DNA from: an uncultured Clostridia bacterium | GTDB lineage: Bacteria > Bacillota > Clostridia > Christensenellales > UBA1242 | DNA length: 64,000 bases | Direction of reading: 5' to 3' | Assembly: GCA_930990975.1 (NCBI GenBank) | Contig: CAKNRR010000002.1 | Location: 204 to 64,203 of the forward strand | Shown: piece after piece, positions 1 through 64,000 of the stretch | Position numbering within the stretch: the first letter of the stretch is position 1 | How the letters are laid out: each line of letters begins with the position of its first letter | The notes under the pieces: model-generated | Told to the model about the DNA's origin: nothing | Seen by the model: the letters and a program-made list of their open reading frames with translations, nothing else | Databases searched by the model: none | Position numbers and translations under genes: made by a program

Positions 1-200
1 TTATGTCAAGAAAAAATGAAAAATTTTTTTAAAAATTTTATAATTTTTATTAAAACATGTATAAACAAAAAATATTATCTTTTGTTTATAAACTATAATA
101 TGAAAATAACCATATAAATGCGTCAAATGAATAATTAAAGTCGATACAATAAGCTCATATAGCTTGAAGAAATCAAAATAGTTGTGTTATAATAATTTAT

Positions 201-929
201 ATGAAAGAAAAAATGTGGAATCCTTGGCATGGATGTCATAAATATAGCGAAGGTTGTTTAAATTGTTATATGTTCAAGTTTGATAAAGAGCGTGATATTG
301 ATTCTAACATAGTCTATAAAACAAAGGACTATACGATGCCAATTAAGAAAGATAGGGAAGGATTGTATAAGCTCAAATCTGACTCATGTGTAAATGTGTG
401 TCTGACATCTGACTTTTTTATAGAGGAGGCTGATGAATGGCGAAAAGATGTTTGGAAGATGATGAAGTTTCGTAGCGATGTAAAATTTATTCTTTTCACT
501 AAAAGAGCAAATCGAATAAAATCTTGCTTGCCAGAAGACTGGGGAGATGGTTATCCTAATGTTGGTATAGCTTTAACAGTTGAAAATCAAAAGCGAATTG
601 ATGAGCGCATGCCACTGTTTTTGGAAATAAAAGCTTCTTATAAGATAGCTTTAGTCTCTCCGATGTTAGAAAAGGTAAACATAGAGAAATATATAGAATC
701 AAGCCAAATAGATGAAGTTTCATGCAGCGGTGAAAACTATAACAATGCACGCCCATGTGACTATGAATGGGTGAAAGATTTGTCTGAGCAGTGTAAAAGA
801 AATAATGTTACATTTAAATTTTTTCATACAGGTTCTAATTTTATAAAAAACGGGAAAATCTATCACATTCCATATAATAAAGGAAAAGAACAAGCCCGAA
901 AGGCATATTTAGATTATAAATCAACTTAA
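201..929 (+). CDS. DUF5131 / phage Gp37-Gp68 family protein (three-Cys motif)
   Basis: N-terminus WNPWHGCHKYSEGCLNCY fits the WNPxxGC-x6-C-x2-C signature and the ~240-aa size of the Gp37/Gp68 (DUF5131) family. Assignment is from motif memory only. Confidence 0.65.
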   Translation: MKEKMWNPWHGCHKYSEGCLNCYMFKFDKERDIDSNIVYKTKDYTMPIKKDREGLYKLKSDSCVNVCLTSDFFIEEADEWRKDVWKMMKFRSDVKFILFTKRANRIKSCLPEDWGDGYPNVGIALTVENQKRIDERMPLFLEIKASYKIALVSPMLEKVNIEKYIESSQIDEVSCSGENYNNARPCDYEWVKDLSEQCKRNNVTFKFFHTGSNFIKNGKIYHIPYNKGKEQARKAYLDYKST

Positions 930-1006
930 TTGTTCATAAGCATTAAAGTTCGCTTAAATATTAGCGAGTTTTTGTTAAAATAATTAAAATATGCCGTCAT
1001 TTTTAC

Positions 1007-1034
1007 TTGGCCGGGGGGGGGAGAATGATATAAT
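1007..1034 (+). promoter_or_regulatory. Putative sigma-A-type promoter (TTGGCC / TGaTATAAT) whose spacer is mostly a poly-G tract
   Basis: TTGgcc at ~1007-1012, G run at ~1013-1021, extended -10 TGaTATAAT at ~1026-1034. A GAGGTG RBS (~1051) and TTG start at 1062 follow. Confidence 0.4.
1013..1021. repeat. Homopolymeric G tract (about 9 G)
   Basis: ccGGGGGGGGGag read directly. No other G/C run of comparable length was seen in this AT-rich window. Confidence 0.85.
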
Positions 1035-1061
1035 AATTTTATAATATTTTGAGGTGTAAAA

Positions 1062-3806
1062 TTGAAAAATAAAATAAATGAAAAATTTTTATTAAAGTTA
1101 TTAACATTTATTGTATTTTGTTTCTGTTTAGTAGCAGGAATTTGTTTCTTAGGGAATGATAATTTTCAATTTGATAATACAAGCGCATCGGAAGTTTATG
1201 CAAATATAACAATTAAAGTTCAAGTAAAGCAGCCAGGCTCAAATACATGGAAGAATCAATTATTTCTTAATGATGCCGAAGGCAATGCAGTATATTTTGA
1301 AGGACCGATAGCAAACTTAACAGCAAGTTCTGATGAGGAGTTGTATATAGATGGCGACTAAATAGAGGGATCTAGTGTAAAAAATAAAAGCTATTCAGTG
1401 GAAAGTTCGCTTACTATAAATTTACGAGCACGTAGATGGTCTTTTTTAGACACAAATCTTACTTACAGCGTAGTGGTATCTGCACCTGAAGGTAATCAAG
1501 ATAATAATCTTGAGTATATGGAAGTAGGATATATGGCAGATAGCAAAAATGGGAACTCAATTTCTGATTCTATTGAGGGTTCTGGTAATACAAATAATCA
1601 TACGCTTGAAGTTAATTATAGACCATTAACTCATAAAACAGATTTTTATAATGATTCTACACTTTTAGAAACTATTACTCAAGAAAATTTTGCACATTGG
1701 GTTTTCCCTTCAGAAAATCCGACTAAAACAGGGTATACATTTGATTATTGGTATTTTAGTGCGAAATTAAATTCAAAATCCGTAGTGAAAATGCTAAAAA
1801 ATACACTTGGAACCAACAGAAAAGTTGAAGCTCGTTGGAAAGCCAATACATATACAGTGAAATTTAATGGTAATGGAAGTACAAGCGGAAGGATGAGTGA
1901 TCAAAGTTTCACATATGATACTGCACAAAAATTAACAACAAACGCATTCAAAAAGACGGAATATAACTTTTCAGGTTGGGCAACATCTTCAAGTGGAGGG
2001 GTGTCATATAGTGACGGTCAAAGTGTATCAAATCTTACATCAACAAATGGTGGAGTAATAAACCTTTATGCAGTGTGGAAGCCAAACATATATACAATAA
2101 CTTTAGATAGACAAGGGGCGACAAATGGGTCAAGTTCCGTTACAGCAACATATGGGAGTGTAATGCCATCAATAAGTGTTCCAACAAAGACAGGATACAC
2201 ATTCCAAGGCTATTATACAAGTACAAATGGAGGAGGGACAAAATATTACAATTCCAATGGAACGAGTGCAAGAAATTATGATATAGCGAATAGTACAATC
2301 TTCTACGCCTATTGGACACCAATAAGTTATAGTATAAACTTTGACATAGGTAATAATGGTTCATGGCCAAGTTCATCACCAACAAACAATACTCAATATG
2401 ACACGGCATTAAATGTACCAAACCCTAAATCACCAACAGGCTATACTTTCTCAGGTTGGACAGCAAGTGGCAGCAATTTTAATTCAACAACAGCAAGAAT
2501 AGGGACAAGCACAAACAACTGTAATACTACATGGAATGGGACAACAAAGACAAAGAATACATATTTTAAAAACCTATCATCAACCAATAGTGGGAAAGTA
2601 ACAATGACAGCCAATTATACAGCCAATAGTTACACAGTGAGATTCAATCCAAATGGAGGAACAGTATCACAAACGACAAAGAGTGTAACCTATGACAGCA
2701 CCTATGGAACACTACCAACACCAACAAGGACAGGATATAAATTTACAGGCTGGACACTGAATGGAACAACAATAAGCTCAACAACAAAAGTTCAGACAGC
2801 AAGTAATCATACATTGATAGCGCAATGGGAAGCAAATGAATATACAGTAACCTTTGACCCAAATGGCCAAGGAGGGACAGTAAGTCCAACAACCAAGACA
2901 GTAACCTATGATAGCACCTATGGAGATTTACCAACTCCAACAAGAGCAGGATATATATTTATTGGCTGGTATACAAGTGATAATGGAGGAAGCCATGTAT
3001 TATCAAATACAACAGTAAAGACAGCAAACAATCACTTACTTTATGCCCACTGGCAAGATACATGGGCAAACCATACAGAAGCACCAAGCCTAAGAGTGCC
3101 AAGTAATCCAAACAATGCAAGCAATCCATACATAATCGACACACCAGGGAATTTAGCATGGCTAGCAATGCAAGCACAGATAAAACACTTTAGTGGATAT
3201 TTTGAACAAACAACAAATATAGACTTAAGCGGACATAAATGGCTCCCAATAGGCACAAACACATATTCATTCAAAGGTTTCTATGATGGAAAGGGATATG
3301 CAATCACAGGGCTAGAAACTGCTCCAACAACAAATGTATCCAACTCAACCTCAGTCAACTCCTATGTAGGATTATTTGGGAATACCAACGGAGCAAAACT
3401 TAATAACATTTATATTAAAGGTGCAGACATAAAAGGTCATACAAATGTAGGTGGAATAGTAGGTTATGCCAGCGGTTCAACAGTGCTTACAAGCTGTGGT
3501 TTCAGTGGAACAATATCAGCCCAAGCAAATAGCGGAGCATTGATAGGGAACTCAGCTTCAACCACAGTGCAGATGACAGATTGCATAGTTTTCTCAGCAA
3601 ATGTAGACAAGCTTAACTCAGGCTCAGCAACCACGACAAGCACAGTTTATGTACTTAATGGAAAGAAAGGCTATATAGGCTCAAGCTTTACAAACTGGGT
3701 ATTTGTAAGCGGGATGCCATATCCAGTGCCAAAAGGATTGTCTTGGCTTGCACAAGGAGGCGAACAGGCTACTCTAACCGATATACAAAATTGGGTAAAT
3801 AGTTGA
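1062..3806 (+). pseudogene. Large secreted/surface repeat protein (signal anchor, six Listeria-Bacteroides B-repeats, GLUG-like C-domain) split by one in-frame TAA at 1359-1361
   Basis: Track ORFs 1062..1361 and 1398..3806 share a frame (starts differ by 336 nt). Only one stop plus 12 sense codons lie between them. The hydrophobic signal/anchor LLKLLTFIVFCFCLVAGICFLG is only on the 99-aa piece. The 802-aa piece has no signal peptide and no SD before its GTG. Confidence 0.6.
1629..3060 (+). repeat. Six tandem ~70-aa Listeria-Bacteroides repeat (InlB B-repeat / Flg_new-like) modules, coding
   Basis: Recurrent module ...YTVxFNxNGG...[19 protein letters not shown]...W: [58 protein letters not shown]. 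The last two modules are also similar at DNA level. Confidence 0.7.
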
Positions 3807-3960
3807 TTAAAGATTATTGAAAGTATATATTTTAAAAAGTAATAACTGAGTTTTATCAAAAATAATTGTATGCTAAAATAAACAATTTTGAGTTTTAAAA
3901 GATTTATTATTTTTATATAAATAAATCTAAAAATTAATAATTTGAATGGTCAAAAGGAAA

Positions 3961-3992
3961 AAGGAACAAGATTACGCTTGTTCCTTTTTTTG
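3961..3992 (+). terminator. Rho-independent terminator after the surface-protein gene
   Basis: AGGAACAAG-attacg-CTTGTTCCT followed by a T run. Confidence 0.8.
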
Positions 3993-4108
3993 TTAATTTT
4001 ATTTCTCTTAAAAATCTAAATATAATGATTTTTTCGATAAAACCTCCAAAAATTCTTAAGAACGAATGTGTTATATTGATAATGAGAAAACGAGGAGGTG
4101 AAGAAATA

Positions 4109-4417
4109 ATGCATATAAAAAGTAAACTTTATAACAAAACATTATATGTATTGTTGTGTGGTGAGTTGGATGAGCATTCGGCAACACATGTAAGAATGAC
4201 ATTGGATAATATTTTTTCAAATGGCAACTTTAATCAAATAATTATAGACTTGTCAGAGTTGGAGTTTATGGATAGCACAGGTATAGGGGTGCTTATAGGA
4301 AGATACAAGAGGATGAAGAATAGGAATATACCAATTTTTATTTGTAATCCCTCAAAGCATGCAGAAAAGATTTTTAAAATGACAGGGCTATATGAAATTA
4401 TGCCTAAAATTGTATAA
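4109..4417 (+). CDS. spoIIAA: Anti-sigma F factor antagonist SpoIIAA (STAS domain)
   Basis: STAS pattern DLSELEFMDSTGIGVLIGR. First gene of the spoIIAA-spoIIAB-sigF triad. Start moved to ATG 4109 behind GAGGAGG, because the track start 4025 adds an unlikely extension. Confidence 0.85.
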   Translation: MHIKSKLYNKTLYVLLCGELDEHSATHVRMTLDNIFSNGNFNQIIIDLSELEFMDSTGIGVLIGRYKRMKNRNIPIFICNPSKHAEKIFKMTGLYEIMPKIV

Positions 4418-4427
4418 GGAGAGATGA

Positions 4428-4877
4428 ATGAAAACAAATAATTTTATGGAAGTAACATTTAAAGCTATATCAATAAATGAAAGTTTTGCACGATTGTGCG
4501 TTGCGGGCTTTTGTATTCAGTTAAATCCTTCTATAGATGAAATAGGGGATATAAAGACTGCAGTGTCAGAGGCAGTAACAAATTGTGTTGTTCATGCCTA
4601 TCCAAAACATAATGGAACGATAACACTTAGATGCGAAATTGAAAATGATATTATAAAAATTGTTGTAAAAGATCAAGGAATAGGAATTAAAGATATAGAC
4701 AAAGCAAGAGAGCCTTTTTATACAACAAAGCCGAGTGAAGAACGAAGTGGAATGGGTTTTTCAGTGATGGAAAGCTTTATGGATAAAGTTGAAGTCGAGC
4801 ATAATGGCGATAAGGGGCTTGTTGTCACTATGTATAAGCAAATTATTTCAAGTGAAAAGCAGGTGGGAAATGCTTGA
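4428..4877 (+). CDS. spoIIAB: Anti-sigma F factor / serine kinase SpoIIAB
   Basis: HATPase_c-type motifs EAVTNCVVHAY, DQGIGI, ERSGMGF. Size and position match. Confidence 0.9.
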   Translation: MKTNNFMEVTFKAISINESFARLCVAGFCIQLNPSIDEIGDIKTAVSEAVTNCVVHAYPKHNGTITLRCEIENDIIKIVVKDQGIGIKDIDKAREPFYTTKPSEERSGMGFSVMESFMDKVEVEHNGDKGLVVTMYKQIISSEKQVGNA

Positions 4878-5592
4878 TAATGAGCTTATATTGCTTTTAG
4901 TCAAAAAAGCTCAAAGTGGAGATCAAGAAGCTAAGACAAAATTGATAGAAGAGAATTCGCCATTGATAAAAAGTATTTTGAAGCGATTTAAAGATAAGGG
5001 GGTAGAATATGAAGACTTATACCAAATTGGTTGTATAGGTTTTCTTAAAGCTATCAAGAATTTTGATCCAAGCTTTAATGTCAAATTCTCAACTTATGTA
5101 GTGCCTATGGTAATAGGCGAGATAAAGCGTTTCATGAGAGATGATGGTTCAATAAAGGTTTCAAGGGCGCTTAAGTCGTTAAATTTGCAAATAAACAAAT
5201 ATATAGAAAATGTTTTGTCAAAACAGCAATCAAAGCCCACAATAGAAGAGCTGGCTAAACATTTCAATGTAGAGGAACAAGAGATTGTTATGGCGATGGA
5301 TTCGGCTAAAATGCCTGTTTCAATTTATGCAAAGATAGAAGACGATAGTGATTCAGCAAGCATTATAGATAGAATTGAATCTGAAGAAGATTATAATGAA
5401 AAGATGGTTGATAATATAGCATTGCGAGAAGTTGTAAAAAAGCTTGATGAGAGGGATAGAAAAATAATTTTGCTAAGATATTATTTTGACCGTACTCAAA
5501 GTGAGATTGCAAAAGAATTGAAAATATCACAAGTGCAGGTTTCTAGGTTAGAGAGCAAAATACTTGATAATTTAAAATCTAAGTTGTTATAA
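4870..5592 (+). CDS. sigF: Sporulation sigma factor SigF
   Basis: Sigma-70 regions 2-4: YEDLYQIGCIGFLKAIKNFD, FSTYVVPMVIGEIKRFMRDD, HTH TQSEIAKELKISQVQVSRLE. ATG 4870 overlaps the spoIIAB stop. Track start 4789 is an in-frame upstream extension. Confidence 0.85.
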   Translation: MLDNELILLLVKKAQSGDQEAKTKLIEENSPLIKSILKRFKDKGVEYEDLYQIGCIGFLKAIKNFDPSFNVKFSTYVVPMVIGEIKRFMRDDGSIKVSRALKSLNLQINKYIENVLSKQQSKPTIEELAKHFNVEEQEIVMAMDSAKMPVSIYAKIEDDSDSASIIDRIESEEDYNEKMVDNIALREVVKKLDERDRKIILLRYYFDRTQSEIAKELKISQVQVSRLESKILDNLKSKLL

Positions 5593-5656
5593 CACATTAT
5601 ATAGTATATTGTCTATCATAAATAATACCATATATAAACATTAAATAGGATATTAT

Positions 5657-5689
5657 AAAACCCCTTATTTGTTTTAAGGGGTTGTTTTT
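5657..5689. terminator. Bidirectional terminator between convergent sigF and the lipoprotein gene
   Basis: AAAACCCCTTA-tttgtt-TTAAGGGGTT flanked by an A run and a T run. Confidence 0.7.
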
Positions 5690-5690
5690 G

Positions 5691-7355
5691 TTAATTATAA
5701 AATTTAATTTTATCCATTTTGCCTATAGTTTTTTTATTTGATTGCTCCTTTGAGTTGTTGTCTTTGATTTTATTAAAAGCTATATTGAGTTTGGTTTCAG
5801 AGCTTTTTAAAGAATCTGATTTTATATTTTGATTTGCGCTATTGTTGAGCAAATTGATGCGGAGCTTTTGATCTTTGTTGTTTTCATTTGATAATTTATT
5901 ATTGTCGATGTTTTTGTTGGGTTCGACAATGTTTTTGTTGATAGAAGATTGTGGATTGCTGTCATCTTTTTTGATGATATGCTTAATTAAATTGCTGGCA
6001 TTTTTACTTGTTTCTGCTAGATTACTCCCTCTGTTTTTATGTTTGATATTTTGATTTTTTGGACTGTCTTTTATATTGTCTTTGATCTGATTTTTTGCAG
6101 AGTCCTGTTCAATATTTTGCTTTTCATTATTATTTTGAACAGGTTGATTTTCTAAATTGATTGTGTTTATATAGGCGCCATCAAACTGATTCCCGTTATT
6201 GTAACCATTATTATAATTGTACGGCATATATCTATAGGTGTCAATATTTCTGTTTAACGGATAAAATGAATCGGTATTCCTGTTTGGATTAAATCTTCTA
6301 TTTAAATTGTTTGGATAATATTGATTGTTGTAAGGGTAATTATAAGGATTGAATCTTTGGTTGTTATAGGTCCAATTATTATAATTGCGATTTCTGTAAT
6401 TTTGATAATTATTTGTTAGATTGTTGTTTTGATAGTTGTTTCCTGTATAGTTGTTTTTTGTATATTCATAATTGTAATCAAGTTGTTTGTTTTGGGCTTT
6501 GTTTGTGCTTTGGTCTTTGTTTAAATAAGTGTCGATATTAGATTTTATTCCTGTGTTATTTTTTGTGTCGTTGTTTTCATTATTATTTAAAGTGTTTAAA
6601 TTATTGTTATTTTCATTAAGGTTGTTTGTGTCTTGGTTTTGGTATTGTGGATAATAATTCCAGTCTATGTTTTGCCCATTATTAAAGTTATTGTAGTTAT
6701 TGTAATTGTTGAAATTGTTGTAATTATTGTTAGCGATATTCTCGTTATTTGGTGTATTACTTGTTTGATTTTGTGACGAGTACAATAAATTAGCAACTTC
6801 ACTCATTGTGTTTAAAAGATTATTCAAATATGCCTTTCTTTCGTTCATGATATTAAAAAGTGATTGATAGGCACTTGTCGCTTTTTCGGCACTTAGAGAT
6901 TTTCCTTGAGTGTATTTTTTGATTTGTTTGACATAATTGTCGACATCAGATTTTGAATCACTGATATAATCAGTGTATTTGTCAATGTCGCTTGTCAAAT
7001 TATTCAAAGCTGTTACGGTATCTTTATTTAATTTATATTTTGTTTTGTTTGATTTTAAATAGCTTGACATTGATAAAATGTCTTGTCTAAGATATTCTTC
7101 TTCTAGCATTGTTCTGTATGACAATGATTTTAAATCTTGCAGTTTATTTGCATAGTTGTCGTCGCCGTTTGCGTTGTAAGTGTTTAAATAGCTTACCTGA
7201 GATATTTCATTGTCATCTACTGTATTTACGACATCAGTGGTTTTGTCTAGTTGAGAATTCAAGTTCTTGACAGCTTGAGAGCTGTCATTTGATGAGCAGC
7301 CAGCTAGTGTCAAACAGGACAATAAACATATTGACGAAATAATAACTTTTTTCAT
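5691..7355 (-). CDS. Lipoprotein with very long Asn/Tyr/Gln-rich low-complexity region
   Basis: Signal peptide plus lipobox (CLTLAGC-SS). The structured N-domain is ~190 aa. Several hundred residues dominated by N, Y and Q follow (NNYNNFNNYNNYNNFNNGQN...). Confidence 0.6.
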   Translation of the reverse strand: MKKVIISSICLLSCLTLAGCSSNDSSQAVKNLNSQLDKTTDVVNTVDDNEISQVSYLNTYNANGDDNYANKLQDLKSLSYRTMLEEEYLRQDILSMSSYLKSNKTKYKLNKDTVTALNNLTSDIDKYTDYISDSKSDVDNYVKQIKKYTQGKSLSAEKATSAYQSLFNIMNERKAYLNNLLNTMSEVANLLYSSQNQTSNTPNNENIANNNYNNFNNYNNYNNFNNGQNIDWNYYPQYQNQDTNNLNENNNNLNTLNNNENNDTKNNTGIKSNIDTYLNKDQSTNKAQNKQLDYNYEYTKNNYTGNNYQNNNLTNNYQNYRNRNYNNWTYNNQRFNPYNYPYNNQYYPNNLNRRFNPNRNTDSFYPLNRNIDTYRYMPYNYNNGYNNGNQFDGAYINTINLENQPVQNNNEKQNIEQDSAKNQIKDNIKDSPKNQNIKHKNRGSNLAETSKNASNLIKHIIKKDDSNPQSSINKNIVEPNKNIDNNKLSNENNKDQKLRINLLNNSANQNIKSDSLKSSETKLNIAFNKIKDNNSKEQSNKKTIGKMDKIKFYN

Positions 7356-7488
7356 AGATCCTCCTAATTTTTATTAGTTTGTGCAAGTTAAAGAAAAATA
7401 TACAAAGATATAATTGACTTGTTTGAAGGTTTTGATGTTTAAAATAAATATAAAGAGGGAATAAAAATATTGTACAATAGGAGTTTTC

Positions 7489-7947
7489 ATGGATAATTAT
7501 ATGGACACTAAGAAAAGAAATGAGGCTTATAACCGCTATGTAAAGGCAAAAATACCTCAAACCAAGCCATGGCCAAGCTTATTTAATTCATTTTTGGTTG
7601 GTGGTATAATTTGTTGTATAGGACAAGGAATCAATGATTTGATTTTGCTATGGTTTCCTAATATGGCAGAGCAAAGTGCGTGGGCTTATACGCTCATAGC
7701 ATTAATTTTTATAGCTTCATTTTTGACTGGAATAGGGGTATATGACAAAATAGGTAAATTTGCAGGTGGAGGGTCAATAGTGCCTATTACGGGATTTTCA
7801 AATTCTATAACTTCTCCGGCTATTGAGTTCAAACATGAAGGAATTATTTATGGCATTTGTGTCAAGATGTTTACTATTGCTGGTCCAGTTATTGTGAGTG
7901 GCGTTGTGGCGAGTTTTATAGTTGGTGTTATATACTTATTTATTTAA
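7489..7947 (+). CDS. spoVAC: Stage V sporulation protein AC
   Basis: N-terminus KRNEAYNRYVKAKIPQTKPWPSLFNSFLVGGIICCIGQG plus the multi-TM layout typical of SpoVAC. Lies directly upstream of spoVAD. Confidence 0.85.
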   Translation: MDNYMDTKKRNEAYNRYVKAKIPQTKPWPSLFNSFLVGGIICCIGQGINDLILLWFPNMAEQSAWAYTLIALIFIASFLTGIGVYDKIGKFAGGGSIVPITGFSNSITSPAIEFKHEGIIYGICVKMFTIAGPVIVSGVVASFIVGVIYLFI

Positions 7948-8008
7948 GTTGTTTTTTAAAATGAAGTGCATGCAAAGATAAGGAATAAAGGATTCATATT
8001 TCTAAGGG

Positions 8009-9106
8009 GTGAAAATGTATACAAATCAGACGGTTATTTTTAAACATAAACCTGTTATAATTGGGAGCTTTTCTATTGTTGGACCAAAAGAAGGGAAAGG
8101 TAATTTTGGTCCTTATTTTAATTATGTTATGAAAGATGACTGCTTTGGAGAAAAGAGTTATGAAAAGGCTGAAATGAAGATGCTGAAAACGGCAATTGTA
8201 GGAGCTATTGAAGATGCGAAGATAAAAGCAAGTGATGTTAATTTGTTGCTTGCTGGTGATTTGTTAAATCAAATAATATCCTCGTCTTATGCTGCAAGAG
8301 ATTTTGATTTTGCTTTTTTGGGACTTTTTGGAGCGTGCTCAACTATGGCTGAAAGTATGGCTATTGGGGCGTCGCTGATTGATGGACATGAGTTTGATAC
8401 CGTGGTTTGTTCGACTGGTTCTCATTTCTCAACAGCTGAAAGACAATTCCGTTTTCCTCTAGAGTTAGGCAATCAAAGACCTCCTACATCTCAATGGACA
8501 GTAACAGGGGCTGGAGCATGTGTTTTGTCAAATAAAGGGGTTGGACCGCGAATAACGATGGCGACATTCGGAAAGGTTATTGATTATGGTATCATGGATG
8601 TGAATGATATGGGGGCAGCAATGGCTCCGGCAGCAATGAACACGATGCTTGCTCATTTTAGAGATACAAAAACAACTCCTGACGACTATGATTTGATAGT
8701 GACTGGCGACTTAGGAAAACTTGGTAGTGAAATATTAATAGATTTGATGGAGGACCAAGGGATAAAACTTGGCTTAAATTATAATGATTGTGGGCAAATG
8801 TATTTTACTAGAAACCAAAATACATTGTCAGGAGGAAGTGGATGTGGGTGTAGTGCTACGGTTTTGAATTCGTATATAATAAAGAAGTTGAGGACTGGCG
8901 AGTATAAAAGAGTTTTGTTTATGCCTACAGGGGCTTTAATGTCAACAACTGCAACACAACAAGGGGAAACAATACCTGGAGTATGCCATGCTATTGTATT
9001 GGAATGTGATGAAAGTGTTAAGGATAAAAAAGTAAAAGATGTTACATTGAGTAGGTCTAAAAATAAAAAGATTCTTGAAACGGTTGAAGAAAATAGCCAG
9101 AAATAA
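8009..9106 (+). CDS. spoVAD: Stage V sporulation protein AD (thiolase-like fold), with a Lys-rich C-terminal tail
   Basis: GDLLNQIISSSYAARDF...FLGLFGACSTMAES and GGSGCGCSA motifs characteristic of SpoVAD. The extra tail is ECDESVKDKKVKDV... Confidence 0.85.
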   Translation: MKMYTNQTVIFKHKPVIIGSFSIVGPKEGKGNFGPYFNYVMKDDCFGEKSYEKAEMKMLKTAIVGAIEDAKIKASDVNLLLAGDLLNQIISSSYAARDFDFAFLGLFGACSTMAESMAIGASLIDGHEFDTVVCSTGSHFSTAERQFRFPLELGNQRPPTSQWTVTGAGACVLSNKGVGPRITMATFGKVIDYGIMDVNDMGAAMAPAAMNTMLAHFRDTKTTPDDYDLIVTGDLGKLGSEILIDLMEDQGIKLGLNYNDCGQMYFTRNQNTLSGGSGCGCSATVLNSYIIKKLRTGEYKRVLFMPTGALMSTTATQQGETIPGVCHAIVLECDESVKDKKVKDVTLSRSKNKKILETVEENSQK

Positions 9107-9487
9107 AAACAATTTTCCATATTGGGAGAAACTTGGTAAGTGATATTTGAATAGAATTTTTTGGCTTGAATTTGTTAAAAATGCTCAAAATCTTTATTCA
9201 TATCCTTATTTATAAACAAAACTTAAATAAAAGAAAAACGACAAATACAGTTTGATTCTTACCATTAATCAAACTTGATAATTAAAGGAAAGGATGGAAA
9301 AATGTTTGTTCGACATAAAATTTATGTAGTGGTAACCTATAAAAAGAGATGGGTAGTAAACTGTGAAAAGAAGTGAGCGTGATTATTGGGAATAGAACTT
9401 GTTGTGAAGGTTGATTCATTAAGAATTTGAAAAAAAATGTGAATGCGAAAAGTTTATTTTTATATAAGATAAAATGAAGGAGTGGTT

Positions 9488-9844
9488 ATGTATTATCTTT
9501 GGGTGTTTTTGATAGGTGGATTTGTTTGTATGCTAGGACAGGTGCTAATAATATATACAAATATAACATCAGCTAGAATATTGGTTACATTTGTTATAAT
9601 CGGTGTTTTGTTGCAGGCGTTTGGAATTTTTGATCCAATATCAGAATTTGCTAGGGCGGGAATAAATGTTCCAATAATAGGGTTTGGTGCATCTTTGGCT
9701 AAGGGTGCGATTTCAGGGGCTCAATCAAAGGGGCTTTTGGGAGCTTTTACTGGTGGGCTTGAAGCAACAGCGGGTGGTATTGCGGCTGCGATATTGTTTG
9801 CTTTCATATTTAGTTTGATTTTTAAATCTAAAACAAAAAGCTAA
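9488..9844 (+). CDS. spoVAE: Stage V sporulation protein AE (SpoVAEB-type)
   Basis: Small multi-TM protein: YLWVFLIGGFVCMLGQVLI, GINVPIIGFGASLAKGA. ATG 9488 sits 6 nt after AAGGAG. The track GTG at 9482 is also possible. Confidence 0.8.
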   Translation: MYYLWVFLIGGFVCMLGQVLIIYTNITSARILVTFVIIGVLLQAFGIFDPISEFARAGINVPIIGFGASLAKGAISGAQSKGLLGAFTGGLEATAGGIAAAILFAFIFSLIFKSKTKS

Positions 9845-9891
9845 TAAACACAATATAAGCTATTATGCTTATAAAACATAATACTAAATAA

Positions 9892-9926
9892 GCTATTATG
9901 CACTGCATAATAGTACTTTTATTTTT
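9892..9926 (+). terminator. AT-rich hairpin terminator after spoVAE (member of the TATTATGC palindrome family)
   Basis: CTATTATGC-act-GCATAATAG followed by tacTTTTATTTTTATTT. Confidence 0.55.
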
Positions 9927-10015
9927 ATTTGCAAAAATAAGTCAAAATTTGTCGATTATAGACATATATATATCTTGTGCAAGATTGTCAAGTTGTAAAA
10001 AAGAAAAAAAAGAAG

Positions 10016-10642
10016 ATGTCTAAGAAGGCAAAACGTAGATTATTTTTAGTAATTGTTTTAGCAATTATTATTTTGATTTGTGCCTATTATTTTAAAATTG
10101 TTTGTCCGATAGTCATCAGTTTAAGTGAAGAGAGAGTAAGATCAATTGCAACAAGTACTATAAGCAAGGTGGTTGGAGATGTTATGATGGATGAAAACTT
10201 AAAATATGAAGATTTGGTCCATATAACTTATCAAACAAACACAAATAAGGTAGAACTTATTGAAGTTGATACGGTTAAAGTTAATGTGATAATTAGAGAA
10301 ATCACGAAAAGAGTACAAGAGGATTTCAATACATTGGGAAAAGAGGGAATACAAATTTCCTTAGGAACATTTACTGGAATTCCTTTTTTGTTCGGCTTAG
10401 GCCCAGATATATCAATAAAATTGGTGCCAGTAGGCACAGTAAACACAGTAGTTGACTCTCAATTTAAGGAAGCAGGAATAAATCAAACTATTCATAAACT
10501 TTATTTCACGGTTTCATCAGTAATTGGAATGGTTCTTCCTGCAATGACGCAAAACTTTACAACAGAACTTGATGTTTTGTTATGTGAAAGTATTATTGTA
10601 GGCGAAATACCTGATGTATATTTAAAAGGAGGGCTTATTTAA
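10016..10642 (+). CDS. yunB: Sporulation protein YunB-like
   Basis: N-terminal TM, then LGTFTGIPFLFGLGPDISIKLVPVGTV and FKEAGINQTIHKLYFTV as in the YunB family. Start taken at ATG 10016 (MSKKAKRR). Confidence 0.65.
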   Translation: MSKKAKRRLFLVIVLAIIILICAYYFKIVCPIVISLSEERVRSIATSTISKVVGDVMMDENLKYEDLVHITYQTNTNKVELIEVDTVKVNVIIREITKRVQEDFNTLGKEGIQISLGTFTGIPFLFGLGPDISIKLVPVGTVNTVVDSQFKEAGINQTIHKLYFTVSSVIGMVLPAMTQNFTTELDVLLCESIIVGEIPDVYLKGGLI

Positions 10643-10890
10643 AGTGACCTTAGCGAATCTTTAATTTTTAATAAGATTTGGTTTAATTAGTTGATGCCTA
10701 GGGGTTACAATAAAACAATCTTTTCAATAATTTAAAAGATATATTATAATAAAAACATTTTATAAAAGTGATTATATAAAGTGAATAGTTATTTTTAAAT
10801 AATTAAAAACCAAATGTAAATAAAACACATAAAAGTATAAATTGGTTAAAATTTTAGTTTAATATATAATAAAAATGTTTAATTTAAATG

Positions 10891-10921
10891 GCTTACAGAT
10901 AAAATTGTAAGCTGTTTTTTA
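10891..10921 (+). terminator. Rho-independent terminator ~250 nt downstream of yunB (orphan or long 3-prime UTR)
   Basis: GCTTACA-gataaaat-TGTAAGC followed by TGTTTTTT. Confidence 0.6.
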
Positions 10922-11066
10922 TTGTTTCGTTTGATAATATTTTGTTATGAATACATATTTTATTAAAAAATATACATAATAATTAGTTATTTTTTAATAT
11001 TTAAAAGGAATTTTGAAAAGTTTGTAGTATAATAAGATTAAAAGGCATATTTAGAGGAGTAATAGA

Positions 11067-12866
11067 TTGCAAAATAAAGGATATCCTGCGGATTGGCTCT
11101 ATCAGTTGAAACAAAAAAATAATATTGTTTCTATTATAGGTAAATATGTTCATCTTGAAAGAAAAGGTGGTAGATATTGGGCTTGTTGTCCATTTCATAA
11201 TGAAAAGACACCATCTTTTTCTGTGAGCGAAGATGAAGGCTTTTTTTATTGCTTTGGGTGTAAAGAGAGTGGTGATGTTATCTCATTTATAATGAAATAT
11301 GAGTCATGCGACTTCCCTGAAGCGATAGAAATTTTGGCAAAAAATGCAAATATGGAAGTGCCTGAGTATACTGGAGATAAAGAAATTTTTGAGAAAAAGA
11401 AGGCAAAGGAAAGAGTTTTAAAACTGCTTGATTGTGCATATAAGCATTATCAGTCAAATCTATATTTGCCAGCAGCCAAAATAGCCCAAGATTATATTAA
11501 GTTTAGAGGTTTTACTCGAAGGGAGCTTGAAGATTTTAAACTAGGCTATTCAATTGACTGGACAGAGATGATTGAGTATTTGAAAAAGCAAGGCTTTACA
11601 TATAAAGAAATGCAAGATGCAGGAATCGCACAAATAAATAAAAGCAAAAGTTATTATGACCCTTTTGCTGGACGCTTGATTTTTCCAATATTTAATTCAC
11701 TTAATGAATGTGTTGGTTTTAGTGCAAGAATTTTAAATAAAGGGAAAGTTGATTTTGCAAAATATATAAACACTGCCGAAACAATTGTGTTCCATAAAGG
11801 AAGAGTTGTGTTTGGCATAAATCTTGTCAAAGCATTGAAACAGCAGGGAGGACTTAAACAGATTATAATTGTAGAAGGGCAAATAGATGTCATTGCAATG
11901 CATCGTGCTGGTTTCAAGTCAACAGTTGCATGTATGGGAACGGCGTTGACTGTTGAAAACGCAAAAGAGCTAAAGAAACTCTCTGACAATGTTGTTTTGT
12001 GCTTTGATGGTGATGGCGCTGGAGTAAGTGCAACTAAGAAAAGTATAGATATTTTAAAGAGTTTAGGCTTCAATATAAAAGTTGCATGTATGCCAAATTT
12101 GCCTGGCAAACATGACCCTGATGAAATATTAAAAACTGAAGGGAAAGAGGGCCTTGAAAAAATAATAAATGAGGCTTTGCCAGTGACTGACTTTTTGATT
12201 AACAATGAACTAAAAAATTATGATTTATCTAAGGCAGATGATAAAGGAAAATTTACTACCGTTGTTTTAGGATACATAAGCAAGCTTGAAAGCGAAAGTC
12301 AGGAAGAGCCATATCTAGAAAAAATAAGGGATTTAACATCAATTCCAATAGATATATTAAGGCGAGATTTGGACAGGCTTAAATATGGAAATGATACAAG
12401 TGTAAAAAAACAAGAGAAAGTTGATAAAGATGTTTTAATTACGCGAGAAAATGGGAATATTAGAGCTATAAAATTCATATTAAGTTCGCTTATATATGAC
12501 AAGGATTTTGTTGATAAAAGAATTGATTATAAACGCTTGCTTCCAAGATATAAAGAAGTGATTGAACGAGCAGAAAATAAAACGCCTATTTCTTCATATT
12601 TTGATTATTTTGATATAGAGCAAATGCCAATTTTGAAAGATTGTATAAATTTTGATTTTACAAAATTTCAAGACAGCAAACGATATTTTAATGAGTGTGT
12701 TTGGTCGATAGTGAGTCAGGCATTAATAAATATGCAAACTGAGCTTACTGAAAAATATAAAAATTGTGAGGAACAAACTGAAAGAGCAAAGATAATGCAA
12801 GAGTTAAGCAATGTTTCAAAAGCATTGAGGGAAAAGAAATTGGAGGAATTTTATGTTAGAAAATAA
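11067..12866 (+). CDS. dnaG: DNA primase
   Basis: CHC2 zinc finger [14 protein letters not shown]...[33 protein letters not shown]...CFDGDGAG. Confidence 0.9.
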
Positions 12867-13917
12867 AGTTGATATAGAGATGAAGAGAATTTTTGATGTA
12901 GCAACCAAGAAAGGCTCAATCAATGAGGAAGATGTCTATTTTAGATTGCTAAAGTATGACTTATCAGCTCAAGAAATTCAAAAATTCATTAAAAAGCTTG
13001 AAGGGCATAAAATAAAAATATTAAAATCAGAAACAGAAGATGATGCTGATAGTGCACCAGAAATCAATGATTTTTCTGGCTTTGCATCAGTGGATGACCC
13101 TGTAAAGATGTATCTTAAAGATATTGGGAAAGTGCCACTTCTTTCTTCAGAAGAAGAGATAGAACTTGCAAAAAGAATTTTGGAAGGTGATGAAGAAGCA
13201 AAATCTAAACTTTGTCAATCAAACTTGCGTCTTGTTGTATCAATAGCAAAACGCTGGGCAAGCACAAACTCATTGTCTTTCTTAGATTTGATTCAAGAAG
13301 GGAATATGGGATTGTTAAGAGCAGTTGAAAAATTTGACTATACAAAAGGTTTTAGATTTTCAACATATGCAACATGGTGGATTAAACAAGCCATCACAAG
13401 AGCAATTGCCGACCAATCAAGAACAATAAGACTTCCTGTTCACATGGTTGAAACAATCAATAGATACGGCAGAGCTGTAAGACAATTGACTCAAAAATTG
13501 TCAAGAGAACCAACCGTAGAGGAGGTTGCTGAAGCTATGGGGATCAGTGAGAGCAAGGTTATTGAAATTCAAAAGAGTGCTCTTGACCCAGTTTCTCTTG
13601 AGACTCCAATTGGCGAAGAAGAAGACAGCAAGATGAGTGACTTCATAGAGGATGAATCAGCAAAAAGTCCTATGGAAGTTGCTTCACAAAAACTTTTACA
13701 CGAACAATTGCTTGCTGTTATTGATACATTGACACCAAGAGAACAACAGGTTATAAGAGAAAGATACGGCCTTATTGATGGCAAATCAAAAACACTTGAA
13801 GAAGTGGGCAAAGAATTTAGCGTTACAAGAGAGCGTATAAGACAGATTGAAGCAAAGGCTTTAAGAAAATTAAAGCACCCAAATCGTAGTAAGAAATTAA
13901 TAGATTTTATAAATTAG
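12853..13917 (+). CDS. rpoD: Primary RNA polymerase sigma factor (SigA/RpoD)
   Basis: [30 protein letters not shown] and [27 protein letters not shown]. Overlaps the dnaG stop, the classic dnaG-rpoD pair. Confidence 0.9.
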
Positions 13918-13961
13918 AAAAATTAGACTGAGATTAATCTCAATATCTAAAAGGAGAAAAA

Positions 13962-14660
13962 ATGGATTTAAGCAAAATAATAGAATATCAAACTCTTGAC
14001 AGCAAATTGTTTAAGATAGAGAGAGAATTAAAGAACAATGAAAATAAGAAAATAGCCAATCAAATGCATCAAAACATGAAAGATGCACAGACAAAAACAT
14101 TGAAGCTTGAGGAAAGAGCAGGAGCGCTTTTGACAGAGATTGAAAAAGTGAAAAAACAGTTCCAAATTCAACAAGAAAAAATGAATGAATTTGTTGCAAG
14201 AGATTTGTCAAAGATGTCTAAAGAGGAAGTTGATAAATTGGCTGTATTAAAAGACAAACTAAGCCAAAATTTAGTAATTCTTGACAAAAATTTAAGCTCT
14301 CTTGCTGAAACTGTAAACGCAGTTTTGACAGAATTTAATAAGACAATCAAACTAGCCAACAATTGCAAAGAACAATATTTGAAATGCAAACAAGCTTACG
14401 AAAATGATGTGAAAGCAGTCGAAAAAGACAAGAATGATATTATAAAAGAGTTGCAAAAGCTTGAAAAGGGAATTGATGGCAAAATTATGGAAGAGTACAA
14501 AAAAAGAAGAAATGAAAATATCTTCCCTGTGCTTGTTAAATTGAATGGAAATTCTTGTGGAGGTTGTCATATTGAATTGCCATACGCCAATATTTCTTCG
14601 TTGGATGCCAATGGTATTCTTTCTTGCGAACATTGCCACAGACTTATTTATAAAGGTTAA
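13962..14660 (+). CDS. Coiled-coil protein with C-terminal C4 zinc ribbon (COG1579-like)
   Basis: Long K/E-rich coiled coil, then CGGCHIEL...CEHCHRLIY. Confidence 0.6.
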   Translation: MDLSKIIEYQTLDSKLFKIERELKNNENKKIANQMHQNMKDAQTKTLKLEERAGALLTEIEKVKKQFQIQQEKMNEFVARDLSKMSKEEVDKLAVLKDKLSQNLVILDKNLSSLAETVNAVLTEFNKTIKLANNCKEQYLKCKQAYENDVKAVEKDKNDIIKELQKLEKGIDGKIMEEYKKRRNENIFPVLVKLNGNSCGGCHIELPYANISSLDANGILSCEHCHRLIYKG

Positions 14661-14675
14661 AAGTAAAATTAAGAA

Positions 14676-14707
14676 GGTTGCTTAAAGTGATAAGGCAACT
14701 TTTTTTA
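14676..14707 (+). terminator. Rho-independent terminator
   Basis: GGTTGCTTA-aagtga-TAAGGCAAC followed by a T run. Confidence 0.7.
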
Positions 14708-14748
14708 TTTATCCAAAAATTAAAAATTTTTAAAATCAATAAAATCAT

Positions 14749-14777
14749 TTGCTATATTTAAAATTTTTAAATATAAT
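14749..14777 (+). promoter_or_regulatory. Sigma-A-like promoter upstream of recJ
   Basis: TTGCTA, 17 nt, TATAAT. Confidence 0.5.
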
Positions 14778-14802
14778 AATATCATAAGAAGATAGGCGGA
14801 TT

Positions 14803-17187
14803 ATGATATTTAAAAAATTTTTCAATAAAGACGCCGATAAGCAAGAATATTTTTCTAAACAATTTAATTTATCACCAAGAATTATTGACCTATTGTTGTC
14901 AAGAGGAGTTAATACAAGTGAAGATATAGAAGAATTTTTAAATCCAAAAAAACTTTATTCTCCTTTTTTGTTGACAGGAATGAAACAACTGATTGATAGG
15001 GTAAAACTAGCAAAAGAACTGAAAGATAAAGTGCTTATTTTTGGCGACTATGATGTTGATGGTGTAAGTGCCACCTCAATAATGATAAAAGCACTAAAAC
15101 AATTTGGAATAAAAGCAGATTTTTATTTGCCAAATCGCTATATAGATGGATATGGACTTACGAATGCAGTTATTGATAAGATAGCTGACCTTTATGCACC
15201 TAATTTAATAATAACAGTGGATTGCGGCATATCTTGTTATCAAGAGGTGGAGTATGCGAAAAATAAAGGGATTGAAATTATAGTTACAGACCATCATGAA
15301 ATACCTGAAATCATACCAGATACAGTGGTTGTCAATGCAAAACTCCCAAATCAAGAATATCCATTTAGAGAACTATGTGGAACTGGTGTTGCATTCAAAT
15401 TTGCGCAAGCCCTGCTTGGAGAAAAGGAAGCAGAGCAGTTTCTTCCAATAGCTGCAATAGCGACAATAGTTGATATTGTTCCACTCGTGGATGAAAATAG
15501 AACAATTGTTGTAAGGGGCTTGAAACTCTGTGAAAGATATTTGCCAATAGGTTTGAAGATGATGTTTAAAGAATACGACATTCCTATAAGCAAACCAAAT
15601 GCAACTGATATATCGTTTAAGATAGGTCCAAAACTTAACGCATCGGGAAGAATGGGGGATGCAACTGATTCATTGAAAGTGTATTTTGAAACCGACCCAG
15701 TAAAGATAAAGGCGTGCCTTGAAAAGATAAAACAGCACAATACGAAAAGACAAGAACTTTGCAATAAAATTTATGAAGATTGTGAAAAAGCTTTAGCAAA
15801 AGTTGATATGACAAAACAGCGAGTGATAACACTTGCTTCTAAGGCATGGGATAAAGGCGTTTTGGGTATTGTTTGCTCAAGACTTGTTGAAAAATACCAC
15901 AAGCCAGTGTTTTTATTTGCTCAAGATGGAGATATTTTGAGTGGCTCTGGTAGAAGCATTGATGATATAAATATTCATGAACTTTTGTCATCGTTGAAAG
16001 ATATTTTAGAAACTTTTGGCGGACATTCAATGGCGGCTGGACTTTCTTTAAAAAGAAGCAATTATGAAACATTTACACAAAAAATAAACTCATTTGCTTT
16101 GAATTCAATAAATGATGAGGTTTTTATTCCAATAAAATACTATGACCAAGATATAACAGAGGAAGAAATAACACCAGAGTTTGTCAAAGAGCTCTCGCTT
16201 TTAGAACCATTTGGATGCAATAATCCTCGTCCAAAATTTAGAATTACATCTCAAGATGTTGAAGTTCTTCCAATGAGAAAATTTCCTCAACATGCGAATA
16301 TAAAGATAGGAAAACTTAATCTTACTTATTTCAACTTTCTTGACAATGTGGTTAAAATTGCTTTCTCAAGAAAGAAATCTTTTATATTCGAATTTCAACC
16401 TAATTCAACAAAAGGTACAATAAGTGAGTTTGATGGTGGCAGTTTTATAATTGAAGAAGCATATAAAAAATTAAACTCAATAGAACTTAATGAACTTGTC
16501 ATTGATGGAAAAGGCGACGCAAAATTTAAGTATTATCCAAAAGAGGAGTTATTATCTTTTGTAGGAGGAACAACCACAACAGTTTTTGGAACATGCTTTG
16601 TGACATATTCATGCCATGATTATGTTGAATTTAATAAAAATTACAACACTCAAGGAATATATAAGTTTGGAATATATGAGGATAAGGAGATTGGTTACAA
16701 CAGTATTTTATTATCTCCAAAAGGAATTGGATGGGCAAAGAATTTTACAAAGATAGTCTTTTTATCTCCAGTCTTGGATTTAAAATATATTTCAGCATTA
16801 AACAAAGTGACAAATGCGGACATCTATTTGCCAGTTGAAAATATGGGAGATCCAAGAAAATTTGCAGGAATTGACTTGTCAAGAAACACTTTTGCAAAAG
16901 TCTATAAAGCACTTGTCGGAAAGAGTGGAAAGCAGATTTATAATGTTTTTGAGTTGTATGACAAATGTGATATAGCAAGTCAAATATCATTTTCAACTTT
17001 TTATTCTGCAATGTTGGTGTTTAATCAACTTGGTCTAATAGAAATTGAAGATGCTGATCAAATTATCATAAAAGTCAACAAAACAAAAAAGAAAGATTTG
17101 ACGGAGTCTAGCATATATAATAAATTGATGTTATTGAAAAATACATTTAAAGGAGAAAATGAAAATGGGAGAAATAGAGCAGGCTAG
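14803..17187 (+). CDS. recJ: Single-stranded-DNA-specific exonuclease RecJ (long form)
   Basis: DHH motifs LIFGDYDVDGVSA, TVDCG, IVTDHH. DHHA1 motif GGHSMAAG. Confidence 0.85.
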   Translation: MIFKKFFNKDADKQEYFSKQFNLSPRIIDLLLSRGVNTSEDIEEFLNPKKLYSPFLLTGMKQLIDRVKLAKELKDKVLIFGDYDVDGVSATSIMIKALKQFGIKADFYLPNRYIDGYGLTNAVIDKIADLYAPNLIITVDCGISCYQEVEYAKNKGIEIIVTDHHEIPEIIPDTVVVNAKLPNQEYPFRELCGTGVAFKFAQALLGEKEAEQFLPIAAIATIVDIVPLVDENRTIVVRGLKLCERYLPIGLKMMFKEYDIPISKPNATDISFKIGPKLNASGRMGDATDSLKVYFETDPVKIKACLEKIKQHNTKRQELCNKIYEDCEKALAKVDMTKQRVITLASKAWDKGVLGIVCSRLVEKYHKPVFLFAQDGDILSGSGRSIDDINIHELLSSLKDILETFGGHSMAAGLSLKRSNYETFTQKINSFALNSINDEVFIPIKYYDQDITEEEITPEFVKELSLLEPFGCNNPRPKFRITSQDVEVLPMRKFPQHANIKIGKLNLTYFNFLDNVVKIAFSRKKSFIFEFQPNSTKGTISEFDGGSFIIEEAYKKLNSIELNELVIDGKGDAKFKYYPKEELLSFVGGTTTTVFGTCFVTYSCHDYVEFNKNYNTQGIYKFGIYEDKEIGYNSILLSPKGIGWAKNFTKIVFLSPVLDLKYISALNKVTNADIYLPVENMGDPRKFAGIDLSRNTFAKVYKALVGKSGKQIYNVFELYDKCDIASQISFSTFYSAMLVFNQLGLIEIEDADQIIIKVNKTKKKDLTESSIYNKLMLLKNTFKGENENGRNRAG

Positions 17188-19297
17188 CAAGGATGAAAAA
17201 ATCATTGAAACTATAAAAAACAAAATAAAAGAAAATTATACATTAACAGAGAAAGAAGATGAAATAATAGCTTATGTATTGGGTTTCAAACTTAATTATG
17301 ATAGACTTAATGTTATAATAGATTTTATAATTTCAGTAAAGTTGGATAAAGAATCTGTGATAGCTTTTTTGGCTTATCAACTTTATAAAATCTATCCAAC
17401 AGAAGGCGATGAACTTTATAAAAAGCTTAATGATGAAGAGAAAAAAATGGTCGATGATTTTAATACCATTAAGGATATAAATAAACTTACATTAAGTGAA
17501 GAGATTGACGATGTTAAGCGAATGTTTATAGTAATGAGCAATGATATGCGAGTTGTTATTATAAAGCTTGCAGGCATTTATTATGATATTTCAGTTATGC
17601 AACTTCCATTAGATACTGACCAATGGAGATTTTTGCGACAAGTTCGCGATATACATGTGCCTTTAGCAGAAAGATTGGGGCTTGATAAATTAAAGCAGAA
17701 TCTGTATGATAATGTAATAAGACTTGAGCATCCAAGTGAATATAAAAGACTAAAAATAGCTATTGAAAATAAAAGAGAAGAAAACGAACAACAATTAGAG
17801 TTGACTAAGAGCAAACTTCAGAAGATTTTGGATGACTTAAAAATAAATGGAGAGATAGTCAGCAGGATAAAACACATTTCATCAATATTTAATAAATTGC
17901 ACAATAAAAGCCTTACACTAGATAAGATTTATGACATCCTTGCTATGCGTGTTATAGTAGACACTGTTGAGGAATGTTATGCTGTTCTTGGAAGGATTCA
18001 TGCTATCTACAAGCCTATGACTGGCCGTGTAAAAGATTATATAGCTAATCCAAAACCAAATGGTTATAAATCGCTTCACACCACAATAATTGTTGAAAAT
18101 CAACATCCATTAGAAGTTCAAATAAGAACAAAAGAGATGCATAGAGAATCTGAGTTTGGTGGAGTATGTGCACACTGGCTATATAAAGAGAAAAAAGATA
18201 AAAAGAATGATTTTGACAATAGATTGACATGGTTTAGAGAAACTATTGAAAATGCTAAAAATATGTCAAATGAGGAGTTTATAGAAACCCTTAAAAGTGA
18301 TTTGTATGATGGCGTTATTATTGTTCAAACTCCAAAAGGACGAGTAATTGAATTTCCAGAAGGAGCAACAGTAATAGACTTCGCGTATTCAATTCATACG
18401 GAAATAGGTAATAGCTGTGTTGGCGCTAAAATAAATGGGAAATTGAAACCAATAACAACAAAACTGTGCAATGGAGATATAGTTGAAATATTGACATCAA
18501 CTCACTCAAAAGGGCCATCTCGAGATTGGCTTAAATATGTGAAAACAAGCGGCGCAAGAAGCAAAATAAAATCTTTCTTCAAAAACGAACTTAAGGATGA
18601 AAATATAAGACTTGGAAAAAGCATGTTTAATCAAGCTGTGCAGGATAAAGGCTTCAATAATAATCAGCTTTTGACAGATAAGTATTTGACAGATATTTTA
18701 AGACGCTATAATATGGAGGATATAGATGAGCTTTATGCCTCTATAGGTTCAGGCTCTCTTTCTGCAGCAAATGTTATTGCAAGATTCATAACACTTTATA
18801 ACAACGATAATGTTCAATTGCCTAAAATTGAAAATGTTGTTCATTTAAAGAGAAACAAAGATGGTGTACTTGTTGATGGCGATAGTGGTATGCTTGTCAG
18901 GTTTGCTGGCTGTTGCAGCCCAATTGAAGGCGATGACATCATTGGATATATTTCAAGAGGAAGAGGTGTTACAATTCATAGAAAGAATTGCTCAAATATT
19001 CAATACCTTGAGCCAGAACGATTGATTGAAGCACAATGGCAAGTTAAAGAAGATGCGACATTCGGTGCTACAATAAAAGTTATAGCGGTTAAATCAGATA
19101 ATAATATTGGAAAGATTACAAATCTTATAACTGGATTAAAAATCAATATAAAGGGATTTGAAGCCAAGGATGTCGGTGATTCGTTTATATGTTCATTACG
19201 AATAGAGGTAAAGAATAAAGCCGAACTTGATAGTGCAATAACAGCAATACGCAATCTAAAGAATGTCACGAGTGTATTTAGGAGTGAAAAATGGTAA
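17159..19297 (+). CDS. relA: Long RelA/SpoT homologue: intact (p)ppGpp synthetase, TGS and ACT domains, degenerate HD hydrolase domain
   Basis: Synthetase motifs GRVKDYIANPKPNGYKSLHTTI and EVQIRTKEMHRESEFGGVCAHWLYKE. TGS motif VQTPKGRVIEFPEGATVIDFAYSIH. The N-domain aligns to the HD domain but carries AFLAYQLYK and KLAGIYYDISV where HD/ED and DRLHN are expected. Confidence 0.85.
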   Translation: MKMGEIEQASKDEKIIETIKNKIKENYTLTEKEDEIIAYVLGFKLNYDRLNVIIDFIISVKLDKESVIAFLAYQLYKIYPTEGDELYKKLNDEEKKMVDDFNTIKDINKLTLSEEIDDVKRMFIVMSNDMRVVIIKLAGIYYDISVMQLPLDTDQWRFLRQVRDIHVPLAERLGLDKLKQNLYDNVIRLEHPSEYKRLKIAIENKREENEQQLELTKSKLQKILDDLKINGEIVSRIKHISSIFNKLHNKSLTLDKIYDILAMRVIVDTVEECYAVLGRIHAIYKPMTGRVKDYIANPKPNGYKSLHTTIIVENQHPLEVQIRTKEMHRESEFGGVCAHWLYKEKKDKKNDFDNRLTWFRETIENAKNMSNEEFIETLKSDLYDGVIIVQTPKGRVIEFPEGATVIDFAYSIHTEIGNSCVGAKINGKLKPITTKLCNGDIVEILTSTHSKGPSRDWLKYVKTSGARSKIKSFFKNELKDENIRLGKSMFNQAVQDKGFNNNQLLTDKYLTDILRRYNMEDIDELYASIGSGSLSAANVIARFITLYNNDNVQLPKIENVVHLKRNKDGVLVDGDSGMLVRFAGCCSPIEGDDIIGYISRGRGVTIHRKNCSNIQYLEPERLIEAQWQVKEDATFGATIKVIAVKSDNNIGKITNLITGLKINIKGFEAKDVGDSFICSLRIEVKNKAELDSAITAIRNLKNVTSVFRSEKW

Positions 19298-20694
19298 AAT
19301 CTAATAAGGAAGAGTTTATAATTGAATTGCAAGACTTATGCAAACTATTTAATTTAGATATGGACAAGTCTGAGATAGAACATATAGAAGTGCAATCTCA
19401 AAATAAAATTACAAATGATTTCAAGTGTTGTATAGATGGGACTGAAAAAATCTATTCTTATTCTTATGTCATAGATCAATCATTAAGTGATTTACGAAAG
19501 AAATCTTTAAGAAAAAGAATGGTCAAAAATCATTTATATTTGATATTGTCAAAATCTTTAAATAAGACTCTTCCTTGGGGATCATTGACAGGAGTTCGCC
19601 CAACAAAATTTGCTAGAGATTTAATAGAATATGGCGAAATGAAAGAGCATCTAGTTTCAGAAGTTTTGCAAAGAGATTATTATGTTTCAAAAGATAAGGC
19701 AGAACTTGTTGCAGCTATTTTAAAGAATCAAAAATGTATAATAAGAAATGATAATCTTATTGATTTGTACATAAATATACCAATCTGTCCAACAAGATGT
19801 CTATATTGTTCTTTTATTTCAAGTGAAATAGAAAGGGTGAAAGATAAAGTTGATTTATACATAGATTGCCTAATCAAAGAGATTGAAGCGGTAAAGGAAA
19901 TTATAAAAAACAAGGCTTATATAGTAAGAACGATTTATATAGGTGGCGGCACTCCTTCAGTTTTAAGTGCAGAACAATTGGATAGGTTGTTAAACCGAGT
20001 TAATTTTCCAGTTAGTGAATTTACTGTTGAATGTGGACGAGCTGATACAATAACAGAAGAAAAATTGGATGTATTAAAAAGACATAATGTAACCAGACTT
20101 TCAATAAACCCACAGACATTTTGTGAAGCAACTTTAAAGAGAATAGGACGCAAGCAAAAGAATATAGAGATATTCAATGCCTACTCAAAAGCATTAGAAA
20201 GGGATTTTGTGGTAAATATGGATGTCATCGCTGGCTTGCCTGGAGAAAAGTTTGGCATTTTTAAAAGGTCAATAAACACTCTTTTGGAATTATGGCCAAA
20301 CAATATCACAGTTCATACTTTGTCTGTAAAAAATGGCGCTCTACTAAAGGATAATCAAAGCTTATTGGATGATAAAGACATAAATAAAATGGTGGATTTT
20401 GCGGAAAAGACATTGATTGAAAAAGGTTATAAGCCATATTATTTATACCGTCAAAAAAATCAACTTTGCGGACTTGAAAATGTAGGTTATTTCAGAGATG
20501 ATAGTGTTTGCATATTCAATGTAGACAGTATGGAAGAAACAAACACTGTTATAGGGCTTGGCGCGGGTGCTATGAGCAAACGAGTTTTTAATTTAGAGCA
20601 TAGAATAGAAAGACAACCAAATGTCAAATTTATAGAAGATTATATAGCAAGAATTGATGAAATGATTGAAAAGAAAAAAGAGTTTTATAAGTAA
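19291..20694 (+). CDS. HemN/HemZ-like radical SAM protein (oxygen-independent coproporphyrinogen oxidase family)
   Basis: CPTRCLYCSF radical-SAM cluster motif and GGGTPS. The long N-terminal extension resembles the HemZ subgroup. Overlaps the rel stop. Confidence 0.6.
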   Translation: MVKSNKEEFIIELQDLCKLFNLDMDKSEIEHIEVQSQNKITNDFKCCIDGTEKIYSYSYVIDQSLSDLRKKSLRKRMVKNHLYLILSKSLNKTLPWGSLTGVRPTKFARDLIEYGEMKEHLVSEVLQRDYYVSKDKAELVAAILKNQKCIIRNDNLIDLYINIPICPTRCLYCSFISSEIERVKDKVDLYIDCLIKEIEAVKEIIKNKAYIVRTIYIGGGTPSVLSAEQLDRLLNRVNFPVSEFTVECGRADTITEEKLDVLKRHNVTRLSINPQTFCEATLKRIGRKQKNIEIFNAYSKALERDFVVNMDVIAGLPGEKFGIFKRSINTLLELWPNNITVHTLSVKNGALLKDNQSLLDDKDINKMVDFAEKTLIEKGYKPYYLYRQKNQLCGLENVGYFRDDSVCIFNVDSMEETNTVIGLGAGAMSKRVFNLEHRIERQPNVKFIEDYIARIDEMIEKKKEFYK

Positions 20695-20767
20695 AATAAT
20701 CTTGCAGAGGCGGCAATCTTTTTGAAATTTATAAAGAAAAAATAAATATAAAAGTTTTAAATTTTAG

Positions 20768-20796
20768 TTTACAAATTCAACGAAGTGTGTTATACT
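20768..20796 (+). promoter_or_regulatory. Sigma-A-like promoter for rpsO with ~90-nt leader
   Basis: TTTACA, 17 nt, TATACT with TGt just upstream. The leader contains hairpin CGCAG...CTGGCG, a possible S15 autoregulatory leader (unverified). Confidence 0.45.
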
Positions 20797-20890
20797 TACA
20801 AAGTCGATAGTCCTTTAACGCAGTATTGATGAGACCTTCTGGCGCTTTGCTTCGTAAAAGGATACAAAAAAAATAAAATAGGAGGAAGCT

Positions 20891-21151
20891 ATGGAAAAGA
20901 AAGAAATTATTGATAAATATAAACTTTCTGAAAATGATACAGGTTCTGTACAAGTTCAAGTAGCTCTTTTGACAGCAAGAATCAATCACTTAAACGAACA
21001 CTTGAAAGCAAATCCAAAAGACAACCATTCGCGTCGTGGATTACTTCAAATGGTAGGTAAGAGAAAAGGTTTCTTGTTATATCTTAAAGAAAGAGATATT
21101 GAAGCTTATAGAAACTTAATTAAAGAACTTGGAATTCGTGAAGTAAAATAA
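20891..21151 (+). CDS. rpsO: 30S ribosomal protein S15
   Basis: [33 protein letters not shown]. 86 aa. Confidence 0.95.
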
Positions 21152-21160
21152 GTTAATAAT

Positions 21161-21199
21161 AAAAAGGGGGAGAGGATGTTTTTGTCGACCCCTTTTTTT
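21161..21199 (+). terminator. Terminator/attenuator between rpsO and pnp
   Basis: AAAAAGGGGG...CCCCTTTTTTT with a ~19-nt loop. Confidence 0.55.
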
Positions 21200-21221
21200 G
21201 AAATAATGTAAGGAGAATATA

Positions 21222-23351
21222 ATGAAAGAAGATGCAAAAATTTATGAAATTGAAATAGGCGGAAAGAAAGTTACATTTGAAACAGGAAGATTGTGCGAAC
21301 AAGCAAATGGAAGCTGTCTTGTTAAATGTGGAGAAACAGTGGTTATGGTTAATGTAACCATGTCAAAAGAACCAAGACCAGGTATAGACTTTTTCCCTTT
21401 AGCAGTAGATTTTGAAGAAAAGATGTACTCTGTTGGAAAGATTCCTGGAGGATTTAAGAAAAGAGAAGGTAAGCCATCAGATAAGGCAATACTTACATCA
21501 AGACTTATAGATAGACCATTAAGACCTCTTTTCCCAAAGGGTTTCTATCATGATGTATGTGTTGTTGCAACTGCATTGTCAGTTGATCCAGATGTTGCAC
21601 CAGAACCAATGGCAATGCTCGGCTCAAGTTTTGCTTTGACAATATCAGATATTCCATTTATGGGCCCAACAGGATCAGTTCAAGTGGGGCTTGTTGATGG
21701 AGAATTTATCATCAATCCAGATAGCGAACAACGCGAAAAATCTTTAATGCACTTGACAGTGTCAGGAACAGACGAAGCTGTTTTAATGGTTGAAGCTGGC
21801 GCAAAAGAAGTTCCAGAAGAAACTATGCTTGATGCTATTATGTTCGCTCATGAAGAGATTAAAAAGATTGTAGCTTTCCAAAAGAAAGTCAAAGAAGAAA
21901 TAGGAAAGCCGGTTGCTGAAAATTTGGTATATGATATAGTTCCAGAAGAAATAGATAAAGCAGTAAGAGAATTTGCAGATGCAAAACTTGATTATGCTTT
22001 AGACACTTTTGATAGAACTGAAAGACAAAACAGACAAGACGCTGTTGACAGTGAAACAAAAGAACATTTTGCAGAAATATTCCCAGAAAGCGAAAAAGCA
22101 ATAGGACAAGTTCTTTATAAGATGACAAAAGAAAAGGTTAGAGCTAAGATATTAAATCAAGGCATAAGACCTGACGGACGAAAACTTACAGAAATAAGAC
22201 CTATTTGGTGTGAAACAGGTGTTCTTCCAAGAACTCATGGTAGCGCAATATTTACAAGAGGCCAAACTCAAGTTTTGACAACTTTGACATTAGGTACTGT
22301 TTCGGATATGCAAAAACTTGAAGGACTTGATGATGAAGAAGTTAACAGATATGTTCATCACTATAATATGCCAGCTTATGCAACAGGAGAGGCTAGAGGA
22401 ATAAAGAGCCCAGGAAGAAGAGAAATCGGACATGGAGCTCTTGCAGAAAGAGCTTTGGAAGCTGTTATCCCATCTGAAGAAGAATTCCCTTATGCTTTAA
22501 GACTTGTTTCAGAAGTTCTTTCATCAAATGGTTCATCATCAATGGCTTCTGTTTGTGGCTCTACATTGGCATTGATGGACGGCGGAGTTCCAATCAAACG
22601 ACCAGTTGCTGGTATTGCAATGGGACTTATAAAAGATGATGCTTCACAAAAAGTTGCAGTTCTTTCAGATATTCAAGGCTTGGAAGATTTCTTAGGAGAT
22701 ATGGATTTCAAAGTTACTGGAACAGAAAAAGGTGTAACAGCAATCCAAATGGATATTAAGATCAAAGGAATTGACAAAAATATCTTAACAACAGCTTTGA
22801 AACAAGCAAGAGAAGGAAGAATGTTTATAATGAACAAACTTCTTGAAGAAATCAAAGAACCAAGAAAAGAACTTTCTAAATATGCTCCTAAAATTATCAC
22901 ATTCAATATTGACCCTGATAAGATAAAAGATGTTATTGGAACAGGCGGAAAGATGATTAATAAGATTATTGACGAAACTGGTGTCAAGATTGACATCAAT
23001 GATGATGGACAAGTTTTCATTGCTACACAAGAATTAGAAATGGCTGAGAAAGCTAAGAAAATAATCTTAGGAATCGTTGAAGATGTAGAAGTCGGTGATG
23101 TGTATGATGCTAAGGTTGTAAGAATTATGAACTTTGGCGCTTTTGTAGAGTTTGGCGGAAATAAAGAAGGCATGATTCACATTTCAAAATTATCAAACAA
23201 GAGAGTTGATAAGGTTGAAGATGTTGTAAAGATAGGAGATGTTATTGAAGCTGAAGTTATAAAGATTGATGATAAAGGAAGAATCGACTTAAAGAGAATT
23301 GTTCCAAAGACAGAAAAAGAAAACAAAAATAAAGAAGATAAAAAAGATTAA
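21222..23351 (+). CDS. pnp: Polyribonucleotide nucleotidyltransferase (PNPase)
   Basis: Two RNase PH domains, KH ([15 protein letters not shown]) and S1 ([20 protein letters not shown]). Confidence 0.95.
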
Positions 23352-23357
23352 AATTTT

Positions 23358-23392
23358 AAAAAAGCACTTTTAAGTAAAGTGCTTTTTCTTTT
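23358..23392 (+). terminator. Rho-independent terminator after pnp
   Basis: AAAGCACTTT-taagt-AAAGTGCTTT followed by a T run. Confidence 0.8.
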
Positions 23393-23490
23393 ATAATTTT
23401 CTAATATTATCGTCATTTTCCTTTATATTTCGAGCTATTATGTAATGTTTATATAACTATTACATAATAGTACATAATAATACATCAAAG

Positions 23491-24624
23491 TCAACAGTTT
23501 TTAAAAATATGTTTGACAGCAAACAATAATTTTTGCATCTCTGTAAATGTGTTGAAGTATGAAAGTGACACTCGAACAGCTCCTTGTTCAATAGTCCCAA
23601 GAGCCTTATGCTTTATAGGAGCACAATGGTATCCTCCACGAACACAGATATCATATTTTTCATTCAAGATATTGGCCACCTCATTTGAATGTAAATCTTT
23701 TATGTTGAATGCTATGACGCCAAAAGAATTCTCTGGTTGAGTGTAGGTTGTTACCCCCATTTTATTAAGTTCATAATTGAAAAAGGTTGTCAAATCATCA
23801 AGCTTGTTTACAATGTCATCAAAGTTTCTTTCAACAAAATCAACTCCGGCTTCAAGACCTAAAATTAAAGGTGTTGATATGGTTCCGCTTTCTAATCTTT
23901 CTGGAAATATATTGGGCTGGAAGAGTTCAAGTGAATTCGTGCCAGTGCCACCAAACATGATAGGCTCAGGACGATATTTGTCGCCTATAATTAATGCACC
24001 TATGCTTTGTGGTGCATAAAAACCTTTATGCCCAGCAACTGATAAATAATCAATATTGTTTTCTTTGATGTCAATTTTTATATGTCCGCAACTTTGAGCT
24101 CCATCAACAAGAAAGATTATGTTGTTTTGTGAGCAATATTCTCCAATACTTTTAATGTCAGCAATGCTTCCATTAACATTTGAAATATGATTGCATATAA
24201 TCATGTAGGTATTGTCTTTTTTATACTTTAAAATATCATTTAAACTTATTCCTATTGGGCTATTTTGGTATGCTATATCATAGTCAATAATGCCTAGATT
24301 TTTTAAAAATTCAAGAGGTCTTAAAACTGAATTATGTTCATTTTCCGTACAAATTACATGTCCATTTTTTTTAGCTGAGCCTAAAATTGCTAAATTAAGT
24401 GCTTGTGTACAGTTTAGAGTAAATATAACATTTTGTCCACTTTCTGCATTAAAATGGTGGGCAAGCTTTTCGCGGGTTTCTTCGATTTTTAATGCTGTTT
24501 TAATGCTTGCTTTATGTCCGCTTCGTCCAGGGTTTGCTGTATAGTGAAGCAAACTTTCGTTTACGGCTTTTATTACTTCTTTGGGCTTTGTGTATGTTGA
24601 TGCGCTATTATCTAAATAAATCAT
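23491..24624 (-). CDS. Class-V aminotransferase / cysteine desulfurase family protein
   Basis: IYLDNSASTY N-terminus. PLP-lysine context SVAGHKGFYAPQSIG. Start at MIYLDN (24624) behind AAAGGAAAG. Track start 24678 is an extension. Confidence 0.7.
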   Translation of the reverse strand: MIYLDNSASTYTKPKEVIKAVNESLLHYTANPGRSGHKASIKTALKIEETREKLAHHFNAESGQNVIFTLNCTQALNLAILGSAKKNGHVICTENEHNSVLRPLEFLKNLGIIDYDIAYQNSPIGISLNDILKYKKDNTYMIICNHISNVNGSIADIKSIGEYCSQNNIIFLVDGAQSCGHIKIDIKENNIDYLSVAGHKGFYAPQSIGALIIGDKYRPEPIMFGGTGTNSLELFQPNIFPERLESGTISTPLILGLEAGVDFVERNFDDIVNKLDDLTTFFNYELNKMGVTTYTQPENSFGVIAFNIKDLHSNEVANILNEKYDICVRGGYHCAPIKHKALGTIEQGAVRVSLSYFNTFTEMQKLLFAVKHIFKNC

Positions 24625-24691
24625 TGTAAACTTTCCTTTATATTTACAATATAGTGTTTTAGAGGGGAATTTGTGCATATAGGAGGTTGTA

Positions 24692-24952
24692 ATGTCTTAT
24701 ATAATTGTGGTATTTAGTTCAAGAAATGAAACATTATATCTCGTAAATATGTTTAAATCAAATGGGTTTTATGCAAGTGTTGTAAACACGCCAAAAGAGG
24801 CAGGTCAGGCTTGTGGAATTTCTGTTTGTATCGAGGAAAGATTGCTGACTGTCGCTAAATCTTTTTTGCAGTCAAAGCCATTTCGCTCTTTTTATGGCTT
24901 TTTTAGAGTGACGACAGCAGGAAAATGCAAAAAGGTTGAAAGGATAGGGTAA
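24692..24952 (+). CDS. DUF3343-like small protein (putative S/Se carrier-associated)
   Basis: VVFSSRNETLYLVNMFKSNGFYASVVNTPKEAGQACGISV fits the DUF3343 pattern (FxS...A...L...G....L.P.P...S..CG.A). Divergent from a class-V desulfurase, a common pairing. Confidence 0.5.
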   Translation: MSYIIVVFSSRNETLYLVNMFKSNGFYASVVNTPKEAGQACGISVCIEERLLTVAKSFLQSKPFRSFYGFFRVTTAGKCKKVERIG

Positions 24953-25005
24953 TTTTATTTTTATGAAACATGTATTTTTATTATTAAAACCAATAAAATA
25001 AGAAT

Positions 25006-25545
25006 ATGAAATCTTTTTATGTCTTGTTAGGATTGCTGATGACTTCAATAATTCTTGTATATTCAATAGGCTGTTTTTATGCTTATTTTTATCCAATGAA
25101 ATATTATGAAGAAATCGTTGATGTTTCGCAAAAATATGACATAGACGGAGCCTTAGTTGCTTCAATTGCCAATGTTGAAAGCAATTTTAAAAACGATGCA
25201 AAATCTAATAAGGGTGCTATTGGAATAATGCAGATTATGCCATCAACGGCAGAATGGCTTGCAAGCAGATTAAATAAAGAATATGCTGAAGAAATGCTTT
25301 ATGAGCCTTCTTATAATATTGAGCTTGGGGCTTATTATTTGTCATATTTGATTGATTCTTTTGAAGATGAAAAATTGGTGATATGTGCTTATAATGCGGG
25401 ACAAGGAAATGTGTCAAATTGGCTTGCAAATAAAGAGTATTCTTCTGATGGTAAATCATTAAATAAAATACCTTTTAAGGAAACAAAAAACTATTTAAAT
25501 AAAGTTACTAAGAATTATAGATATTATAAAAATAAGTATAAATAA
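25006..25545 (+). CDS. Membrane-anchored lytic transglycosylase (SLT domain)
   Basis: ANVESNFKNDAKSNKGAIGIMQIMPSTA and AYNAGQGNV. Confidence 0.7.
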   Translation: MKSFYVLLGLLMTSIILVYSIGCFYAYFYPMKYYEEIVDVSQKYDIDGALVASIANVESNFKNDAKSNKGAIGIMQIMPSTAEWLASRLNKEYAEEMLYEPSYNIELGAYYLSYLIDSFEDEKLVICAYNAGQGNVSNWLANKEYSSDGKSLNKIPFKETKNYLNKVTKNYRYYKNKYK

Positions 25546-25602
25546 TTGACATATTTTCTAATTTGTGCTAAGTTATTTTATAGTTATAAAGAGGAGAAAA
25601 AT

Positions 25603-27066
25603 ATGTCAAATGTACAAAACTTATCAAACGAAGTTGATATAAGAAAAAAGAAGATTGAAGATTTAGTAAATATGGGAGAAATTCCTTATAAAGATAAATT
25701 TGAAAGAACTTGCACAATAAAAGAAGCTAGAGAAAAAATAGGCGAAAGAGTAAAGATTGCAGGGCGAATCATATTTAAGCGTGTTATGGGTAAATTCGGC
25801 TTTATTCAAATAAGGGATATATATGCAAAAATTCAAGTTTCTGTAGGGCGTAATGAGCTTGACGAAGAGGCTTATGATTTCTATAAAAAGATGATTGATA
25901 TAGCTGATTTTGTAGGTGTTGAAGGTGAGGTTTATACAACTCAAACAGGAGAAGTTACAGTAAAGGCAGAGAAAGTTACGCTTTTATCTAAAACATTAAG
26001 ACCTTTACCTGAAAAGTTCCATGGCTTGACGGACGCTGAAACTATTTATAGACAAAGATATCTTGACTTGATAACAAATGAAAAATCAAGACAAGTATTT
26101 TTGACGCGTAGTAAAATTGAATCTTTCATAAGGAGATATTTGGAAGATAATGGATTCATAGAAGTTGAAACACCGGTTTTGCAAACAAGCGTATCTGGTG
26201 CAAGCGCTAAGCCATTTTTTACTCATCATAATGCTTTGGATTTGGAATGTAATTTGCGTATTGCAACTGAAACATGGCTTAAACAATGTATAGCAGCTGG
26301 TATAGATAGAGTCTTTGAAATGGGCAAGGATTTCAGAAATGAAGGAATGGATCCATCACATCTGCAAGAATTTACACAGGTTGAATGGTATGCTTCTTAT
26401 TGGAATTTTGAAGACAATATAAAGTTTTTCTATAATTTAATAAATCAGCTTTTGAAGTCTTGCATAGGCACAACAAAGATAACATATCAAGGGCAAGAAA
26501 TAGAATTTGGAAGCGAATGGGTAAGAATTGATTATGTAGCAAAAATGCGTGAAATTTTAGGGTTTGATTTCTTAGAAGAAAATGATGTAGATGAATATAA
26601 GAAAAAGGTTGTGGAGAAAGGACTCTTCTCATATCAAGATCTTGAAGATTGCAAAACTATAAGAACTTTAACTGATTATATTTACAAGAGAAAACTGAGG
26701 GCAGGAATAGTAAATCCTACAATTATTTATAACTATCCAGCATATCTTGTGCCTCTTGCAAGAAGAAATGATAAAGACAATAGAATTATAGATATGTTCC
26801 AAGTTGTTGCTGGTGGGGCTGAATTAGTAAAAGCATATTCTGAGCTTGTAGATCCAATTTTGCAAAGAAAATTGCTTGAAGAACAACTTGAAGAGAAAGC
26901 AATGGGAGATGATGAAACTATGGATGTAGATGAAGATTTCTTGCTTGCTATGGAGCATGGGATGCCTCCGATTTCTGGTCTTGGTTTTGGTATAGATAGA
27001 TTTGTTCAGTTTATATTTGACCTACCAAACATTCGTGATACTGTATTATTCCCATTGATGAAATAA
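25603..27066 (+). CDS. lysS: Lysine--tRNA ligase (class II)
   Basis: FRNEGMDPSHLQEFTQVEWY and GLGFGIDRF. Start at ATG 25603 behind GAGGAG. Confidence 0.9.
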   Translation: MSNVQNLSNEVDIRKKKIEDLVNMGEIPYKDKFERTCTIKEAREKIGERVKIAGRIIFKRVMGKFGFIQIRDIYAKIQVSVGRNELDEEAYDFYKKMIDIADFVGVEGEVYTTQTGEVTVKAEKVTLLSKTLRPLPEKFHGLTDAETIYRQRYLDLITNEKSRQVFLTRSKIESFIRRYLEDNGFIEVETPVLQTSVSGASAKPFFTHHNALDLECNLRIATETWLKQCIAAGIDRVFEMGKDFRNEGMDPSHLQEFTQVEWYASYWNFEDNIKFFYNLINQLLKSCIGTTKITYQGQEIEFGSEWVRIDYVAKMREILGFDFLEENDVDEYKKKVVEKGLFSYQDLEDCKTIRTLTDYIYKRKLRAGIVNPTIIYNYPAYLVPLARRNDKDNRIIDMFQVVAGGAELVKAYSELVDPILQRKLLEEQLEEKAMGDDETMDVDEDFLLAMEHGMPPISGLGFGIDRFVQFIFDLPNIRDTVLFPLMK

Positions 27067-27503
27067 TTTGTTTTAACAAAACAATGAAAGATTAAAATTC
27101 TAAGGCTTTTGTTTTGTTTATATCATAGCCTAAATTAAATTGAAGCAGGTGTTTTAAATCGAGAAAGATTAAGATAAATCAAAAGCTTAATTTTTAGGCT
27201 AAATTAAAAAAACTTCAAAGTTAAGTAAAATTTATGGGAGTGGTTTAATAATTTTAGACTTGTTTAAGTTGTAAATCGTTAGTGTTCGATTAATGATTTT
27301 TGATGTGGTAAAGATAAATAAAGTATTTATAATTGACTTTATTTATAAGCAAGGAAGGATAATGAAATAAAAATGCTTGTGTAAAACAAGTTTATGGTTA
27401 GTAATTATGTTTATTAAATAAGTTTAATTCTGAAAATCGTTTAAAGGAAATAATTGTATTTGAAACTCGTGAATAATTTATATGATTTTGCTGCTGTTTA
27501 AAA

Positions 27504-27532
27504 TTGACAAACTTTTAAAATATAGTTATGAT
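27504..27532 (+). promoter_or_regulatory. Sigma-A-like promoter upstream of nth
   Basis: TTGACA, 17 nt, TATGAT. Confidence 0.45.
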
Positions 27533-27604
27533 AAACTGTGTCTCAAAACAAACAAATTTTAAAAAGGCGATTAAAGAAATAAAAATTATACTAAAGGGAA
27601 GTAG

Positions 27605-28243
27605 ATGAAAAAAATCGATTCTAAAGAAATTTGTGAGAAATTGGATTATTTGTTTCCAGCAGTAGAGTGTGAGTTGAAATTCAATTCAACTTATGAACTG
27701 CTTGTTGCTGTAATTTTGTCTGCTCAATGTACTGATAAAAGAGTTAATGTAGTCACAAATGAATTGTTTAAAGAATATAACACTCCAGAAAAAATGTTGA
27801 AATTGACGCAGGAAGAGTTGGAGCAAAAAATTCATTCTTGTGGATTTTATCACAATAAAGCAAAAAACATCTTATCCATGAGTAAAGATCTTATAGATAA
27901 GTTTGGAGGAGAAGTTCCAAATGATTTAGACAAGTTACAGACTCTTGCAGGAGTTGGTAGAAAAACAGCAAATGTTGTTTACTCTGAAGCTTTTAAGGGA
28001 GATGCAATCGCTGTCGATACACATGTGCTTAGGGTGTCGAATAGACTAGGCTTAGTTAAAACGGACAATCCTTTAAAATGTGAATTGGCATTAATGGATG
28101 TTTTTGATAAAGATAAATGGGGGAAGCTTCATTTACAGTTGGTCCATTTTGGAAGATATGTTTGTAAGGCGATAAAACCACAGTGTGATAATTGCTTATT
28201 TAAGGATAAATGTCAGTATTATGCAACGCATAATACTGTATAA
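27605..28243 (+). CDS. nth: Endonuclease III
   Basis: HhH LAGVGRKTANVV. Fe-S cluster loop CKAIKPQCDNCLFKDKC. Confidence 0.85.
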   Translation: MKKIDSKEICEKLDYLFPAVECELKFNSTYELLVAVILSAQCTDKRVNVVTNELFKEYNTPEKMLKLTQEELEQKIHSCGFYHNKAKNILSMSKDLIDKFGGEVPNDLDKLQTLAGVGRKTANVVYSEAFKGDAIAVDTHVLRVSNRLGLVKTDNPLKCELALMDVFDKDKWGKLHLQLVHFGRYVCKAIKPQCDNCLFKDKCQYYATHNTV

Positions 28244-28433
28244 TGTAATATTTATATTAGACATAATACCATATACAGTAAAAGTTTAAATGGCTTGGCT
28301 TTTATTAATAATAAAGCATATTTGATAAAAAGTTAATAAGATAAGATTTGATAATGTAATTGAAAAATATGTATGAATATGAAAGTGAATTTTATTAAAT
28401 AAATTTTTATAAATTCATTAAAAGTGAGGAATC

Positions 28434-29702
28434 ATGTTTTTAGATAGAGTGAAAATTTCAATAAAAGCAGGAAATGGTGGCAATGGAGCTACATCTTTTT
28501 TGCGTAATGCTATGACAGCAAATGGAGGCCCTGATGGTGGTGAGGGAGGAAATGGCGGAAGCATCATTTTTAAAGCTTCTAAGGACATGAACACTCTTTA
28601 TGAATTCAGGTTTCATAAAAAATTTGTTGCAGGAAATGGTGAAAATGGAGCAAAAAAATTGCAGACTGGAGCAAACGGAAAAGATTTAATAATAAAAGTG
28701 CCTTGTGGAACTGTTATAATTGATAGTGAAAGTGATAAAGTAATAGCTGATTTATTTGAAGATGGATCTGAATTTGTTGCTTTGAAAGGTGGAAAAGGCG
28801 GACATGGAAATGCTTATTATAAGTCATCAATAAAGCAAGCACCTCATTATTCTCAAACAGGAGAAGTGACAAAAGGCCATGAGGTTATTTTGGAGTTAAA
28901 AACAATAGCTGATGTTGGTTTAGTTGGATTCCCAAATGCTGGGAAATCGACATTATTGTCTTGTATTTCAAATGCCAATCCTAAAATTGCAAACTATCCT
29001 TTTACAACATTATATCCTAATTTAGGTGTGTGTGAGGTAAGGGGACAAACATTTGTTGTTGCTGATATTCCAGGATTGATTGAGGGAGCAAGTCAAGGAC
29101 AAGGTTTAGGTCATTATTTTTTAAAACATGTAGAAAGAGTAAGGCTTATTTTACATTTAGTTGACATATCACAAAGTGATGGCAGGGACTTTATAGAAGA
29201 TTATTTGACAATTAATAAAGAGCTTGAGAATTATAGCTCTGAGCTTGCAAATACTCCTCAAATTGTAGTATTGTCAAAAATAGATTTGATTGACGAGGAA
29301 ACTAGAGAAGAAAGAATTGAAAGGTTTAAAAAAGAGATTGGGATAGATTTTATCACAATATCTGGTGCAACTTATGAAGGTATTGAACAATTGAAATTGT
29401 TGACTTTGGAAAGATTAAGTAAAATACCTAAAAAACCGCCTATACAAGTGGAAGAATTTAACTTTGATAAGAGAGATTATGAGTCAATTAATATAACACG
29501 AGATGATGAAGGAGCGTTTGTTCTTAGCGGCGGAAAGATTGATAATTTTATCAGAGGTGTTGTGTTGTCAGATACTAGATCGTTTGCATATTTTCAAAAC
29601 AGATTGCAAGAGATGGGAATTATTGACATGCTTAAACAAAAAGGCATGAAAAATGGCGATACAGTTAAAATTAAAGATATTGTTTTTGAATATAGTGAAT
29701 AG
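28434..29702 (+). CDS. obg: GTPase Obg
   Basis: FLDRVKISIKAGNGGNG Obg fold. G motifs GFPNAGKST and DIPGLIEGAS. Confidence 0.9.
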   Translation: MFLDRVKISIKAGNGGNGATSFLRNAMTANGGPDGGEGGNGGSIIFKASKDMNTLYEFRFHKKFVAGNGENGAKKLQTGANGKDLIIKVPCGTVIIDSESDKVIADLFEDGSEFVALKGGKGGHGNAYYKSSIKQAPHYSQTGEVTKGHEVILELKTIADVGLVGFPNAGKSTLLSCISNANPKIANYPFTTLYPNLGVCEVRGQTFVVADIPGLIEGASQGQGLGHYFLKHVERVRLILHLVDISQSDGRDFIEDYLTINKELENYSSELANTPQIVVLSKIDLIDEETREERIERFKKEIGIDFITISGATYEGIEQLKLLTLERLSKIPKKPPIQVEEFNFDKRDYESINITRDDEGAFVLSGGKIDNFIRGVVLSDTRSFAYFQNRLQEMGIIDMLKQKGMKNGDTVKIKDIVFEYSE

Positions 29703-29723
29703 ATTGAGTTAAAAGGAGATTTT

Positions 29724-30020
29724 ATGATAACAACAAAACAAAGAGCTTATTTGCGAGGACTCGGTAACGCATTAGACCCTGTTATGCAAATAGGAAAAGA
29801 TGGATTAAGCGAGAATTCATATCAAACGATTGAAAGTTTGTTGGAAGCTAGAGAGCTTATAAAAATTAAGGTTTTAAAAAACAGCGATTTAAAACCAAAA
29901 GATGTTATTTCTACCATTTGTAATAAATTAAATGCACAGCCAGTTCAAGTAATTGGAAATATAATTATAATTTACAGAAAGTCATCTAAAAAAGATTTTA
30001 AACATATTGAATTTTTATAA
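29724..30020 (+). CDS. yhbY: YhbY-like RNA-binding protein (CRM domain)
   Basis: [25 protein letters not shown]. ~98 aa, directly after obg. Confidence 0.75.
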
Positions 30021-30134
30021 AATATATAATGAAATGCGTAATTTAGTTATGTTTGCATAACTAAATTTGTAACATAATATAATATTAATTGTTCAATATT
30101 TGTTATTTAAAATGTAAAAGATTTAAAAATTGAT

Positions 30135-30935
30135 TTATATAATATCAGTATATTTTTTAGAATTATGGTTTGGCATAATCAATGAAATTAGTGCAAAAAT
30201 AATTAGCAATGAAGCAACTATGCAATAATATATATTTAGATTTATAAACAAACTAGCAATAAACAAGACTAAGGCGGAAATGAAATACCCCTTAGTTTTT
30301 TGTTTGTTAAATAATATATTTAATACTTGTTTAAAACTATGTTTAGAATTTTTCTTTTTTGTTGTTATTGTAGGGTAAAAGTCATATTCTTTGTAAATAC
30401 AAGAATAGGTTTCATATTTGTTTAAAAGCAAGATTTGACATTCAAAATTATCACAAAAAGAAACTAAAGATTTGTCATAATCATTGCATAAAATTAATAT
30501 TTTGTTGGCTTTGTATTTTTTGCAATGATTATGGATAAAAACTATATCGTCTTGAGATGGGTTTTGAAACCTAAAAAACGGATAAATAATAATTTTGTGT
30601 TCTTCTTTTTCTACGCATATAAAGTCTTTGTATTTTACGACATTATTAAAACGACTTGTAAAAAGTTTATAAAAAAAATCAACTTTGTGATTGTCGTTTA
30701 TTAAGGATAAGAACATGCTTTCAGCATCTTCTTTTTCTTTGATTTTTAAGTTTGATTTTAAGTTTTTCTTTTTGTTAATGATTACACCGATGATATTTAA
30801 AAATAAAGTTATAGCAAAGGACAATATTGAAGCTAGCCAAAATGAGTCCAATATAAATTTTAGCCAAATGAAAGCGATTAAATATATAAAAAAACTTTTA
30901 AGTAAAATTTGCAATATAAAGAAAAATCTTCTCAT
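30135..30935 (-). CDS. Hypothetical 4-TM membrane protein with a central soluble domain (possibly restriction-endonuclease-like fold)
   Basis: Two N-terminal and two C-terminal hydrophobic helices. The central ~130 aa (DFICVEKEEHKIIIYPFF...KILILCNDYDKSLVSFCDNFECQILLLN) loosely follows an Mrr-cat-like layout. The fold call is weak. Confidence 0.45.
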   Translation of the reverse strand: MRRFFFILQILLKSFFIYLIAFIWLKFILDSFWLASILSFAITLFLNIIGVIINKKKNLKSNLKIKEKEDAESMFLSLINDNHKVDFFYKLFTSRFNNVVKYKDFICVEKEEHKIIIYPFFRFQNPSQDDIVFIHNHCKKYKANKILILCNDYDKSLVSFCDNFECQILLLNKYETYSCIYKEYDFYPTITTKKKNSKHSFKQVLNILFNKQKTKGYFISALVLFIASLFINLNIYYCIVASLLIIFALISLIMPNHNSKKYTDII

Positions 30936-31088
30936 AAGATATTTATTGACAAATATATTGATTTTAAACTTATAAAATCACTTAAAAATCAAGCTTGATT
31001 GATAAAAACAAGAAGTTTGTTTGACTTTAATTTTTTTTTTATTTATACTTGAATTATAAAATTTTTTCTTAGATAAAAGGGGATTAAA

Positions 31089-31439
31089 GTGGAACCAATA
31101 AATAATGTGGTAATTGAATTTTATAAATATCTATTGGCATCAAAATGTAAGGATATTGCATTATATGATTTAAGGAAAGAACAGCAAGGTTGTGATTTTA
31201 TTTTTGTTGTCACAAATTCTTCTCAGATTTTGAATAAAAAATTCGCTACGGCTATGCTCGCTGAAATGAATTCAAATGTATTCCCTGAAGGTTACAGCAA
31301 AGGGGAATGGATTATTTTTGATTTTAATGATATTGTATTGCATTCTTTTATTCCATCAATGAGGGAAAAGTATAGTCTTGATAAGTTATGGAAAAATAAA
31401 AGAGTAGATTTGTCTAAACTTTTGAAAAATAAAGATTAA
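31089..31439 (+). CDS. rsfS: Ribosome silencing factor RsfS
   Basis: CDFIFVVTNSS...EGYSKGEWIIFDFNDIVLHSFIPSMREKYSLDKLW matches the RsfS/iojap pattern. Confidence 0.75.
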   Translation: MEPINNVVIEFYKYLLASKCKDIALYDLRKEQQGCDFIFVVTNSSQILNKKFATAMLAEMNSNVFPEGYSKGEWIIFDFNDIVLHSFIPSMREKYSLDKLWKNKRVDLSKLLKNKD

Positions 31440-31490
31440 TTATTTTGATTTTTTAAAGACATATGATAAAATCAAAACTATAGGAGATAC

Positions 31491-31916
31491 ATGATTAATA
31501 TTTGTTTTGTTTGCAGCGGAAATACTTGTAGATCTATAATGGCTGAAAGATTAATGAAGGTTTTGCTTAAAGAGCGAAAGATTAAAGATATAAAGGTTAT
31601 TTCAAGAGGGCTGTATGCTAAAGGAGATAACATAACTACAGAAGCAAAAAACGCATTAAAAGAATATAAAGCTTTATCGTCCAATAGAAAATCAGTAAAA
31701 TTGGGTAAAATAGATAAGAATACACTTTATATAACAATGACAGACGCTCAAAAACAGAATATAAAATCAGCAAAAGTGTTGTCATTTAGGAATTTGACAG
31801 GTTTTGATATTTTAGATCCTTACGGACAGTCTCAAGAAGTGTATAATAAAACGGCAGAAGAAATTTATAAAGGACTTTTAATATTATTAAAACAAATTGA
31901 AACATGGAGAAAGTAA
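31491..31916 (+). CDS. Low-molecular-weight protein phosphatase (YwlE-like Tyr/Arg phosphatase)
   Basis: P-loop CFVCSGNTCRSIMAE (CxGNxCRS). DPYG near the C-terminus. Upstream of rpiB, as ywlE is in Bacilli. Confidence 0.75.
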   Translation: MINICFVCSGNTCRSIMAERLMKVLLKERKIKDIKVISRGLYAKGDNITTEAKNALKEYKALSSNRKSVKLGKIDKNTLYITMTDAQKQNIKSAKVLSFRNLTGFDILDPYGQSQEVYNKTAEEIYKGLLILLKQIETWRK

Positions 31917-31917
31917 A

Positions 31918-32340
31918 ATGGTTATATTGGCAAGCGATCATGCTGGATTTCCTTTAAAAGAGGAAATAAAAAAATTTTTTAATAAAGAAAACATAATTGT
32001 TATTGATGTGGGATGCTATTCAAGAGAGCAACTCGATGATTATCCTGATTTTGCTAAAGCAGGAAATGCAAAAGTTATAGAAGATCCTAGAAATGTGGGT
32101 ATATACATTTGTGGAACTGGTATTGGAATGAGTATTGTTGCTAATAGGAACCCTAAAATAAGGGCCGCTCTTTGCATGAATGAAAATTTCGCATCCTTGG
32201 CAAGAAGACATAATGATGCTAATGTATTGTGTTTGTCTGGTCGTTTTCTGAGCCCTAAGAAGGCTATAAAAATTATAAAGGTTTTTCTTACGACTGATTT
32301 CGAAGGCGGACGCCATGCGAGAAGAATAAAAAAATATTGA
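31918..32340 (+). CDS. rpiB: Ribose-5-phosphate isomerase B
   Basis: ILASDHAGFPLKEEI, ICGTGIGMSIVANR, RHNDANVLCL. Start at ATG 31918. Confidence 0.85.
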   Translation: MVILASDHAGFPLKEEIKKFFNKENIIVIDVGCYSREQLDDYPDFAKAGNAKVIEDPRNVGIYICGTGIGMSIVANRNPKIRAALCMNENFASLARRHNDANVLCLSGRFLSPKKAIKIIKVFLTTDFEGGRHARRIKKY

Positions 32341-32347
32341 GGTGTTT

Positions 32348-33217
32348 ATGATTAATGTTGTTGTACCAATAGTTCATAATGCAAAGAGTTATAAAAAAGT
32401 ATTGTCAAGTTTGGTTAATGTTGATAATATTAATGTTTTGATTGGCGTAGTAAGCTCTCAAATGAGTGTCTTGCAAACTTTGGAAGGCGATAATATCTAT
32501 TATGTGGAATTTAAAGATGGCTCAAATAGAGAAGCGATAATCAATTCTTTGCAAAAATACATAGGCGATGGCGCTTTACTGATAATGAGAAAGCCTATAT
32601 TGCCAAATGAGTTGAGTGAATTTTTAAACACGGATAAAGATGTTGTTGTTTGTAAAAGAAACATGTCTACTGTCAAGAATTTGTTTTTACAACTGTGGCA
32701 AAAGATTTTAAGATTATGTTTAGGTGTAAGGCTTTATGAGGGTGACACATCAGTTATATATTTAGGCGAGGATATAGCAACGGTTATATCTGGAACAAGA
32801 AATTTAAGCTATAGCACTAGAGTTGACAGATGGCGAGGACTGGTTCATGGATCTGTCATTGTTCAAGGAGAGCCTGTAAAAACGGATAAAGACATAAAGC
32901 TTAATATAAAATATGCTTTGATAGCTTTGCTTGCAATAATCATTGGGGTGGTTGTTACAGTTGTTGTAAGTTTATATGCAAGAGTTAATATCATTGTTGG
33001 ATTATTGCTATTTTGCTTAGATGTTATATGTTTGGCAACCGCATTGATTTTATTGGTTATGATTATATTTAATAACACCGTGGGTAAGAAAAATTTTGGT
33101 TATGCCGAAGAAATTCTTAATGATGAAGATGATGACAATATTTATTTAGATTCTGGAGATAACGAAGAAGAGATCATTGTTGAAGATAGTGAATATGAAG
33201 ATTCAGAAGACTTATAA
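32348..33217 (+). CDS. GT2 (GtrB/Dpm1-like) glycosyltransferase homologue lacking the DxD motif, with C-terminal TM helices and an acidic tail
   Basis: GT-A-like order (VVVPIV..., KDGSNREAI..., GDGALLIMRKP where MDAD is expected, DVVVCKRN, GDTSVIY). Then 2-3 TM helices and the DEDDDNIYLDSGDNEEEIIVEDSEYEDSEDL tail. Confidence 0.4.
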   Translation: MINVVVPIVHNAKSYKKVLSSLVNVDNINVLIGVVSSQMSVLQTLEGDNIYYVEFKDGSNREAIINSLQKYIGDGALLIMRKPILPNELSEFLNTDKDVVVCKRNMSTVKNLFLQLWQKILRLCLGVRLYEGDTSVIYLGEDIATVISGTRNLSYSTRVDRWRGLVHGSVIVQGEPVKTDKDIKLNIKYALIALLAIIIGVVVTVVVSLYARVNIIVGLLLFCLDVICLATALILLVMIIFNNTVGKKNFGYAEEILNDEDDDNIYLDSGDNEEEIIVEDSEYEDSEDL

Positions 33218-33258
33218 TTTTTGAAATCAAAGTAAATAATAAAGTTAACTTAAATTAA

Positions 33259-34269
<1,011 letters not shown>

Positions 34270-34276
34270 GTGTTTT

Positions 34277-34627
34277 ATGGAAGAAGAAATCAATAATTTA
34301 AACAATGCACCTCAAGATAACAAAGATTTGCAACCACAAAAAAAGAAAGCCGAGAAAAAAGAAAAAAAGTTTAGTTTTAACTCAATTTTATCTTTTACGG
34401 CTTTTATAGGGATAGGTTGCATTGCAATTTCTTTGCTTCTTACATTGGTTTTTGAAAATGATATAAAACTTTCGGCAGCATTCAGTTCAATTGGACAAGT
34501 GATTGCCTATGTTTTGTGTATAATTTTAGCATTTTCATGGGTAAAAAAACACAAACAAATTCCATGGATAGTTTGTTATGTCGTATTCGTGGTGACAATT
34601 GTAGTTCTGTTTATTTTAACAATTTAA
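34277..34627 (+). CDS. Hypothetical small membrane protein
   Basis: Lys-rich N-terminus followed by three hydrophobic helices. No recognisable family. Confidence 0.4.
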   Translation: MEEEINNLNNAPQDNKDLQPQKKKAEKKEKKFSFNSILSFTAFIGIGCIAISLLLTLVFENDIKLSAAFSSIGQVIAYVLCIILAFSWVKKHKQIPWIVCYVVFVVTIVVLFILTI

Positions 34628-34648
34628 TCTATTTATAGCCAGGAACAA

Positions 34649-35020
34649 ATGAGAAATTTAATTGTATCAGCAATTTTAGTGGTTTTAATAGTTTTGTTTT
34701 TGAGCTTGCAATCGTTTTGGGCAGGCTTAGTGTATTTTGCGTTAAGTTTCTTGTTCTTGTTATGTGCTTATTGGGTGGTTGTGTTGATAATGCAATATAT
34801 TGAAGACTACTTTAAGCATTTTGATGAAGATTTTAAATTATATTGTATAAAATTAATAAACTCTACAAATTATACTACACAAGAAGTTAATGACAACATA
34901 GAATTTCATAAAACAAATTATAAAAAGTCCTTAAGAAGAGATAAAGCTATTGATATAATAAAAATATTGTTTATTTTGACTGTTGGAATAGTTAGTATAG
35001 TTTGTATGTTTAATATGTAA
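34649..35020 (+). CDS. Hypothetical small membrane protein
   Basis: Two N-terminal and one C-terminal hydrophobic helices. No recognisable family. Confidence 0.4.
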   Translation: MRNLIVSAILVVLIVLFLSLQSFWAGLVYFALSFLFLLCAYWVVVLIMQYIEDYFKHFDEDFKLYCIKLINSTNYTTQEVNDNIEFHKTNYKKSLRRDKAIDIIKILFILTVGIVSIVCMFNM

Positions 35021-35047
35021 ATAGGGTGTTTAAATCCCTATTTTTTA
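35021..35047 (+). terminator. Rho-independent terminator
   Basis: ATAGGG-tgtttaaat-CCCTAT followed by a T run. Confidence 0.6.
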
Positions 35048-35271
35048 TCAAATAAATTCATGAATTCAATTGATATATGAATATATAAAGAAATAGAACG
35101 AAATCGACTTTAAAATTAAAAAAGTTTGATGATTGATTAGCATTTATATTCGCCATTATTCTTAGCAATAAAATCAAAATTCACTTATTTTTAGTTGCTA
35201 AATTTTATATAATATGATATTATTAAAAACGCAAAGACTTTAAAAAAGTTGATTTAAACAAAGGAGAGATT

Positions 35272-36546
35272 ATGTACGAATTTGAGAAAAAAGACAAGAA
35301 AGGAATTTTAACTATTAAAGTTTCAAAAGAAGATTGGGAAAAAGCCGTTGAAAGAGCTTATGAAAAAAATAAGGATAAGTTTAATATACAAGGTTTTAGA
35401 AAGGGTAAAGCTCCAAGAAGAGTTATAGAACAAAATTATGGAGATACTATATTCTTTGATGATGCTTTTGATGAAGTTGTATCAGCTGAATATATGCAAT
35501 TCTTAAGTGAAAACAAAGAAGTTGTACCAGCAGAACAACCACATGTTGAAAACAACACATTCACAGCTGATAAAGGACTTGAAGTTGTGTTAAAGTTTGA
35601 TTTAATGCCAGAATTCAAGTTGCCTGATTTGACTAAATTAACAGCTAAAAAAGAAGAAGCAAATGTAAGTGACGAACAAGTTGAAGCAGAACTTCAAAGC
35701 GAAAGAGAATCTCATGCAAGATATGTTGAAGAAGACAAGGCTGCTGAAATTGGAGATTTTGCAACCATTGACTTTGTCGGCTATGTTGGTGATGAGAAGT
35801 TTGAAGGCGGAGAAGCTAAAGATTATAGATTGGAACTTGGCTCTCATACATTTATTGAAGGCTTTGAAGATCAAGTTGTTGGAATGAAAAAAGGCGAAGA
35901 AAAAGATGTTAATGTGACATTCCCTGAAAACTATCATGCAGAAAATTTGAAGGGCAAACCAGCTGTATTTAAAGTAACTTTAAACAAGGTTGAAAAGAAA
36001 GAATTGCCAGAAATAGATGATAAGTATGTTTCTGACACTACAGAATTTGAAACTGTAGATGAGTATAAAAAAGCTATAAAAGAAAACCTTTTAAAAATGG
36101 CTCAAGAGAGAGCTGAAAGAGATTTCGAAGTTAAGTTGTTGGATGAAATTGCTGAGAAGAGCAATATTGAAGTTCCAGATTCTATGGTAGAGCACGAATT
36201 GCATCATATGATAGAGGACTTCGAGCATAGACTATCTCACCAAGGATTGAATTTGACTACTTATCTTGAATATATTGGAAAAACAATGGATGAATTCAAA
36301 CCAGAAAGAGCAGAAGATGCAAGAAAGAATATCAAAACAAGACTTGTATTACAAAAGCTTATCTCTGAAAACAATATCACAGTAACAAGTGAAGAGCTTG
36401 ATAACAGTATTGCCGAATACGCGAATAGATACCAAATGACAGCAGAGGACTTTAAGAAAGCAATGTCACCTGATGACTATGCTTACTTTGAAAATAATGC
36501 TATTATGACAAAAGTTTTAAATATGATTAAGTCTAAAATCAAATAA
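35272..36546 (+). CDS. tig: Trigger factor
   Basis: GFRKGKAPRRVIEQ ribosome-binding motif, FKBP-type middle domain. Position upstream of clpP-clpX. Confidence 0.9.
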   Translation: MYEFEKKDKKGILTIKVSKEDWEKAVERAYEKNKDKFNIQGFRKGKAPRRVIEQNYGDTIFFDDAFDEVVSAEYMQFLSENKEVVPAEQPHVENNTFTADKGLEVVLKFDLMPEFKLPDLTKLTAKKEEANVSDEQVEAELQSERESHARYVEEDKAAEIGDFATIDFVGYVGDEKFEGGEAKDYRLELGSHTFIEGFEDQVVGMKKGEEKDVNVTFPENYHAENLKGKPAVFKVTLNKVEKKELPEIDDKYVSDTTEFETVDEYKKAIKENLLKMAQERAERDFEVKLLDEIAEKSNIEVPDSMVEHELHHMIEDFEHRLSHQGLNLTTYLEYIGKTMDEFKPERAEDARKNIKTRLVLQKLISENNITVTSEELDNSIAEYANRYQMTAEDFKKAMSPDDYAYFENNAIMTKVLNMIKSKIK

Positions 36547-36629
36547 ATATGGAAAATAATGTTATAATTATTGATTTAATTAAAGTTTCTTAATATGAAT
36601 AATTTTAAGAAATTAAGGGAGGATAATTT

Positions 36630-37220
36630 ATGTTAATACCTATGGTTGTTGATCAAACTGGAAATGGAGAAAGGTCTTATGATATATATTCTCGTTTATT
36701 AGAAGACAGAATAATATTTTTGAATGGAGAGATAGATGATAACATAGCAAATATTGTTGTTGCTCAATTAATTTATCTTGAAGGTAAAAATCCAGACAAG
36801 GATATTTTCATATATATTAATAGTCCAGGAGGAAGCGTTTCTGCTGGGCTTGCAATATATGATACAATGAAATATATCAAATGCGATGTTTCAACTATTT
36901 GTGTAGGGCGCGCAGCATCTATGGGAGCGTTTTTGCTTGCTGGAGGCACAAAGGGTAAGAGATTTGCATTGCCTAATAGTGAAATAATGATACATCAACC
37001 TTTAGGTGGAGCTCAAGGGCAAGTAAGTGATATTCAAATACAAGCAAATCATATACAATATATTAAAGAAAGAATGAATAAAATGCTTAGCGAAAATACT
37101 GGAAAACCTTTGGATATAGTTGAAAAAGATACTGATAGAGATAACTATATGACTGCACAAGAAGCAAAAGACTATGGAATCATAGATGAAATTTTTGTAT
37201 CAAGAAAAAAAGTAAAATAA
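36630..37220 (+). CDS. clpP: ATP-dependent Clp protease proteolytic subunit
   Basis: [35 protein letters not shown]. Confidence 0.95.
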
Positions 37221-37229
37221 GGAGTTTTA

Positions 37230-38492
37230 ATGTCAGATATAGAATGTAAATGTAGCTTTTGTGGTAAAAGCCAAAAGGAAGCAAAGAAATTGATTGCAAG
37301 TCCTGGTGGTGATGCTTTTATATGCGATGAATGTATTGAAATCTGTAAAGATATAGTTACAGATGTTACAAAAAAATCTACATTTGAAAAGATTGAACTT
37401 CCTACTCCAAGCGAAATAAAAGCTAAGTTGGATGAGTATATTGTTGGTCAAGACGATGTAAAGAGAGTGCTTGCTGTGGCAGTTTATAATCACTATAAGA
37501 GGTTGAATTATAATTTATTGAAAGATAAAAAAGATGAAACTGATGATGTGGAACTTGAAAAGAGCAATATTTTGATGATAGGACCTACTGGTTCAGGTAA
37601 AACATTACTTGCAAAAACGCTTGCAAATGTTCTGAAAGTTCCTTTTGCTACTGCTGATGCAACAACTTTGACAGAAGCTGGATATGTTGGCGATGATGTT
37701 GAAAATATATTGTTAAAACTTATCCAAAACGCTGGTTATGATATTGAAAAAGCACAACGAGGAATTATTTACATTGATGAAATTGATAAAATTGCAAAGA
37801 AGACACAAAATGTTTCAATAACGCGAGATGTAGCAGGGGAAGGTGTTCAACAAGCATTATTAAAGATTCTTGAAAGCACTATTGCAACAGTTCCTCCTCA
37901 AGGCGGAAGAAAACATCCTCAACAAGAAATGTTGCAGATTGATACAACAAATATATTGTTTATTTGTGGGGGAGCTTTTGTCGGACTTGACAAAATCATT
38001 GAAGCAAGGAAAAGTGATACAACACTTGGCTTTAATGCAGAAATACATTCAAAGGAAGAGAAAGATAAAAATATATTTATAAAAGACATTCAACCAAATG
38101 ACTTGATAAAATTCGGGTTGATTCCTGAGTTTGTAGGAAGATTGCCTGTAGTTGTAGGGCTTGAAGAATTGGATGAAAATGCTCTTATTAAAATTCTTAC
38201 AGAACCAAAAAATTCTATTATTAAACAGTATAATTTGATGTTTAAAATAGATGGAATAAATATTGAATTTTCTCCAGAAGCTATAAAAGCAATTGCTAAA
38301 AAGGCAATAGAATTAAAGACTGGAGCGAGAGGTTTAAGAACAATAATCGAAGGTAAAATGACTAAATTGATGTATGATGCTCCTAGCTATAAAGATGTTG
38401 AAAAAATAATTGTCACTGACAGATTTATAGAAATGGAAAATGGGCAACCAGAAATCGTAAAGAAAGTTGACGATAAAAAAGCTGTTTGCTAA
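37230..38492 (+). CDS. clpX: ATP-dependent Clp protease ATP-binding subunit ClpX
   Basis: Zinc finger CSFCGK...CDECIE. Walker [17 protein letters not shown]. Confidence 0.95.
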
Positions 38493-38504
38493 ATAAACTT
38501 AAAC

Positions 38505-38544
38505 AAAAACACTAGAGAATAAATTAGAACTCTAGTGTTTTTTA
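38505..38544 (+). terminator. Rho-independent terminator after clpX
   Basis: CACTAGAG-aataaattagaa-CTCTAGTG followed by a T run. Confidence 0.8.
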
Positions 38545-38590
38545 TAGCACAAATAAGAGTATAAGTTCATATATATTAGAGGAGGTTTTC

Positions 38591-38884
38591 ATGAGAAGAT
38601 TTTTCAACATAATGGATAATAATATGAATAGAAGCAATAATTTTATAACAGCACAAAATGCTCGTGAAGATATTATAGGCGAGTTAGAAGCGATTATTCA
38701 ATATGAGAATCATTTAGAACAAACATCAGATATGAGTGCCAAAAATACAATAAGAGATATTTTAAAGGAAGAAAAATTGCATGTAGGGCAGTTGTTTGGC
38801 TTGTTGTTTCAATTAGATCCAGAAAGCAAGACTCAATTTGAAAATGGCTTAAAGGAATTTCAAAACAATAATAATGTGAATTAA
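38591..38884 (+). CDS. EncFtn-like (encapsulated-ferritin family) two-helix ferritin-like protein, orphan
   Basis: GELEAIIQYENHL...DILKEEKLHVGQLFGLLFQLDP follows the EncFtn pattern E-x-x-E-A-(V/I)-x-x-Y ... E-E-K-x-H ... L-x-x-L-D. Strong RBS AGAGGAGG. Confidence 0.5.
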   Translation: MRRFFNIMDNNMNRSNNFITAQNAREDIIGELEAIIQYENHLEQTSDMSAKNTIRDILKEEKLHVGQLFGLLFQLDPESKTQFENGLKEFQNNNNVN

Positions 38885-38990
38885 TATTGAAAAATAAATA
38901 TGACGGTAGAATATTACTTGTCATATTTTTTGATTATAATAGAAATAGGAAAATTAAAGTCATAAAATATAAATAAATTCTTCAAAATAC

Positions 38991-39019
38991 TTGACATTTA
39001 TATCATAAATTTATATAAT
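38991..39019 (+). promoter_or_regulatory. Consensus sigma-A promoter for the tRNA gene
   Basis: TTGACA, 17 nt, TATAAT, ~20 nt before the tRNA 5-prime end. Confidence 0.65.
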
Positions 39020-39041
39020 AACAAAGTAACATAAAAAAGAT

Positions 39042-39123
39042 GCGGGCGTGGCGGAATGGCAGACGCGCTTGTTTAAGGGGCAAGTGGGAAACCGTGTGGG
39101 TTCGACTCCCACCGCCCGCACCA
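39042..39123 (+). tRNA. tRNA-Leu, anticodon read as AAG (A34), CCA encoded
   Basis: Acceptor GCGGGCG/CGCCCGC, D arm GCG-GAATGGCAGA-CGC, anticodon arm CTTGT-TTAAGGG-GCAAG, 11-nt variable arm with GAAA loop, T arm GTGGG-TTCGACT-CCCAC, ACCA. 82 nt. The G36-G37 context is typical of CUN-reading Leu tRNAs. Confidence 0.85.
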
Positions 39124-39159
39124 AAAAGCGGAAACAATAGTTTGTTTTCGCTTTTTTTT
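39124..39159 (+). terminator. Rho-independent terminator after tRNA-Leu
   Basis: GCGGAAACA-atagtt-TGTTTTCGC followed by T8. Confidence 0.8.
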
Positions 39160-39434
39160 GTTGAATATAAAGATATTAAAGTTTTAGACATTATTTTGAG
39201 ACAAATAAATATTGGTTAATTATTTTTTTCAAACTTTGTTGATATGTAAACGCAAATTGATTTAATAGGAGGGTAAATGATAGTGAATAACAGGTCGCAG
39301 GAGTCCAAAAATATAGTGTTATTTTTTAAGATTATGAAAGAAATTTGCCTATTAAAACATGATGAAATCAAGATGTTTTTGAGCTTAGTTATTATTATGA
39401 AAAATAATAAAATAAAGTATATAATATAGCTTAA

Positions 39435-39490
39435 ATCATTTGCAAAATTTTATCAAAAGTGCTATTTTTAAAGAGTATTTTGCAAATGAT
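39435..39490 (+). promoter_or_regulatory. 14-bp perfect inverted repeat bracketing a putative promoter just upstream of the GLUG-like lipoprotein gene
   Basis: ATCATTTGCAAAAT (39435-39448) and ATTTTGCAAATGAT (39477-39490), 28-nt spacer. TTGCAA, 17 nt, TATTTT lies inside. The RBS GGAG is ~7 nt after the right arm. Confidence 0.4.
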
Positions 39491-39507
39491 GAAACAAGGA
39501 GAGTCTT

Positions 39508-40524
39508 ATGGCACTAAAGAAAAAGCTAAGCATAGCAATGCTTATAGTATTGACAATTTTGATAGGTATGTTTTTGATGGCTTGTGATGATAAATCAAGT
39601 CAAGATAATACTCAAGATGAAGAAAATAATGAAAAACCTGTTGACCCAGGAGATAATGGAGATGAAAACAACAAACCACAAAAAGTAGCTATTGAAATTT
39701 CATCTTTTGACGATTTGCTTAGTATGGCTGACAAGTTTGATAGCATTAAAGACAATGAATATTTCTTGTTGACAACTGATATTGATTGTGATGGGCAAAG
39801 CTGGGAATCAGTAGGCAGTCTTAACAATCCTTATAGCTGTGAATTTGATGGTAATGGCTATACAATAAGTAACTTGGTTTTAGCAACAGAAGATTCAAAG
39901 GCAAGCTTTTGGGGAGTTGCTAAAGATTCATATATTCACGATGTAACTTTTTCAAACATAACTACATCTGCAGAAGATTATAGTGAAGAAGGTTTAAATG
40001 TTGGGCTTATAGCACAAGGATATAACGAACTTCAACTTGAGAACATAACATTGACAAGTTCACTTATAACAATCAATGCAAACAATCTAAAGAATTTTGG
40101 TGGAATAATAGCAGAAGACCATTCCACAGGCTTAAGAAAGAATTTGACAGTAAAAGATAGCTCATTCAATATTTCAACAATGGCAGGTTCTAATAATATA
40201 GGTTTAATTACAGGATATAGCACAAATCTAGTAATAGAAGATTGTAAAATAGAAAATATAACTGGTTCAGTATTATATATGGGAAGTGAAGGTTTATCAT
40301 TCGGCTTAATCTCTGGAAGACTTGAAGCAAATGAAACAGACTTATCCCAAGCAAGTATAACAAACTGCGTATATAACATAATAAATATTGAAATATTAAG
40401 TATGACAGAAGAAAATATAAATGTGGGCACAAACATTGGTTATGTTGATGAAAATGCTGTAGTAGAAACAGAAAACATATCTTCAACTGAAACCCAAATT
40501 TTATTCAATGGAAGTGCAATTTAA
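39508..40524 (+). CDS. Lipoprotein with GLUG-like / beta-helix repeat domain, paralogous to the C-domain of the 1062..3806 protein
   Basis: Lipobox IGMFLMAC-DD. FDGNGYTISNL, VGLIAQG, FGGIIAED, IGLITGY, FGLISGR parallel [33 protein letters not shown] in the larger protein. Confidence 0.6.
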   Translation: MALKKKLSIAMLIVLTILIGMFLMACDDKSSQDNTQDEENNEKPVDPGDNGDENNKPQKVAIEISSFDDLLSMADKFDSIKDNEYFLLTTDIDCDGQSWESVGSLNNPYSCEFDGNGYTISNLVLATEDSKASFWGVAKDSYIHDVTFSNITTSAEDYSEEGLNVGLIAQGYNELQLENITLTSSLITINANNLKNFGGIIAEDHSTGLRKNLTVKDSSFNISTMAGSNNIGLITGYSTNLVIEDCKIENITGSVLYMGSEGLSFGLISGRLEANETDLSQASITNCVYNIINIEILSMTEENINVGTNIGYVDENAVVETENISSTETQILFNGSAI

Positions 40525-40563
40525 AAAACAAAACTCTTTTAAGTATAAGAAAGGAGCAGCACT

Positions 40564-40592
40564 AAAAAAGCTTACAAATGGTAAGCTTTTTT
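40564..40592. terminator. Bidirectional terminator between convergent genes
   Basis: AAAAAGCTTAC-aaatg-GTAAGCTTTTT. Confidence 0.8.
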
Positions 40593-40627
40593 ATATAGGT
40601 ATTTATAAAAATGTGTTTGCTGATATT

Positions 40628-41497
40628 CTAAAATAGCTTTGTTAAACAGTCTTTAAAATCATTTGGAAATGGTATTTCAAAAGATAATACATTATCGAGA
40701 TATGGATGAAAAAATGACACATTTTTGCATATAAGGGCAGTATGTTTTATTAGGGTGGAAAGACTTCCGTAAATATTATCGCCTAATAATGGGCGGTTTA
40801 TTGATGAAAGATGCAATCTTATTTGGTGTGTACGGCCATGAACAAGCTCAAGCTTTATAAGACTATAATACTTATTAAATTTTATAGGATAAACATAGGT
40901 TGTGGCAGGCTTACCATCTTCAGCAATAACTCTTTGAAGGTCATTTCTTCCGTTCTCATTTATTGTCTTGATATTTTTATCAATTATTGTTTGAGAGCTT
41001 ATACAGCCTTCACAAATTGCATAATATTGTTTTTTGATTTCTTTTAAGTCTTTTTGAGCAATACTATCTTTGGCGACAATTATAATGCCAGCAGTGTCTT
41101 TGTCGAGTCTGTTTATTATTCTTAAAGTAAAATCAGGATCTTTAGTGTCCATATAATGACAAATAGCTCCAGCAAGATTATAATTATAATGAGAACGGCT
41201 TGGCATACATGGAAGTCCTGCGGGTTTGTTGATTAGCAGATAATACTCATCCTCATATACAATATCAAGTGGTATTATGCATTGCATAATACTGCTTTTA
41301 GGGCTGGGGTCACTGTTGACTTCTAAAATATCACCAGCTTTAAGGCTTGCATTGATGTTGGTTGGCTTGTCATTTATCTTAATGTATCCAAAAACTTTTC
41401 TTAAATTTGTTATATAATTTTCAGCAAATTGATTATCTTTTAAATAGTGGTAAATGCTTTTATAGTTTTTTGTTATATTGTATTTTCTGGTCTTCAT
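40628..41497 (-). CDS. RluA-family pseudouridine synthase
   Basis: Catalytic motif NRLDKDTAGIIIVAKD, plus HGRTHQIRLHL. Confidence 0.8.
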   Translation of the reverse strand: MKTRKYNITKNYKSIYHYLKDNQFAENYITNLRKVFGYIKINDKPTNINASLKAGDILEVNSDPSPKSSIMQCIIPLDIVYEDEYYLLINKPAGLPCMPSRSHYNYNLAGAICHYMDTKDPDFTLRIINRLDKDTAGIIIVAKDSIAQKDLKEIKKQYYAICEGCISSQTIIDKNIKTINENGRNDLQRVIAEDGKPATTYVYPIKFNKYYSLIKLELVHGRTHQIRLHLSSINRPLLGDNIYGSLSTLIKHTALICKNVSFFHPYLDNVLSFEIPFPNDFKDCLTKLF

Positions 41498-41649
41498 TTT
41501 CTATCCTTTATTTAATACTTTTTGAATATCTTTTCATAAATCTCATTTTGTAATCTTGTTTATATTTAAGTGTTATAGTATTATTTATAATTATAATGCA
41601 TTTTAATGTAAAAAGTAAATTGAATGAGAGATAAAATTCCCTTATTTGC

Positions 41650-41678
41650 TTGACATGATTTTTAATTTATAATATAAT
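41650..41678 (+). promoter_or_regulatory. Consensus sigma-A promoter for the pheST T-box leader
   Basis: TTGACA, 17 nt, TATAAT. Confidence 0.6.
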
Positions 41679-41694
41679 CTAAAACATAATAAAA

Positions 41695-41953
41695 GCTATG
41701 ATGAAAGAGTAGTAATAGAATTGATTTATCAAAGAGAGTTTGTCCTTGGCTGAAAGACAGATATAATAGATTTTATGAATTCACTTTCTAGCTACATTTA
41801 TGAAGTTTTGCATTGTTGTAATAAAGTGTAAAATGCGTAGTTTATGTCGTTATGCCTGCGTAAATGGTTTTAATAAGGATTGATAAAATCAATTAAAGTT
41901 AGGTGGTACCACGAAAAGTATTCTTTCGTCCTAATAGGAAGAATACTTTTTTT
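41695..41953 (+). promoter_or_regulatory. T-box riboswitch leader, Phe specifier (UUC)
   Basis: GA/K-turn ATGATGAAAGAGTAG. Stem I AGAGAG...TGGCTGAAAG. Specifier gaaTTCA (~41780). T-box AAAGTTAGGTGGTACCACG. Terminator AGTATTCTT...AAGAATACTTTTTTT. Confidence 0.8.
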
Positions 41954-42134
41954 ATATCAGATCCGAACTTGTTTGCAAGAGTTGGTTTTTGATAGTTGTA
42001 TATGCTATGGGATGAAAAGTAAAGTAATTAAATTTGTTTAGAATTTTTATTATTTTATGGCTATAAAATTTTAACATCACATGGTTTGTATTATTGAAGT
42101 TTATAAAGCAAATAAAAAATAATAGGAGGAAGTC

Positions 42135-43160
42135 ATGCTTAGTCAAGATTTGGCGAATATAAAAGAAGAAGTTTTAGAGAGTATAGAAAAGGCAAATGAT
42201 TTAAAAGAACTTAATGAGATAAGAGTAAGAGTTTTCGGGAAAACAGGGCTTATAACAAACATTTCAAAGGGTATGAGAGATGTATTGCCTGAAGATAGAC
42301 CAAAGGTTGGGGCTTTAATAAATGAGGTTAAAACCGCAATTGAGTGTAAATTGCAGGAGAAGATTGAACTACTTGAAAATATAGAACTCAATAAGAAACT
42401 TGAAGAAGAAAAAATAGATATTACAGAACCTTCTAAGGATAGCGAACTTGGGGCATTGCATCCAATCACTGATGTAATTGACAGATTGACAGATATTTGT
42501 GTTGATATGGGATTCTCGGTTGTTGAAGGCCCAGAGATAGAAACAGATTATTACAACTTTGAAGCTATGAATATACCTAAAAACCATCCTTCAAGAGATA
42601 TGCAAGACACTTTGTTTATAACAGAAGACATTTTGTTAAGATCACAAACATCAGCAGTTCAGGCTCGTGAAATGGAAAAGAGAAAGCCACCATTTAAAAT
42701 TGTATGCCCAGGTAAAACTTATAGAAATGACAATGATGCAACTCATAGCCCAGTGTTCCATCAAATGGAGGGGTTGGTTGTTGATGAAAATATCTCTATG
42801 GCAGACTTAAAAGCTATGCTTACAATATTGATGAAAAGGTTGTATGGAGAAGATACAAAAATAAGATTTAGACCTTCTTTCTTCCCATTCACAGAACCTA
42901 GCATAGAAGTTGATGTTTCATGTCCAAGCTGTCATGGTAAGGGATGTTCTTTATGTAAAGGAACAGGTATGCTTGAGCTTTTGGGCGCTGGAATTGTTAA
43001 CCCTAAAGTCTTAGAAATGTCCGGCATAGATAGTAAAAAGTATCGTGGATTTGCGTTTGGCTTTGGTTTAGATAGAACATCTATGATTTTGAACAGTATA
43101 AATAATATTAAAAATCTTTATAGAAATGATATAAGATTTTTAGAACAAATGAAAAAATAA
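42135..43160 (+). CDS. pheS: Phenylalanine--tRNA ligase alpha subunit
   Basis: FRPSFFPFTEPS and GFAFGFGLDR. Confidence 0.95.
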   Translation: MLSQDLANIKEEVLESIEKANDLKELNEIRVRVFGKTGLITNISKGMRDVLPEDRPKVGALINEVKTAIECKLQEKIELLENIELNKKLEEEKIDITEPSKDSELGALHPITDVIDRLTDICVDMGFSVVEGPEIETDYYNFEAMNIPKNHPSRDMQDTLFITEDILLRSQTSAVQAREMEKRKPPFKIVCPGKTYRNDNDATHSPVFHQMEGLVVDENISMADLKAMLTILMKRLYGEDTKIRFRPSFFPFTEPSIEVDVSCPSCHGKGCSLCKGTGMLELLGAGIVNPKVLEMSGIDSKKYRGFAFGFGLDRTSMILNSINNIKNLYRNDIRFLEQMKK

Positions 43161-43208
43161 AAACATTAACAAAAAAAAGATTTTGGATAATTGAATTAAG
43201 GAGAAAAT

Positions 43209-45608
43209 ATGAAAGTAACATATAAATGGATAAAAGATTTTGTAGATGTTAATGCAACTCCAGAAGATATTGCAAATAGATTGACAGATGCTGGAATGGA
43301 AGTTGAAGAAATCATATATCAAAATGAACATTTGCATGATGTTGTCGTTGGTAAGATTTTGAAAATAGAAAAACATCCACAGGCTGATAAATTGGTGGTT
43401 TGCCAAGTTGATATTGGGAAAGAAATAACTCAAATTATAACGGCAGCAACGAATGTTTTTGAAGGAGCTGTTGTTCCTGTAAGTTTGCCTGGGGCAGATT
43501 TGGTTAATGGCATAAAAATCCAAAAAGCCAAAATGCGTGGAGTTGAATCTTGTGGTATGTTTTGCTCAGGAGAAGAGCTTGGTATAGATGAAAATTATTA
43601 TGAAGGAGCTGGAGTCAACGGAATTCTTATCCTTCCAAACGATTTAAAAATTGGACAAGCTATCGACAAAGCATTGATGCTTGATGATGTGGTTTTTGAT
43701 ATAAATATAACACCTAATAGAGCCGATTGCATGAGTATTATTGGTATAGCTAGGGAAGTGTGTGCATTATATGGTCTTGAAATGAAGAAAGTTAACTTCA
43801 GTTATGACATAGATGTATACGCAAAAGACACAGTTAGAGATTATGTTAATGTTGAAGTTAACACGCCTAATTGCTTAAGATATATGGCTGCAGCTATAAC
43901 AAACTTAAAAATTGAAAGATCTCCATTATGGATGAGGGCAAAATTGAATGCCGTAGGAATCAAGCCAATCAATACTATGGTAGATATTACAAATTATGTT
44001 TTGATTGAAATGGGACAGCCACTTCATGCTTTTGACCAAGAATTGATTGGTGGTAGAAAAATTAATGTTCGTCAAGCCAAAATAGGAGAGGAAATAGAGG
44101 TATTAAATCATAATACTTATAAGCTTGATGAAAGTGTGATGGTTATCGCTGACCAAGAAAAACCAATGGTTATAGCAGGAGTTATTGGAGGAACAAACTC
44201 TTGTATTAATGACAATACAAAAACTTGTGTTTTAGAAGGAGCTGTTTTTGACTTAAAATCTATAAGAATAACAAGCAGAAAAATAGGAGTTCGTACAGAT
44301 TCATCTGCAAGATACGCAAAGGGAGTCAATGTCGCAAATGCAGAACTTGGTATAGTAAGAGCACTACATTTTGTATCTAAAATCGGTTGTGGTAAGGTTG
44401 TAAGGGGAATGATTGATATTTCTTCTGTCAAAAATGAAGAGAGGAAGATTGAGGTGTCTGTTGATTTGATTAATGATATTCTTGGCTTGCAGATAGATAG
44501 TAAGATTATGGTTAAATTATTGAATAATCTTGGAATTAAAACTGTATGCTATGGAAAGAAGCTTCAATGTATAATACCTCCTTATAGAGAAGATCTTGAA
44601 AATGATTATGACATAGCTGAAGAGGTTATAAGATTGTATGGCTATAGTGTCTATGATAATATGCAATATGATCTCTTTAAGAATGCCAAAGTTACCGAAG
44701 GAGAACATCATCCTAGACTTCTTATGGAAAGAAAGTTTAGAAACGCATTGGTAGAAAGAGGTTTTTATGAAAATGTTTCTTACACTTTAGTTCCAGAAGA
44801 GTCTCCTAAAAAATTGTTGTTGGATGATATTAGAGCAAATATAATAAAAATTGCAAACCCAATAAGCGAAGATATTGCTTGCATGAGAACTTCTTTGGCC
44901 CATTCATTATTTTCTAACATAGCTTATAATATAAGTGTTGGAAACAGAACAATGAAGATTTTTGAATGTGGAAGAGTTTATTTGACTGAAGAATTGCCTT
45001 TAGTAAAGCTTCCAAATGAAATAAATATGTTAGGCTTGGCTGTCTGTGATGAAGGATACGATTTTTATATTTTGAAAGGTGTTGTAGAATCGCTTTTAAG
45101 CAAAACCTCTGCTACTTATAAATTGGAAAGATCAAAACAACCATTCTTGCATCCTGGAATATCTGCTGACATTATAATCGGAGATAAAGTGATAGGAAGC
45201 TTTGGGAAAATTCATCCACAAGTTGCTAAGAATTATGACATTCCAAACAATGTGTTCTACGCAGAACTTAATGATGATTTCTTGATTGAGTTGGAGCCTG
45301 TTAAACGAGTATTTAAAAATATTTCTAAATATCCTATTGTAGAAAGAGATTTGGCCGTTGTGGTGGATGAGAAGGTTACAGCTGAAGAAATGTTGTCAGC
45401 AATCAAATCTTCATGTGGTAATTTGTATTACAATGCAAGCTTATTTGATGTTTATAGAAGTGCTAGTGTTGGCGAGAATAAAAAGAGTTTGGCATTCAAA
45501 ATCAAGCTTGTAGATATGAATAAAACTTTGACAGATGAAGAAGTTAATAAAGTGATGCAAAAGATATTAAAGTCATTTAATTATAGATTTGGAGCTGTTT
45601 TAAGATGA
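43209..45608 (+). CDS. pheT: Phenylalanine--tRNA ligase beta subunit
   Basis: tRNA-binding domain (VVGKILKIEKHPQADKLVVCQVD), then B3/4, B5 and FDX-ACB order. ~800 aa. Confidence 0.95.
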   Translation: MKVTYKWIKDFVDVNATPEDIANRLTDAGMEVEEIIYQNEHLHDVVVGKILKIEKHPQADKLVVCQVDIGKEITQIITAATNVFEGAVVPVSLPGADLVNGIKIQKAKMRGVESCGMFCSGEELGIDENYYEGAGVNGILILPNDLKIGQAIDKALMLDDVVFDINITPNRADCMSIIGIAREVCALYGLEMKKVNFSYDIDVYAKDTVRDYVNVEVNTPNCLRYMAAAITNLKIERSPLWMRAKLNAVGIKPINTMVDITNYVLIEMGQPLHAFDQELIGGRKINVRQAKIGEEIEVLNHNTYKLDESVMVIADQEKPMVIAGVIGGTNSCINDNTKTCVLEGAVFDLKSIRITSRKIGVRTDSSARYAKGVNVANAELGIVRALHFVSKIGCGKVVRGMIDISSVKNEERKIEVSVDLINDILGLQIDSKIMVKLLNNLGIKTVCYGKKLQCIIPPYREDLENDYDIAEEVIRLYGYSVYDNMQYDLFKNAKVTEGEHHPRLLMERKFRNALVERGFYENVSYTLVPEESPKKLLLDDIRANIIKIANPISEDIACMRTSLAHSLFSNIAYNISVGNRTMKIFECGRVYLTEELPLVKLPNEINMLGLAVCDEGYDFYILKGVVESLLSKTSATYKLERSKQPFLHPGISADIIIGDKVIGSFGKIHPQVAKNYDIPNNVFYAELNDDFLIELEPVKRVFKNISKYPIVERDLAVVVDEKVTAEEMLSAIKSSCGNLYYNASLFDVYRSASVGENKKSLAFKIKLVDMNKTLTDEEVNKVMQKILKSFNYRFGAVLR

Positions 45609-46723
45609 TTTATTTGGATAATGCAGCTACAACTCAAATGTTTGAAGGAGGGGTAGACATATATAAAAAATATGCCTGCCAATCTTTTTTTAACCCTTCA
45701 GCTGGTTATGCGCAGTCTATTGAAATAGCAAAAGAGTTAAATGTTGCAAGAGATAAGATTTTGAATAAATTAGGTTCGTCAAAAGGAAATATAATTTTCA
45801 CAGGAGGTGCAACTGAAAGCAATAATCTTGCAATTATGGGAAGCAAAAGAAATGGTAAATGGGAATATGTCTTTTCAGTCGGCGAGCATCCAAGTGTTTA
45901 TAATGTTGCAAGGGAACTAGAAAGTCAAGGACATATAGTGCACTTTGTAGGTTTACAAGAAAATGGACAAATTGATTATAATCAACTTGAAAAAGTTTTA
46001 AATTCAAAAACTAGATTAATTTCAGTTATGCATTCATCCAATGAAACTGGAGCTATTAATGATTTGCGACTTGTTGATAAAATAAGAAAAGACAAAAGTC
46101 CGCAAGCATTGTTGCATGTCGATGGTGTTCAAGCATTTTGTAAATTGGAATATAGAATAGATGATTATAATATAGATTTATATACCATTTCAGCACATAA
46201 GTTTCATGGACCAAAAGGTGTTGGGGCTTTATATGTAAGGAATTGTGCTTCATTAAAAAATATTGTTTTTGGTGGAGGACAAGAAAATGGGTATAGATCA
46301 GGGACTGAAAATGTGCCTGGTATTATGTCTATGGTTTACGCTATAGAAAATATAGATGTTAAACAAAATTATAGGCGTGTGAAAGAGCTTAACAAAAAAC
46401 TTAAAGAGATATTTTCAAAAGATGAAAATATAAGCTATGTGAATGGAAATAACCCTTATGTAATAAGTTTTGGTTTTGCTGGAGTGAACGGCGAAACATT
46501 GATGAGAGCTTTAGAAAATGAGGGTATAATAGTAGGGACAGGAAGTGCTTGTTCTGCTAAGAAAGCTGGAAATAGAATTTTGGAAAATTGTGGATTATCT
46601 AAAGATAAAGTGAAAACTCATATAAGAATTTCTTTTGATTTTAATCAAACGATTGACCAAATAGAAGAGGCTGGAGAAATAATTTTAAAAACATATCATA
46701 ATTTGCTGGAGAAAGTTAAATGA
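45605..46723 (+). CDS. Cysteine desulfurase (NifS/IscS/NifZ-like), partner of ThiI
   Basis: IYLDNAATT and SAHKFHGPKGVGALYVR. ATGA overlap with pheT and overlap with thiI. Confidence 0.75.
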   Translation: MIYLDNAATTQMFEGGVDIYKKYACQSFFNPSAGYAQSIEIAKELNVARDKILNKLGSSKGNIIFTGGATESNNLAIMGSKRNGKWEYVFSVGEHPSVYNVARELESQGHIVHFVGLQENGQIDYNQLEKVLNSKTRLISVMHSSNETGAINDLRLVDKIRKDKSPQALLHVDGVQAFCKLEYRIDDYNIDLYTISAHKFHGPKGVGALYVRNCASLKNIVFGGGQENGYRSGTENVPGIMSMVYAIENIDVKQNYRRVKELNKKLKEIFSKDENISYVNGNNPYVISFGFAGVNGETLMRALENEGIIVGTGSACSAKKAGNRILENCGLSKDKVKTHIRISFDFNQTIDQIEEAGEIILKTYHNLLEKVK

Positions 46724-47880
46724 GAGTTATATTATTGAGATTTGGAGAGTTGTACTTAAAGGGGCATAATAGAAATATATTTGAAAACACTTTGATTGAC
46801 AACATAAGAACTATGCTTAAGGGAGAAGATTTTAAATTTGAAAAAACTTTTGGTAGGTATGTAATATCTAATTTTAGCCAAGATGCAGAAAGTCGAATAG
46901 TTTTGAAATTGCAAAAGGTTTTTGGTCTTTATAGTTTAAGTATAGCAACTGAAGTTGACGCAAAGGAGCAAGATATATTGGAAGAAGTGCTAAAAATTGA
47001 TTGCCGAAATAACACTTTTAAAGTGTTTGTAAAAAGGGCGGACAAGGCATTTCCGATAAGCTCTATGGATTTTGCTAAGAAATTGGGAGAAGAGGTTCTT
47101 AATAAAAATGAAGGTTCTTCTGTAGATTTGTATAATCCTAATAAAACTATTTATGTCGATATAAGATTAAATAAGAAGGCTTATATCTTTAGTGATATAA
47201 TCAAATGTCAAGGAGGATTGCCTTTAGGAAGCTCAGGTAAAGGGTTGTTGCTTCTTTCTGGAGGAATAGATAGTCCGGTTGCAGGGTATTTGATGGCTAA
47301 AAGAGGAATGAAGCTTGAAGCTTTGCATTTTTATAGTTATCCATATACTTCCTTGCTTGCTAAGGAAAAGGTTATCACTTTGGCAAGAAAATTGTGTGAG
47401 TATGTGGGAGAAATCAAACTTCACATTGTGTCATTTACGACTGTGCAAGAGGAAATACATAAACATTGCCGTGAAGAGTATATGATTACAATAATGAGAA
47501 GAATTATGATGAGGGTTGCTGAAAAGATTTGTGATAAGAATGACTTGGGAGCAATCTTAACTGGGGAGAGCTTGGGACAGGTTGCAAGTCAAACTATGCA
47601 GAGTATGACATCAACAGAAAATGTCTTGGAAAAGAAGCCTGTCTTTAGACCATGTATTGCTATGGACAAAGAAGACATAATGGCAGTGGCAAAAAATATA
47701 GATACTTACGAAACTTCAATTTTGCCTTATGAAGATTGCTGTACTGTGTTCTTGCCAAAGAATCCTATTATTAAACCTATTTTAGAAAAGGTTGAGCATG
47801 AGGAAAGCTTCTTGGATATAGACAAGCTTGTAGAGGGGTGTCTGGGAAGCGAGGAGATAATGCGAATAACTTTAAATTAA
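46720..47880 (+). CDS. thiI: tRNA 4-thiouridine synthase ThiI
   Basis: RFGELYLKGHNRNIFE (THUMP region). PP-loop LLLSGGIDSPVA. Confidence 0.85.
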   Translation: MRVILLRFGELYLKGHNRNIFENTLIDNIRTMLKGEDFKFEKTFGRYVISNFSQDAESRIVLKLQKVFGLYSLSIATEVDAKEQDILEEVLKIDCRNNTFKVFVKRADKAFPISSMDFAKKLGEEVLNKNEGSSVDLYNPNKTIYVDIRLNKKAYIFSDIIKCQGGLPLGSSGKGLLLLSGGIDSPVAGYLMAKRGMKLEALHFYSYPYTSLLAKEKVITLARKLCEYVGEIKLHIVSFTTVQEEIHKHCREEYMITIMRRIMMRVAEKICDKNDLGAILTGESLGQVASQTMQSMTSTENVLEKKPVFRPCIAMDKEDIMAVAKNIDTYETSILPYEDCCTVFLPKNPIIKPILEKVEHEESFLDIDKLVEGCLGSEEIMRITLN

Positions 47881-47914
47881 ACATTGAATTTGTTTTTATG
47901 AGATTTATTGTGTG

Positions 47915-47946
47915 GGTGAAGCATTTATGTGCTTCGCCTTTTTTTG
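47915..47946 (+). terminator. Rho-independent terminator after thiI
   Basis: GGTGAAGCA-tttatg-TGCTTCGCC followed by a T run. Confidence 0.75.
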
Positions 47947-48126
47947 TTGTATAAATTTGGGCTTAAATGAAATTATGTATTGTTGCTGTTTGTTGTTCAT
48001 ATAAAGGGCGACAATCTTTTTATTGTATAAAATGTATACAAGGTAATATTTATAAATAGGTCATTTATAAACTTGCATATTATTCAATACATATTAAAAT
48101 CTTATGCATAATTATACAAAAATCAC

Positions 48127-48155
48127 TTGCATAATTATAAAAAATGATGTATAAT
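48127..48155 (+). promoter_or_regulatory. Sigma-A-like promoter for argR within an array of TTGCATA / ATGAAT repeats
   Basis: TTGCAT, 17 nt, TATAAT. Flanked by further TTGCATA/ATGCATA copies (~48073, ~48104) and two ATGAAT repeats (~48163, ~48178). Confidence 0.5.
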
Positions 48156-48250
48156 AATCAAAAATGAATGTATATCTATGAATTTATAAATATACATAAA
48201 TTGCTATATCCCTTTAAAATAAAGGAGAATAGCGATTTGAGGAGAGGATT

Positions 48251-48703
48251 ATGGCAAGAAGTGCTAGACAGTCAAAAATCTTGGAATTAATATCCACTAA
48301 AGAAATTGAGACTCAAGATGAATTGGCGAGAGAACTTAAGAATGCAAACTTTGATATCACGCAAGCGACTATTTCAAGAGATATCAAAGAGCTTGGTCTT
48401 ACAAAAATTCTCTCAAGTTCTGGCAAATATAAATATTGTTTTGTAGGCTCTGATGAGCAAGTCATCTCTAATAAATACATAACAATATTCAAAGAATCTG
48501 TCATATCTGTAAAAGTTGCAATGAACCTTGTTGTTATAAGAACGATGAAAGGTCTTGGCGCAGGACTTTCAAGTTTTGTCGATAAGCTTAATATAAATGA
48601 GCTTATGGGGGCTGTTAATGGAGATGATACAGTGATGTTAATTTTCCCTACAACCACACTTGCAAGTCAGGCAGTTGTCACTTTAAATGATATGTTAAAT
48701 TAA
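48251..48703 (+). CDS. argR: Arginine repressor
   Basis: RQSKILELISTKEIETQDELARELKNANFDITQATISRDIKELGL winged helix. C-terminal GDDTVMLIF. Confidence 0.85.
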   Translation: MARSARQSKILELISTKEIETQDELARELKNANFDITQATISRDIKELGLTKILSSSGKYKYCFVGSDEQVISNKYITIFKESVISVKVAMNLVVIRTMKGLGAGLSSFVDKLNINELMGAVNGDDTVMLIFPTTTLASQAVVTLNDMLN

Positions 48704-48716
48704 AAGGATGCTTATT

Positions 48717-50381
48717 ATGCTTCAATCATTGTCTATAAAAAATGTTGCTTTAATATCTTCTTTATCTATTGATTTTGGAAAAGGTTTTAATGTTTTGTTG
48801 GGCGAAACTGGCGCAGGAAAAAGTATAATTTTTGATGCACTAAATTTTGTGCTTGGAGCTAAAATTGATAAAACACTTTTGCGAACTGGCGAAAGTGAAA
48901 TGCGAGTTGATGCTGTATTTACAGATTTGAATTTAAATGCAACTGCGGCGCTTAAAGAGTTTGGTTATGAGGATGAAGATATTGCGCTATCAAGGACTTA
49001 TAATGCCGAAGGGAAATCAATTATAAGGGTAAATGGTTTGCCTACCAGTGTATCTGTTTTAAAAGAAATAGGCGATATTTTGGTTAATAGTTATTCTCAA
49101 CATGAAAGTGTAGATATGCTTAAGACTAAAAATCATTTAATAATGCTTGATAGAATGGGCGGAGAAAAAATAAAGGCATTAAAAAATGATATCAAACAAC
49201 TTTATAGTCAGTTGGGTGAGATAAATAAAAAAATTAAAGCTTTAGGCGGAGATGATTATGTACGCGAAAGAAAGAAATCTTTGCTATCATATCAAATTCA
49301 AGAAATTGAAGATGCCAACTTACAGATTGGCGAAGACGAGAAGATTGGTGAACGATTGAAGCTTTTGAATAGCGCAGAAAAAATTTGTCAGAGTATAAAC
49401 GAGTGTGAAGAACTTTTGACAGAGAATGTGAGCTCTTGTGCTAATAGTTTGCAACAGGCGTCGATTGCTTTATCAGGCCTATTGAGTTTTGACAAAATAA
49501 ACGAATGCAAGGAAAGGCTGGACAGTGCTAGATACGAGATTGAAGATATATGCCAAACGCTGGTAGATATACGAGATGAAACAGATTATGATGAGGAAGA
49601 ATTTAATGAGCTTGACAGAAGACATGATCTTATTAAGTCATTAATAAAAAAATATGGTGGAAGCATAGAAAAAACCTTAGATTATTTGGAAGAATCTAAG
49701 GCAGAGTTGGATGCTTTGAATGATAGCGTAAATCTTATTGAGAAGCTGGAGAAAGAGAAAAAAGAAATCACTCAAAAGTTGAATGATGAAGCAAATAAAC
49801 TTACTGTTGAAAGAAAAGAAATTGCCGAGGAAATAAGACAAAAAATAACGAACGAACTTAGGGAGCTTGGAATGAAATCAAGTTCGTTTGAAGTGAAGTT
49901 TTCTTTATTAGACGAAGTTCAATCAAATGGACAGGATGATGTTGAATTTGTATTTTCAGCCAATAAAGGACAAGAGCTTAAATCTTTATCTAAAACTGCT
50001 TCTGGTGGAGAACTTAGTAGATTTATGCTTGCTGTAAAAAATATCTTTGCAGAAACTGGCAGTGCTCAAACTTTGATTTTTGATGAAATTGATGCTGGTA
50101 TAAGCGGAGAAACAGGCAATATAGTTGGACAAAAGCTTAAGAATATTACTAAGTATGCACAAGTATTATGTATAACTCATTTACCTCAGGTTGCAAGCTA
50201 TGGAGATGATTTCTTCTATGTAAGCAAAATGGAGGATCGTGAAACCACTACAACCAGTGTCGAACATTTAAAGGGTGATGATGTAATTATCAATCTTGCT
50301 AAAATGGTTGGTGGAAATAATATAAGTGATATAGCTCTATCTCACGCAAAAGAAATGAGAGATAAGGCCGTTAATTCATAA
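48717..50381 (+). CDS. recN: DNA repair protein RecN
   Basis: MLQSLSIKNVALI...LLGETGAGKSIIFDAL Walker A. SGGELSRFMLA signature. LIFDEIDAGISG. Start at the second ATG (48717). Confidence 0.9.
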   Translation: MLQSLSIKNVALISSLSIDFGKGFNVLLGETGAGKSIIFDALNFVLGAKIDKTLLRTGESEMRVDAVFTDLNLNATAALKEFGYEDEDIALSRTYNAEGKSIIRVNGLPTSVSVLKEIGDILVNSYSQHESVDMLKTKNHLIMLDRMGGEKIKALKNDIKQLYSQLGEINKKIKALGGDDYVRERKKSLLSYQIQEIEDANLQIGEDEKIGERLKLLNSAEKICQSINECEELLTENVSSCANSLQQASIALSGLLSFDKINECKERLDSARYEIEDICQTLVDIRDETDYDEEEFNELDRRHDLIKSLIKKYGGSIEKTLDYLEESKAELDALNDSVNLIEKLEKEKKEITQKLNDEANKLTVERKEIAEEIRQKITNELRELGMKSSSFEVKFSLLDEVQSNGQDDVEFVFSANKGQELKSLSKTASGGELSRFMLAVKNIFAETGSAQTLIFDEIDAGISGETGNIVGQKLKNITKYAQVLCITHLPQVASYGDDFFYVSKMEDRETTTTSVEHLKGDDVIINLAKMVGGNNISDIALSHAKEMRDKAVNS

Positions 50382-50404
50382 GTATAAATATCTCGATAAT
50401 GAAT

Positions 50405-50433
50405 AGACTAACATTTATAGTTAGTCTTTTTTT
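50405..50433 (+). terminator. Rho-independent terminator after recN, abutting the spoIVB RBS
   Basis: AGACTAAC-atttata-GTTAGTCT followed by T7. GGAGGG and the GTG start 50447 follow within ~14 nt. Confidence 0.7.
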
Positions 50434-50446
50434 ATGGAGGGAATAA

Positions 50447-51658
50447 GTGTCAAAAAAACAGAAATTTAATATTATTTTATTGGTCTTTATTTCTTTTACT
50501 CTTTTAATAATAGCGAATATTGACATATTCAATGTCTATTCGTTGCAAGATAATTTATATACTAGTTATAATGAAATAAATGAAATCAATAAAGAAAGAA
50601 GATTTGGTAATTTGGTTGAATTATCAATGAAGAAAAATCTGCAAACTGGCTCGGAGGAAGAAAAAGAGAGCTATGTTGTAGTCAAACTTTTTGGATTTAT
50701 CCCTATAAAGAAGGTTAAAGTTAAGTTACTGCCAGAAGATCAAGTATATTTGGGCGGAGTGCCTATAGGGTTGACTATTTATACTGAAGGAGTTGTGGTC
50801 GTAAGTGATGCTGTTGTTGATGTGGCAAACAATAAGATTGTGAAGAATAAACAACTTGAAAATGGGGATATTATAAAGAAAATTGGTAATGTTATTGTAG
50901 AAAATGTTGATGATGTAGAAGAAGCATTAAAGAGCGTTGAAAGCGACAATGTTGAAGTTGAGTTGTTGAGAGATAATAAAGTGATTAATACGAATGTTGG
51001 ACTTATTAAAAACAAAAATAATGAGTATAAGCTTGGTGTATGGGTTAAAAACGATATATCAGGAATAGGAACTTTAACATTTGTTAAGAAAAAAGATCTT
51101 AAATATGGGGCATTAGGACATCCTATAACAAATGGAACTGACGATAGTGTTGTGCCAATAACTACGGGCAATGTTTACAGTTGTAATTTAATTGGGATCA
51201 ATAAAGGACAAAGAAACAAACCTGGAGAATTGAGGGGAGTTTTTGTAAAGAAGAATGAAAAGGGAGATATTACAAAGAATACCCCTTATGGAATTTTTGG
51301 AAATATTGAAAAAAAAGAAAATGTAATAGATGAAAATAGGTGTGCAAAGATTGGCGGAAGACTAAGTGTAAAGCCAGGAAAGGCTAAATTGATATCAAGT
51401 GTAAGTGGTATATGCGAAGAATACGATATAGAGATAATTAAAGCAAGCTATCAAACAAAATGTAGTGATAAAAGCATAGTTTTTCGTGTAAAAGATAAGC
51501 GTTTATTAGAACTAACAGGAGGTATTGTTCAAGGAATGAGCGGTTCTCCAATAGTACAAAACGGAAAACTCGTTGGAGCTGTAACACATGTGTTTATGTC
51601 TGATCCTACAAAAGGTTATGCTGTATATAGTGATTGGATGCTTGAACAAATTGATTGA
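50447..51658 (+). CDS. spoIVB: SpoIVB peptidase (S55)
   Basis: PDZ region, GIGTLTFVKKKDLKYGALGHPI, catalytic-Ser context GMSGSPIVQNGKLVGAVTHV. Confidence 0.8.
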   Translation: MSKKQKFNIILLVFISFTLLIIANIDIFNVYSLQDNLYTSYNEINEINKERRFGNLVELSMKKNLQTGSEEEKESYVVVKLFGFIPIKKVKVKLLPEDQVYLGGVPIGLTIYTEGVVVVSDAVVDVANNKIVKNKQLENGDIIKKIGNVIVENVDDVEEALKSVESDNVEVELLRDNKVINTNVGLIKNKNNEYKLGVWVKNDISGIGTLTFVKKKDLKYGALGHPITNGTDDSVVPITTGNVYSCNLIGINKGQRNKPGELRGVFVKKNEKGDITKNTPYGIFGNIEKKENVIDENRCAKIGGRLSVKPGKAKLISSVSGICEEYDIEIIKASYQTKCSDKSIVFRVKDKRLLELTGGIVQGMSGSPIVQNGKLVGAVTHVFMSDPTKGYAVYSDWMLEQID

Positions 51659-51695
51659 AATTATTAATGGATAATGGATTGATTTAAAAACAAAT

Positions 51696-51737
51696 AAAAA
51701 CATGTTGAAATTGATTTTCTGTCAACATGTTTTTTTG
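51696..51737 (+). terminator. Rho-independent terminator after spoIVB
   Basis: ACATGTTGA-aattgattttctg-TCAACATGT followed by T6-7. Confidence 0.8.
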
Positions 51738-51877
51738 TTAAAACATAGATTGTTTTGCAACTTGGTTGAAATAAATGAAAAATTCAAAAATACATCATAT
51801 TGTATTTTAAATACGTTCTAAATAATGTATATAGTAGTTTTTGTAAGTGTATAAAGGTTATGGCTTCAAAAGTGAGC

Positions 51878-51921
51878 AAAATAAAAAGAAGTCAAAACTC
51901 ATAATTCATTGTTTGGCTTCT
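51878..51921 (-). terminator. Probable terminator of the recombinase gene (minus strand)
   Basis: Minus strand reads AGAAGCCAAAC...TTTTGACTTCT followed by TTTTATTTT. Confidence 0.5.
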
Positions 51922-52000
51922 TTCTACTTAATGTGAAGCATATTTCCTTCACGCTATTATATTGTGCAATAACAACTTAATTATTCATAAATATTAAAAT

Positions 52001-53035
52001 TTATTGATTTATTTTTACTTTATCTGCTACATCTTTTCTCATATCTTCACTTATAGCTGCATAATGCTTCTTTGTTGTGTTGACATCTTTATGTCCTAAA
52101 ACATCTGCAACAATATAGATATCATGGGTTTCTTTATAAAGATTTGTGCCAAATGTGCTTCTTAGTTTATGTGGAGATATTTTTTTTAAAGGTGTTGCAA
52201 TTTGAGCGAATTTTTTAACAAGATTTTCAACCGCGCGTATAGATATTCTTTTGTTTTGCAAAGATATAAACATTGCATTTTCGTCTTCAGGAAGATTTAA
52301 AGTAGCCCTTTTTTCTAACCATGTTTTGAGTGCAAGAGCGACTTCTTTAGAAAAATAAAGTGTTGTCTGGTTTCCGCCTTTTCTAGTGACCAAAAAGGCA
52401 TTTTGTGAGAAATCAAAACTTTCAATATTTAATCCGACAAGCTCTGATATACGAATCCCAGTTCCTAAAAATAAAGTAATGATGGCATTATCTCTTTCAA
52501 AAGTGTTTTTGTTGTATTGTTGTTGGTGCTTAGAAAACTCGCAAGGATTTTCAACGGCGTTCATCATTCTGCTGACCTCGTTATTTTCAAGTCTTATGAT
52601 TTCTTTATTGTGTAATTTAGGAGTGTCTATTTTGCTGACTACATTTGATTCTATCATATCATGATTAAATAAGTACTTGAAGAAACTTCTTAAAGATGCA
52701 AGTTTTCTTGCTTTCCCTCGTTCATCATTCTTATATTGTTTGTCGTCTAATTGATAGAAAGACAAATATGACAAATATTGTTCTATGTTTCTTGCTTTGA
52801 GGGTGTTTAAGTCATTTAATGTTATTTCTATTTCTTTTTTATGAAAAACGAATTGTGATAAGTAATTATAGAAAATAAACAGGTCCATTGAGTAGTTGTA
52901 TCTCGTAAGTGATGAAGTGTTGCTTTCTATACCAATAAAAAAGTCAAGACAGTAGTCGGGGAGTCTTTCAGTGTATTTAGACATTTTTAATCTGTTTTGT
53001 AAATCTCGTTTTTCGTAAAAACTTATCTTTTTCAT
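52001..53035 (-). CDS. Tyrosine recombinase, XerS-like architecture
   Basis: Catalytic region GTGIRISEL, VTRKGG, HKLRSTFGTNLY, LGHKDVNTTKKHY (R-H-R-Y). The N-terminal LPDYCLDFF...SSLTRYNYSMDLFIFYNYL resembles the XerS N-domain pattern. Confidence 0.75.
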   Translation of the reverse strand: MKKISFYEKRDLQNRLKMSKYTERLPDYCLDFFIGIESNTSSLTRYNYSMDLFIFYNYLSQFVFHKKEIEITLNDLNTLKARNIEQYLSYLSFYQLDDKQYKNDERGKARKLASLRSFFKYLFNHDMIESNVVSKIDTPKLHNKEIIRLENNEVSRMMNAVENPCEFSKHQQQYNKNTFERDNAIITLFLGTGIRISELVGLNIESFDFSQNAFLVTRKGGNQTTLYFSKEVALALKTWLEKRATLNLPEDENAMFISLQNKRISIRAVENLVKKFAQIATPLKKISPHKLRSTFGTNLYKETHDIYIVADVLGHKDVNTTKKHYAAISEDMRKDVADKVKINQ

Positions 53036-53257
53036 GTTATTATTATATCATTATGAAATCGAAATTACAAATAAAATTTTATTTATGCGTAAAAGTTTTT
53101 TATAATACAGTATATATTGTTTTATATATAAGACATAATACTATATCTACGATAAATTAAATTTTAGAAGAAAGATGTCATGATTGAAAGATATGGAGCT
53201 TTTGGATCGAAACAAGAAACTTATTTCAATATCTGATATGATTTTTTCAATATTTAT

Positions 53258-53286
53258 TTGACTAATTTAAATTATGAAAGTATAAT
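53258..53286 (+). promoter_or_regulatory. Sigma-A-like promoter for serS
   Basis: TTGACT, 17 nt, TATAAT. No T-box motifs seen upstream. Confidence 0.5.
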
Positions 53287-53306
53287 TAACATACGAGGTG
53301 TTAATT

Positions 53307-54599
53307 ATGATAGATATTAATTTGATTAGAACTAATCCTGAACTAGTAAAGGAAAATATTAAAAAGAAATTTCAAGATCATAAACTTGAATATGTTGATA
53401 AAGTGCTTTCACTGGACGAACAATTAAGAGCTCTTAAAAAAGAAGGCGATGAACTACGATCAAAAAGAAATAGTCTGAGCAGTCAAATTGGCTTATTAAT
53501 GAGAGAAAAAAAGATTGATGAAGCTAATAAAATAAAAGCTGAAGTTGTTCAAAACAATAAGAGAATTGAAGAAGTTGAAAATGAAGAGACTGAAATTGCT
53601 GCTCAATTAAAAAAATATATGATGTCTATTCCTAATATTATAGCTGATGATGTGCCTATTGGAAAAGATGATAGCCAAAATGTTCAAAGATTAACTGTTG
53701 GAGAAGCTAAAGTCCCAAATTATGCAATTCCTTATCATGCTGACATTTTAGAAAGCTTGAATGGCTTAGATTTGGATAGTGCTAGAAGAACAAGCGGAAA
53801 TGGCTTTTATTATTTAACTGGAGATATAGCAAGATTGCATTCAGCTATATTGTCTTATGCTAGAGATTATATGATAAACCAAGGTTTTACTTATTGTATA
53901 CCACCATTTATGATTAGAAGCGATGTTGTAAATGGCGTTATGAGTTTTGAAGAAATGGAAAACATGATGTATAAAATTGAAGGCGAAGACCTTTATCTTA
54001 TAGGAACTAGCGAACATTCAATGATAGGCAGATTTAAAGATACAATATTGAAGGAAGAAAATTTGCCTTTATTACTAACTTCTTATTCTCCATGTTTTAG
54101 AAAGGAAGTTGGTGCACATGGTATTGAAGAAAGAGGAATTTATAGAGTACATCAATTTGAAAAGCAAGAAATGATTGTGATTTGCAAGCCAGAAGATTCA
54201 ATGGATTGGTATAATAAGATGTGGCAAATCTCTTCAAACTTCTTTGCTTCATTAGATATTCCTCATGAAGTTATGGAATGTTGCAGTGGCGATTTAGCTG
54301 ATTTAAAAGTAAAATCTTGTGATATAAATGCTTGGAGTCCACGACAAAAAAGATATTTTGGAGAGCTTGGTTCTTGCTCTAATTTAAGTGATGCTCAAGC
54401 TAGACGCTTAGGAATAAAGTTTAAAACTGAAGACGGAATGAAATTTGCTCATACATTAAACAATACTGTTGTAGCGCCTCCTAGAATGCTTATCGCATTT
54501 TTAGAAAACAATTTAAATGAAGATGGAAGTGTTAATATACCAGTTGCATTAAGACCTTATATGGGCGGAAAAGATAAGATATATCCTGCAAAAAAATAA
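53307..54599 (+). CDS. serS: Serine--tRNA ligase
   Basis: MIDINLIRTNPE N-terminal coiled-coil arm. Class II motifs FRKEVGAHG and HTLNNTVVAPPR. Start at ATG 53307. Confidence 0.9.
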   Translation: MIDINLIRTNPELVKENIKKKFQDHKLEYVDKVLSLDEQLRALKKEGDELRSKRNSLSSQIGLLMREKKIDEANKIKAEVVQNNKRIEEVENEETEIAAQLKKYMMSIPNIIADDVPIGKDDSQNVQRLTVGEAKVPNYAIPYHADILESLNGLDLDSARRTSGNGFYYLTGDIARLHSAILSYARDYMINQGFTYCIPPFMIRSDVVNGVMSFEEMENMMYKIEGEDLYLIGTSEHSMIGRFKDTILKEENLPLLLTSYSPCFRKEVGAHGIEERGIYRVHQFEKQEMIVICKPEDSMDWYNKMWQISSNFFASLDIPHEVMECCSGDLADLKVKSCDINAWSPRQKRYFGELGSCSNLSDAQARRLGIKFKTEDGMKFAHTLNNTVVAPPRMLIAFLENNLNEDGSVNIPVALRPYMGGKDKIYPAKK

Positions 54600-54627
54600 T
54601 GCTAAAGGAGGCTGTTAATTTAAGTTC

Positions 54628-55599
54628 ATGCCAAATATAAATGTATCAAAAGATTTAATTGTTAATATAGCAGAACAAGAGAATACAAAATATATCAAAA
54701 CAGTAAATAAATCAATTAACCAAATTATTGGTCAGGCTATCAAAGATTTGTCTGAAAAGATATCTTTTGTTTCTTTGAAAAATGTTATTTTGCAGCCAGC
54801 TAATGAATTGATTAGCGGAGCTTTTATTGATGCATCTTTATTTATTTATTTGTTAGGAGTTCAGAATCCGCAATTAGAACTAAATACAAATCAAAAAGAA
54901 AGTGCTTGGAAAAGCTTTAAAGACCGAGTTGTTTGGGCATGGAATAATCGCAAAAGATTTATAAAAAGGAAGAAAAAACATAGAAAAAGTAAAAAATCTA
55001 AAGAAATTGAAACACTTGATAATGATTATAAATTTGAACCAAACACATATACAATTTATCAATTAACTGAAGATTTGCAAAAGGCTATGATTCAGTATTT
55101 ATGTGAAACAAGCATGGTATACATGAATGACAATGTATTGCAAATTGTTGGAAAAGATGATTTTGGAGCTAATACGAAGATTATAATTTATGTTGTAAAT
55201 TATGATGGTGAAAAATTCAAATATTATGCAGGCAAAAAAGAAGGTTTTAAATTGATAGACATAGATTCTCGCTTAAAATGTCTTGAAAATAAAATAATGA
55301 CAGTAGGTGAAAATTTTATCAAAATTCTTAAGGTGTTTAATTCATTGTATTATAATATAAATGGCATTATGTGTAATCAAATTTTTATGGAAAGCATTTT
55401 GTGTTCATGTCCAGAAGATTTGTTTTTTGGTGATGACATTTATAAAGTATTTGTAAAAATAGTTAATTATTTATCTATAAAAACACTGAAAGATATTAAG
55501 TCAATAAACAATTCGCAATTAACCATATTTAAAGATGAAATTTGTGGAAACTGCGGATTAGGATTCAATAAAATGCTTTCTAAAATATTGAAGAATTAA
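54628..55599 (+). CDS. Hypothetical protein, nucleotidyltransferase-fold-like (SMODS/CD-NTase-like layout) with degenerate catalytic motifs and a poly-basic insert
   Basis: ISGAFIDASLFIYLLG sits where hG[GS]...DhDh is expected. C-terminal FMESILCSCPEDLFFGDD resembles the LE.L.YN.P..F helix of SMODS-type NTases. The insert is NRKRFIKRKKKHRKSKKSKE. The fold call is tentative. Confidence 0.35.
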   Translation: MPNINVSKDLIVNIAEQENTKYIKTVNKSINQIIGQAIKDLSEKISFVSLKNVILQPANELISGAFIDASLFIYLLGVQNPQLELNTNQKESAWKSFKDRVVWAWNNRKRFIKRKKKHRKSKKSKEIETLDNDYKFEPNTYTIYQLTEDLQKAMIQYLCETSMVYMNDNVLQIVGKDDFGANTKIIIYVVNYDGEKFKYYAGKKEGFKLIDIDSRLKCLENKIMTVGENFIKILKVFNSLYYNINGIMCNQIFMESILCSCPEDLFFGDDIYKVFVKIVNYLSIKTLKDIKSINNSQLTIFKDEICGNCGLGFNKMLSKILKN

Positions 55600-55800
55600 A
55601 GCAAAAAGTAATAGAACAAGATTTGTATATAAAGAATTATAAAAAAGGTTTTGTTTAAAGAATGCTATTATGAAAAATTGTTTTAATATAAAAAGGATTA
55701 AGCTATGATTTAAAAATATGAATATTAATGATTATTTATGCAAATAAAATAATTATTAAAAAATAACATAATAGACTTTATTTTACCGGTATTATGTGCT

Positions 55801-55836
55801 TATCTCTGCGTAAAACTTGTGTTTTACGCAGAGATA
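55801..55836. other. 16-bp perfect hairpin / palindrome with 4-nt loop
   Basis: TATCTCTGCGTAAAAC-ttgt-GTTTTACGCAGAGATA read directly. No adjacent U tract on either strand. Confidence 0.85.
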
Positions 55837-55884
55837 TAGATGTTGCACTTCCTTTTTAAAATGTTGGTTTTAATAAAAAATACA

Positions 55885-56122
55885 GACCCCTTTTAGCGAT
55901 TTTTGTCAATACAAACAGCAAGAAAGTTTATCATATACCCCTTTTCCCTACAAATTTTATGCCCCTATTATTTAATTTCATTTTAAAACTCACCTATTAT
56001 CAAATTTTTGATTTTTATATAATTATGGAGTTGCTCTAATTAATGCTTATGCCTACTTAGTAATTTATTACATGTAGAGTCTCTATTAAAAAACAAGCTT
56101 ATAAATTTGAGCTTGTTTTTTT
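55885..56122 (+). ncRNA. Candidate small RNA with three C-rich motifs, ending at an orphan terminator (speculative)
   Basis: GACCCCTTTTAGCG (~55885), ATACCCCTTTTCCC (~55935), GCCCCT (~55961). The terminator at 56087-56122 has no track ORF (60 aa or longer) within ~250 nt on either side. No convincing promoter found. Confidence 0.2.
56087..56122. terminator. Bidirectional rho-independent terminator in the region with no track ORF
   Basis: AAAAAACAAGCT-tataaatttg-AGCTTGTTTTTTT. Confidence 0.7.
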
Positions 56123-56385
56123 GTAACTTACTTTAAAATTTGTCTAAACCTCATCACACATTATAATGCCATATCGCTTTTTATGTAAATTTGGAGCAAT
56201 TGATGATATAATTGACTTCATTTGTTCTTTTATAATAAAGAAGAATTATTCATTCCCCTGCTTTCTATTTTCGATTGCACTTTTCTTATATGTTGGTATG
56301 GAAAAATAATCTTGATATATTGGGATTTTTCACTAATTGATATAATTCTTTTTGTTATATAACTTATAATCGATCTTTATTTGTT

Positions 56386-56973
56386 TCATACTACTTTTGT
56401 TCTGAGTAAAAATGCATAGTTTTTCAATTCTCTCCTATATTGTTTATAATTAGGCACAAATTGTTCAACTAAAGCCCAAAACTTTTTTGAGTGATTGAAT
56501 TCTATACCATGACATAGTTCATGCAAAATAATATATTTTATTATATCTAAAGGTAAAATGATTATTTTCCAATTTAAGCTCATATTCTTATGATAGTCTA
56601 AACTACCCCATATTCGAACGGAGTTCATTATCCTTAAATTTTTGAATTGTAAATTAAGTCGCAATGACATTTCTTCCACTATCTTTTTTATATCATTGTC
56701 AAACGCAGATTTGTAAAAATCAATTTTATTTCCATCAAATTTTATAGGAGTATTATAAATGTAAACATAATTTTCAAAGTCGTATTGAGATCTTTTATTA
56801 TGTAATTCTTCTATAGACTTCAATTGTTTTTTGATCCACTTATTCTTCGAAATAACAAAATCGTCTATAATATCTTTAGAGATATTTCTGGGAGCATTTA
56901 CAATAACTTCTCCGCTGCTATTTATCCTTATAGAAAGTCTTTTAATTTTAGCCCTTTTTAATATGTATTCCAT
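56386..56973 (-). CDS. DUF45 / YgjP-like M48-family metal-dependent hydrolase
   Basis: IKRLSIRINSSGEVIVNAP N-terminus and the zinc motif ILHELCHGIEFNHSKKFW (HExxH). Confidence 0.7.
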   Translation of the reverse strand: MEYILKRAKIKRLSIRINSSGEVIVNAPRNISKDIIDDFVISKNKWIKKQLKSIEELHNKRSQYDFENYVYIYNTPIKFDGNKIDFYKSAFDNDIKKIVEEMSLRLNLQFKNLRIMNSVRIWGSLDYHKNMSLNWKIIILPLDIIKYIILHELCHGIEFNHSKKFWALVEQFVPNYKQYRRELKNYAFLLRTKVV

Positions 56974-57019
56974 AGCTATTATTATAGCCTCAAACTATCA
57001 AAAAATCAAAGTATTTTAG

Positions 57020-57040
57020 CTATTATGCAATACATAATAG
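57020..57040. promoter_or_regulatory. Palindrome CTATTATG-caata-CATAATAG in the divergent DUF45 / PadR-fusion intergenic region (candidate operator)
   Basis: 8-bp arms read directly, ~24 nt upstream of the -35 of the PadR-fusion promoter. Confidence 0.35.
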
Positions 57041-57063
57041 TAAATAAAAATTTTGCAAAATAG

Positions 57064-57092
57064 TTGACTAAAATTGTATATTGCATTATAAT
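57064..57092 (+). promoter_or_regulatory. Sigma-A-like promoter for the PadR-fusion gene
   Basis: TTGACT, 17 nt, TATAAT. Confidence 0.5.
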
Positions 57093-57109
57093 CATTTTAA
57101 GAGGTAAAT

Positions 57110-59005
57110 ATGGAGTTTTATGCCAAAGGTCAATTATCTTTTTTGATATTAACTTGTTTGCTCGAAAGAGATTTCTATGGGCTTGATTTTATAAGTGAGA
57201 TATATAATAAAAGCAATGGGCGCATAGAATTAAAAAAGCCTAGTGTTTATTCTAACCTAACCAGAATGGAAAAACAAGGTTATGTTTCATCCTATTTAAA
57301 AAGTAGTGATGTTGGACCTAATAGAAAATATTATTCTATTACTGAGAAAGGAAGAGGTTTTTATAAAGAACTTCAGGAGTATTTTGCAAGAAATAAAATA
57401 GATGTTTTTAGAGATTTCCAAGACGAAGAAGATGTAAGTAATAAATCAGTAAATTTGAAAACTTCTATTTTTGGAAATAAAGATTATACTCAAGCAAGTA
57501 TAGAAGAAGATGAAGAAAACAATGAAGAAATAAATAGTTATATTGAAGAGGAAGCTGATAGCGATTATTTTGATTTCTCAAATTTGAGTAATGATCAGTC
57601 TGACAAAAAACAAGACAATAAAAGCGAAGTTATTGAAAAAAGTGAAACTCGTGAAATTGTTTCATCTTCAAATGATTCCCCTGCTCCTAGCACTATAATG
57701 AGTGAAAGTTTCGAGGAAAAGAATGTTCAAGTTCAAGAAGAAAAATATGATAAAACTACAGTTGATTCAGGGAATAATACATATTCAATAAGATCATTGT
57801 TATCTAATAAAAATAATGATGAAAATGCTTCTGATAAAAGCTTGATTGAAAGCAATGAAAACTCTAATGTGGCAGAAGATACTTCAAACAATAAGCAACA
57901 AGAAGAGAAAAAGGATGATGGAGTTTTCTTAAGCGATAAAACAATTAAAGAATATAACAAAAGACTGTATGATATATCAAAAGATATTAACAAATATAAA
58001 AGAAAAAGAAGTTTTGCAGAAGATCAAATGTCTTTTACTGTCGAGTCGCCTTTAGCTGAGTCAAATGAAAGAACCAAGGCGAATATTGAGGAATTTAAGT
58101 CTTCTATTTTGGAGAATAAGGGTAAGATATCAACAGAAAATAATAATTATGATTTTGCAAAACAAATGTCTTACAGATATAGAAATAATGCCAATGTTAG
58201 AGAGGATACTTCCCCTATTCAAAACAACTATTATCAAAAACCTACGAATAACATACAGAACGAAAGTGCACCACAAGATGACGGAAAATTTATAACTAAT
58301 CGTATAGAGGTGTCTCAGATTGAAAGAGCTAAAAAAATAGAACCTCCAAGGCTAAAAATTGTTCCAGAAACCTCTTCAAGAGATAGTTATAAGATGCCAC
58401 CTCCTAAAAGAGATGTAAATATTGACCCTTCTCATAAAGAAATATTGTCAAAGTTATATTCAAAAACAAAAAATTCTGATGCTATGGATATAAGAGAAGA
58501 TGCTCTATATGACTATGGAGATTTACAAGAATTTTATAAAGATCAGAACATTGAATTTAGCGTTTATAAAAAGCCTGCAGAAAAGAATGAACATAACACA
58601 AATAAGCTCTATTTAATAGTTTCTTTGATAACTTTCTTTGTAGCAAGCGCTATGTCAGCTATCTTGTATACAATTCTTTATAATACATCTTTGTTAAATA
58701 GCTCAACAACATTTTTATATATCTTGCTCCCAGCATTATTATTAATTGATATTGCTTGGAAGTTCTACAACTACAAAAAATATCTAGGTTGGCTACCTTC
58801 TCAAATGTTGCCACAATGGAAAATTTGGGCTATAACATTTTTATTAATTGGATGTGTAGTAGGTCTTAATTTTATATTTGGTTTAGCACCTTCAACATTT
58901 GCACAATTTGCAACAACAACATTATTACCTATTGTTATAATATTTGTTGTTATGCCACTAAGATATTATGTTAAGAGATATTTACTTATTAAATATTGGA
59001 AATAA
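57110..59005 (+). CDS. PadR-family winged-helix domain fused to a ~400-aa disordered linker and a C-terminal multi-TM domain
   Basis: N-terminus LILTCLLERDFYGLDFISEI...PSVYSNLTRMEKQGYVSSY...RKYYSITEKGRGFY (PadR). D/E/N/S/K-rich low complexity follows. The last ~130 aa hold four hydrophobic helices. Confidence 0.7.
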   Translation: MEFYAKGQLSFLILTCLLERDFYGLDFISEIYNKSNGRIELKKPSVYSNLTRMEKQGYVSSYLKSSDVGPNRKYYSITEKGRGFYKELQEYFARNKIDVFRDFQDEEDVSNKSVNLKTSIFGNKDYTQASIEEDEENNEEINSYIEEEADSDYFDFSNLSNDQSDKKQDNKSEVIEKSETREIVSSSNDSPAPSTIMSESFEEKNVQVQEEKYDKTTVDSGNNTYSIRSLLSNKNNDENASDKSLIESNENSNVAEDTSNNKQQEEKKDDGVFLSDKTIKEYNKRLYDISKDINKYKRKRSFAEDQMSFTVESPLAESNERTKANIEEFKSSILENKGKISTENNNYDFAKQMSYRYRNNANVREDTSPIQNNYYQKPTNNIQNESAPQDDGKFITNRIEVSQIERAKKIEPPRLKIVPETSSRDSYKMPPPKRDVNIDPSHKEILSKLYSKTKNSDAMDIREDALYDYGDLQEFYKDQNIEFSVYKKPAEKNEHNTNKLYLIVSLITFFVASAMSAILYTILYNTSLLNSSTTFLYILLPALLLIDIAWKFYNYKKYLGWLPSQMLPQWKIWAITFLLIGCVVGLNFIFGLAPSTFAQFATTTLLPIVIIFVVMPLRYYVKRYLLIKYWK

Positions 59006-59032
59006 AAAATCTCTAAAATTAGAGATTTTTTA
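59004..59032. terminator. Bidirectional terminator between convergent genes
   Basis: AAAAAATCTCTA-aaat-TAGAGATTTTTT. Confidence 0.7.
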
Positions 59033-59623
59033 TTTTTGTTTTGATTTAGTAAAGCTGAGTAATAGATCAATAAATAAGAAAATGATGATTATCAATAAAG
59101 AAAACATTAATATATAAGTTATTGAATTTGAGAAGATTGTACATAAAATAGTGATTGTTAAGGATGATATAAAAGCCCCTATTGATATGGCTATAAAAGC
59201 ATAATGAATGTTTAAATTTGTTAATCCGGCTATCAGGCTACCAGTCCATACTCCAGTTAAAGGCAATGGGACTGCCACAAATGCAGTTAATGCTAGATAT
59301 TTCTTAAAGTTCGATTTTTGGTTGTTAACTCTTATGCTTTTTGAATTATATTTTTGTAAGAACCTGCTTGTTACAAATCCTGTCGTCTTAGATTTGATTT
59401 TTCTTATTATTAAAACAATTATATAGTAAGGAATTATTGACCCTATAAAAGAAATTAAGAAAGCTAAAATTGGAGATAAACTATTAGAACCCCATATTGT
59501 TGAATTCATGGCCAAAGGTATTGAAATTTTGCTTTCCAAAGTTGGGCACATTGAAATTAACAAAACAGCCAACCATACGCAATTTGAAAAATTATCACTG
59601 AAAAAATCTATTATAAAATCCAT
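59030..59623 (-). CDS. Small multidrug export-like membrane protein (COG2426 / PF06695-like)
   Basis: FVAVPLPLTGVWTGSLIAGL matches the family hallmark FVAIPLPGTGAWTGAL. N-terminal CPTLESKISIPLAM sits in place of PIVELRGAIP. Confidence 0.6.
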   Translation of the reverse strand: MDFIIDFFSDNFSNCVWLAVLLISMCPTLESKISIPLAMNSTIWGSNSLSPILAFLISFIGSIIPYYIIVLIIRKIKSKTTGFVTSRFLQKYNSKSIRVNNQKSNFKKYLALTAFVAVPLPLTGVWTGSLIAGLTNLNIHYAFIAISIGAFISSLTITILCTIFSNSITYILMFSLLIIIIFLFIDLLLSFTKSKQK

Positions 59624-59921
59624 ATTATATAATATTAAATTTAAAAAGATATTATGCTTAAGATTTATTTCGCTTTATAATAAAAACTATATGATATTAT
59701 GATTTTATTATCATAAAATTTAAAAAATTCTGACGGATTTAAGTGGTATGACTCATTCTGTCACATAGTATGCAAGAAAATGTCAGTACCGCACAAATAA
59801 GGTCGTAGCTCTGCATGGTGATGTGTTATAAATTAATAAAATCAATAATTCTGCAAAGCTCTAATCAATAAAATATAATTTTATTTTAGTAAAAGGAAAT
59901 TATCTGTATGGGTTAAATGAA

Positions 59922-59958
59922 AATAAAAAAACACTCTAACATTTGGTTAAAGTGTTCT
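59922..59958 (-). terminator. Terminator of rny (minus strand)
   Basis: Minus strand reads GAACACTTTAAC-caaat-GTTAGAGTGTT followed by a T run. Confidence 0.65.
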
Positions 59959-60016
59959 TTTTGGGCTTTTAAAATTCGCCGACATTTGGCTTAAGTTTGA
60001 ATTTGTTTAGCTTATT

Positions 60017-61606
60017 TTATTTCGCTGTTTCTGTAAACCTGCTTTCTCTTATAACAACAACTTTGATTTGTCCAGGATATTGCATCTCATTTTCAATTCG
60101 TTTTGTTATATCTTTAGCTAGAACAACTGCTTCGCTGTCCCCTATTTGGTCTGGCTTTACAATGATTCTTACTTCTCTTCCAGCTTGAATAGCATATGCT
60201 TTTTCAACACCTTTGAAATCACTGCAAATTTCTTCAAGTTGTTGAAGTCGTTTGATATAGTTTTCAAAGCTTTCTCGTCTAGCTCCCGGTCTAGTGCTTG
60301 ATATAGCATCAGCAACCTGAACTATAACAGCTTCAACACTATTGAATGGTACATCGCCATGGTGAGCTTGTATACAATGTATAACTTCAGGTGTTTCTTT
60401 ATATTTTTTTGCAAGATCTACACCAATTGAAACATGTGTTCCTTCGACTTCATGGTCGAGTGCTTTTCCTATGTCGTGTAACAATCCACCTCTTTTAGCG
60501 ACTGCCACATTTGCACCTAATTCAGTTGCTAATAGACCTGCAATAATTGATGTTTCAATACTATGTTTTAAGCAATTTTGCCCATAGCTTGTACGATATT
60601 TTAAGCGACCTAAAACCTTGATAAGTTCAGGATTTAGATTGTATATTCCAACATCATTGCAAGCATTTTCACCAGCTTCTTTAATTGTTTTTTCAACTTC
60701 TTTAGTAGATTTATCTACGATTTCTTCTATTCTTGCAGGATGGATTCTGCCGTCTACAATCAATTTCTCAATACTTAGACGAGCAATTTCTCTTCTGACA
60801 GGATCAAAACTTGAAATTGTTATTGATTCAGGTGTATCATCGACAATTAATTCAACACCGGTTACGCTTTCAATTGATCTAATATTTCTTCCTTCTCTTC
60901 CGATAATTCTGCCCTTCATTTCATCGTTAGGCAAAGTAACAGATGTAACTGTTGTTTCAGAAGATAAGTCTGTTGCACATCTTTGAATGGCTGTGACTAC
61001 GATTTCGCGTGCTATTTTATCTGCGTTTTCTTTAGCTTCATCTTCAATTCTTTTTATAATTATTCCAGCATCTTTTTTAGCTTCTTCTGTCACATTTTCA
61101 AGCAGTATATCTTTTGCTTCTTTTTTTGTTAAACCAGAAATTTTTTCCAGCTTTTCGAGCATTTGTTCTTTTATCTCTTCGTGCTCTTTTATTTTGTCAT
61201 TTAATTGTTGTTTATTAAGCTCTAATTGAGCCTTTTCATTGTCTAATTGTTCAGTTTTATTATCTAGTAAAGTTTCTTTTTTAGTAAGATATTCCTCTCT
61301 TTGGTCAAGTCTTTCTTCTTGTTTTTGTAATTCTCCTCGTCTTTCTTTAGCTTCATTATTGGCTTCATCTCTAACTTTTTGCGCCTCTTCTTTAGCTTCT
61401 AGCAAGGATTCTTTTTTTATGCTTTTTGCTTCTGCATACGCCTCTTCAATGATCTTTACAGCATTATTTTTGCTTTTATCAATTTTTTTGTTAGCGACTA
61501 TTTTGTATACTATAGCTCCAAGTATTGCTCCGACTAATAAAGCAAGTACTCCACTTACAATACCGGCGGTTACAGCAGCATTGCATATTATGCTTAAACT
61601 GCTCAT
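60017..61606 (-). CDS. rny: Ribonuclease Y
   Basis: N-terminal TM, K/E coiled coil, KH ([12 protein letters not shown]), HD (GLLHDIGKA...HHGD). Confidence 0.9.
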
Positions 61607-61848
61607 AATTACCCCTTTTTAAGATAGTATAAACTACCATAAAAAGTATATAACAATGAATTTATAAAGTCAAATAAAATAAGATATTATAGAAATATTT
61701 TAAAAATGTTTAGTAAATTTTTACATCAATTTATTTCGCTTGCTACCCCTTGAAATTGGTTTTGCTAGATTTTGCATATTAAAAATATAAAAAGAAAAAT
61801 GGTGTGAAACCTCGTATTAAAAAACACAAATTATAAGGACTTTAAAGA

Positions 61849-62991
<1,143 letters not shown>

Positions 62992-63075
62992 TTATACTAT
63001 TCTTTTATAATTTTTTAATTCACATAATTACTATATTTAGTATTATGTATGACATATTATTTAAAATATATTGTA

Positions 63076-64000
63076 TTATTCTATAAACATAGCATCACCA
63101 AAAGAAAAGAATCTATACTTTTCTTTTACTGCTTCATGATAGATATTCATAGTTTCGTCATACCCTGCAAATGCAGAAACCAGCATAATAAGAGTACTTT
63201 CTGGTAAGTGAAAATTTGTTATAAGAGCATCTACGACTTTGAATTTATAAGATGGATAAATAAAAATATCTGTTTCTCTTTTTTGTGGTATAATTTGACC
63301 ATTGTCATCTGCACAACTTTCTAATACTCTAACAGATGTAGTGCCTACCGCAATTATTCTTCTATGTTCACTTTTAGCTTTATTAAGTTTAGAAGCATTT
63401 TCTTCAGTCATCTCAATATATTCACTATGCATTTCATGAGCGAGTATATTGTCTTCTTTGACTGGTCGGAAAGTGCCCAATCCAACATGTAATAAAACCT
63501 CAATAATTTGTACACCCTTCTCTTTTATCTTTTCTAGCAATTCTTTAGTGAAATGTAATCCTGCTGTTGGTGCAGCTGAAGAACCTTCCACTTTTGAATA
63601 TATGGTTTGATATCTATTTTTATCTTTCAATTTTTCATGAATATATGGAGGCAATGGCATTTGTCCTACTTCCTCTAGTCGTTCTTCGAACACTCCTTCA
63701 AAATTAAATTTTATAATACAGCTGCCATAATCTTTCTTTTCAATTATTTTACCAGACAATAACTTGCTAAATACTATTTCAGTTCCTACTTTAAGGCGCT
63801 TAAAAGGTTTTGCTATGATCTCCCATGTTGTTAAGTCTATTCGTTTTTGAAGTAATACTTCTATTTTTGCACCCGTATCTTTATAGCCAAATAATCTTGC
63901 AGGTAAAACTTTGGTATTGTTGATTACTAATACATCCCCCTTTTTTAAATAATCTACAATATCTCGAAAAATTTTATGATTGATTGTTTTATCTTCTCTG
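63076..64000 (-). CDS. queA: S-adenosylmethionine:tRNA ribosyltransferase-isomerase QueA (5-prime end cut by the window edge)
   Basis: C-terminal part [36 protein letters not shown]. The reading frame stays open upstream of the track ATG to position 64000 (...[18 protein letters not shown]). Confidence 0.9.

Follow-up and report, generated by a model that had tools for sequence, protein, structure and literature searches.

A CdnE-like protein family without catalytic motifs and a probable difSL-like recombination site at the replication terminus of uncultured gut Clostridia

Introduction

CD-NTases are known as the signal-making enzymes of anti-phage defense. Among them, the CdnE enzymes, exemplified by RmCdnE (6E0K) and LpCdnE (7X4T), are the closest described counterparts of the protein analyzed here, which, like its gene (54628-55599), we call X. 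CdnE and X share a two-lobed fold (TM 0.6-0.69), a similar size (~300 aa), a C-terminal helix of the form hhE.hhYNhP..hF, and a homology detectable with sequence profiles, and CdnE has a short basic patch at the loop where X has an expanded basic loop of ~20-30 aa. Unlike CdnE, X has no GS loop, no catalytic carboxylates, no Cap effector, and no surrounding defense island, and its gene is present as one syntenic chromosomal copy, at the terminus. MiD51, MiD49, and other Mab21-fold pseudo-enzymes likewise combine a cGAS-like fold with the absence of transferase chemistry (MiD51 is matched by X at a Foldseek E of ~2e-4), but MiD51 and MiD49 are eukaryotic mitochondrial receptors with no sequence relation to X beyond the fold. 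cGAS and OAS belong to the same fold superfamily, and the basic surfaces or tails with which they bind DNA or RNA may serve as a model for the role proposed for X; in their case, however, binding activates catalysis, whereas X has no catalytic residues.

The DNA next to X resembles a different system, the XerS/difSL module of streptococci and lactococci (PMC1914069, PMC2965235). Like that module, the window (the whole 64-kb stretch of DNA that we analyzed) encodes a recombinase of ~350 aa whose best match is XerS, and it contains a palindrome with two inverted arms, an asymmetric center, a left arm that agrees with that of difSL at 12/15 positions, and a location at a switch in GC skew. As in most genomes that carry this palindrome, difSL lies just upstream of the recombinase gene. 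The module in the window differs in that its recombinase scores below the XerS cutoff (174 versus 267 bits), its arms are longer and nearly perfectly symmetric, and its hosts are Clostridia; in the clade to which the window belongs, moreover, serS and X lie between the recombinase gene and the site.

Results

Gene X is conserved in uncultured gut Clostridia

The gene under study begins with an ATG start codon and is located as follows.

54628-55599, plus strand: gene X, encoding a 323-aa protein with a CdnE-like CD-NTase fold and no catalytic motifs (ORF, homologues, AlphaFold2 model, Foldseek, and family profile)

A database search returned 82 homologues at E<=1e-3, nearly all of them 310-335 aa in length and 28-100% identical to X. 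The homologue set spans at least 66 species, and the GTDB species genomes contain 66 X loci, one per genome; all of the hosts are metagenome-assembled genomes (MAGs) of uncultured gut Clostridia, a few of them labeled Christensenella, Catabacter, or Candidatus Caccovivens. Gene X is a conserved gene and not a chance ORF, and these data show it to be a vertically inherited chromosomal gene in a clade of uncultured gut Clostridia. An alignment of 79 sequences has ~38 nearly invariant columns in addition to 14 invariant ones, and the full-length ORF persists down to ~20-30% identity. Its presence at constant size and without frameshifts in at least 66 species, together with the 14 invariant residues, indicates that X is under purifying selection. 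The ORF and the three strings quoted for it in the original prediction, which was made from the DNA alone, were all found as described, the strings corresponding to residues 57-75 (PANELISGAFIDASLFIYL), 107-126 (NRKRFIKRKKKHRKSKKSKE), and 253-270 (FMESILCSCPEDLFFGDD).

X is predicted to adopt a CD-NTase fold

Direct scans of the window protein against Pfam, NCBIfam, and PADLOC gave no match, and nothing usable was found among PDB sequences. The link to the CD-NTases came solely from the family profile and the predicted structure.

An AlphaFold2 model of X built on the family alignment (pLDDT 85.9, pTM 0.80) was compared with the PDB by using Foldseek, and model and matches agreed on a pol-β-like nucleotidyltransferase (NTase) core followed by a C-terminal helical lobe. 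There were 42 matches at E<=1e-3, the best of which was LpCdnE (7x4t; E=1.9e-8, TM 0.61/0.67), and the best 17 PDB matches were all bacterial CD-NTases (E, 2e-8 to 7e-5); the leaders were LpCdnE, RmCdnE, EmCdnE, ClCdnE, EfCdnE, and CdnC, followed by cGAS, MiD51, and DncV. In an exhaustive comparison of the X family profile with 1.84 billion proteins, the tail of the matches consisted of CBASS oligonucleotide cyclases called by PADLOC (E, 2e-9 to 4e-4). Distant relatives of X have a weak precomputed match to PF26305 (CD_NTase_C), and the C-terminal helix of RmCdnE (6e0k, residues 212-258) gives a weak match to the family profile.

55384-55437, plus strand: CD_NTase_C-type helix motif, residues 253-270 (FMESILCSCPEDLFFGDD; profile match to RmCdnE 6e0k)

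At the level of profiles and a predicted structure, these comparisons show that X has a CD-NTase fold, that it is nearest to the clade-E cyclases (CdnE), and that it is detectably homologous to CBASS cyclases. The original prediction had guessed a CD-NTase-type fold, with Foldseek on a predicted structure as a check, and had singled out the C-terminal helix. The guess was right, since the sequence profile agrees with the structure matches, which put CdnE, CdnC, cGAS, and DncV on top, and the helix aligns with YFLECLLYNVPDSKF of RmCdnE.

The canonical catalytic positions are degenerate

For active-site mapping, solved CdnE sequences were aligned by HMMER to an intermediate protein, P0193, with QGS, SDVDVVV or SDVDICV, and DVVPA or DVIPC serving for reference. 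A joint alignment of P0193 with intermediate relatives and the X family was then made, and residue frequencies were taken from 79 sequences.

54793-54849, plus strand: degenerate counterparts of the G[GS] loop and the [DE]h[DE]h strand, residues 56-74 (QPANELISGAFIDASLFIY; alignment anchored on solved CdnE)
Gly of the GS loop: N59 of X; N in 78/79 sequences
Ser of the GS loop: E60 of X; E in 79/79
First Asp of the metal-binding pair: position 71 of X; variable, D in 7/79 and E in 5/79
Second Asp of the metal-binding pair: position 73 of X; V, I, T, or A in 73/79
Third catalytic acid (hDhhP[AC]): position 184 of X; K, Q, S, or R in 70/79

In the window protein, the D-x-D pair is replaced by L71 and I73, and the third acid is replaced by K184 in a strand whose alignment is uncertain by ~2 residues either way and whose adjoining positions are also nonacidic. 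The alignment thus shows X to be devoid of the Gly-Ser loop and of all three metal-binding carboxylates: it contains no G[G/S] motif after strand 1, no [D/E]h[D/E]h pair on strand 2, and no third carboxylate. The dead-looking catalytic positions noted in the original prediction are therefore degenerate when set against solved CdnE; the lone Asp that it had placed among them, D68, is indeed conserved but aligns with no catalytic position. Acidic residues are nearly invariant at five positions of the 79 sequences (E60, D68, D149, D/E177, and D178), and R215 and K222 are invariant. Some outlying relatives keep parts of the canonical set (SDVDIII in P0163, ELEI in the P0185 group, and HGS plus DVDITPA in the L179 protein), so that these proteins seem to form a series in which the clade of the window is the most degenerate.

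A basic segment predicted to be disordered carries most of the net charge of X

54946-55005, plus strand: poly-basic insert, residues 107-126 (NRKRFIKRKKKHRKSKKSKE), part of a K/R-rich segment found family-wide

Between W105 and Y141, members of the X family have a basic segment of 22-41 aa with a median of 15 Lys plus Arg residues, and the poly-basic insert originally noted in X is conserved in composition across the family. The segment is predicted to be disordered (pLDDT<50 at residues 121-133 of the AlphaFold2 model) and holds most of the net charge of X, the pI being 9.1 with it and 8.0 without it; the family median pI is 9.4.

X lies in a conserved, nondefense neighborhood

52001-53035, minus strand: gene for a XerS-like tyrosine recombinase (xer), best NCBIfam match XerS NF003462
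53298-54599, plus strand: serS (TIGR00414, E=1e-121), 28 nt upstream of X
56386-56973, minus strand: YgjP-like (PF01863) gene, a conserved neighbor beyond the palindrome
57020-57040: 21-nt palindrome upstream of the PadR-family gene
57110-59005, plus strand: gene for a long PadR-family protein whose C-terminal domain is hydrophobic; also a conserved neighbor

Every locus with an X protein at least 36% identical to that of the window has the order xer(-), serS(+), X(+), palindrome, an optional YgjP-like gene(-), and the long PadR-like gene(+), and no further gene follows X on its replichore. In most clade loci, one of them with an X of 28% identity, 1-62 nt separate serS from X; so short a gap makes cotranscription likely, and we infer that X is expressed together with serS in the clade of the window. 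Other arrangements also occur. In L061-L075, X follows gapA and precedes the spoIIIA operon (gapA-X-spoIIIA); L060 and L076, which have serS-X, and also L077 have X without a nearby palindrome; and in L015-L017, an insertion of 700-1400 nt separates X from the palindrome.

The neighbors of X matched none of the PADLOC defense-system models, which places X outside any CBASS operon, and no Cap effector operon (with optional Cap2/3 or HORMA/TRIP13) was found beside X at the loci examined. The absence of an adjacent effector, noted at the outset for the window, thus extends across loci.

A palindrome downstream of X is a probable dif site

55801-55836, strand unassigned: difSL-like palindrome, a probable Xer recombination site, with arms at 55801-55816 and 55821-55836 and the center TTGT
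55753-55800, strand unassigned: conserved flank of the palindrome, TTAT-N6-ATAACATAATAG-N14-GGTATTATG, with half-sites of a dispersed palindrome (alignment and half-site analysis)
53084-53095, plus strand: dif left-arm half-site (TATGCGTAAAAG), ~50 nt upstream of the xer start

The 786-nt gap after X (55600-56385) contains no ORF of 60 aa or more and includes, 200 nt downstream of X, a perfect inverted repeat of 16 bp per arm with a folding z-score of -5.5, in keeping with the ~790 nt without an ORF but with a structured element that had been described there. In all 59 clade loci long enough to reach beyond X, a region of ~100 nt around it (~55741-55850) shows 70-86% DNA identity and is conserved far better than the X protein. 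The palindrome occurs once per locus in the clade, in a fixed orientation, and is single copy in the 64-kb window. Of 49 intervals scanned, 26 contained the half-site near xer, and every one of these belongs to the clade with serS between xer and X.

Outside this clade, the palindrome is associated with xer and mostly not with X. When metagenome contigs were searched for the core pattern, >120 matches were obtained, which reduced to 93 distinct palindromes (counted when the arms match at 12/15 positions or more) from many genomes, including GC-richer ones. Forty palindrome contigs carry a homologue of the window xer, and in all 40 the palindrome is on the upstream side of that gene, in 28 cases at a distance of 17-292 nt from the start codon; most of these xer/palindrome modules have no X-like gene. 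The co-occurrence of palindrome and X family therefore stands in one direction (59/59 clade loci) and fails in the other, as the palindrome is also found on >90 other contigs, mostly without X. Its asymmetric center points in either direction relative to xer, which argues against a 5'-untranslated-region element. The recombinase of the window has XerS (NF003462) as its best match (E=3e-51, below the 267-bit cutoff), with XerC, XerA, and XerD scoring slightly lower, and by these sequence scores it is XerS-like and not a XerS equivalog.

The experimentally defined lactococcal difSL is ATCTTTCCGAAAAACTGTAATTTTCTTGACA (PMC2965235), and it is located directly upstream of xerS, at the terminus (PMC1914069). 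The site in the window is ATCTCTGCGTAAAACTTGTGTTTTACGCAGAGAT, which has the TGT center in common with difSL and lies 2.8 kb from xer, with serS and X in between; no classical Bacillus-type dif is present in the 64-kb window. GC skew in the window is +0.2 to +0.3 up to ~55.5 kb and negative thereafter, and gene orientation flips from plus to mostly minus at the same switch (55.5-56.5 kb). Among loci that extend at least 2.5 kb to either side of the palindrome, skew changes from positive to negative across it in 18/28 metagenome and 31/48 genome loci and in the reverse direction in none. The likeness to difSL, the linkage to xer, mostly without X, and the switch in skew and gene orientation make it most likely that the palindrome is a difSL-like DNA recombination site of the XerS-like recombinase at the replication terminus and not an RNA partner of X.

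While weighing an RNA hairpin or small RNA, a reading that was dropped after the metagenome-contig scan, we built a covariance model of the hairpin and counted covariation in its stem. Compensatory changes were seen from AU to CG in 15 sequences and from GC to UA in 9, but the counts of G-U versus A-C gave no strand signal, and apparent covariation between the arms is what binding of both by one recombinase would produce. Rfam gave no family at E<=1 in the region from 52 to 58 kb, and at the gathering score only an unrelated T-box and tRNA were found. We also considered other roles for the element. A small ORF spanning the hairpin (21 aa on the plus strand, 18 aa on the minus strand) was rejected, as substitutions preserve pairing and not amino acids (M/L paired with I/R). 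A terminator for serS-X was set aside, given that no U-tract follows the stem directly in the window and that 0.7-1.4 kb is inserted in some loci; the palindrome may nevertheless terminate serS-X read-through as well. Inspection by eye for sigma-70 and sporulation-sigma promoters showed an unsuitable spacing and a nonconserved -35 element. An operator for the PadR-like regulator was considered because many contigs have the site between xer and padR; it is less likely than a dif site in view of the likeness to difSL and the terminus position, although the palindrome might serve as such an operator in a second role.

Distant relatives of X occupy the interval between xer and the palindrome

With the family HMM, we found X-like genes between xer(-) and the palindrome, reading toward the palindrome, at five further loci (L078, L088, L179, L114, and L200). 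These represent distant lineages in which no serS intervenes and in which YgjP-like and long PadR-like genes lie past the palindrome. The stop codon of the X-like gene is 52 nt from the palindrome in L078 (P0163) and ~25 nt from it in L088, L179, and L200 (P0202). The presence of X-like genes at this position in distant lineages without serS suggests that the slot between xer and dif is ancient and that serS was inserted later.

Discussion

X probably represents a new noncatalytic branch of the CdnE-like CD-NTases, encoded in a housekeeping locus near the terminus. The explanation that we favor, with moderate confidence, is that X is a domesticated, noncatalytic CdnE-like protein and a putative nucleic acid binder and that the palindrome is a difSL-like site. 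On this explanation, X would no longer produce a nucleotide signal and would instead bind nucleic acid through its basic loop. The most plausible substrate would be DNA of the terminus or dif region, where X could be an accessory or architectural factor, because more canonical relatives, likewise in plus orientation, are found between xer(-) and dif in a number of deep lineages. By position alone, a functional link between X and Xer/dif is possible. Xer/dif does not require X, since most xer/palindrome modules have no X-like gene; X, in turn, does not require adjacency to the site in order to function, since some lineages have it away from any palindrome; and because the whole neighborhood is syntenic, co-location is weak evidence of shared function. 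We think it quite unlikely that the X family is an immune-sensor fold domesticated for chromosome maintenance, a noncatalytic DNA-binding factor at the terminus of certain Clostridia that modulates XerS-like/dif resolution or organizes or protects the dif region. Such a role, if true, would explain why relatives of X have kept the xer-dif slot across very deep divergence.

X might still be an enzyme, namely, a nucleotidyltransferase whose metal site has moved to the five conserved acidic positions and that makes some kind of nucleotide product or modifies nucleic acid. In favor of this idea, all five are invariant or nearly so, and E60 occupies the Ser position in the GS loop, with D68 just ahead of the usual DxD strand and K176-D177-D178 just ahead of the strand that usually bears the third acid; distant relatives (P0163, the P0185 group, and the L179 protein), moreover, retain parts of the canonical set. 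We nonetheless regard it as unlikely, given that the Gly, the Ser, and the three canonical carboxylates have been lost together and that no effector or receptor gene lies nearby. In addition, relatives that have kept ExE already carry equivalents of E60 and D68, which marks these residues as ancestral and not as compensating replacements. A different possibility takes its lead from serS. RNA 3' ends are substrates of many NTase-fold proteins, a TUTase is among the weaker Foldseek matches of X, the protein is basic, and X follows serS closely in most clade loci, so that X could be a noncatalytic NTase-fold RNA binder, coexpressed with serS, that works with seryl-tRNA synthetase or on tRNA or other RNA and whose terminus position is incidental. 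This seems improbable to us, as deeper relatives sit between xer and dif without serS (L078, L088, L179, and L200) and another lineage has X after gapA, which makes serS look like a later insertion and not an ancestral partner.

Two further explanations strike us as very improbable. The original prediction had cast X as a pseudo-enzyme that binds a neighboring RNA or DNA, and, in the RNA form of this idea, the ligand would be a structured transcript of the downstream hairpin. Binding of structured RNA is known for CdnE-type enzymes and OAS, the hairpin accompanies the gene in fixed orientation in 59/59 clade loci, and its stem shows compensatory changes. That partnership is not supported by the wider comparison, however, in which the palindrome is mostly found without X (on >90 contigs, beside xer and in either orientation), resembles difSL, and lies at the skew switch of the terminus; nor do the lack of a strand signal in the G-U and A-C counts, the lack of an Rfam match, and the 700-1400 nt inserted between X and the element in L015-L017 fit an RNA partner. 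X could also be the decaying and now functionless relic of a CBASS-carrying mobile element that had integrated at dif in the manner of an IMEX. It adjoins a dif-like site, a conserved dif half-site is present on the xer side, and its catalytic residues and any effector are gone, but a decaying gene would not be expected to persist as a frameshift-free ORF of constant size with 14 invariant residues in at least 66 species.

The XerS/difSL-like single-recombinase module with its near-perfect palindrome appears to be widespread in Clostridia-like genomes, and we found no description of such a module in Clostridia in the literature that we searched. The palindrome provides a practical marker of the terminus in fragmented metagenome-assembled genomes, and it carries a caution for similar scans, in that palindromic recombinase sites can mimic RNA covariation. 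As for X itself, a large, vertically inherited CD-NTase branch without catalysis and without an effector that is nevertheless under selection in a housekeeping locus would be a bacterial counterpart of the eukaryotic Mab21-fold pseudo-enzymes, and it would represent an immune enzyme that has been co-opted for a different job.

A dif half-site and a sigma-70-like promoter between xer and serS

In the intergenic region between the XerS-like recombinase gene (xer) and serS, a left-arm half-site of dif lies ~50 nt upstream of where xer starts; it is listed here with the other features of the neighborhood.

Features around the dif-like site and dispersed palindrome copies in the window
53084-53095, xer-serS intergenic region: dif left-arm half-site, TATGCGTAAAA(G/T)
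56088-56121: hairpin (A-tract, 12-bp stem, T-tract) in the stretch that separates the dif-like site from the YgjP-like gene's 3' end
56386-56973 (-): gene for a YgjP-like HExxH protein
57110-59005 (+): gene for a PadR-family protein
9893-9913, 28216-28236, 41272-41292, 57020-57040: 21-nt palindrome
9860-9884, 23435-23470, 63040-63060: variant copies of the palindrome

Of 49 intervals scanned, 26 keep the half-site. Every one of these belongs to the clade in which serS lies between xer and the gene for the CdnE-like protein, and the half-site was absent from the lineages in that scan that lack serS. It could be a leftover of integration at dif or a site of autoregulation by the XerS-like protein. 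On the other side of the interval, a sigma-70-like promoter lies only ~10 to 20 nt ahead of the serS start (53258-53307), and no T-box leader was found there. Since a T-box was detected elsewhere in the window (41689-41936), its absence from serS is not a failure of detection.

DNA downstream of the CdnE-like gene

The C-rich motifs CCCCTTTT and CCCCTATTTT (55880-55975), which occur 25 to 150 nt past the dif-like site and also beside the PadR promoter, are conspicuous against surrounding DNA of ~25% GC and recur in the corresponding place in almost every related locus. The hairpin farther on has the form typical of a bidirectional intrinsic terminator; it was not picked up by a consensus scan because its stem is AT-rich. 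In the separate lineage in which the CdnE-like gene follows gapA, the gap after that gene contains a small YtxH-like open reading frame and the large SRP RNA (Rfam RF01854, 148 bits; L062 5343-5607 [-], and also loci L066 and L069), followed by the spoIIIA operon.

A dispersed palindrome and the conserved neighbors

The palindrome sTATTATGCAnnGCATAATAs is dispersed across the window at ~1 copy per 10 to 12 kb, and its half-sites bracket the dif-like site (55767-55774 and 55789-55796). In most related loci it lies upstream of the PadR-like gene. It also occurs in 3' untranslated regions directly ahead of terminators (L064, L066, and the window at 23.4 kb), and in one case (41272) lies within a pseudouridine-synthase-like coding region.

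The YgjP-like and PadR-family genes adjoin the dif-like site even in very distant lineages, and the pair is often followed by an ABC transporter. Across lineages, the PadR-family protein comprises 600 to 840 amino acids; it starts with a winged helix, continues in a long linker of low complexity, and ends in a hydrophobic domain. The protein may be a membrane-tethered regulator that has a protease as its partner.

What the first reader, a model, noticed from the sequence alone, without database searches (positions are those of the whole stretch)
55600..56385. ~790-nt island with no track ORF, carrying a 16-bp perfect hairpin and an orphan bidirectional terminator
- This is the longest stretch without a track ORF (60 aa or longer) in the window.
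- It contains a family palindrome (ACATAATA-N16-TATTATGT at 55766-55797).
- Immediately after that comes a 16-bp perfect GC-containing hairpin, TATCTCTGCGTAAAAC-ttgt-GTTTTACGCAGAGATA (55801-55836), with no U tract. By a rough composition estimate it is far too long to arise by chance.
- A clean bidirectional terminator lies at 56087-56122, more than 250 nt from the nearest coding sequence on either side.
- Something is therefore transcribed and terminated here that is not a protein gene of appreciable size.
- The island lies between the NTase-like orphan and a DUF45 hydrolase gene.
Basis: seen in the sequence. Interest (0 to 1): 0.55.

Follow-up and report, generated by a model that had tools for sequence, protein, structure and literature searches.

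The report
Predicted chromosome dimer-resolution (dif-like) site
The 16-bp "hairpin" is most likely not an RNA gene but the DNA site at the replication terminus where a nearby Xer-type recombinase separates joined sister chromosomes; this site sequence turned up in no paper I could search, and the rest of the gene-free island is unconserved spacer.

Summary
Only about 135 nt around the hairpin (window ~55713-55847) is conserved beyond the species. The remaining ~550 nt, including the "orphan bidirectional terminator", has no detectable counterpart in any other species, phage or plasmid.

The hairpin reads TATCTCTGCGTAAAA-CTTGTG-TTTTACGCAGAGATA: two 15-bp inverted arms around an asymmetric 6-bp centre.
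- It lies where GC skew and gene orientation flip, which marks the replication terminus.
- A 20-nt degenerate core pattern derived from it occurs exactly once in each of 110 GTDB species genomes. About 105 of these are uncultured Clostridia or Christensenellales.
- Oriented by its centre, it has fixed polarity relative to GC skew: 64 of 67 loci, and 15 of 15 in an independent set.
- It is genetically linked to a conserved Xer-family tyrosine recombinase. That gene is 2.7 kb away here and 45-330 bp away in distant relatives, on either side.
- Arm mismatches show no G·U enrichment, and there is no Rfam hit.

The best explanation is a dif-like recombination site of an XerS/XerH-style dif-plus-recombinase module (confidence ~0.8). 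It is a new variant of a known kind. Recombination itself, and the absence of XerC/D elsewhere in the genome, were not tested.

The parts
55801..55815 (.). Left arm of the dif-like core site (TATCTCTGCGTAAAA)
   Evidence: Read directly. The inner part CGTAAAA was fixed by the search pattern in the 110-genome set. It is independently conserved in syntenic loci found through proteins. Outer positions 9-15 are 83-100% complementary to the right arm across 105 species.
55816..55821 (+). Asymmetric 6-bp central (crossover) region, CTTGTG. It gives the site its polarity.
   Evidence: The flanking C/G 'pair' is C-G in 66% and C·C in 34% of species. In loci found through the protein, the centre varies (CTTGAA, GCCGTG, GCTGCA, CTCGTG, GCTGTG, CTTGCC, CTTGTC) while the arms stay. 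Oriented by this region, GC skew is higher on the left in 64/67 and 15/15 loci.
55822..55836 (.). Right arm of the dif-like core site (TTTTACGCAGAGATA)
   Evidence: The outer right arm is somewhat better conserved than the left (information content 1.72 vs 1.21 at position 15). It is retained in lineages whose left outer arm has decayed (L009/L069, L109, L119).
55750..55800 (.). Clade-conserved left flank: block ATTATTAAAAAATAACATAATAG plus the inverted repeat ACATAATA-N16-TATTATGT (55766-55797). Role unknown: possibly an accessory or terminator element.
   Evidence: Conserved in about 35 low-GC relatives as RTTATWAAAAAATAACAWAATAG-N12-14-GCTAGTATGC. Absent from the higher-GC species that still carry the core. 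The exact pattern is unique in the window.
55837..56086 (.). Species-specific non-coding spacer to the right of the core. It carries C-rich motifs on the + strand.
   Evidence: No similarity to other species, to phages or plasmids, and no tblastx hit. No ORF longer than 27 aa. It is 97-99.6% identical within the species, similar to the neighbouring genes.
56087..56122 (+). Intrinsic-terminator-like hairpin with A and T tracts. Species-specific, and stronger on the + strand.
   Evidence: Folds at -19.1 kcal/mol on + and -11.5 on -. Not called by the consensus scan. Not conserved outside the species.
56123..56385 (.). Indel-prone spacer downstream of the DUF45/YgjP gene
   Evidence: 83-96% identity with 4-25 gapped columns among strains of the same species. 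No conservation elsewhere.
52001..53035 (-). Xer-family tyrosine recombinase (344 aa), the presumed enzyme acting on the site
   Evidence: NCBIfam full-length matches to XerS (174 bits), XerC (167), XerA (157) and XerD (151), all below the equivalog cut-offs. Pfam Phage_integrase. PDB best hits are XerD, XerA and XerH. A homologue lies within the 8-kb block in 64/110 site-bearing genomes; in distant species its start is 45-330 bp from the site. It is 78-87% identical (the 78-87%-identity homologues listed) in relatives whose DUF45 is only 42-50% identical.
53080..53095 (+). Isolated left-arm half-site (TATTTATGCGTAAAAG), about 45-60 bp upstream of the recombinase start codon
   Evidence: Conserved as ATCTATGCGTAAAA at the same position in 16 relatives. 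Also present in L123, which lacks the serS insertion.
54628..55599 (+). 323-aa protein of unknown function: the left-flanking gene, which converges on the island
   Evidence: No family hit. Conserved next to the site in 34 loci of the low-GC clade.
56386..56973 (-). YgjP-like/DUF45 metallopeptidase-domain protein: the right-flanking gene, which converges on the island
   Evidence: Pfam PF01863, E = 3e-43. Present or absent among relatives.

Best explanation
The 36-bp palindrome at 55801-55836 is a dif-like core recombination site. It belongs to the chromosomally encoded Xer-family tyrosine recombinase at 52001-53035.

**Shown**
- The site has two 15-bp inverted arms around an asymmetric 6-bp centre.
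- It is single-copy.
- It sits at the GC-skew and gene-orientation switch.
- It keeps a fixed orientation relative to the replication axis.
- It is genetically linked to the recombinase gene across more than 100 species.

**Inferred from established Xer/dif biology**
- Recombinase monomers bind the two arms.
- When homologous recombination joins sister chromosomes into a dimer, the two copies of the site are brought together at the closing septum. An FtsK/SpoIIIE-type translocase probably does this.
- Strand exchange at the edges of the 6-bp centre then resolves the dimer.

The 786-nt island is the terminus gap between the two converging replichores. Apart from the core and a clade-specific left flank, it is fast-evolving spacer. 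The hairpin at 56087-56122 is most simply a species-specific terminator that stops read-through from the serS-orf323 unit, and less efficiently from the DUF45 gene.
For: **Terminus position in the window**
- GC skew is +0.2 to +0.3 from 1 to 54 kb and turns negative only after ~58-60 kb. The cumulative G-C curve plateaus from 55.5 to 60 kb.
- 32 of the 38 ORFs of 150 aa or more are on + to the left of 55.6 kb, and 5 of 6 are on - to the right.

**Conservation pattern**
- Only ~135 nt around the hairpin survives in syntenic relatives whose flanking DUF45 protein is 42-50% identical. This includes relatives where the whole gap is only 172-176 nt.

**Copy number**
- The pattern CRTAAAACYTGTSTTTTACG hits 110 GTDB species genomes, once each, against roughly 10 expected by my own estimate.
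- Almost all are Clostridia or Christensenellales metagenome-assembled genomes.
- The arm sequence matches nowhere else in the 64-kb window apart from one 3-mismatch match at 53080 (see the half-site part).

**Architecture**
- Arm positions 9-15 are 83-100% complementary, with 2-4 alternative base pairs per position.
- The innermost C/G is unpaired in 34% of species, which implies a 6-bp centre.
- In loci found through the protein rather than the DNA pattern, the arms co-vary as CGTAAAA/TTTTACG, CGTTAAA/TTTAACG and CGCAAAA/TTTTGCG. The centre varies freely in those loci.

**Polarity**
- Oriented by the centre, GC skew is higher on the left than the right in 64/67 loci (p ≈ 7e-16).
- The result is 14/0 when xer is on the right and 15/0 when it is on the left.
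- It is 15/15 in the independent metagenome set, which includes new arm variants.

**Linkage to the recombinase**
- A Xer homologue starts 45-330 bp from the site in distant species and is transcribed away from it.
- This adjacency is described as a hallmark of the single-recombinase XerS/difSL and XerH/difH modules (PMC5357621).

**Similarity to known sites**
- The inner arms (TAAAA-N6-TTTTA) resemble difSL (TTTCCGAAAA ... TTTTCTTGAAA) and difH (AGTTATGAAAA ...) as quoted.
- The site meets the criteria used to recognise the Legionella dif: about 30 bp, AT-rich, partly palindromic, near the terminus, non-coding, with varying flanks (PMC9765430).

**Against an RNA reading**
- No Rfam hit.
- No wobble enrichment among mismatches.
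Against: - No recombination, binding or phenotype data exist. Everything here is comparative.
- I could not examine whole genomes, so canonical XerC/XerD with a canonical dif elsewhere is not excluded. Only the window was searched, and no canonical Firmicutes dif was found there.
- The site shows no sequence similarity to the XerCD-type dif.
- The recombinase scores below every NCBIfam equivalog cut-off.
- The inner 8 positions and the centre were fixed by my search pattern in the 110-genome set. Their invariance there is therefore not independent evidence.
- The strict within-genome symmetry of outer arm positions that vary between closely related species is more than simple protein recognition predicts. 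It would also fit selection for a hairpin or cruciform.
- For the one complete chromosome (OY762275.1, site at about 1.294 Mb of 1.837 Mb), I could not locate the origin to confirm an antipodal position.
- In 23 of the 57 loci with at least 1.5 kb on both sides, the skew drops across the site but does not change sign within the 8-kb block.
Confidence: 0.8

Rival explanations
1. The island encodes a small non-coding RNA on the + strand. It would start at or near the hairpin, which would serve as a 5' stabilising stem. It would carry C-rich motifs that pair with Shine-Dalgarno sequences, and it would end at the terminator at 56087-56122. It could be true in addition to the dif-like site.
For: - A TAnnAT hexamer (TATTAT, TAATAT or TAGTAT, often preceded by TGn) is conserved about 5-8 nt before the palindrome in the low-GC clade.
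- The + strand terminator folds at -19.1 kcal/mol.
- CCCC motifs lie at ~55887, 55937 and 55960, and C-rich motifs occur to the right of the core in relatives.
- Within the species, 55837-56122 is 97-100% identical while the flanking spacers carry many indels.
Against: - No Rfam match, even at E ≤ 10.
- 55885-56385 has no detectable homologue in any other species, although the core is conserved in more than 100.
- In L014 and L015 only about 40 nt separate the core from the next gene.
- Mismatches in the stem are not G·U-enriched.
- The polarity of the conserved element follows replication, not transcription.
- Within-species identity equals that of the neighbouring genes, so it does not discriminate.
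Confidence: 0.15
2. The palindrome is only a transcription element. It would be either a bidirectional terminator hairpin for the two convergent genes or an operator through which the recombinase (or another dimeric regulator) controls the xer promoter. On this reading it has no role in recombination.
For: - It lies between convergent genes in the window.
- In the low-GC clade it is embedded in an outer inverted repeat, GCTAGTATGC...GCATACTAGC, followed by a T run.
- In distant species it lies in the xer upstream region.
- A lone left-arm half-site sits about 50 bp upstream of xer, which looks like an operator.
Against: - No U tract directly follows the stem on either strand.
- Terminator stems do not normally keep 20 or more identical nucleotides across an order-level group whose G+C ranges from 23% to 58%.
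- The element stays conserved when it is 2.5-2.9 kb from xer with two genes in between. Promoter control alone cannot explain that.
- Its orientation is fixed relative to GC skew but occurs both ways relative to xer.
- An autoregulatory role for the half-site is compatible with the full site being dif.
Confidence: 0.07
3. The palindrome is the end or attachment site of a mobile element, with the recombinase as its integrase. Candidates are an integrative element, an IS200/IS605-like hairpin end, or an integron-like site. The variable DNA beside it would be cargo or remnants.
For: - The DNA flanking the site varies from ~75 to ~1700 bp on the right, and the DUF45 gene is present or absent there.
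- serS and orf323 lie between a left-arm half-site and the full site, as after an integration.
- Tyrosine recombinases are typical integrases.
Against: - There is one copy per genome in 110 species.
- No second full site or direct repeat delimits an element.
- The recombinase is 78-87% identical across species (homologues listed), with vertically conserved synteny of housekeeping genes: spoIVB, serS, RNase Y, tgt, queA and ruvABC.
- No match in phage, plasmid or viral collections.
- The constant terminus position and polarity fit a chromosomal site.
- Elements exploiting the site (IMEX) remain possible as a consequence of its being dif.
Confidence: 0.04
4. The island is a decayed protein-coding gene.
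For: It is the longest ORF-free gap in the window, and its neighbour DUF45 is lost in several relatives.
Against: No tblastx similarity of 55840-56385 to any of the 110 GTDB pattern-derived related loci at E ≤ 0.1. No long ORF fragments. No nucleotide similarity elsewhere in the window or in phage and plasmid collections.
Confidence: 0.03

Closest known systems
XerS/difSL of streptococci and lactococci (Le Bourgeois 2007; Nolivos 2010; reviewed in PMC5357621)
   Same: - A Firmicute system in which the dif site is genetically linked to a ~350-aa Xer recombinase gene. In distant relatives of this organism the site lies 45-330 bp upstream of xer.
- The best NCBIfam match of the recombinase is the XerS model, aligned over its full length.
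- The inner arms are A4/T4 runs flanking the centre: difSL has TTTCCGAAAA ... TTTTCTTGAAA, and this site has GCGTAAAA ... TTTTACGC.
- One arm is better conserved than the other.
   Different: - The XerS score of 174 bits is well below the equivalog cut-off of 267, and it is barely above the scores for XerC, XerA and XerD.
- The arm sequence differs.
- The centre here is 6 bp, against the reported 11 bp (8 bp by other counts) for difSL.
- The arms here are a near-perfect 15-bp palindrome, whereas difSL arms are imperfect and of unequal length.
- In this window the gene is 2.7 kb from the site.
XerH/difH of Helicobacter and Campylobacter (Debowski 2012; Bebel 2016)
   Same: - A single recombinase with an adjacent, strongly palindromic site with a 6-bp centre.
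- The left arm AGTTATGAAAA ends in A4, as here.
- Located at the terminus.
   Different: - XerH is only a weak match (PDB 5jjv, E = 7e-10, catalytic domain only). E. coli XerD matches at 3e-18.
- Different phylum and different arm sequence.
XerL/dif of Legionellales (PMC9765430)
   Same: An order-wide dif/Xer pair that homology searches had missed. It was recognised by the same criteria met here: about 30 bp, AT-rich, partly palindromic, single copy, at the GC-skew maximum, non-coding, with varying flanks.
   Different: XerL was shown experimentally to be necessary and sufficient, and it is very divergent from other Xer proteins. The protein here is a recognisable Xer-family member, and nothing has been tested experimentally.
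Canonical XerC/XerD-dif (E. coli; B. subtilis CodV/RipX-dif)
   Same: The function proposed, the terminus location, the single copy, and the layout of two arms plus a 6-bp centre.
   Different: - No sequence similarity to the 28-bp dif consensus: there are 0 matches within 3 mismatches in the window.
- The arms are symmetric, which suggests one protein binds both arms rather than two paralogues.
- The site is linked to the recombinase gene, whereas xerC and xerD are normally unlinked to dif.
Intrinsic bidirectional terminators of AT-rich Firmicutes
   Same: A perfect long hairpin between convergent genes. The window has a genuine example of equal stem length at 59000-59035.
   Different: - The 55801 hairpin has no flanking A and T tracts.
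- Its sequence is conserved across more than 100 species.
- Its polarity is tied to replication.

Membership tests
dif site (chromosome dimer resolution site) | Single copy per chromosome | tested here: met
   The arm is unique in the 64-kb window. The core pattern occurs exactly once in each of 110 different GTDB assemblies, and no assembly appears twice. Most assemblies are fragmented MAGs, so a second copy on a missing contig cannot be excluded.
dif site (chromosome dimer resolution site) | Located at the replication terminus (GC-skew switch), with fixed orientation relative to the ori-ter axis | tested here: met
   In the window, skew and gene orientation flip at 55.5-60 kb. Oriented by the centre, skew is higher on the left in 64/67 loci and in 15/15 independent loci. 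Distance to oriC could not be measured in a complete genome.
dif site (chromosome dimer resolution site) | Two inverted recombinase-binding arms of about 11 bp or more, flanking a 6-8-bp central region | tested here: met
   15-bp arms and a 6-bp centre, CYTGTS. The innermost C/G is unpaired in 34% of species. The centre varies while the arms persist in protein-ascertained loci.
dif site (chromosome dimer resolution site) | Non-coding location with flanking genes that vary between species | tested here: met
   The site is intergenic in the window and in every syntenic locus inspected (L001-L015), and gene content on both sides varies among the 110 loci.
dif site (chromosome dimer resolution site) | A cognate Xer-family tyrosine recombinase is encoded in the genome | tested here: met
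   The 344-aa Xer-family protein at 52001-53035. By my reading of its sequence it has the R-K-H-R-H-Y catalytic residues (R195, K219, H289, R292, H315, Y325). Five of these six are invariant in alignment A1 (H315 in ≥90%).
dif site (chromosome dimer resolution site) | The site is recombined by the Xer protein(s), and its loss gives a dimer-resolution defect | not testable with these tools
   Requires in vivo or in vitro recombination assays and mutants.
dif site (chromosome dimer resolution site) | Sequence similarity to the canonical 28-bp XerCD dif consensus | tested here: not met
   0 matches within 3 mismatches to the Firmicutes consensus in the window. Relaxed-pattern hits are at chance level. 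This feature is also not met by difSL, difH or the Legionella dif.
Single-recombinase Xer module (XerS/XerH type) | The dif site is genetically linked (adjacent) to the recombinase gene | tested here: met
   The site is 45-330 bp from the xer start in about 45 distant species, and 2.4-2.9 kb away with conserved synteny in the window's clade. About 30 of 75 protein-ascertained loci have a related palindrome within 450 bp upstream.
Single-recombinase Xer module (XerS/XerH type) | Only one Xer recombinase is needed; there is no XerC/XerD pair | not tested
The symmetric arms suggest that one protein binds both, but that is inference.
Single-recombinase Xer module (XerS/XerH type) | The recombinase is an orthologue of XerS or XerH | tested here: not met
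   XerS model: 174 bits against a cut-off of 267, with XerC, XerA and XerD nearly as good. XerH structure: E = 7e-10, against XerD at 3e-18. The protein is a separate Xer lineage.
Structured non-coding RNA / sRNA gene | Match to a described RNA family | tested here: not met
   No hit at gathering thresholds in the window region. Only chance-level hits (E ≥ 0.27) at E ≤ 10.
Structured non-coding RNA / sRNA gene | Covariation of RNA type, with G·U tolerated and loop and closing pair maintained | tested here: not met
   The arms covary, but the non-complementary cells are 11 GT, 5 AC and 46 other, which is close to random proportions. The innermost pair is C·C in 34% of species.
Structured non-coding RNA / sRNA gene | A discrete transcript with defined ends | not testable with these tools
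   No expression data were available.

The most novel reading that the evidence does not exclude
The palindrome and its linked recombinase form a previously undescribed dif/Xer system. It would serve a whole order-level group of mostly uncultured gut Clostridia (Christensenellales and related low-GC lineages) and would stand alongside XerS, XerH, XerA and XerL.

It would have an unusual feature: 15-bp arms that drift in sequence between species yet remain perfectly symmetric within each genome. That symmetry suggests one of two things. Either the site must also form a hairpin or cruciform, or the two arms homogenise each other. Neither has been described for a dif site, to my knowledge.

The lone left-arm copy next to xer, with serS and orf323 between it and the full site, would then be the scar of an ancient Xer-mediated integration that captured a housekeeping gene.
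Probability: 0.45. Interest if true: 0.65.

Novelty: new variant of a known kind. Interest (0 to 1): 0.5.

Why it matters
**Anchor for genome assembly and growth-rate estimates.** Chromosome dimer resolution is close to universal, but its site and enzyme have been identified in only a few lineages. A recognisable dif/Xer pair for Christensenellales-type Clostridia would mark the replication terminus in hundreds of fragmented metagenome-assembled genomes. These are abundant gut bacteria with very few cultured representatives. A terminus marker helps with scaffolding, with ori/ter-based growth-rate estimates, and with finding elements that integrate at dif.

**Genetic tool.** The pair would supply a compact recombinase-plus-site tool, in the style of Xer-cise marker removal, for organisms that currently lack genetics.

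**Mechanistic question.** It would add a fifth variant for comparison with the known single-recombinase Xer systems. The symmetric but drifting arms raise a concrete, testable question about how a symmetric site achieves ordered strand exchange.

**Lesson for genome scanning.** A long conserved hairpin in a gene-free gap at a skew switch should be read first as a DNA recombination site, not as an RNA.

Tried and rejected
**Rfam.** The whole window at gathering thresholds gave only a T-box (41689-41936) and a tRNA (39042-39120). The island at E ≤ 10 gave only chance-level hits such as snoRNA, miRNA and SAM-V.

**First genome-contig scan.** A scan with the DUF45 protein found nothing. I reached relatives through the search for homologous proteins and the look-up of encoding contigs instead.

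**Canonical dif.** There is no match to the Firmicutes consensus. A relaxed pattern hit the conserved left block (55761-55781, - strand, ATAAAGTCTATTATGTTATTT), and I briefly considered it as a XerCD-type dif. I rejected it because TTATG is not conserved in relatives, which have TTTTG, GTTTG or GTTTA.

**Small ORF through the hairpin.** The 21-aa + strand ORF at 55794-55859 and the minus-strand reading frames fall in different frames in different species. I rejected a coding role (my own reading).

**Decayed gene or mobile DNA in the right part.**
- No tblastx hits.
- No phage or plasmid similarity.
- No viral contig carries the core pattern.
- No second full site or right-arm copy lies to the right of the core.

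**KOPS-like skewed oligomers.** Several 7-mers flip orientation across the site (for example AAGAGAA, 25:2 on the left against 3:11 on the right). This is confounded with coding-strand bias, and only 11 kb is available on the right, so I did not use it as evidence.

**Within-species divergence as a test of constraint on 55837-56122.** Inconclusive.

**Source annotations for the recombinase.** None of the cluster members carries a name.

**Literature.** A search for the core string returned nothing. A search for dif/Xer in Clostridia or Christensenellales found no description of this site.
Full report
**1. The observation**

Reading 55000-57000 confirms every sequence feature at the stated coordinates.
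- The inverted repeat ACATAATA-N16-TATTATGT lies at 55766-55797.
- The perfect 16-bp stem with a 4-nt loop lies at 55801-55836.
- An A-tract/T-tract hairpin lies at 56087-56122.

The 786-nt gap at 55600-56385 lies between the stop codons of two convergent genes. One is a 323-aa protein with no family hit (54628-55599, +). The other is a YgjP-like/DUF45 protein (56386-56973, -). It is the longest internal stretch without an ORF of 60 aa or more.

The hairpin is not a chance event.
- Forty first-order Markov simulations of the window gave longest perfect stems of 9-12 bp.
- The fold has a z-score of -7.6.

Three caveats apply.
- An equally long perfect hairpin at 59000-59035 is an ordinary A/T-tract bidirectional terminator.
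- The "family" label for the 55766 palindrome could not be reproduced.
- "NTase-like" is unsupported.

**2. What is conserved and what is not**

The DUF45 protein led to syntenic loci in strains of the same species (L001-L007) and in distant relatives whose DUF45 is only 42-50% identical (L008-L015).

The gene order is kept: spoIVB, integrase-family gene, serS, orf323, gap, DUF45, PadR-domain gene, and onward to RNase Y, tgt, queA and ruvBAC. The gap itself ranges from 172 to 1362 nt.

Sensitive blastn shows that only window ~55713-55847 is shared. The hairpin and about 90 nt to its left are present even where the whole gap is 172-176 nt.

Everything to the right of ~55885, including the terminator-like hairpin, has no counterpart in other species.
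- No nucleotide similarity.
- No translated similarity.
- No similarity in phage or plasmid collections.

Rfam finds nothing in the island.

**3. Anatomy of the conserved element**

Among the protein-ascertained relatives the core reads as follows:
- CTGCGTAAAA-CTTGTG-TTTTACGCAG in the window and in L014 and L015 (L008 and L009 carry the same centre with partly decayed outer arms).
- TTCGTAAAA-CCTGTC-TTTTACGAAG in L010-L013.

In L010-L013 the arms change in a mirrored way (G...C becomes T...A), but the base next to the "loop" changes on one side only. The element is therefore better described as two inverted arms around a 6-bp centre than as a 16-bp stem with a tetraloop.

A scan of one genome per GTDB species with CRTAAAACYTGTSTTTTACG returned 110 stretches, one per assembly. 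Almost all are uncultured Clostridia, Christensenellaceae, Christensenella, Borkfalkia, Scatosoma and similar, with G+C from 23% to 58%. My rough expectation for chance matches is fewer than ten. About five hits do look like chance (L029/L116, L093, L125).

Across the 105 retained species:
- Positions 9-15 from the centre are 83-100% complementary between the arms.
- Each of those positions uses two to four different base pairs. For example, position 9 is T-A in 46 species and G-C in 50. Position 11 is A-T in 59, C-G in 27 and T-A in 10. Position 14 is A-T in 43 and T-A in 51.
- Complementarity stops at positions 16-17.
- The non-complementary cells are 11 G/T, 5 A/C and 46 other, which is close to random proportions. 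There is no wobble signature of RNA pairing.
- The innermost C/G is C·C in 34% of species.

Positions 1-8 and the centre were fixed by my pattern in this set. Their constancy there carries no weight.

**4. Where it sits**

In the window:
- GC skew is +0.2 to +0.3 for 54 kb and becomes negative only after ~58-60 kb.
- The cumulative curve plateaus from 55.5 to 60 kb. A + strand gene at 57110-59005 delays the maximum.
- ORFs of 150 aa or more are nearly all on + to the left of the island and mostly on - to the right.

This is the signature of a replication terminus.

I oriented each of the 110 loci by the asymmetric centre (reading CYTGTS) and compared skew on the two sides.
- Of 57 loci with at least 1.5 kb on each side, 34 are +/-, 13 are +/+, 10 are -/- and none is -/+.
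- Left skew exceeds right skew in 64 of 67 loci (p ≈ 7e-16).

The polarity of the site is therefore tied to the replication axis.

**5. Link to a recombinase**

The integrase-family gene at 52001-53035 (-) is a Xer-family tyrosine recombinase.
- It gives full-length NCBIfam matches to XerS (174 bits), XerC (167), XerA (157) and XerD (151), all below the equivalog cut-offs.
- Its PDB best hits are XerD, XerA and XerH.
- It is 78-87% identical in relatives listed, while DUF45 in distant syntenic relatives has diverged to 42-50%. This fits a housekeeping role.

tblastn finds a homologue within the 8-kb block in 64 of the 110 site-bearing loci.
- In the window's low-GC clade it lies 2.4-2.9 kb to the left, with serS and orf323 in between.
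- In more distant species (44-56% identity) its start codon lies only 45-330 bp from the palindrome. It is transcribed away from the site and can be on either side.
- The skew polarity holds in both arrangements: 14/0 with xer on the right and 15/0 with xer on the left. The site's orientation therefore follows replication, not the gene.

**6. An independent sample**

I aligned ten of these recombinases and fetched 80 metagenome loci by protein similarity alone.

About 30 of these loci have a strong palindrome within 450 bp upstream of the gene.
- Some have the same arms but other centres: CTTGAA, GCCGTG, GCTGCA, CTCGTG, GCTGTG and CTTGCC.
- Some have mirrored arm variants: ACTATTCGTTAAA-CTTGTC-TTTAACGAATAGT, and TTCGCAAAA...TTTTGCGAA.

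The pattern is conserved symmetric arms with a free, non-palindromic 6-bp (occasionally 8-bp) centre. That is the classical layout of a tyrosine-recombinase core site. All 15 of these loci that could be oriented show left skew above right skew.

**7. Interpretation**

The element meets the criteria used in the literature to recognise dif sites. It is about 30 bp, AT-rich, partly palindromic, single-copy, at the skew switch, and non-coding with varying flanks (PMC9765430; PMC3025954). It also has the hallmark of the single-recombinase XerS/difSL and XerH/difH modules, which is adjacency of site and gene (PMC5357621).

Its inner arms (TAAAA-N6-TTTTA) resemble difSL (TTTCCGAAAA ... TTTTCTTGAAA) and the difH left arm (AGTTATGAAAA) quoted there.

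I therefore read the hairpin as a dif-like site. I infer, but have not shown, the following mechanism:
- Recombinase monomers bind the two arms.
- Strands are exchanged at the borders of CTTGTG.
- Chromosome dimers are thereby resolved, probably under the control of an FtsK/SpoIIIE translocase.

No canonical Firmicutes dif is present in the window. I could not check the rest of the genome, nor whether XerC and XerD are absent. "Single-recombinase" is therefore a suggestion based on arm symmetry, not a result.

**8. The rest of the island**

There it reads RTTATWAAAAAATAACAWAATAG-N12-14-GCTAGTATGC. In several relatives a copy of CTAGTATGC recurs to the right of the core, inverted or direct. Its role is unknown. 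An accessory-protein site, a -10-like element or part of a terminator are all possible.

The hairpin at 56087-56122 folds well on the + strand (-19.1 kcal/mol) and weakly on the - strand (-11.5 kcal/mol). It is species-specific. The simplest reading is a terminator for read-through from serS-orf323.

A species-specific sRNA running from about 55800 to 56122 cannot be excluded. Within-species identity of that stretch (97-100%) is similar to that of the neighbouring genes and does not discriminate.

**9. Novelty**

The full-text library contains no paper with the core string. It also contains no description of a dif/Xer system for Christensenellales or related Clostridia. That library lacks most subscription-journal papers, so this is not proof of novelty.

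The kind of system is well known. The site sequence, the recombinase lineage (below all equivalog cut-offs) and the extended symmetric arms make it a new variant. The arm symmetry remains unexplained. The arms drift between species whose recombinases are more than 80% identical, yet they stay mirrored within each genome, with L010/L062 as an apparent one-sided intermediate.

**10. Verdict**

- The interpretation as a transcribed non-coding RNA island is largely not supported.
- The hairpin is best explained as a dif-like recombination site at the replication terminus (confidence ~0.8).
- Interest is moderate (0.5). The kind of system is known, but it is a well-supported, order-wide and apparently undescribed variant that is directly testable.

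Noticed in passing
window 53080-53095 (and the same position in L001, L002, L010, L012, L018, L019, L034, L045, L053, L061, L071, L073, L097, L101, L105, L109; also L123): A lone copy of the site's left arm (consensus ATCTATGCGTAAAA, with no right arm) sits about 45-75 bp upstream of the xer start codon. In the window's clade, serS and orf323 lie between this half-site and the full site. In relatives without that insertion (for example L036, L123), xer lies 380-470 bp from the full site. The half-site could be an autoregulatory operator or the scar of an integration at the site.
   Followed up: partly
window 59000-59035: A second perfect 16-bp/4-nt hairpin, AAATAAAAAATCTCTA-aaat-TAGAGATTTTTTATTT, lies between the convergent PadR-domain gene and the Sm_multidrug_ex gene. 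It is a textbook A/T-tract bidirectional terminator.
   Followed up: yes
L019, L034, L044, L071, L091, L100, L105 (inverted) and L076, L080, L096, L114 (direct), within about 60 nt to the right of the core; window 55790-55799 (left copy, TATTATGTGC): A 9-10-nt motif, (G)CTAGTATGC, lies just left of the core in the low-GC clade and recurs to the right of the core in either orientation. Where it is inverted it is followed by a T run, so the core is nested inside a larger hairpin.
   Followed up: partly
window ~55887, 55937, 55960 (+ strand); the right flanks of L009, L010, L014 and many of L016-L125: Short C-rich motifs (ACCCCTTTT, ATCCCCTAT, ATACCCT) recur on the + strand to the right of the core in many species, often just after a T run, although the surrounding sequence is not alignable.
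   Followed up: no
L029 4157-4176 and L116 6650-6669: Two betaproteobacterial MAG contigs (Comamonadaceae, Polaromonas) carry AAAAGGCCGTAAAACTTGTGTTTTACGGCCTTTT with near-identical flanks and no Xer homologue in the block. This is probably a chance match to a terminator-like hairpin, but I did not examine it.
   Followed up: no
window 57110-59005 (+): A 631-aa protein with an N-terminal PadR DNA-binding domain, a long low-complexity acidic/Asn-rich middle and a hydrophobic C-terminal part that appears membrane-spanning. It is transcribed against the local replichore direction and is conserved next to the site in 47 of the 110 loci. This is an unusual architecture for a PadR regulator.
   Followed up: no
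window 52001-53035 versus 56386-56973 and 54628-55599, across relatives: The recombinase is far more conserved between species (78-87% aa among the homologues listed) than its neighbours DUF45 (42-50%) and orf323 (34-68%). DUF45 is missing altogether in about a dozen relatives.
   Followed up: partly
window 41689-41936 and 39042-39120: Rfam finds a T-box leader (93.9 bits, just above the gathering score) and a tRNA with a long variable arm. No T-box was reported upstream of serS at 53298.
   Followed up: no
record titles of L037, L067, L082, L083, L106: Several site-bearing contigs with the Clostridia-type gene neighbourhood are filed under unrelated names: Alistipes finegoldii, Rickettsiales, Parasutterella and Acidiphilium. 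This suggests mis-binned or mis-named MAG contigs.
   Followed up: no
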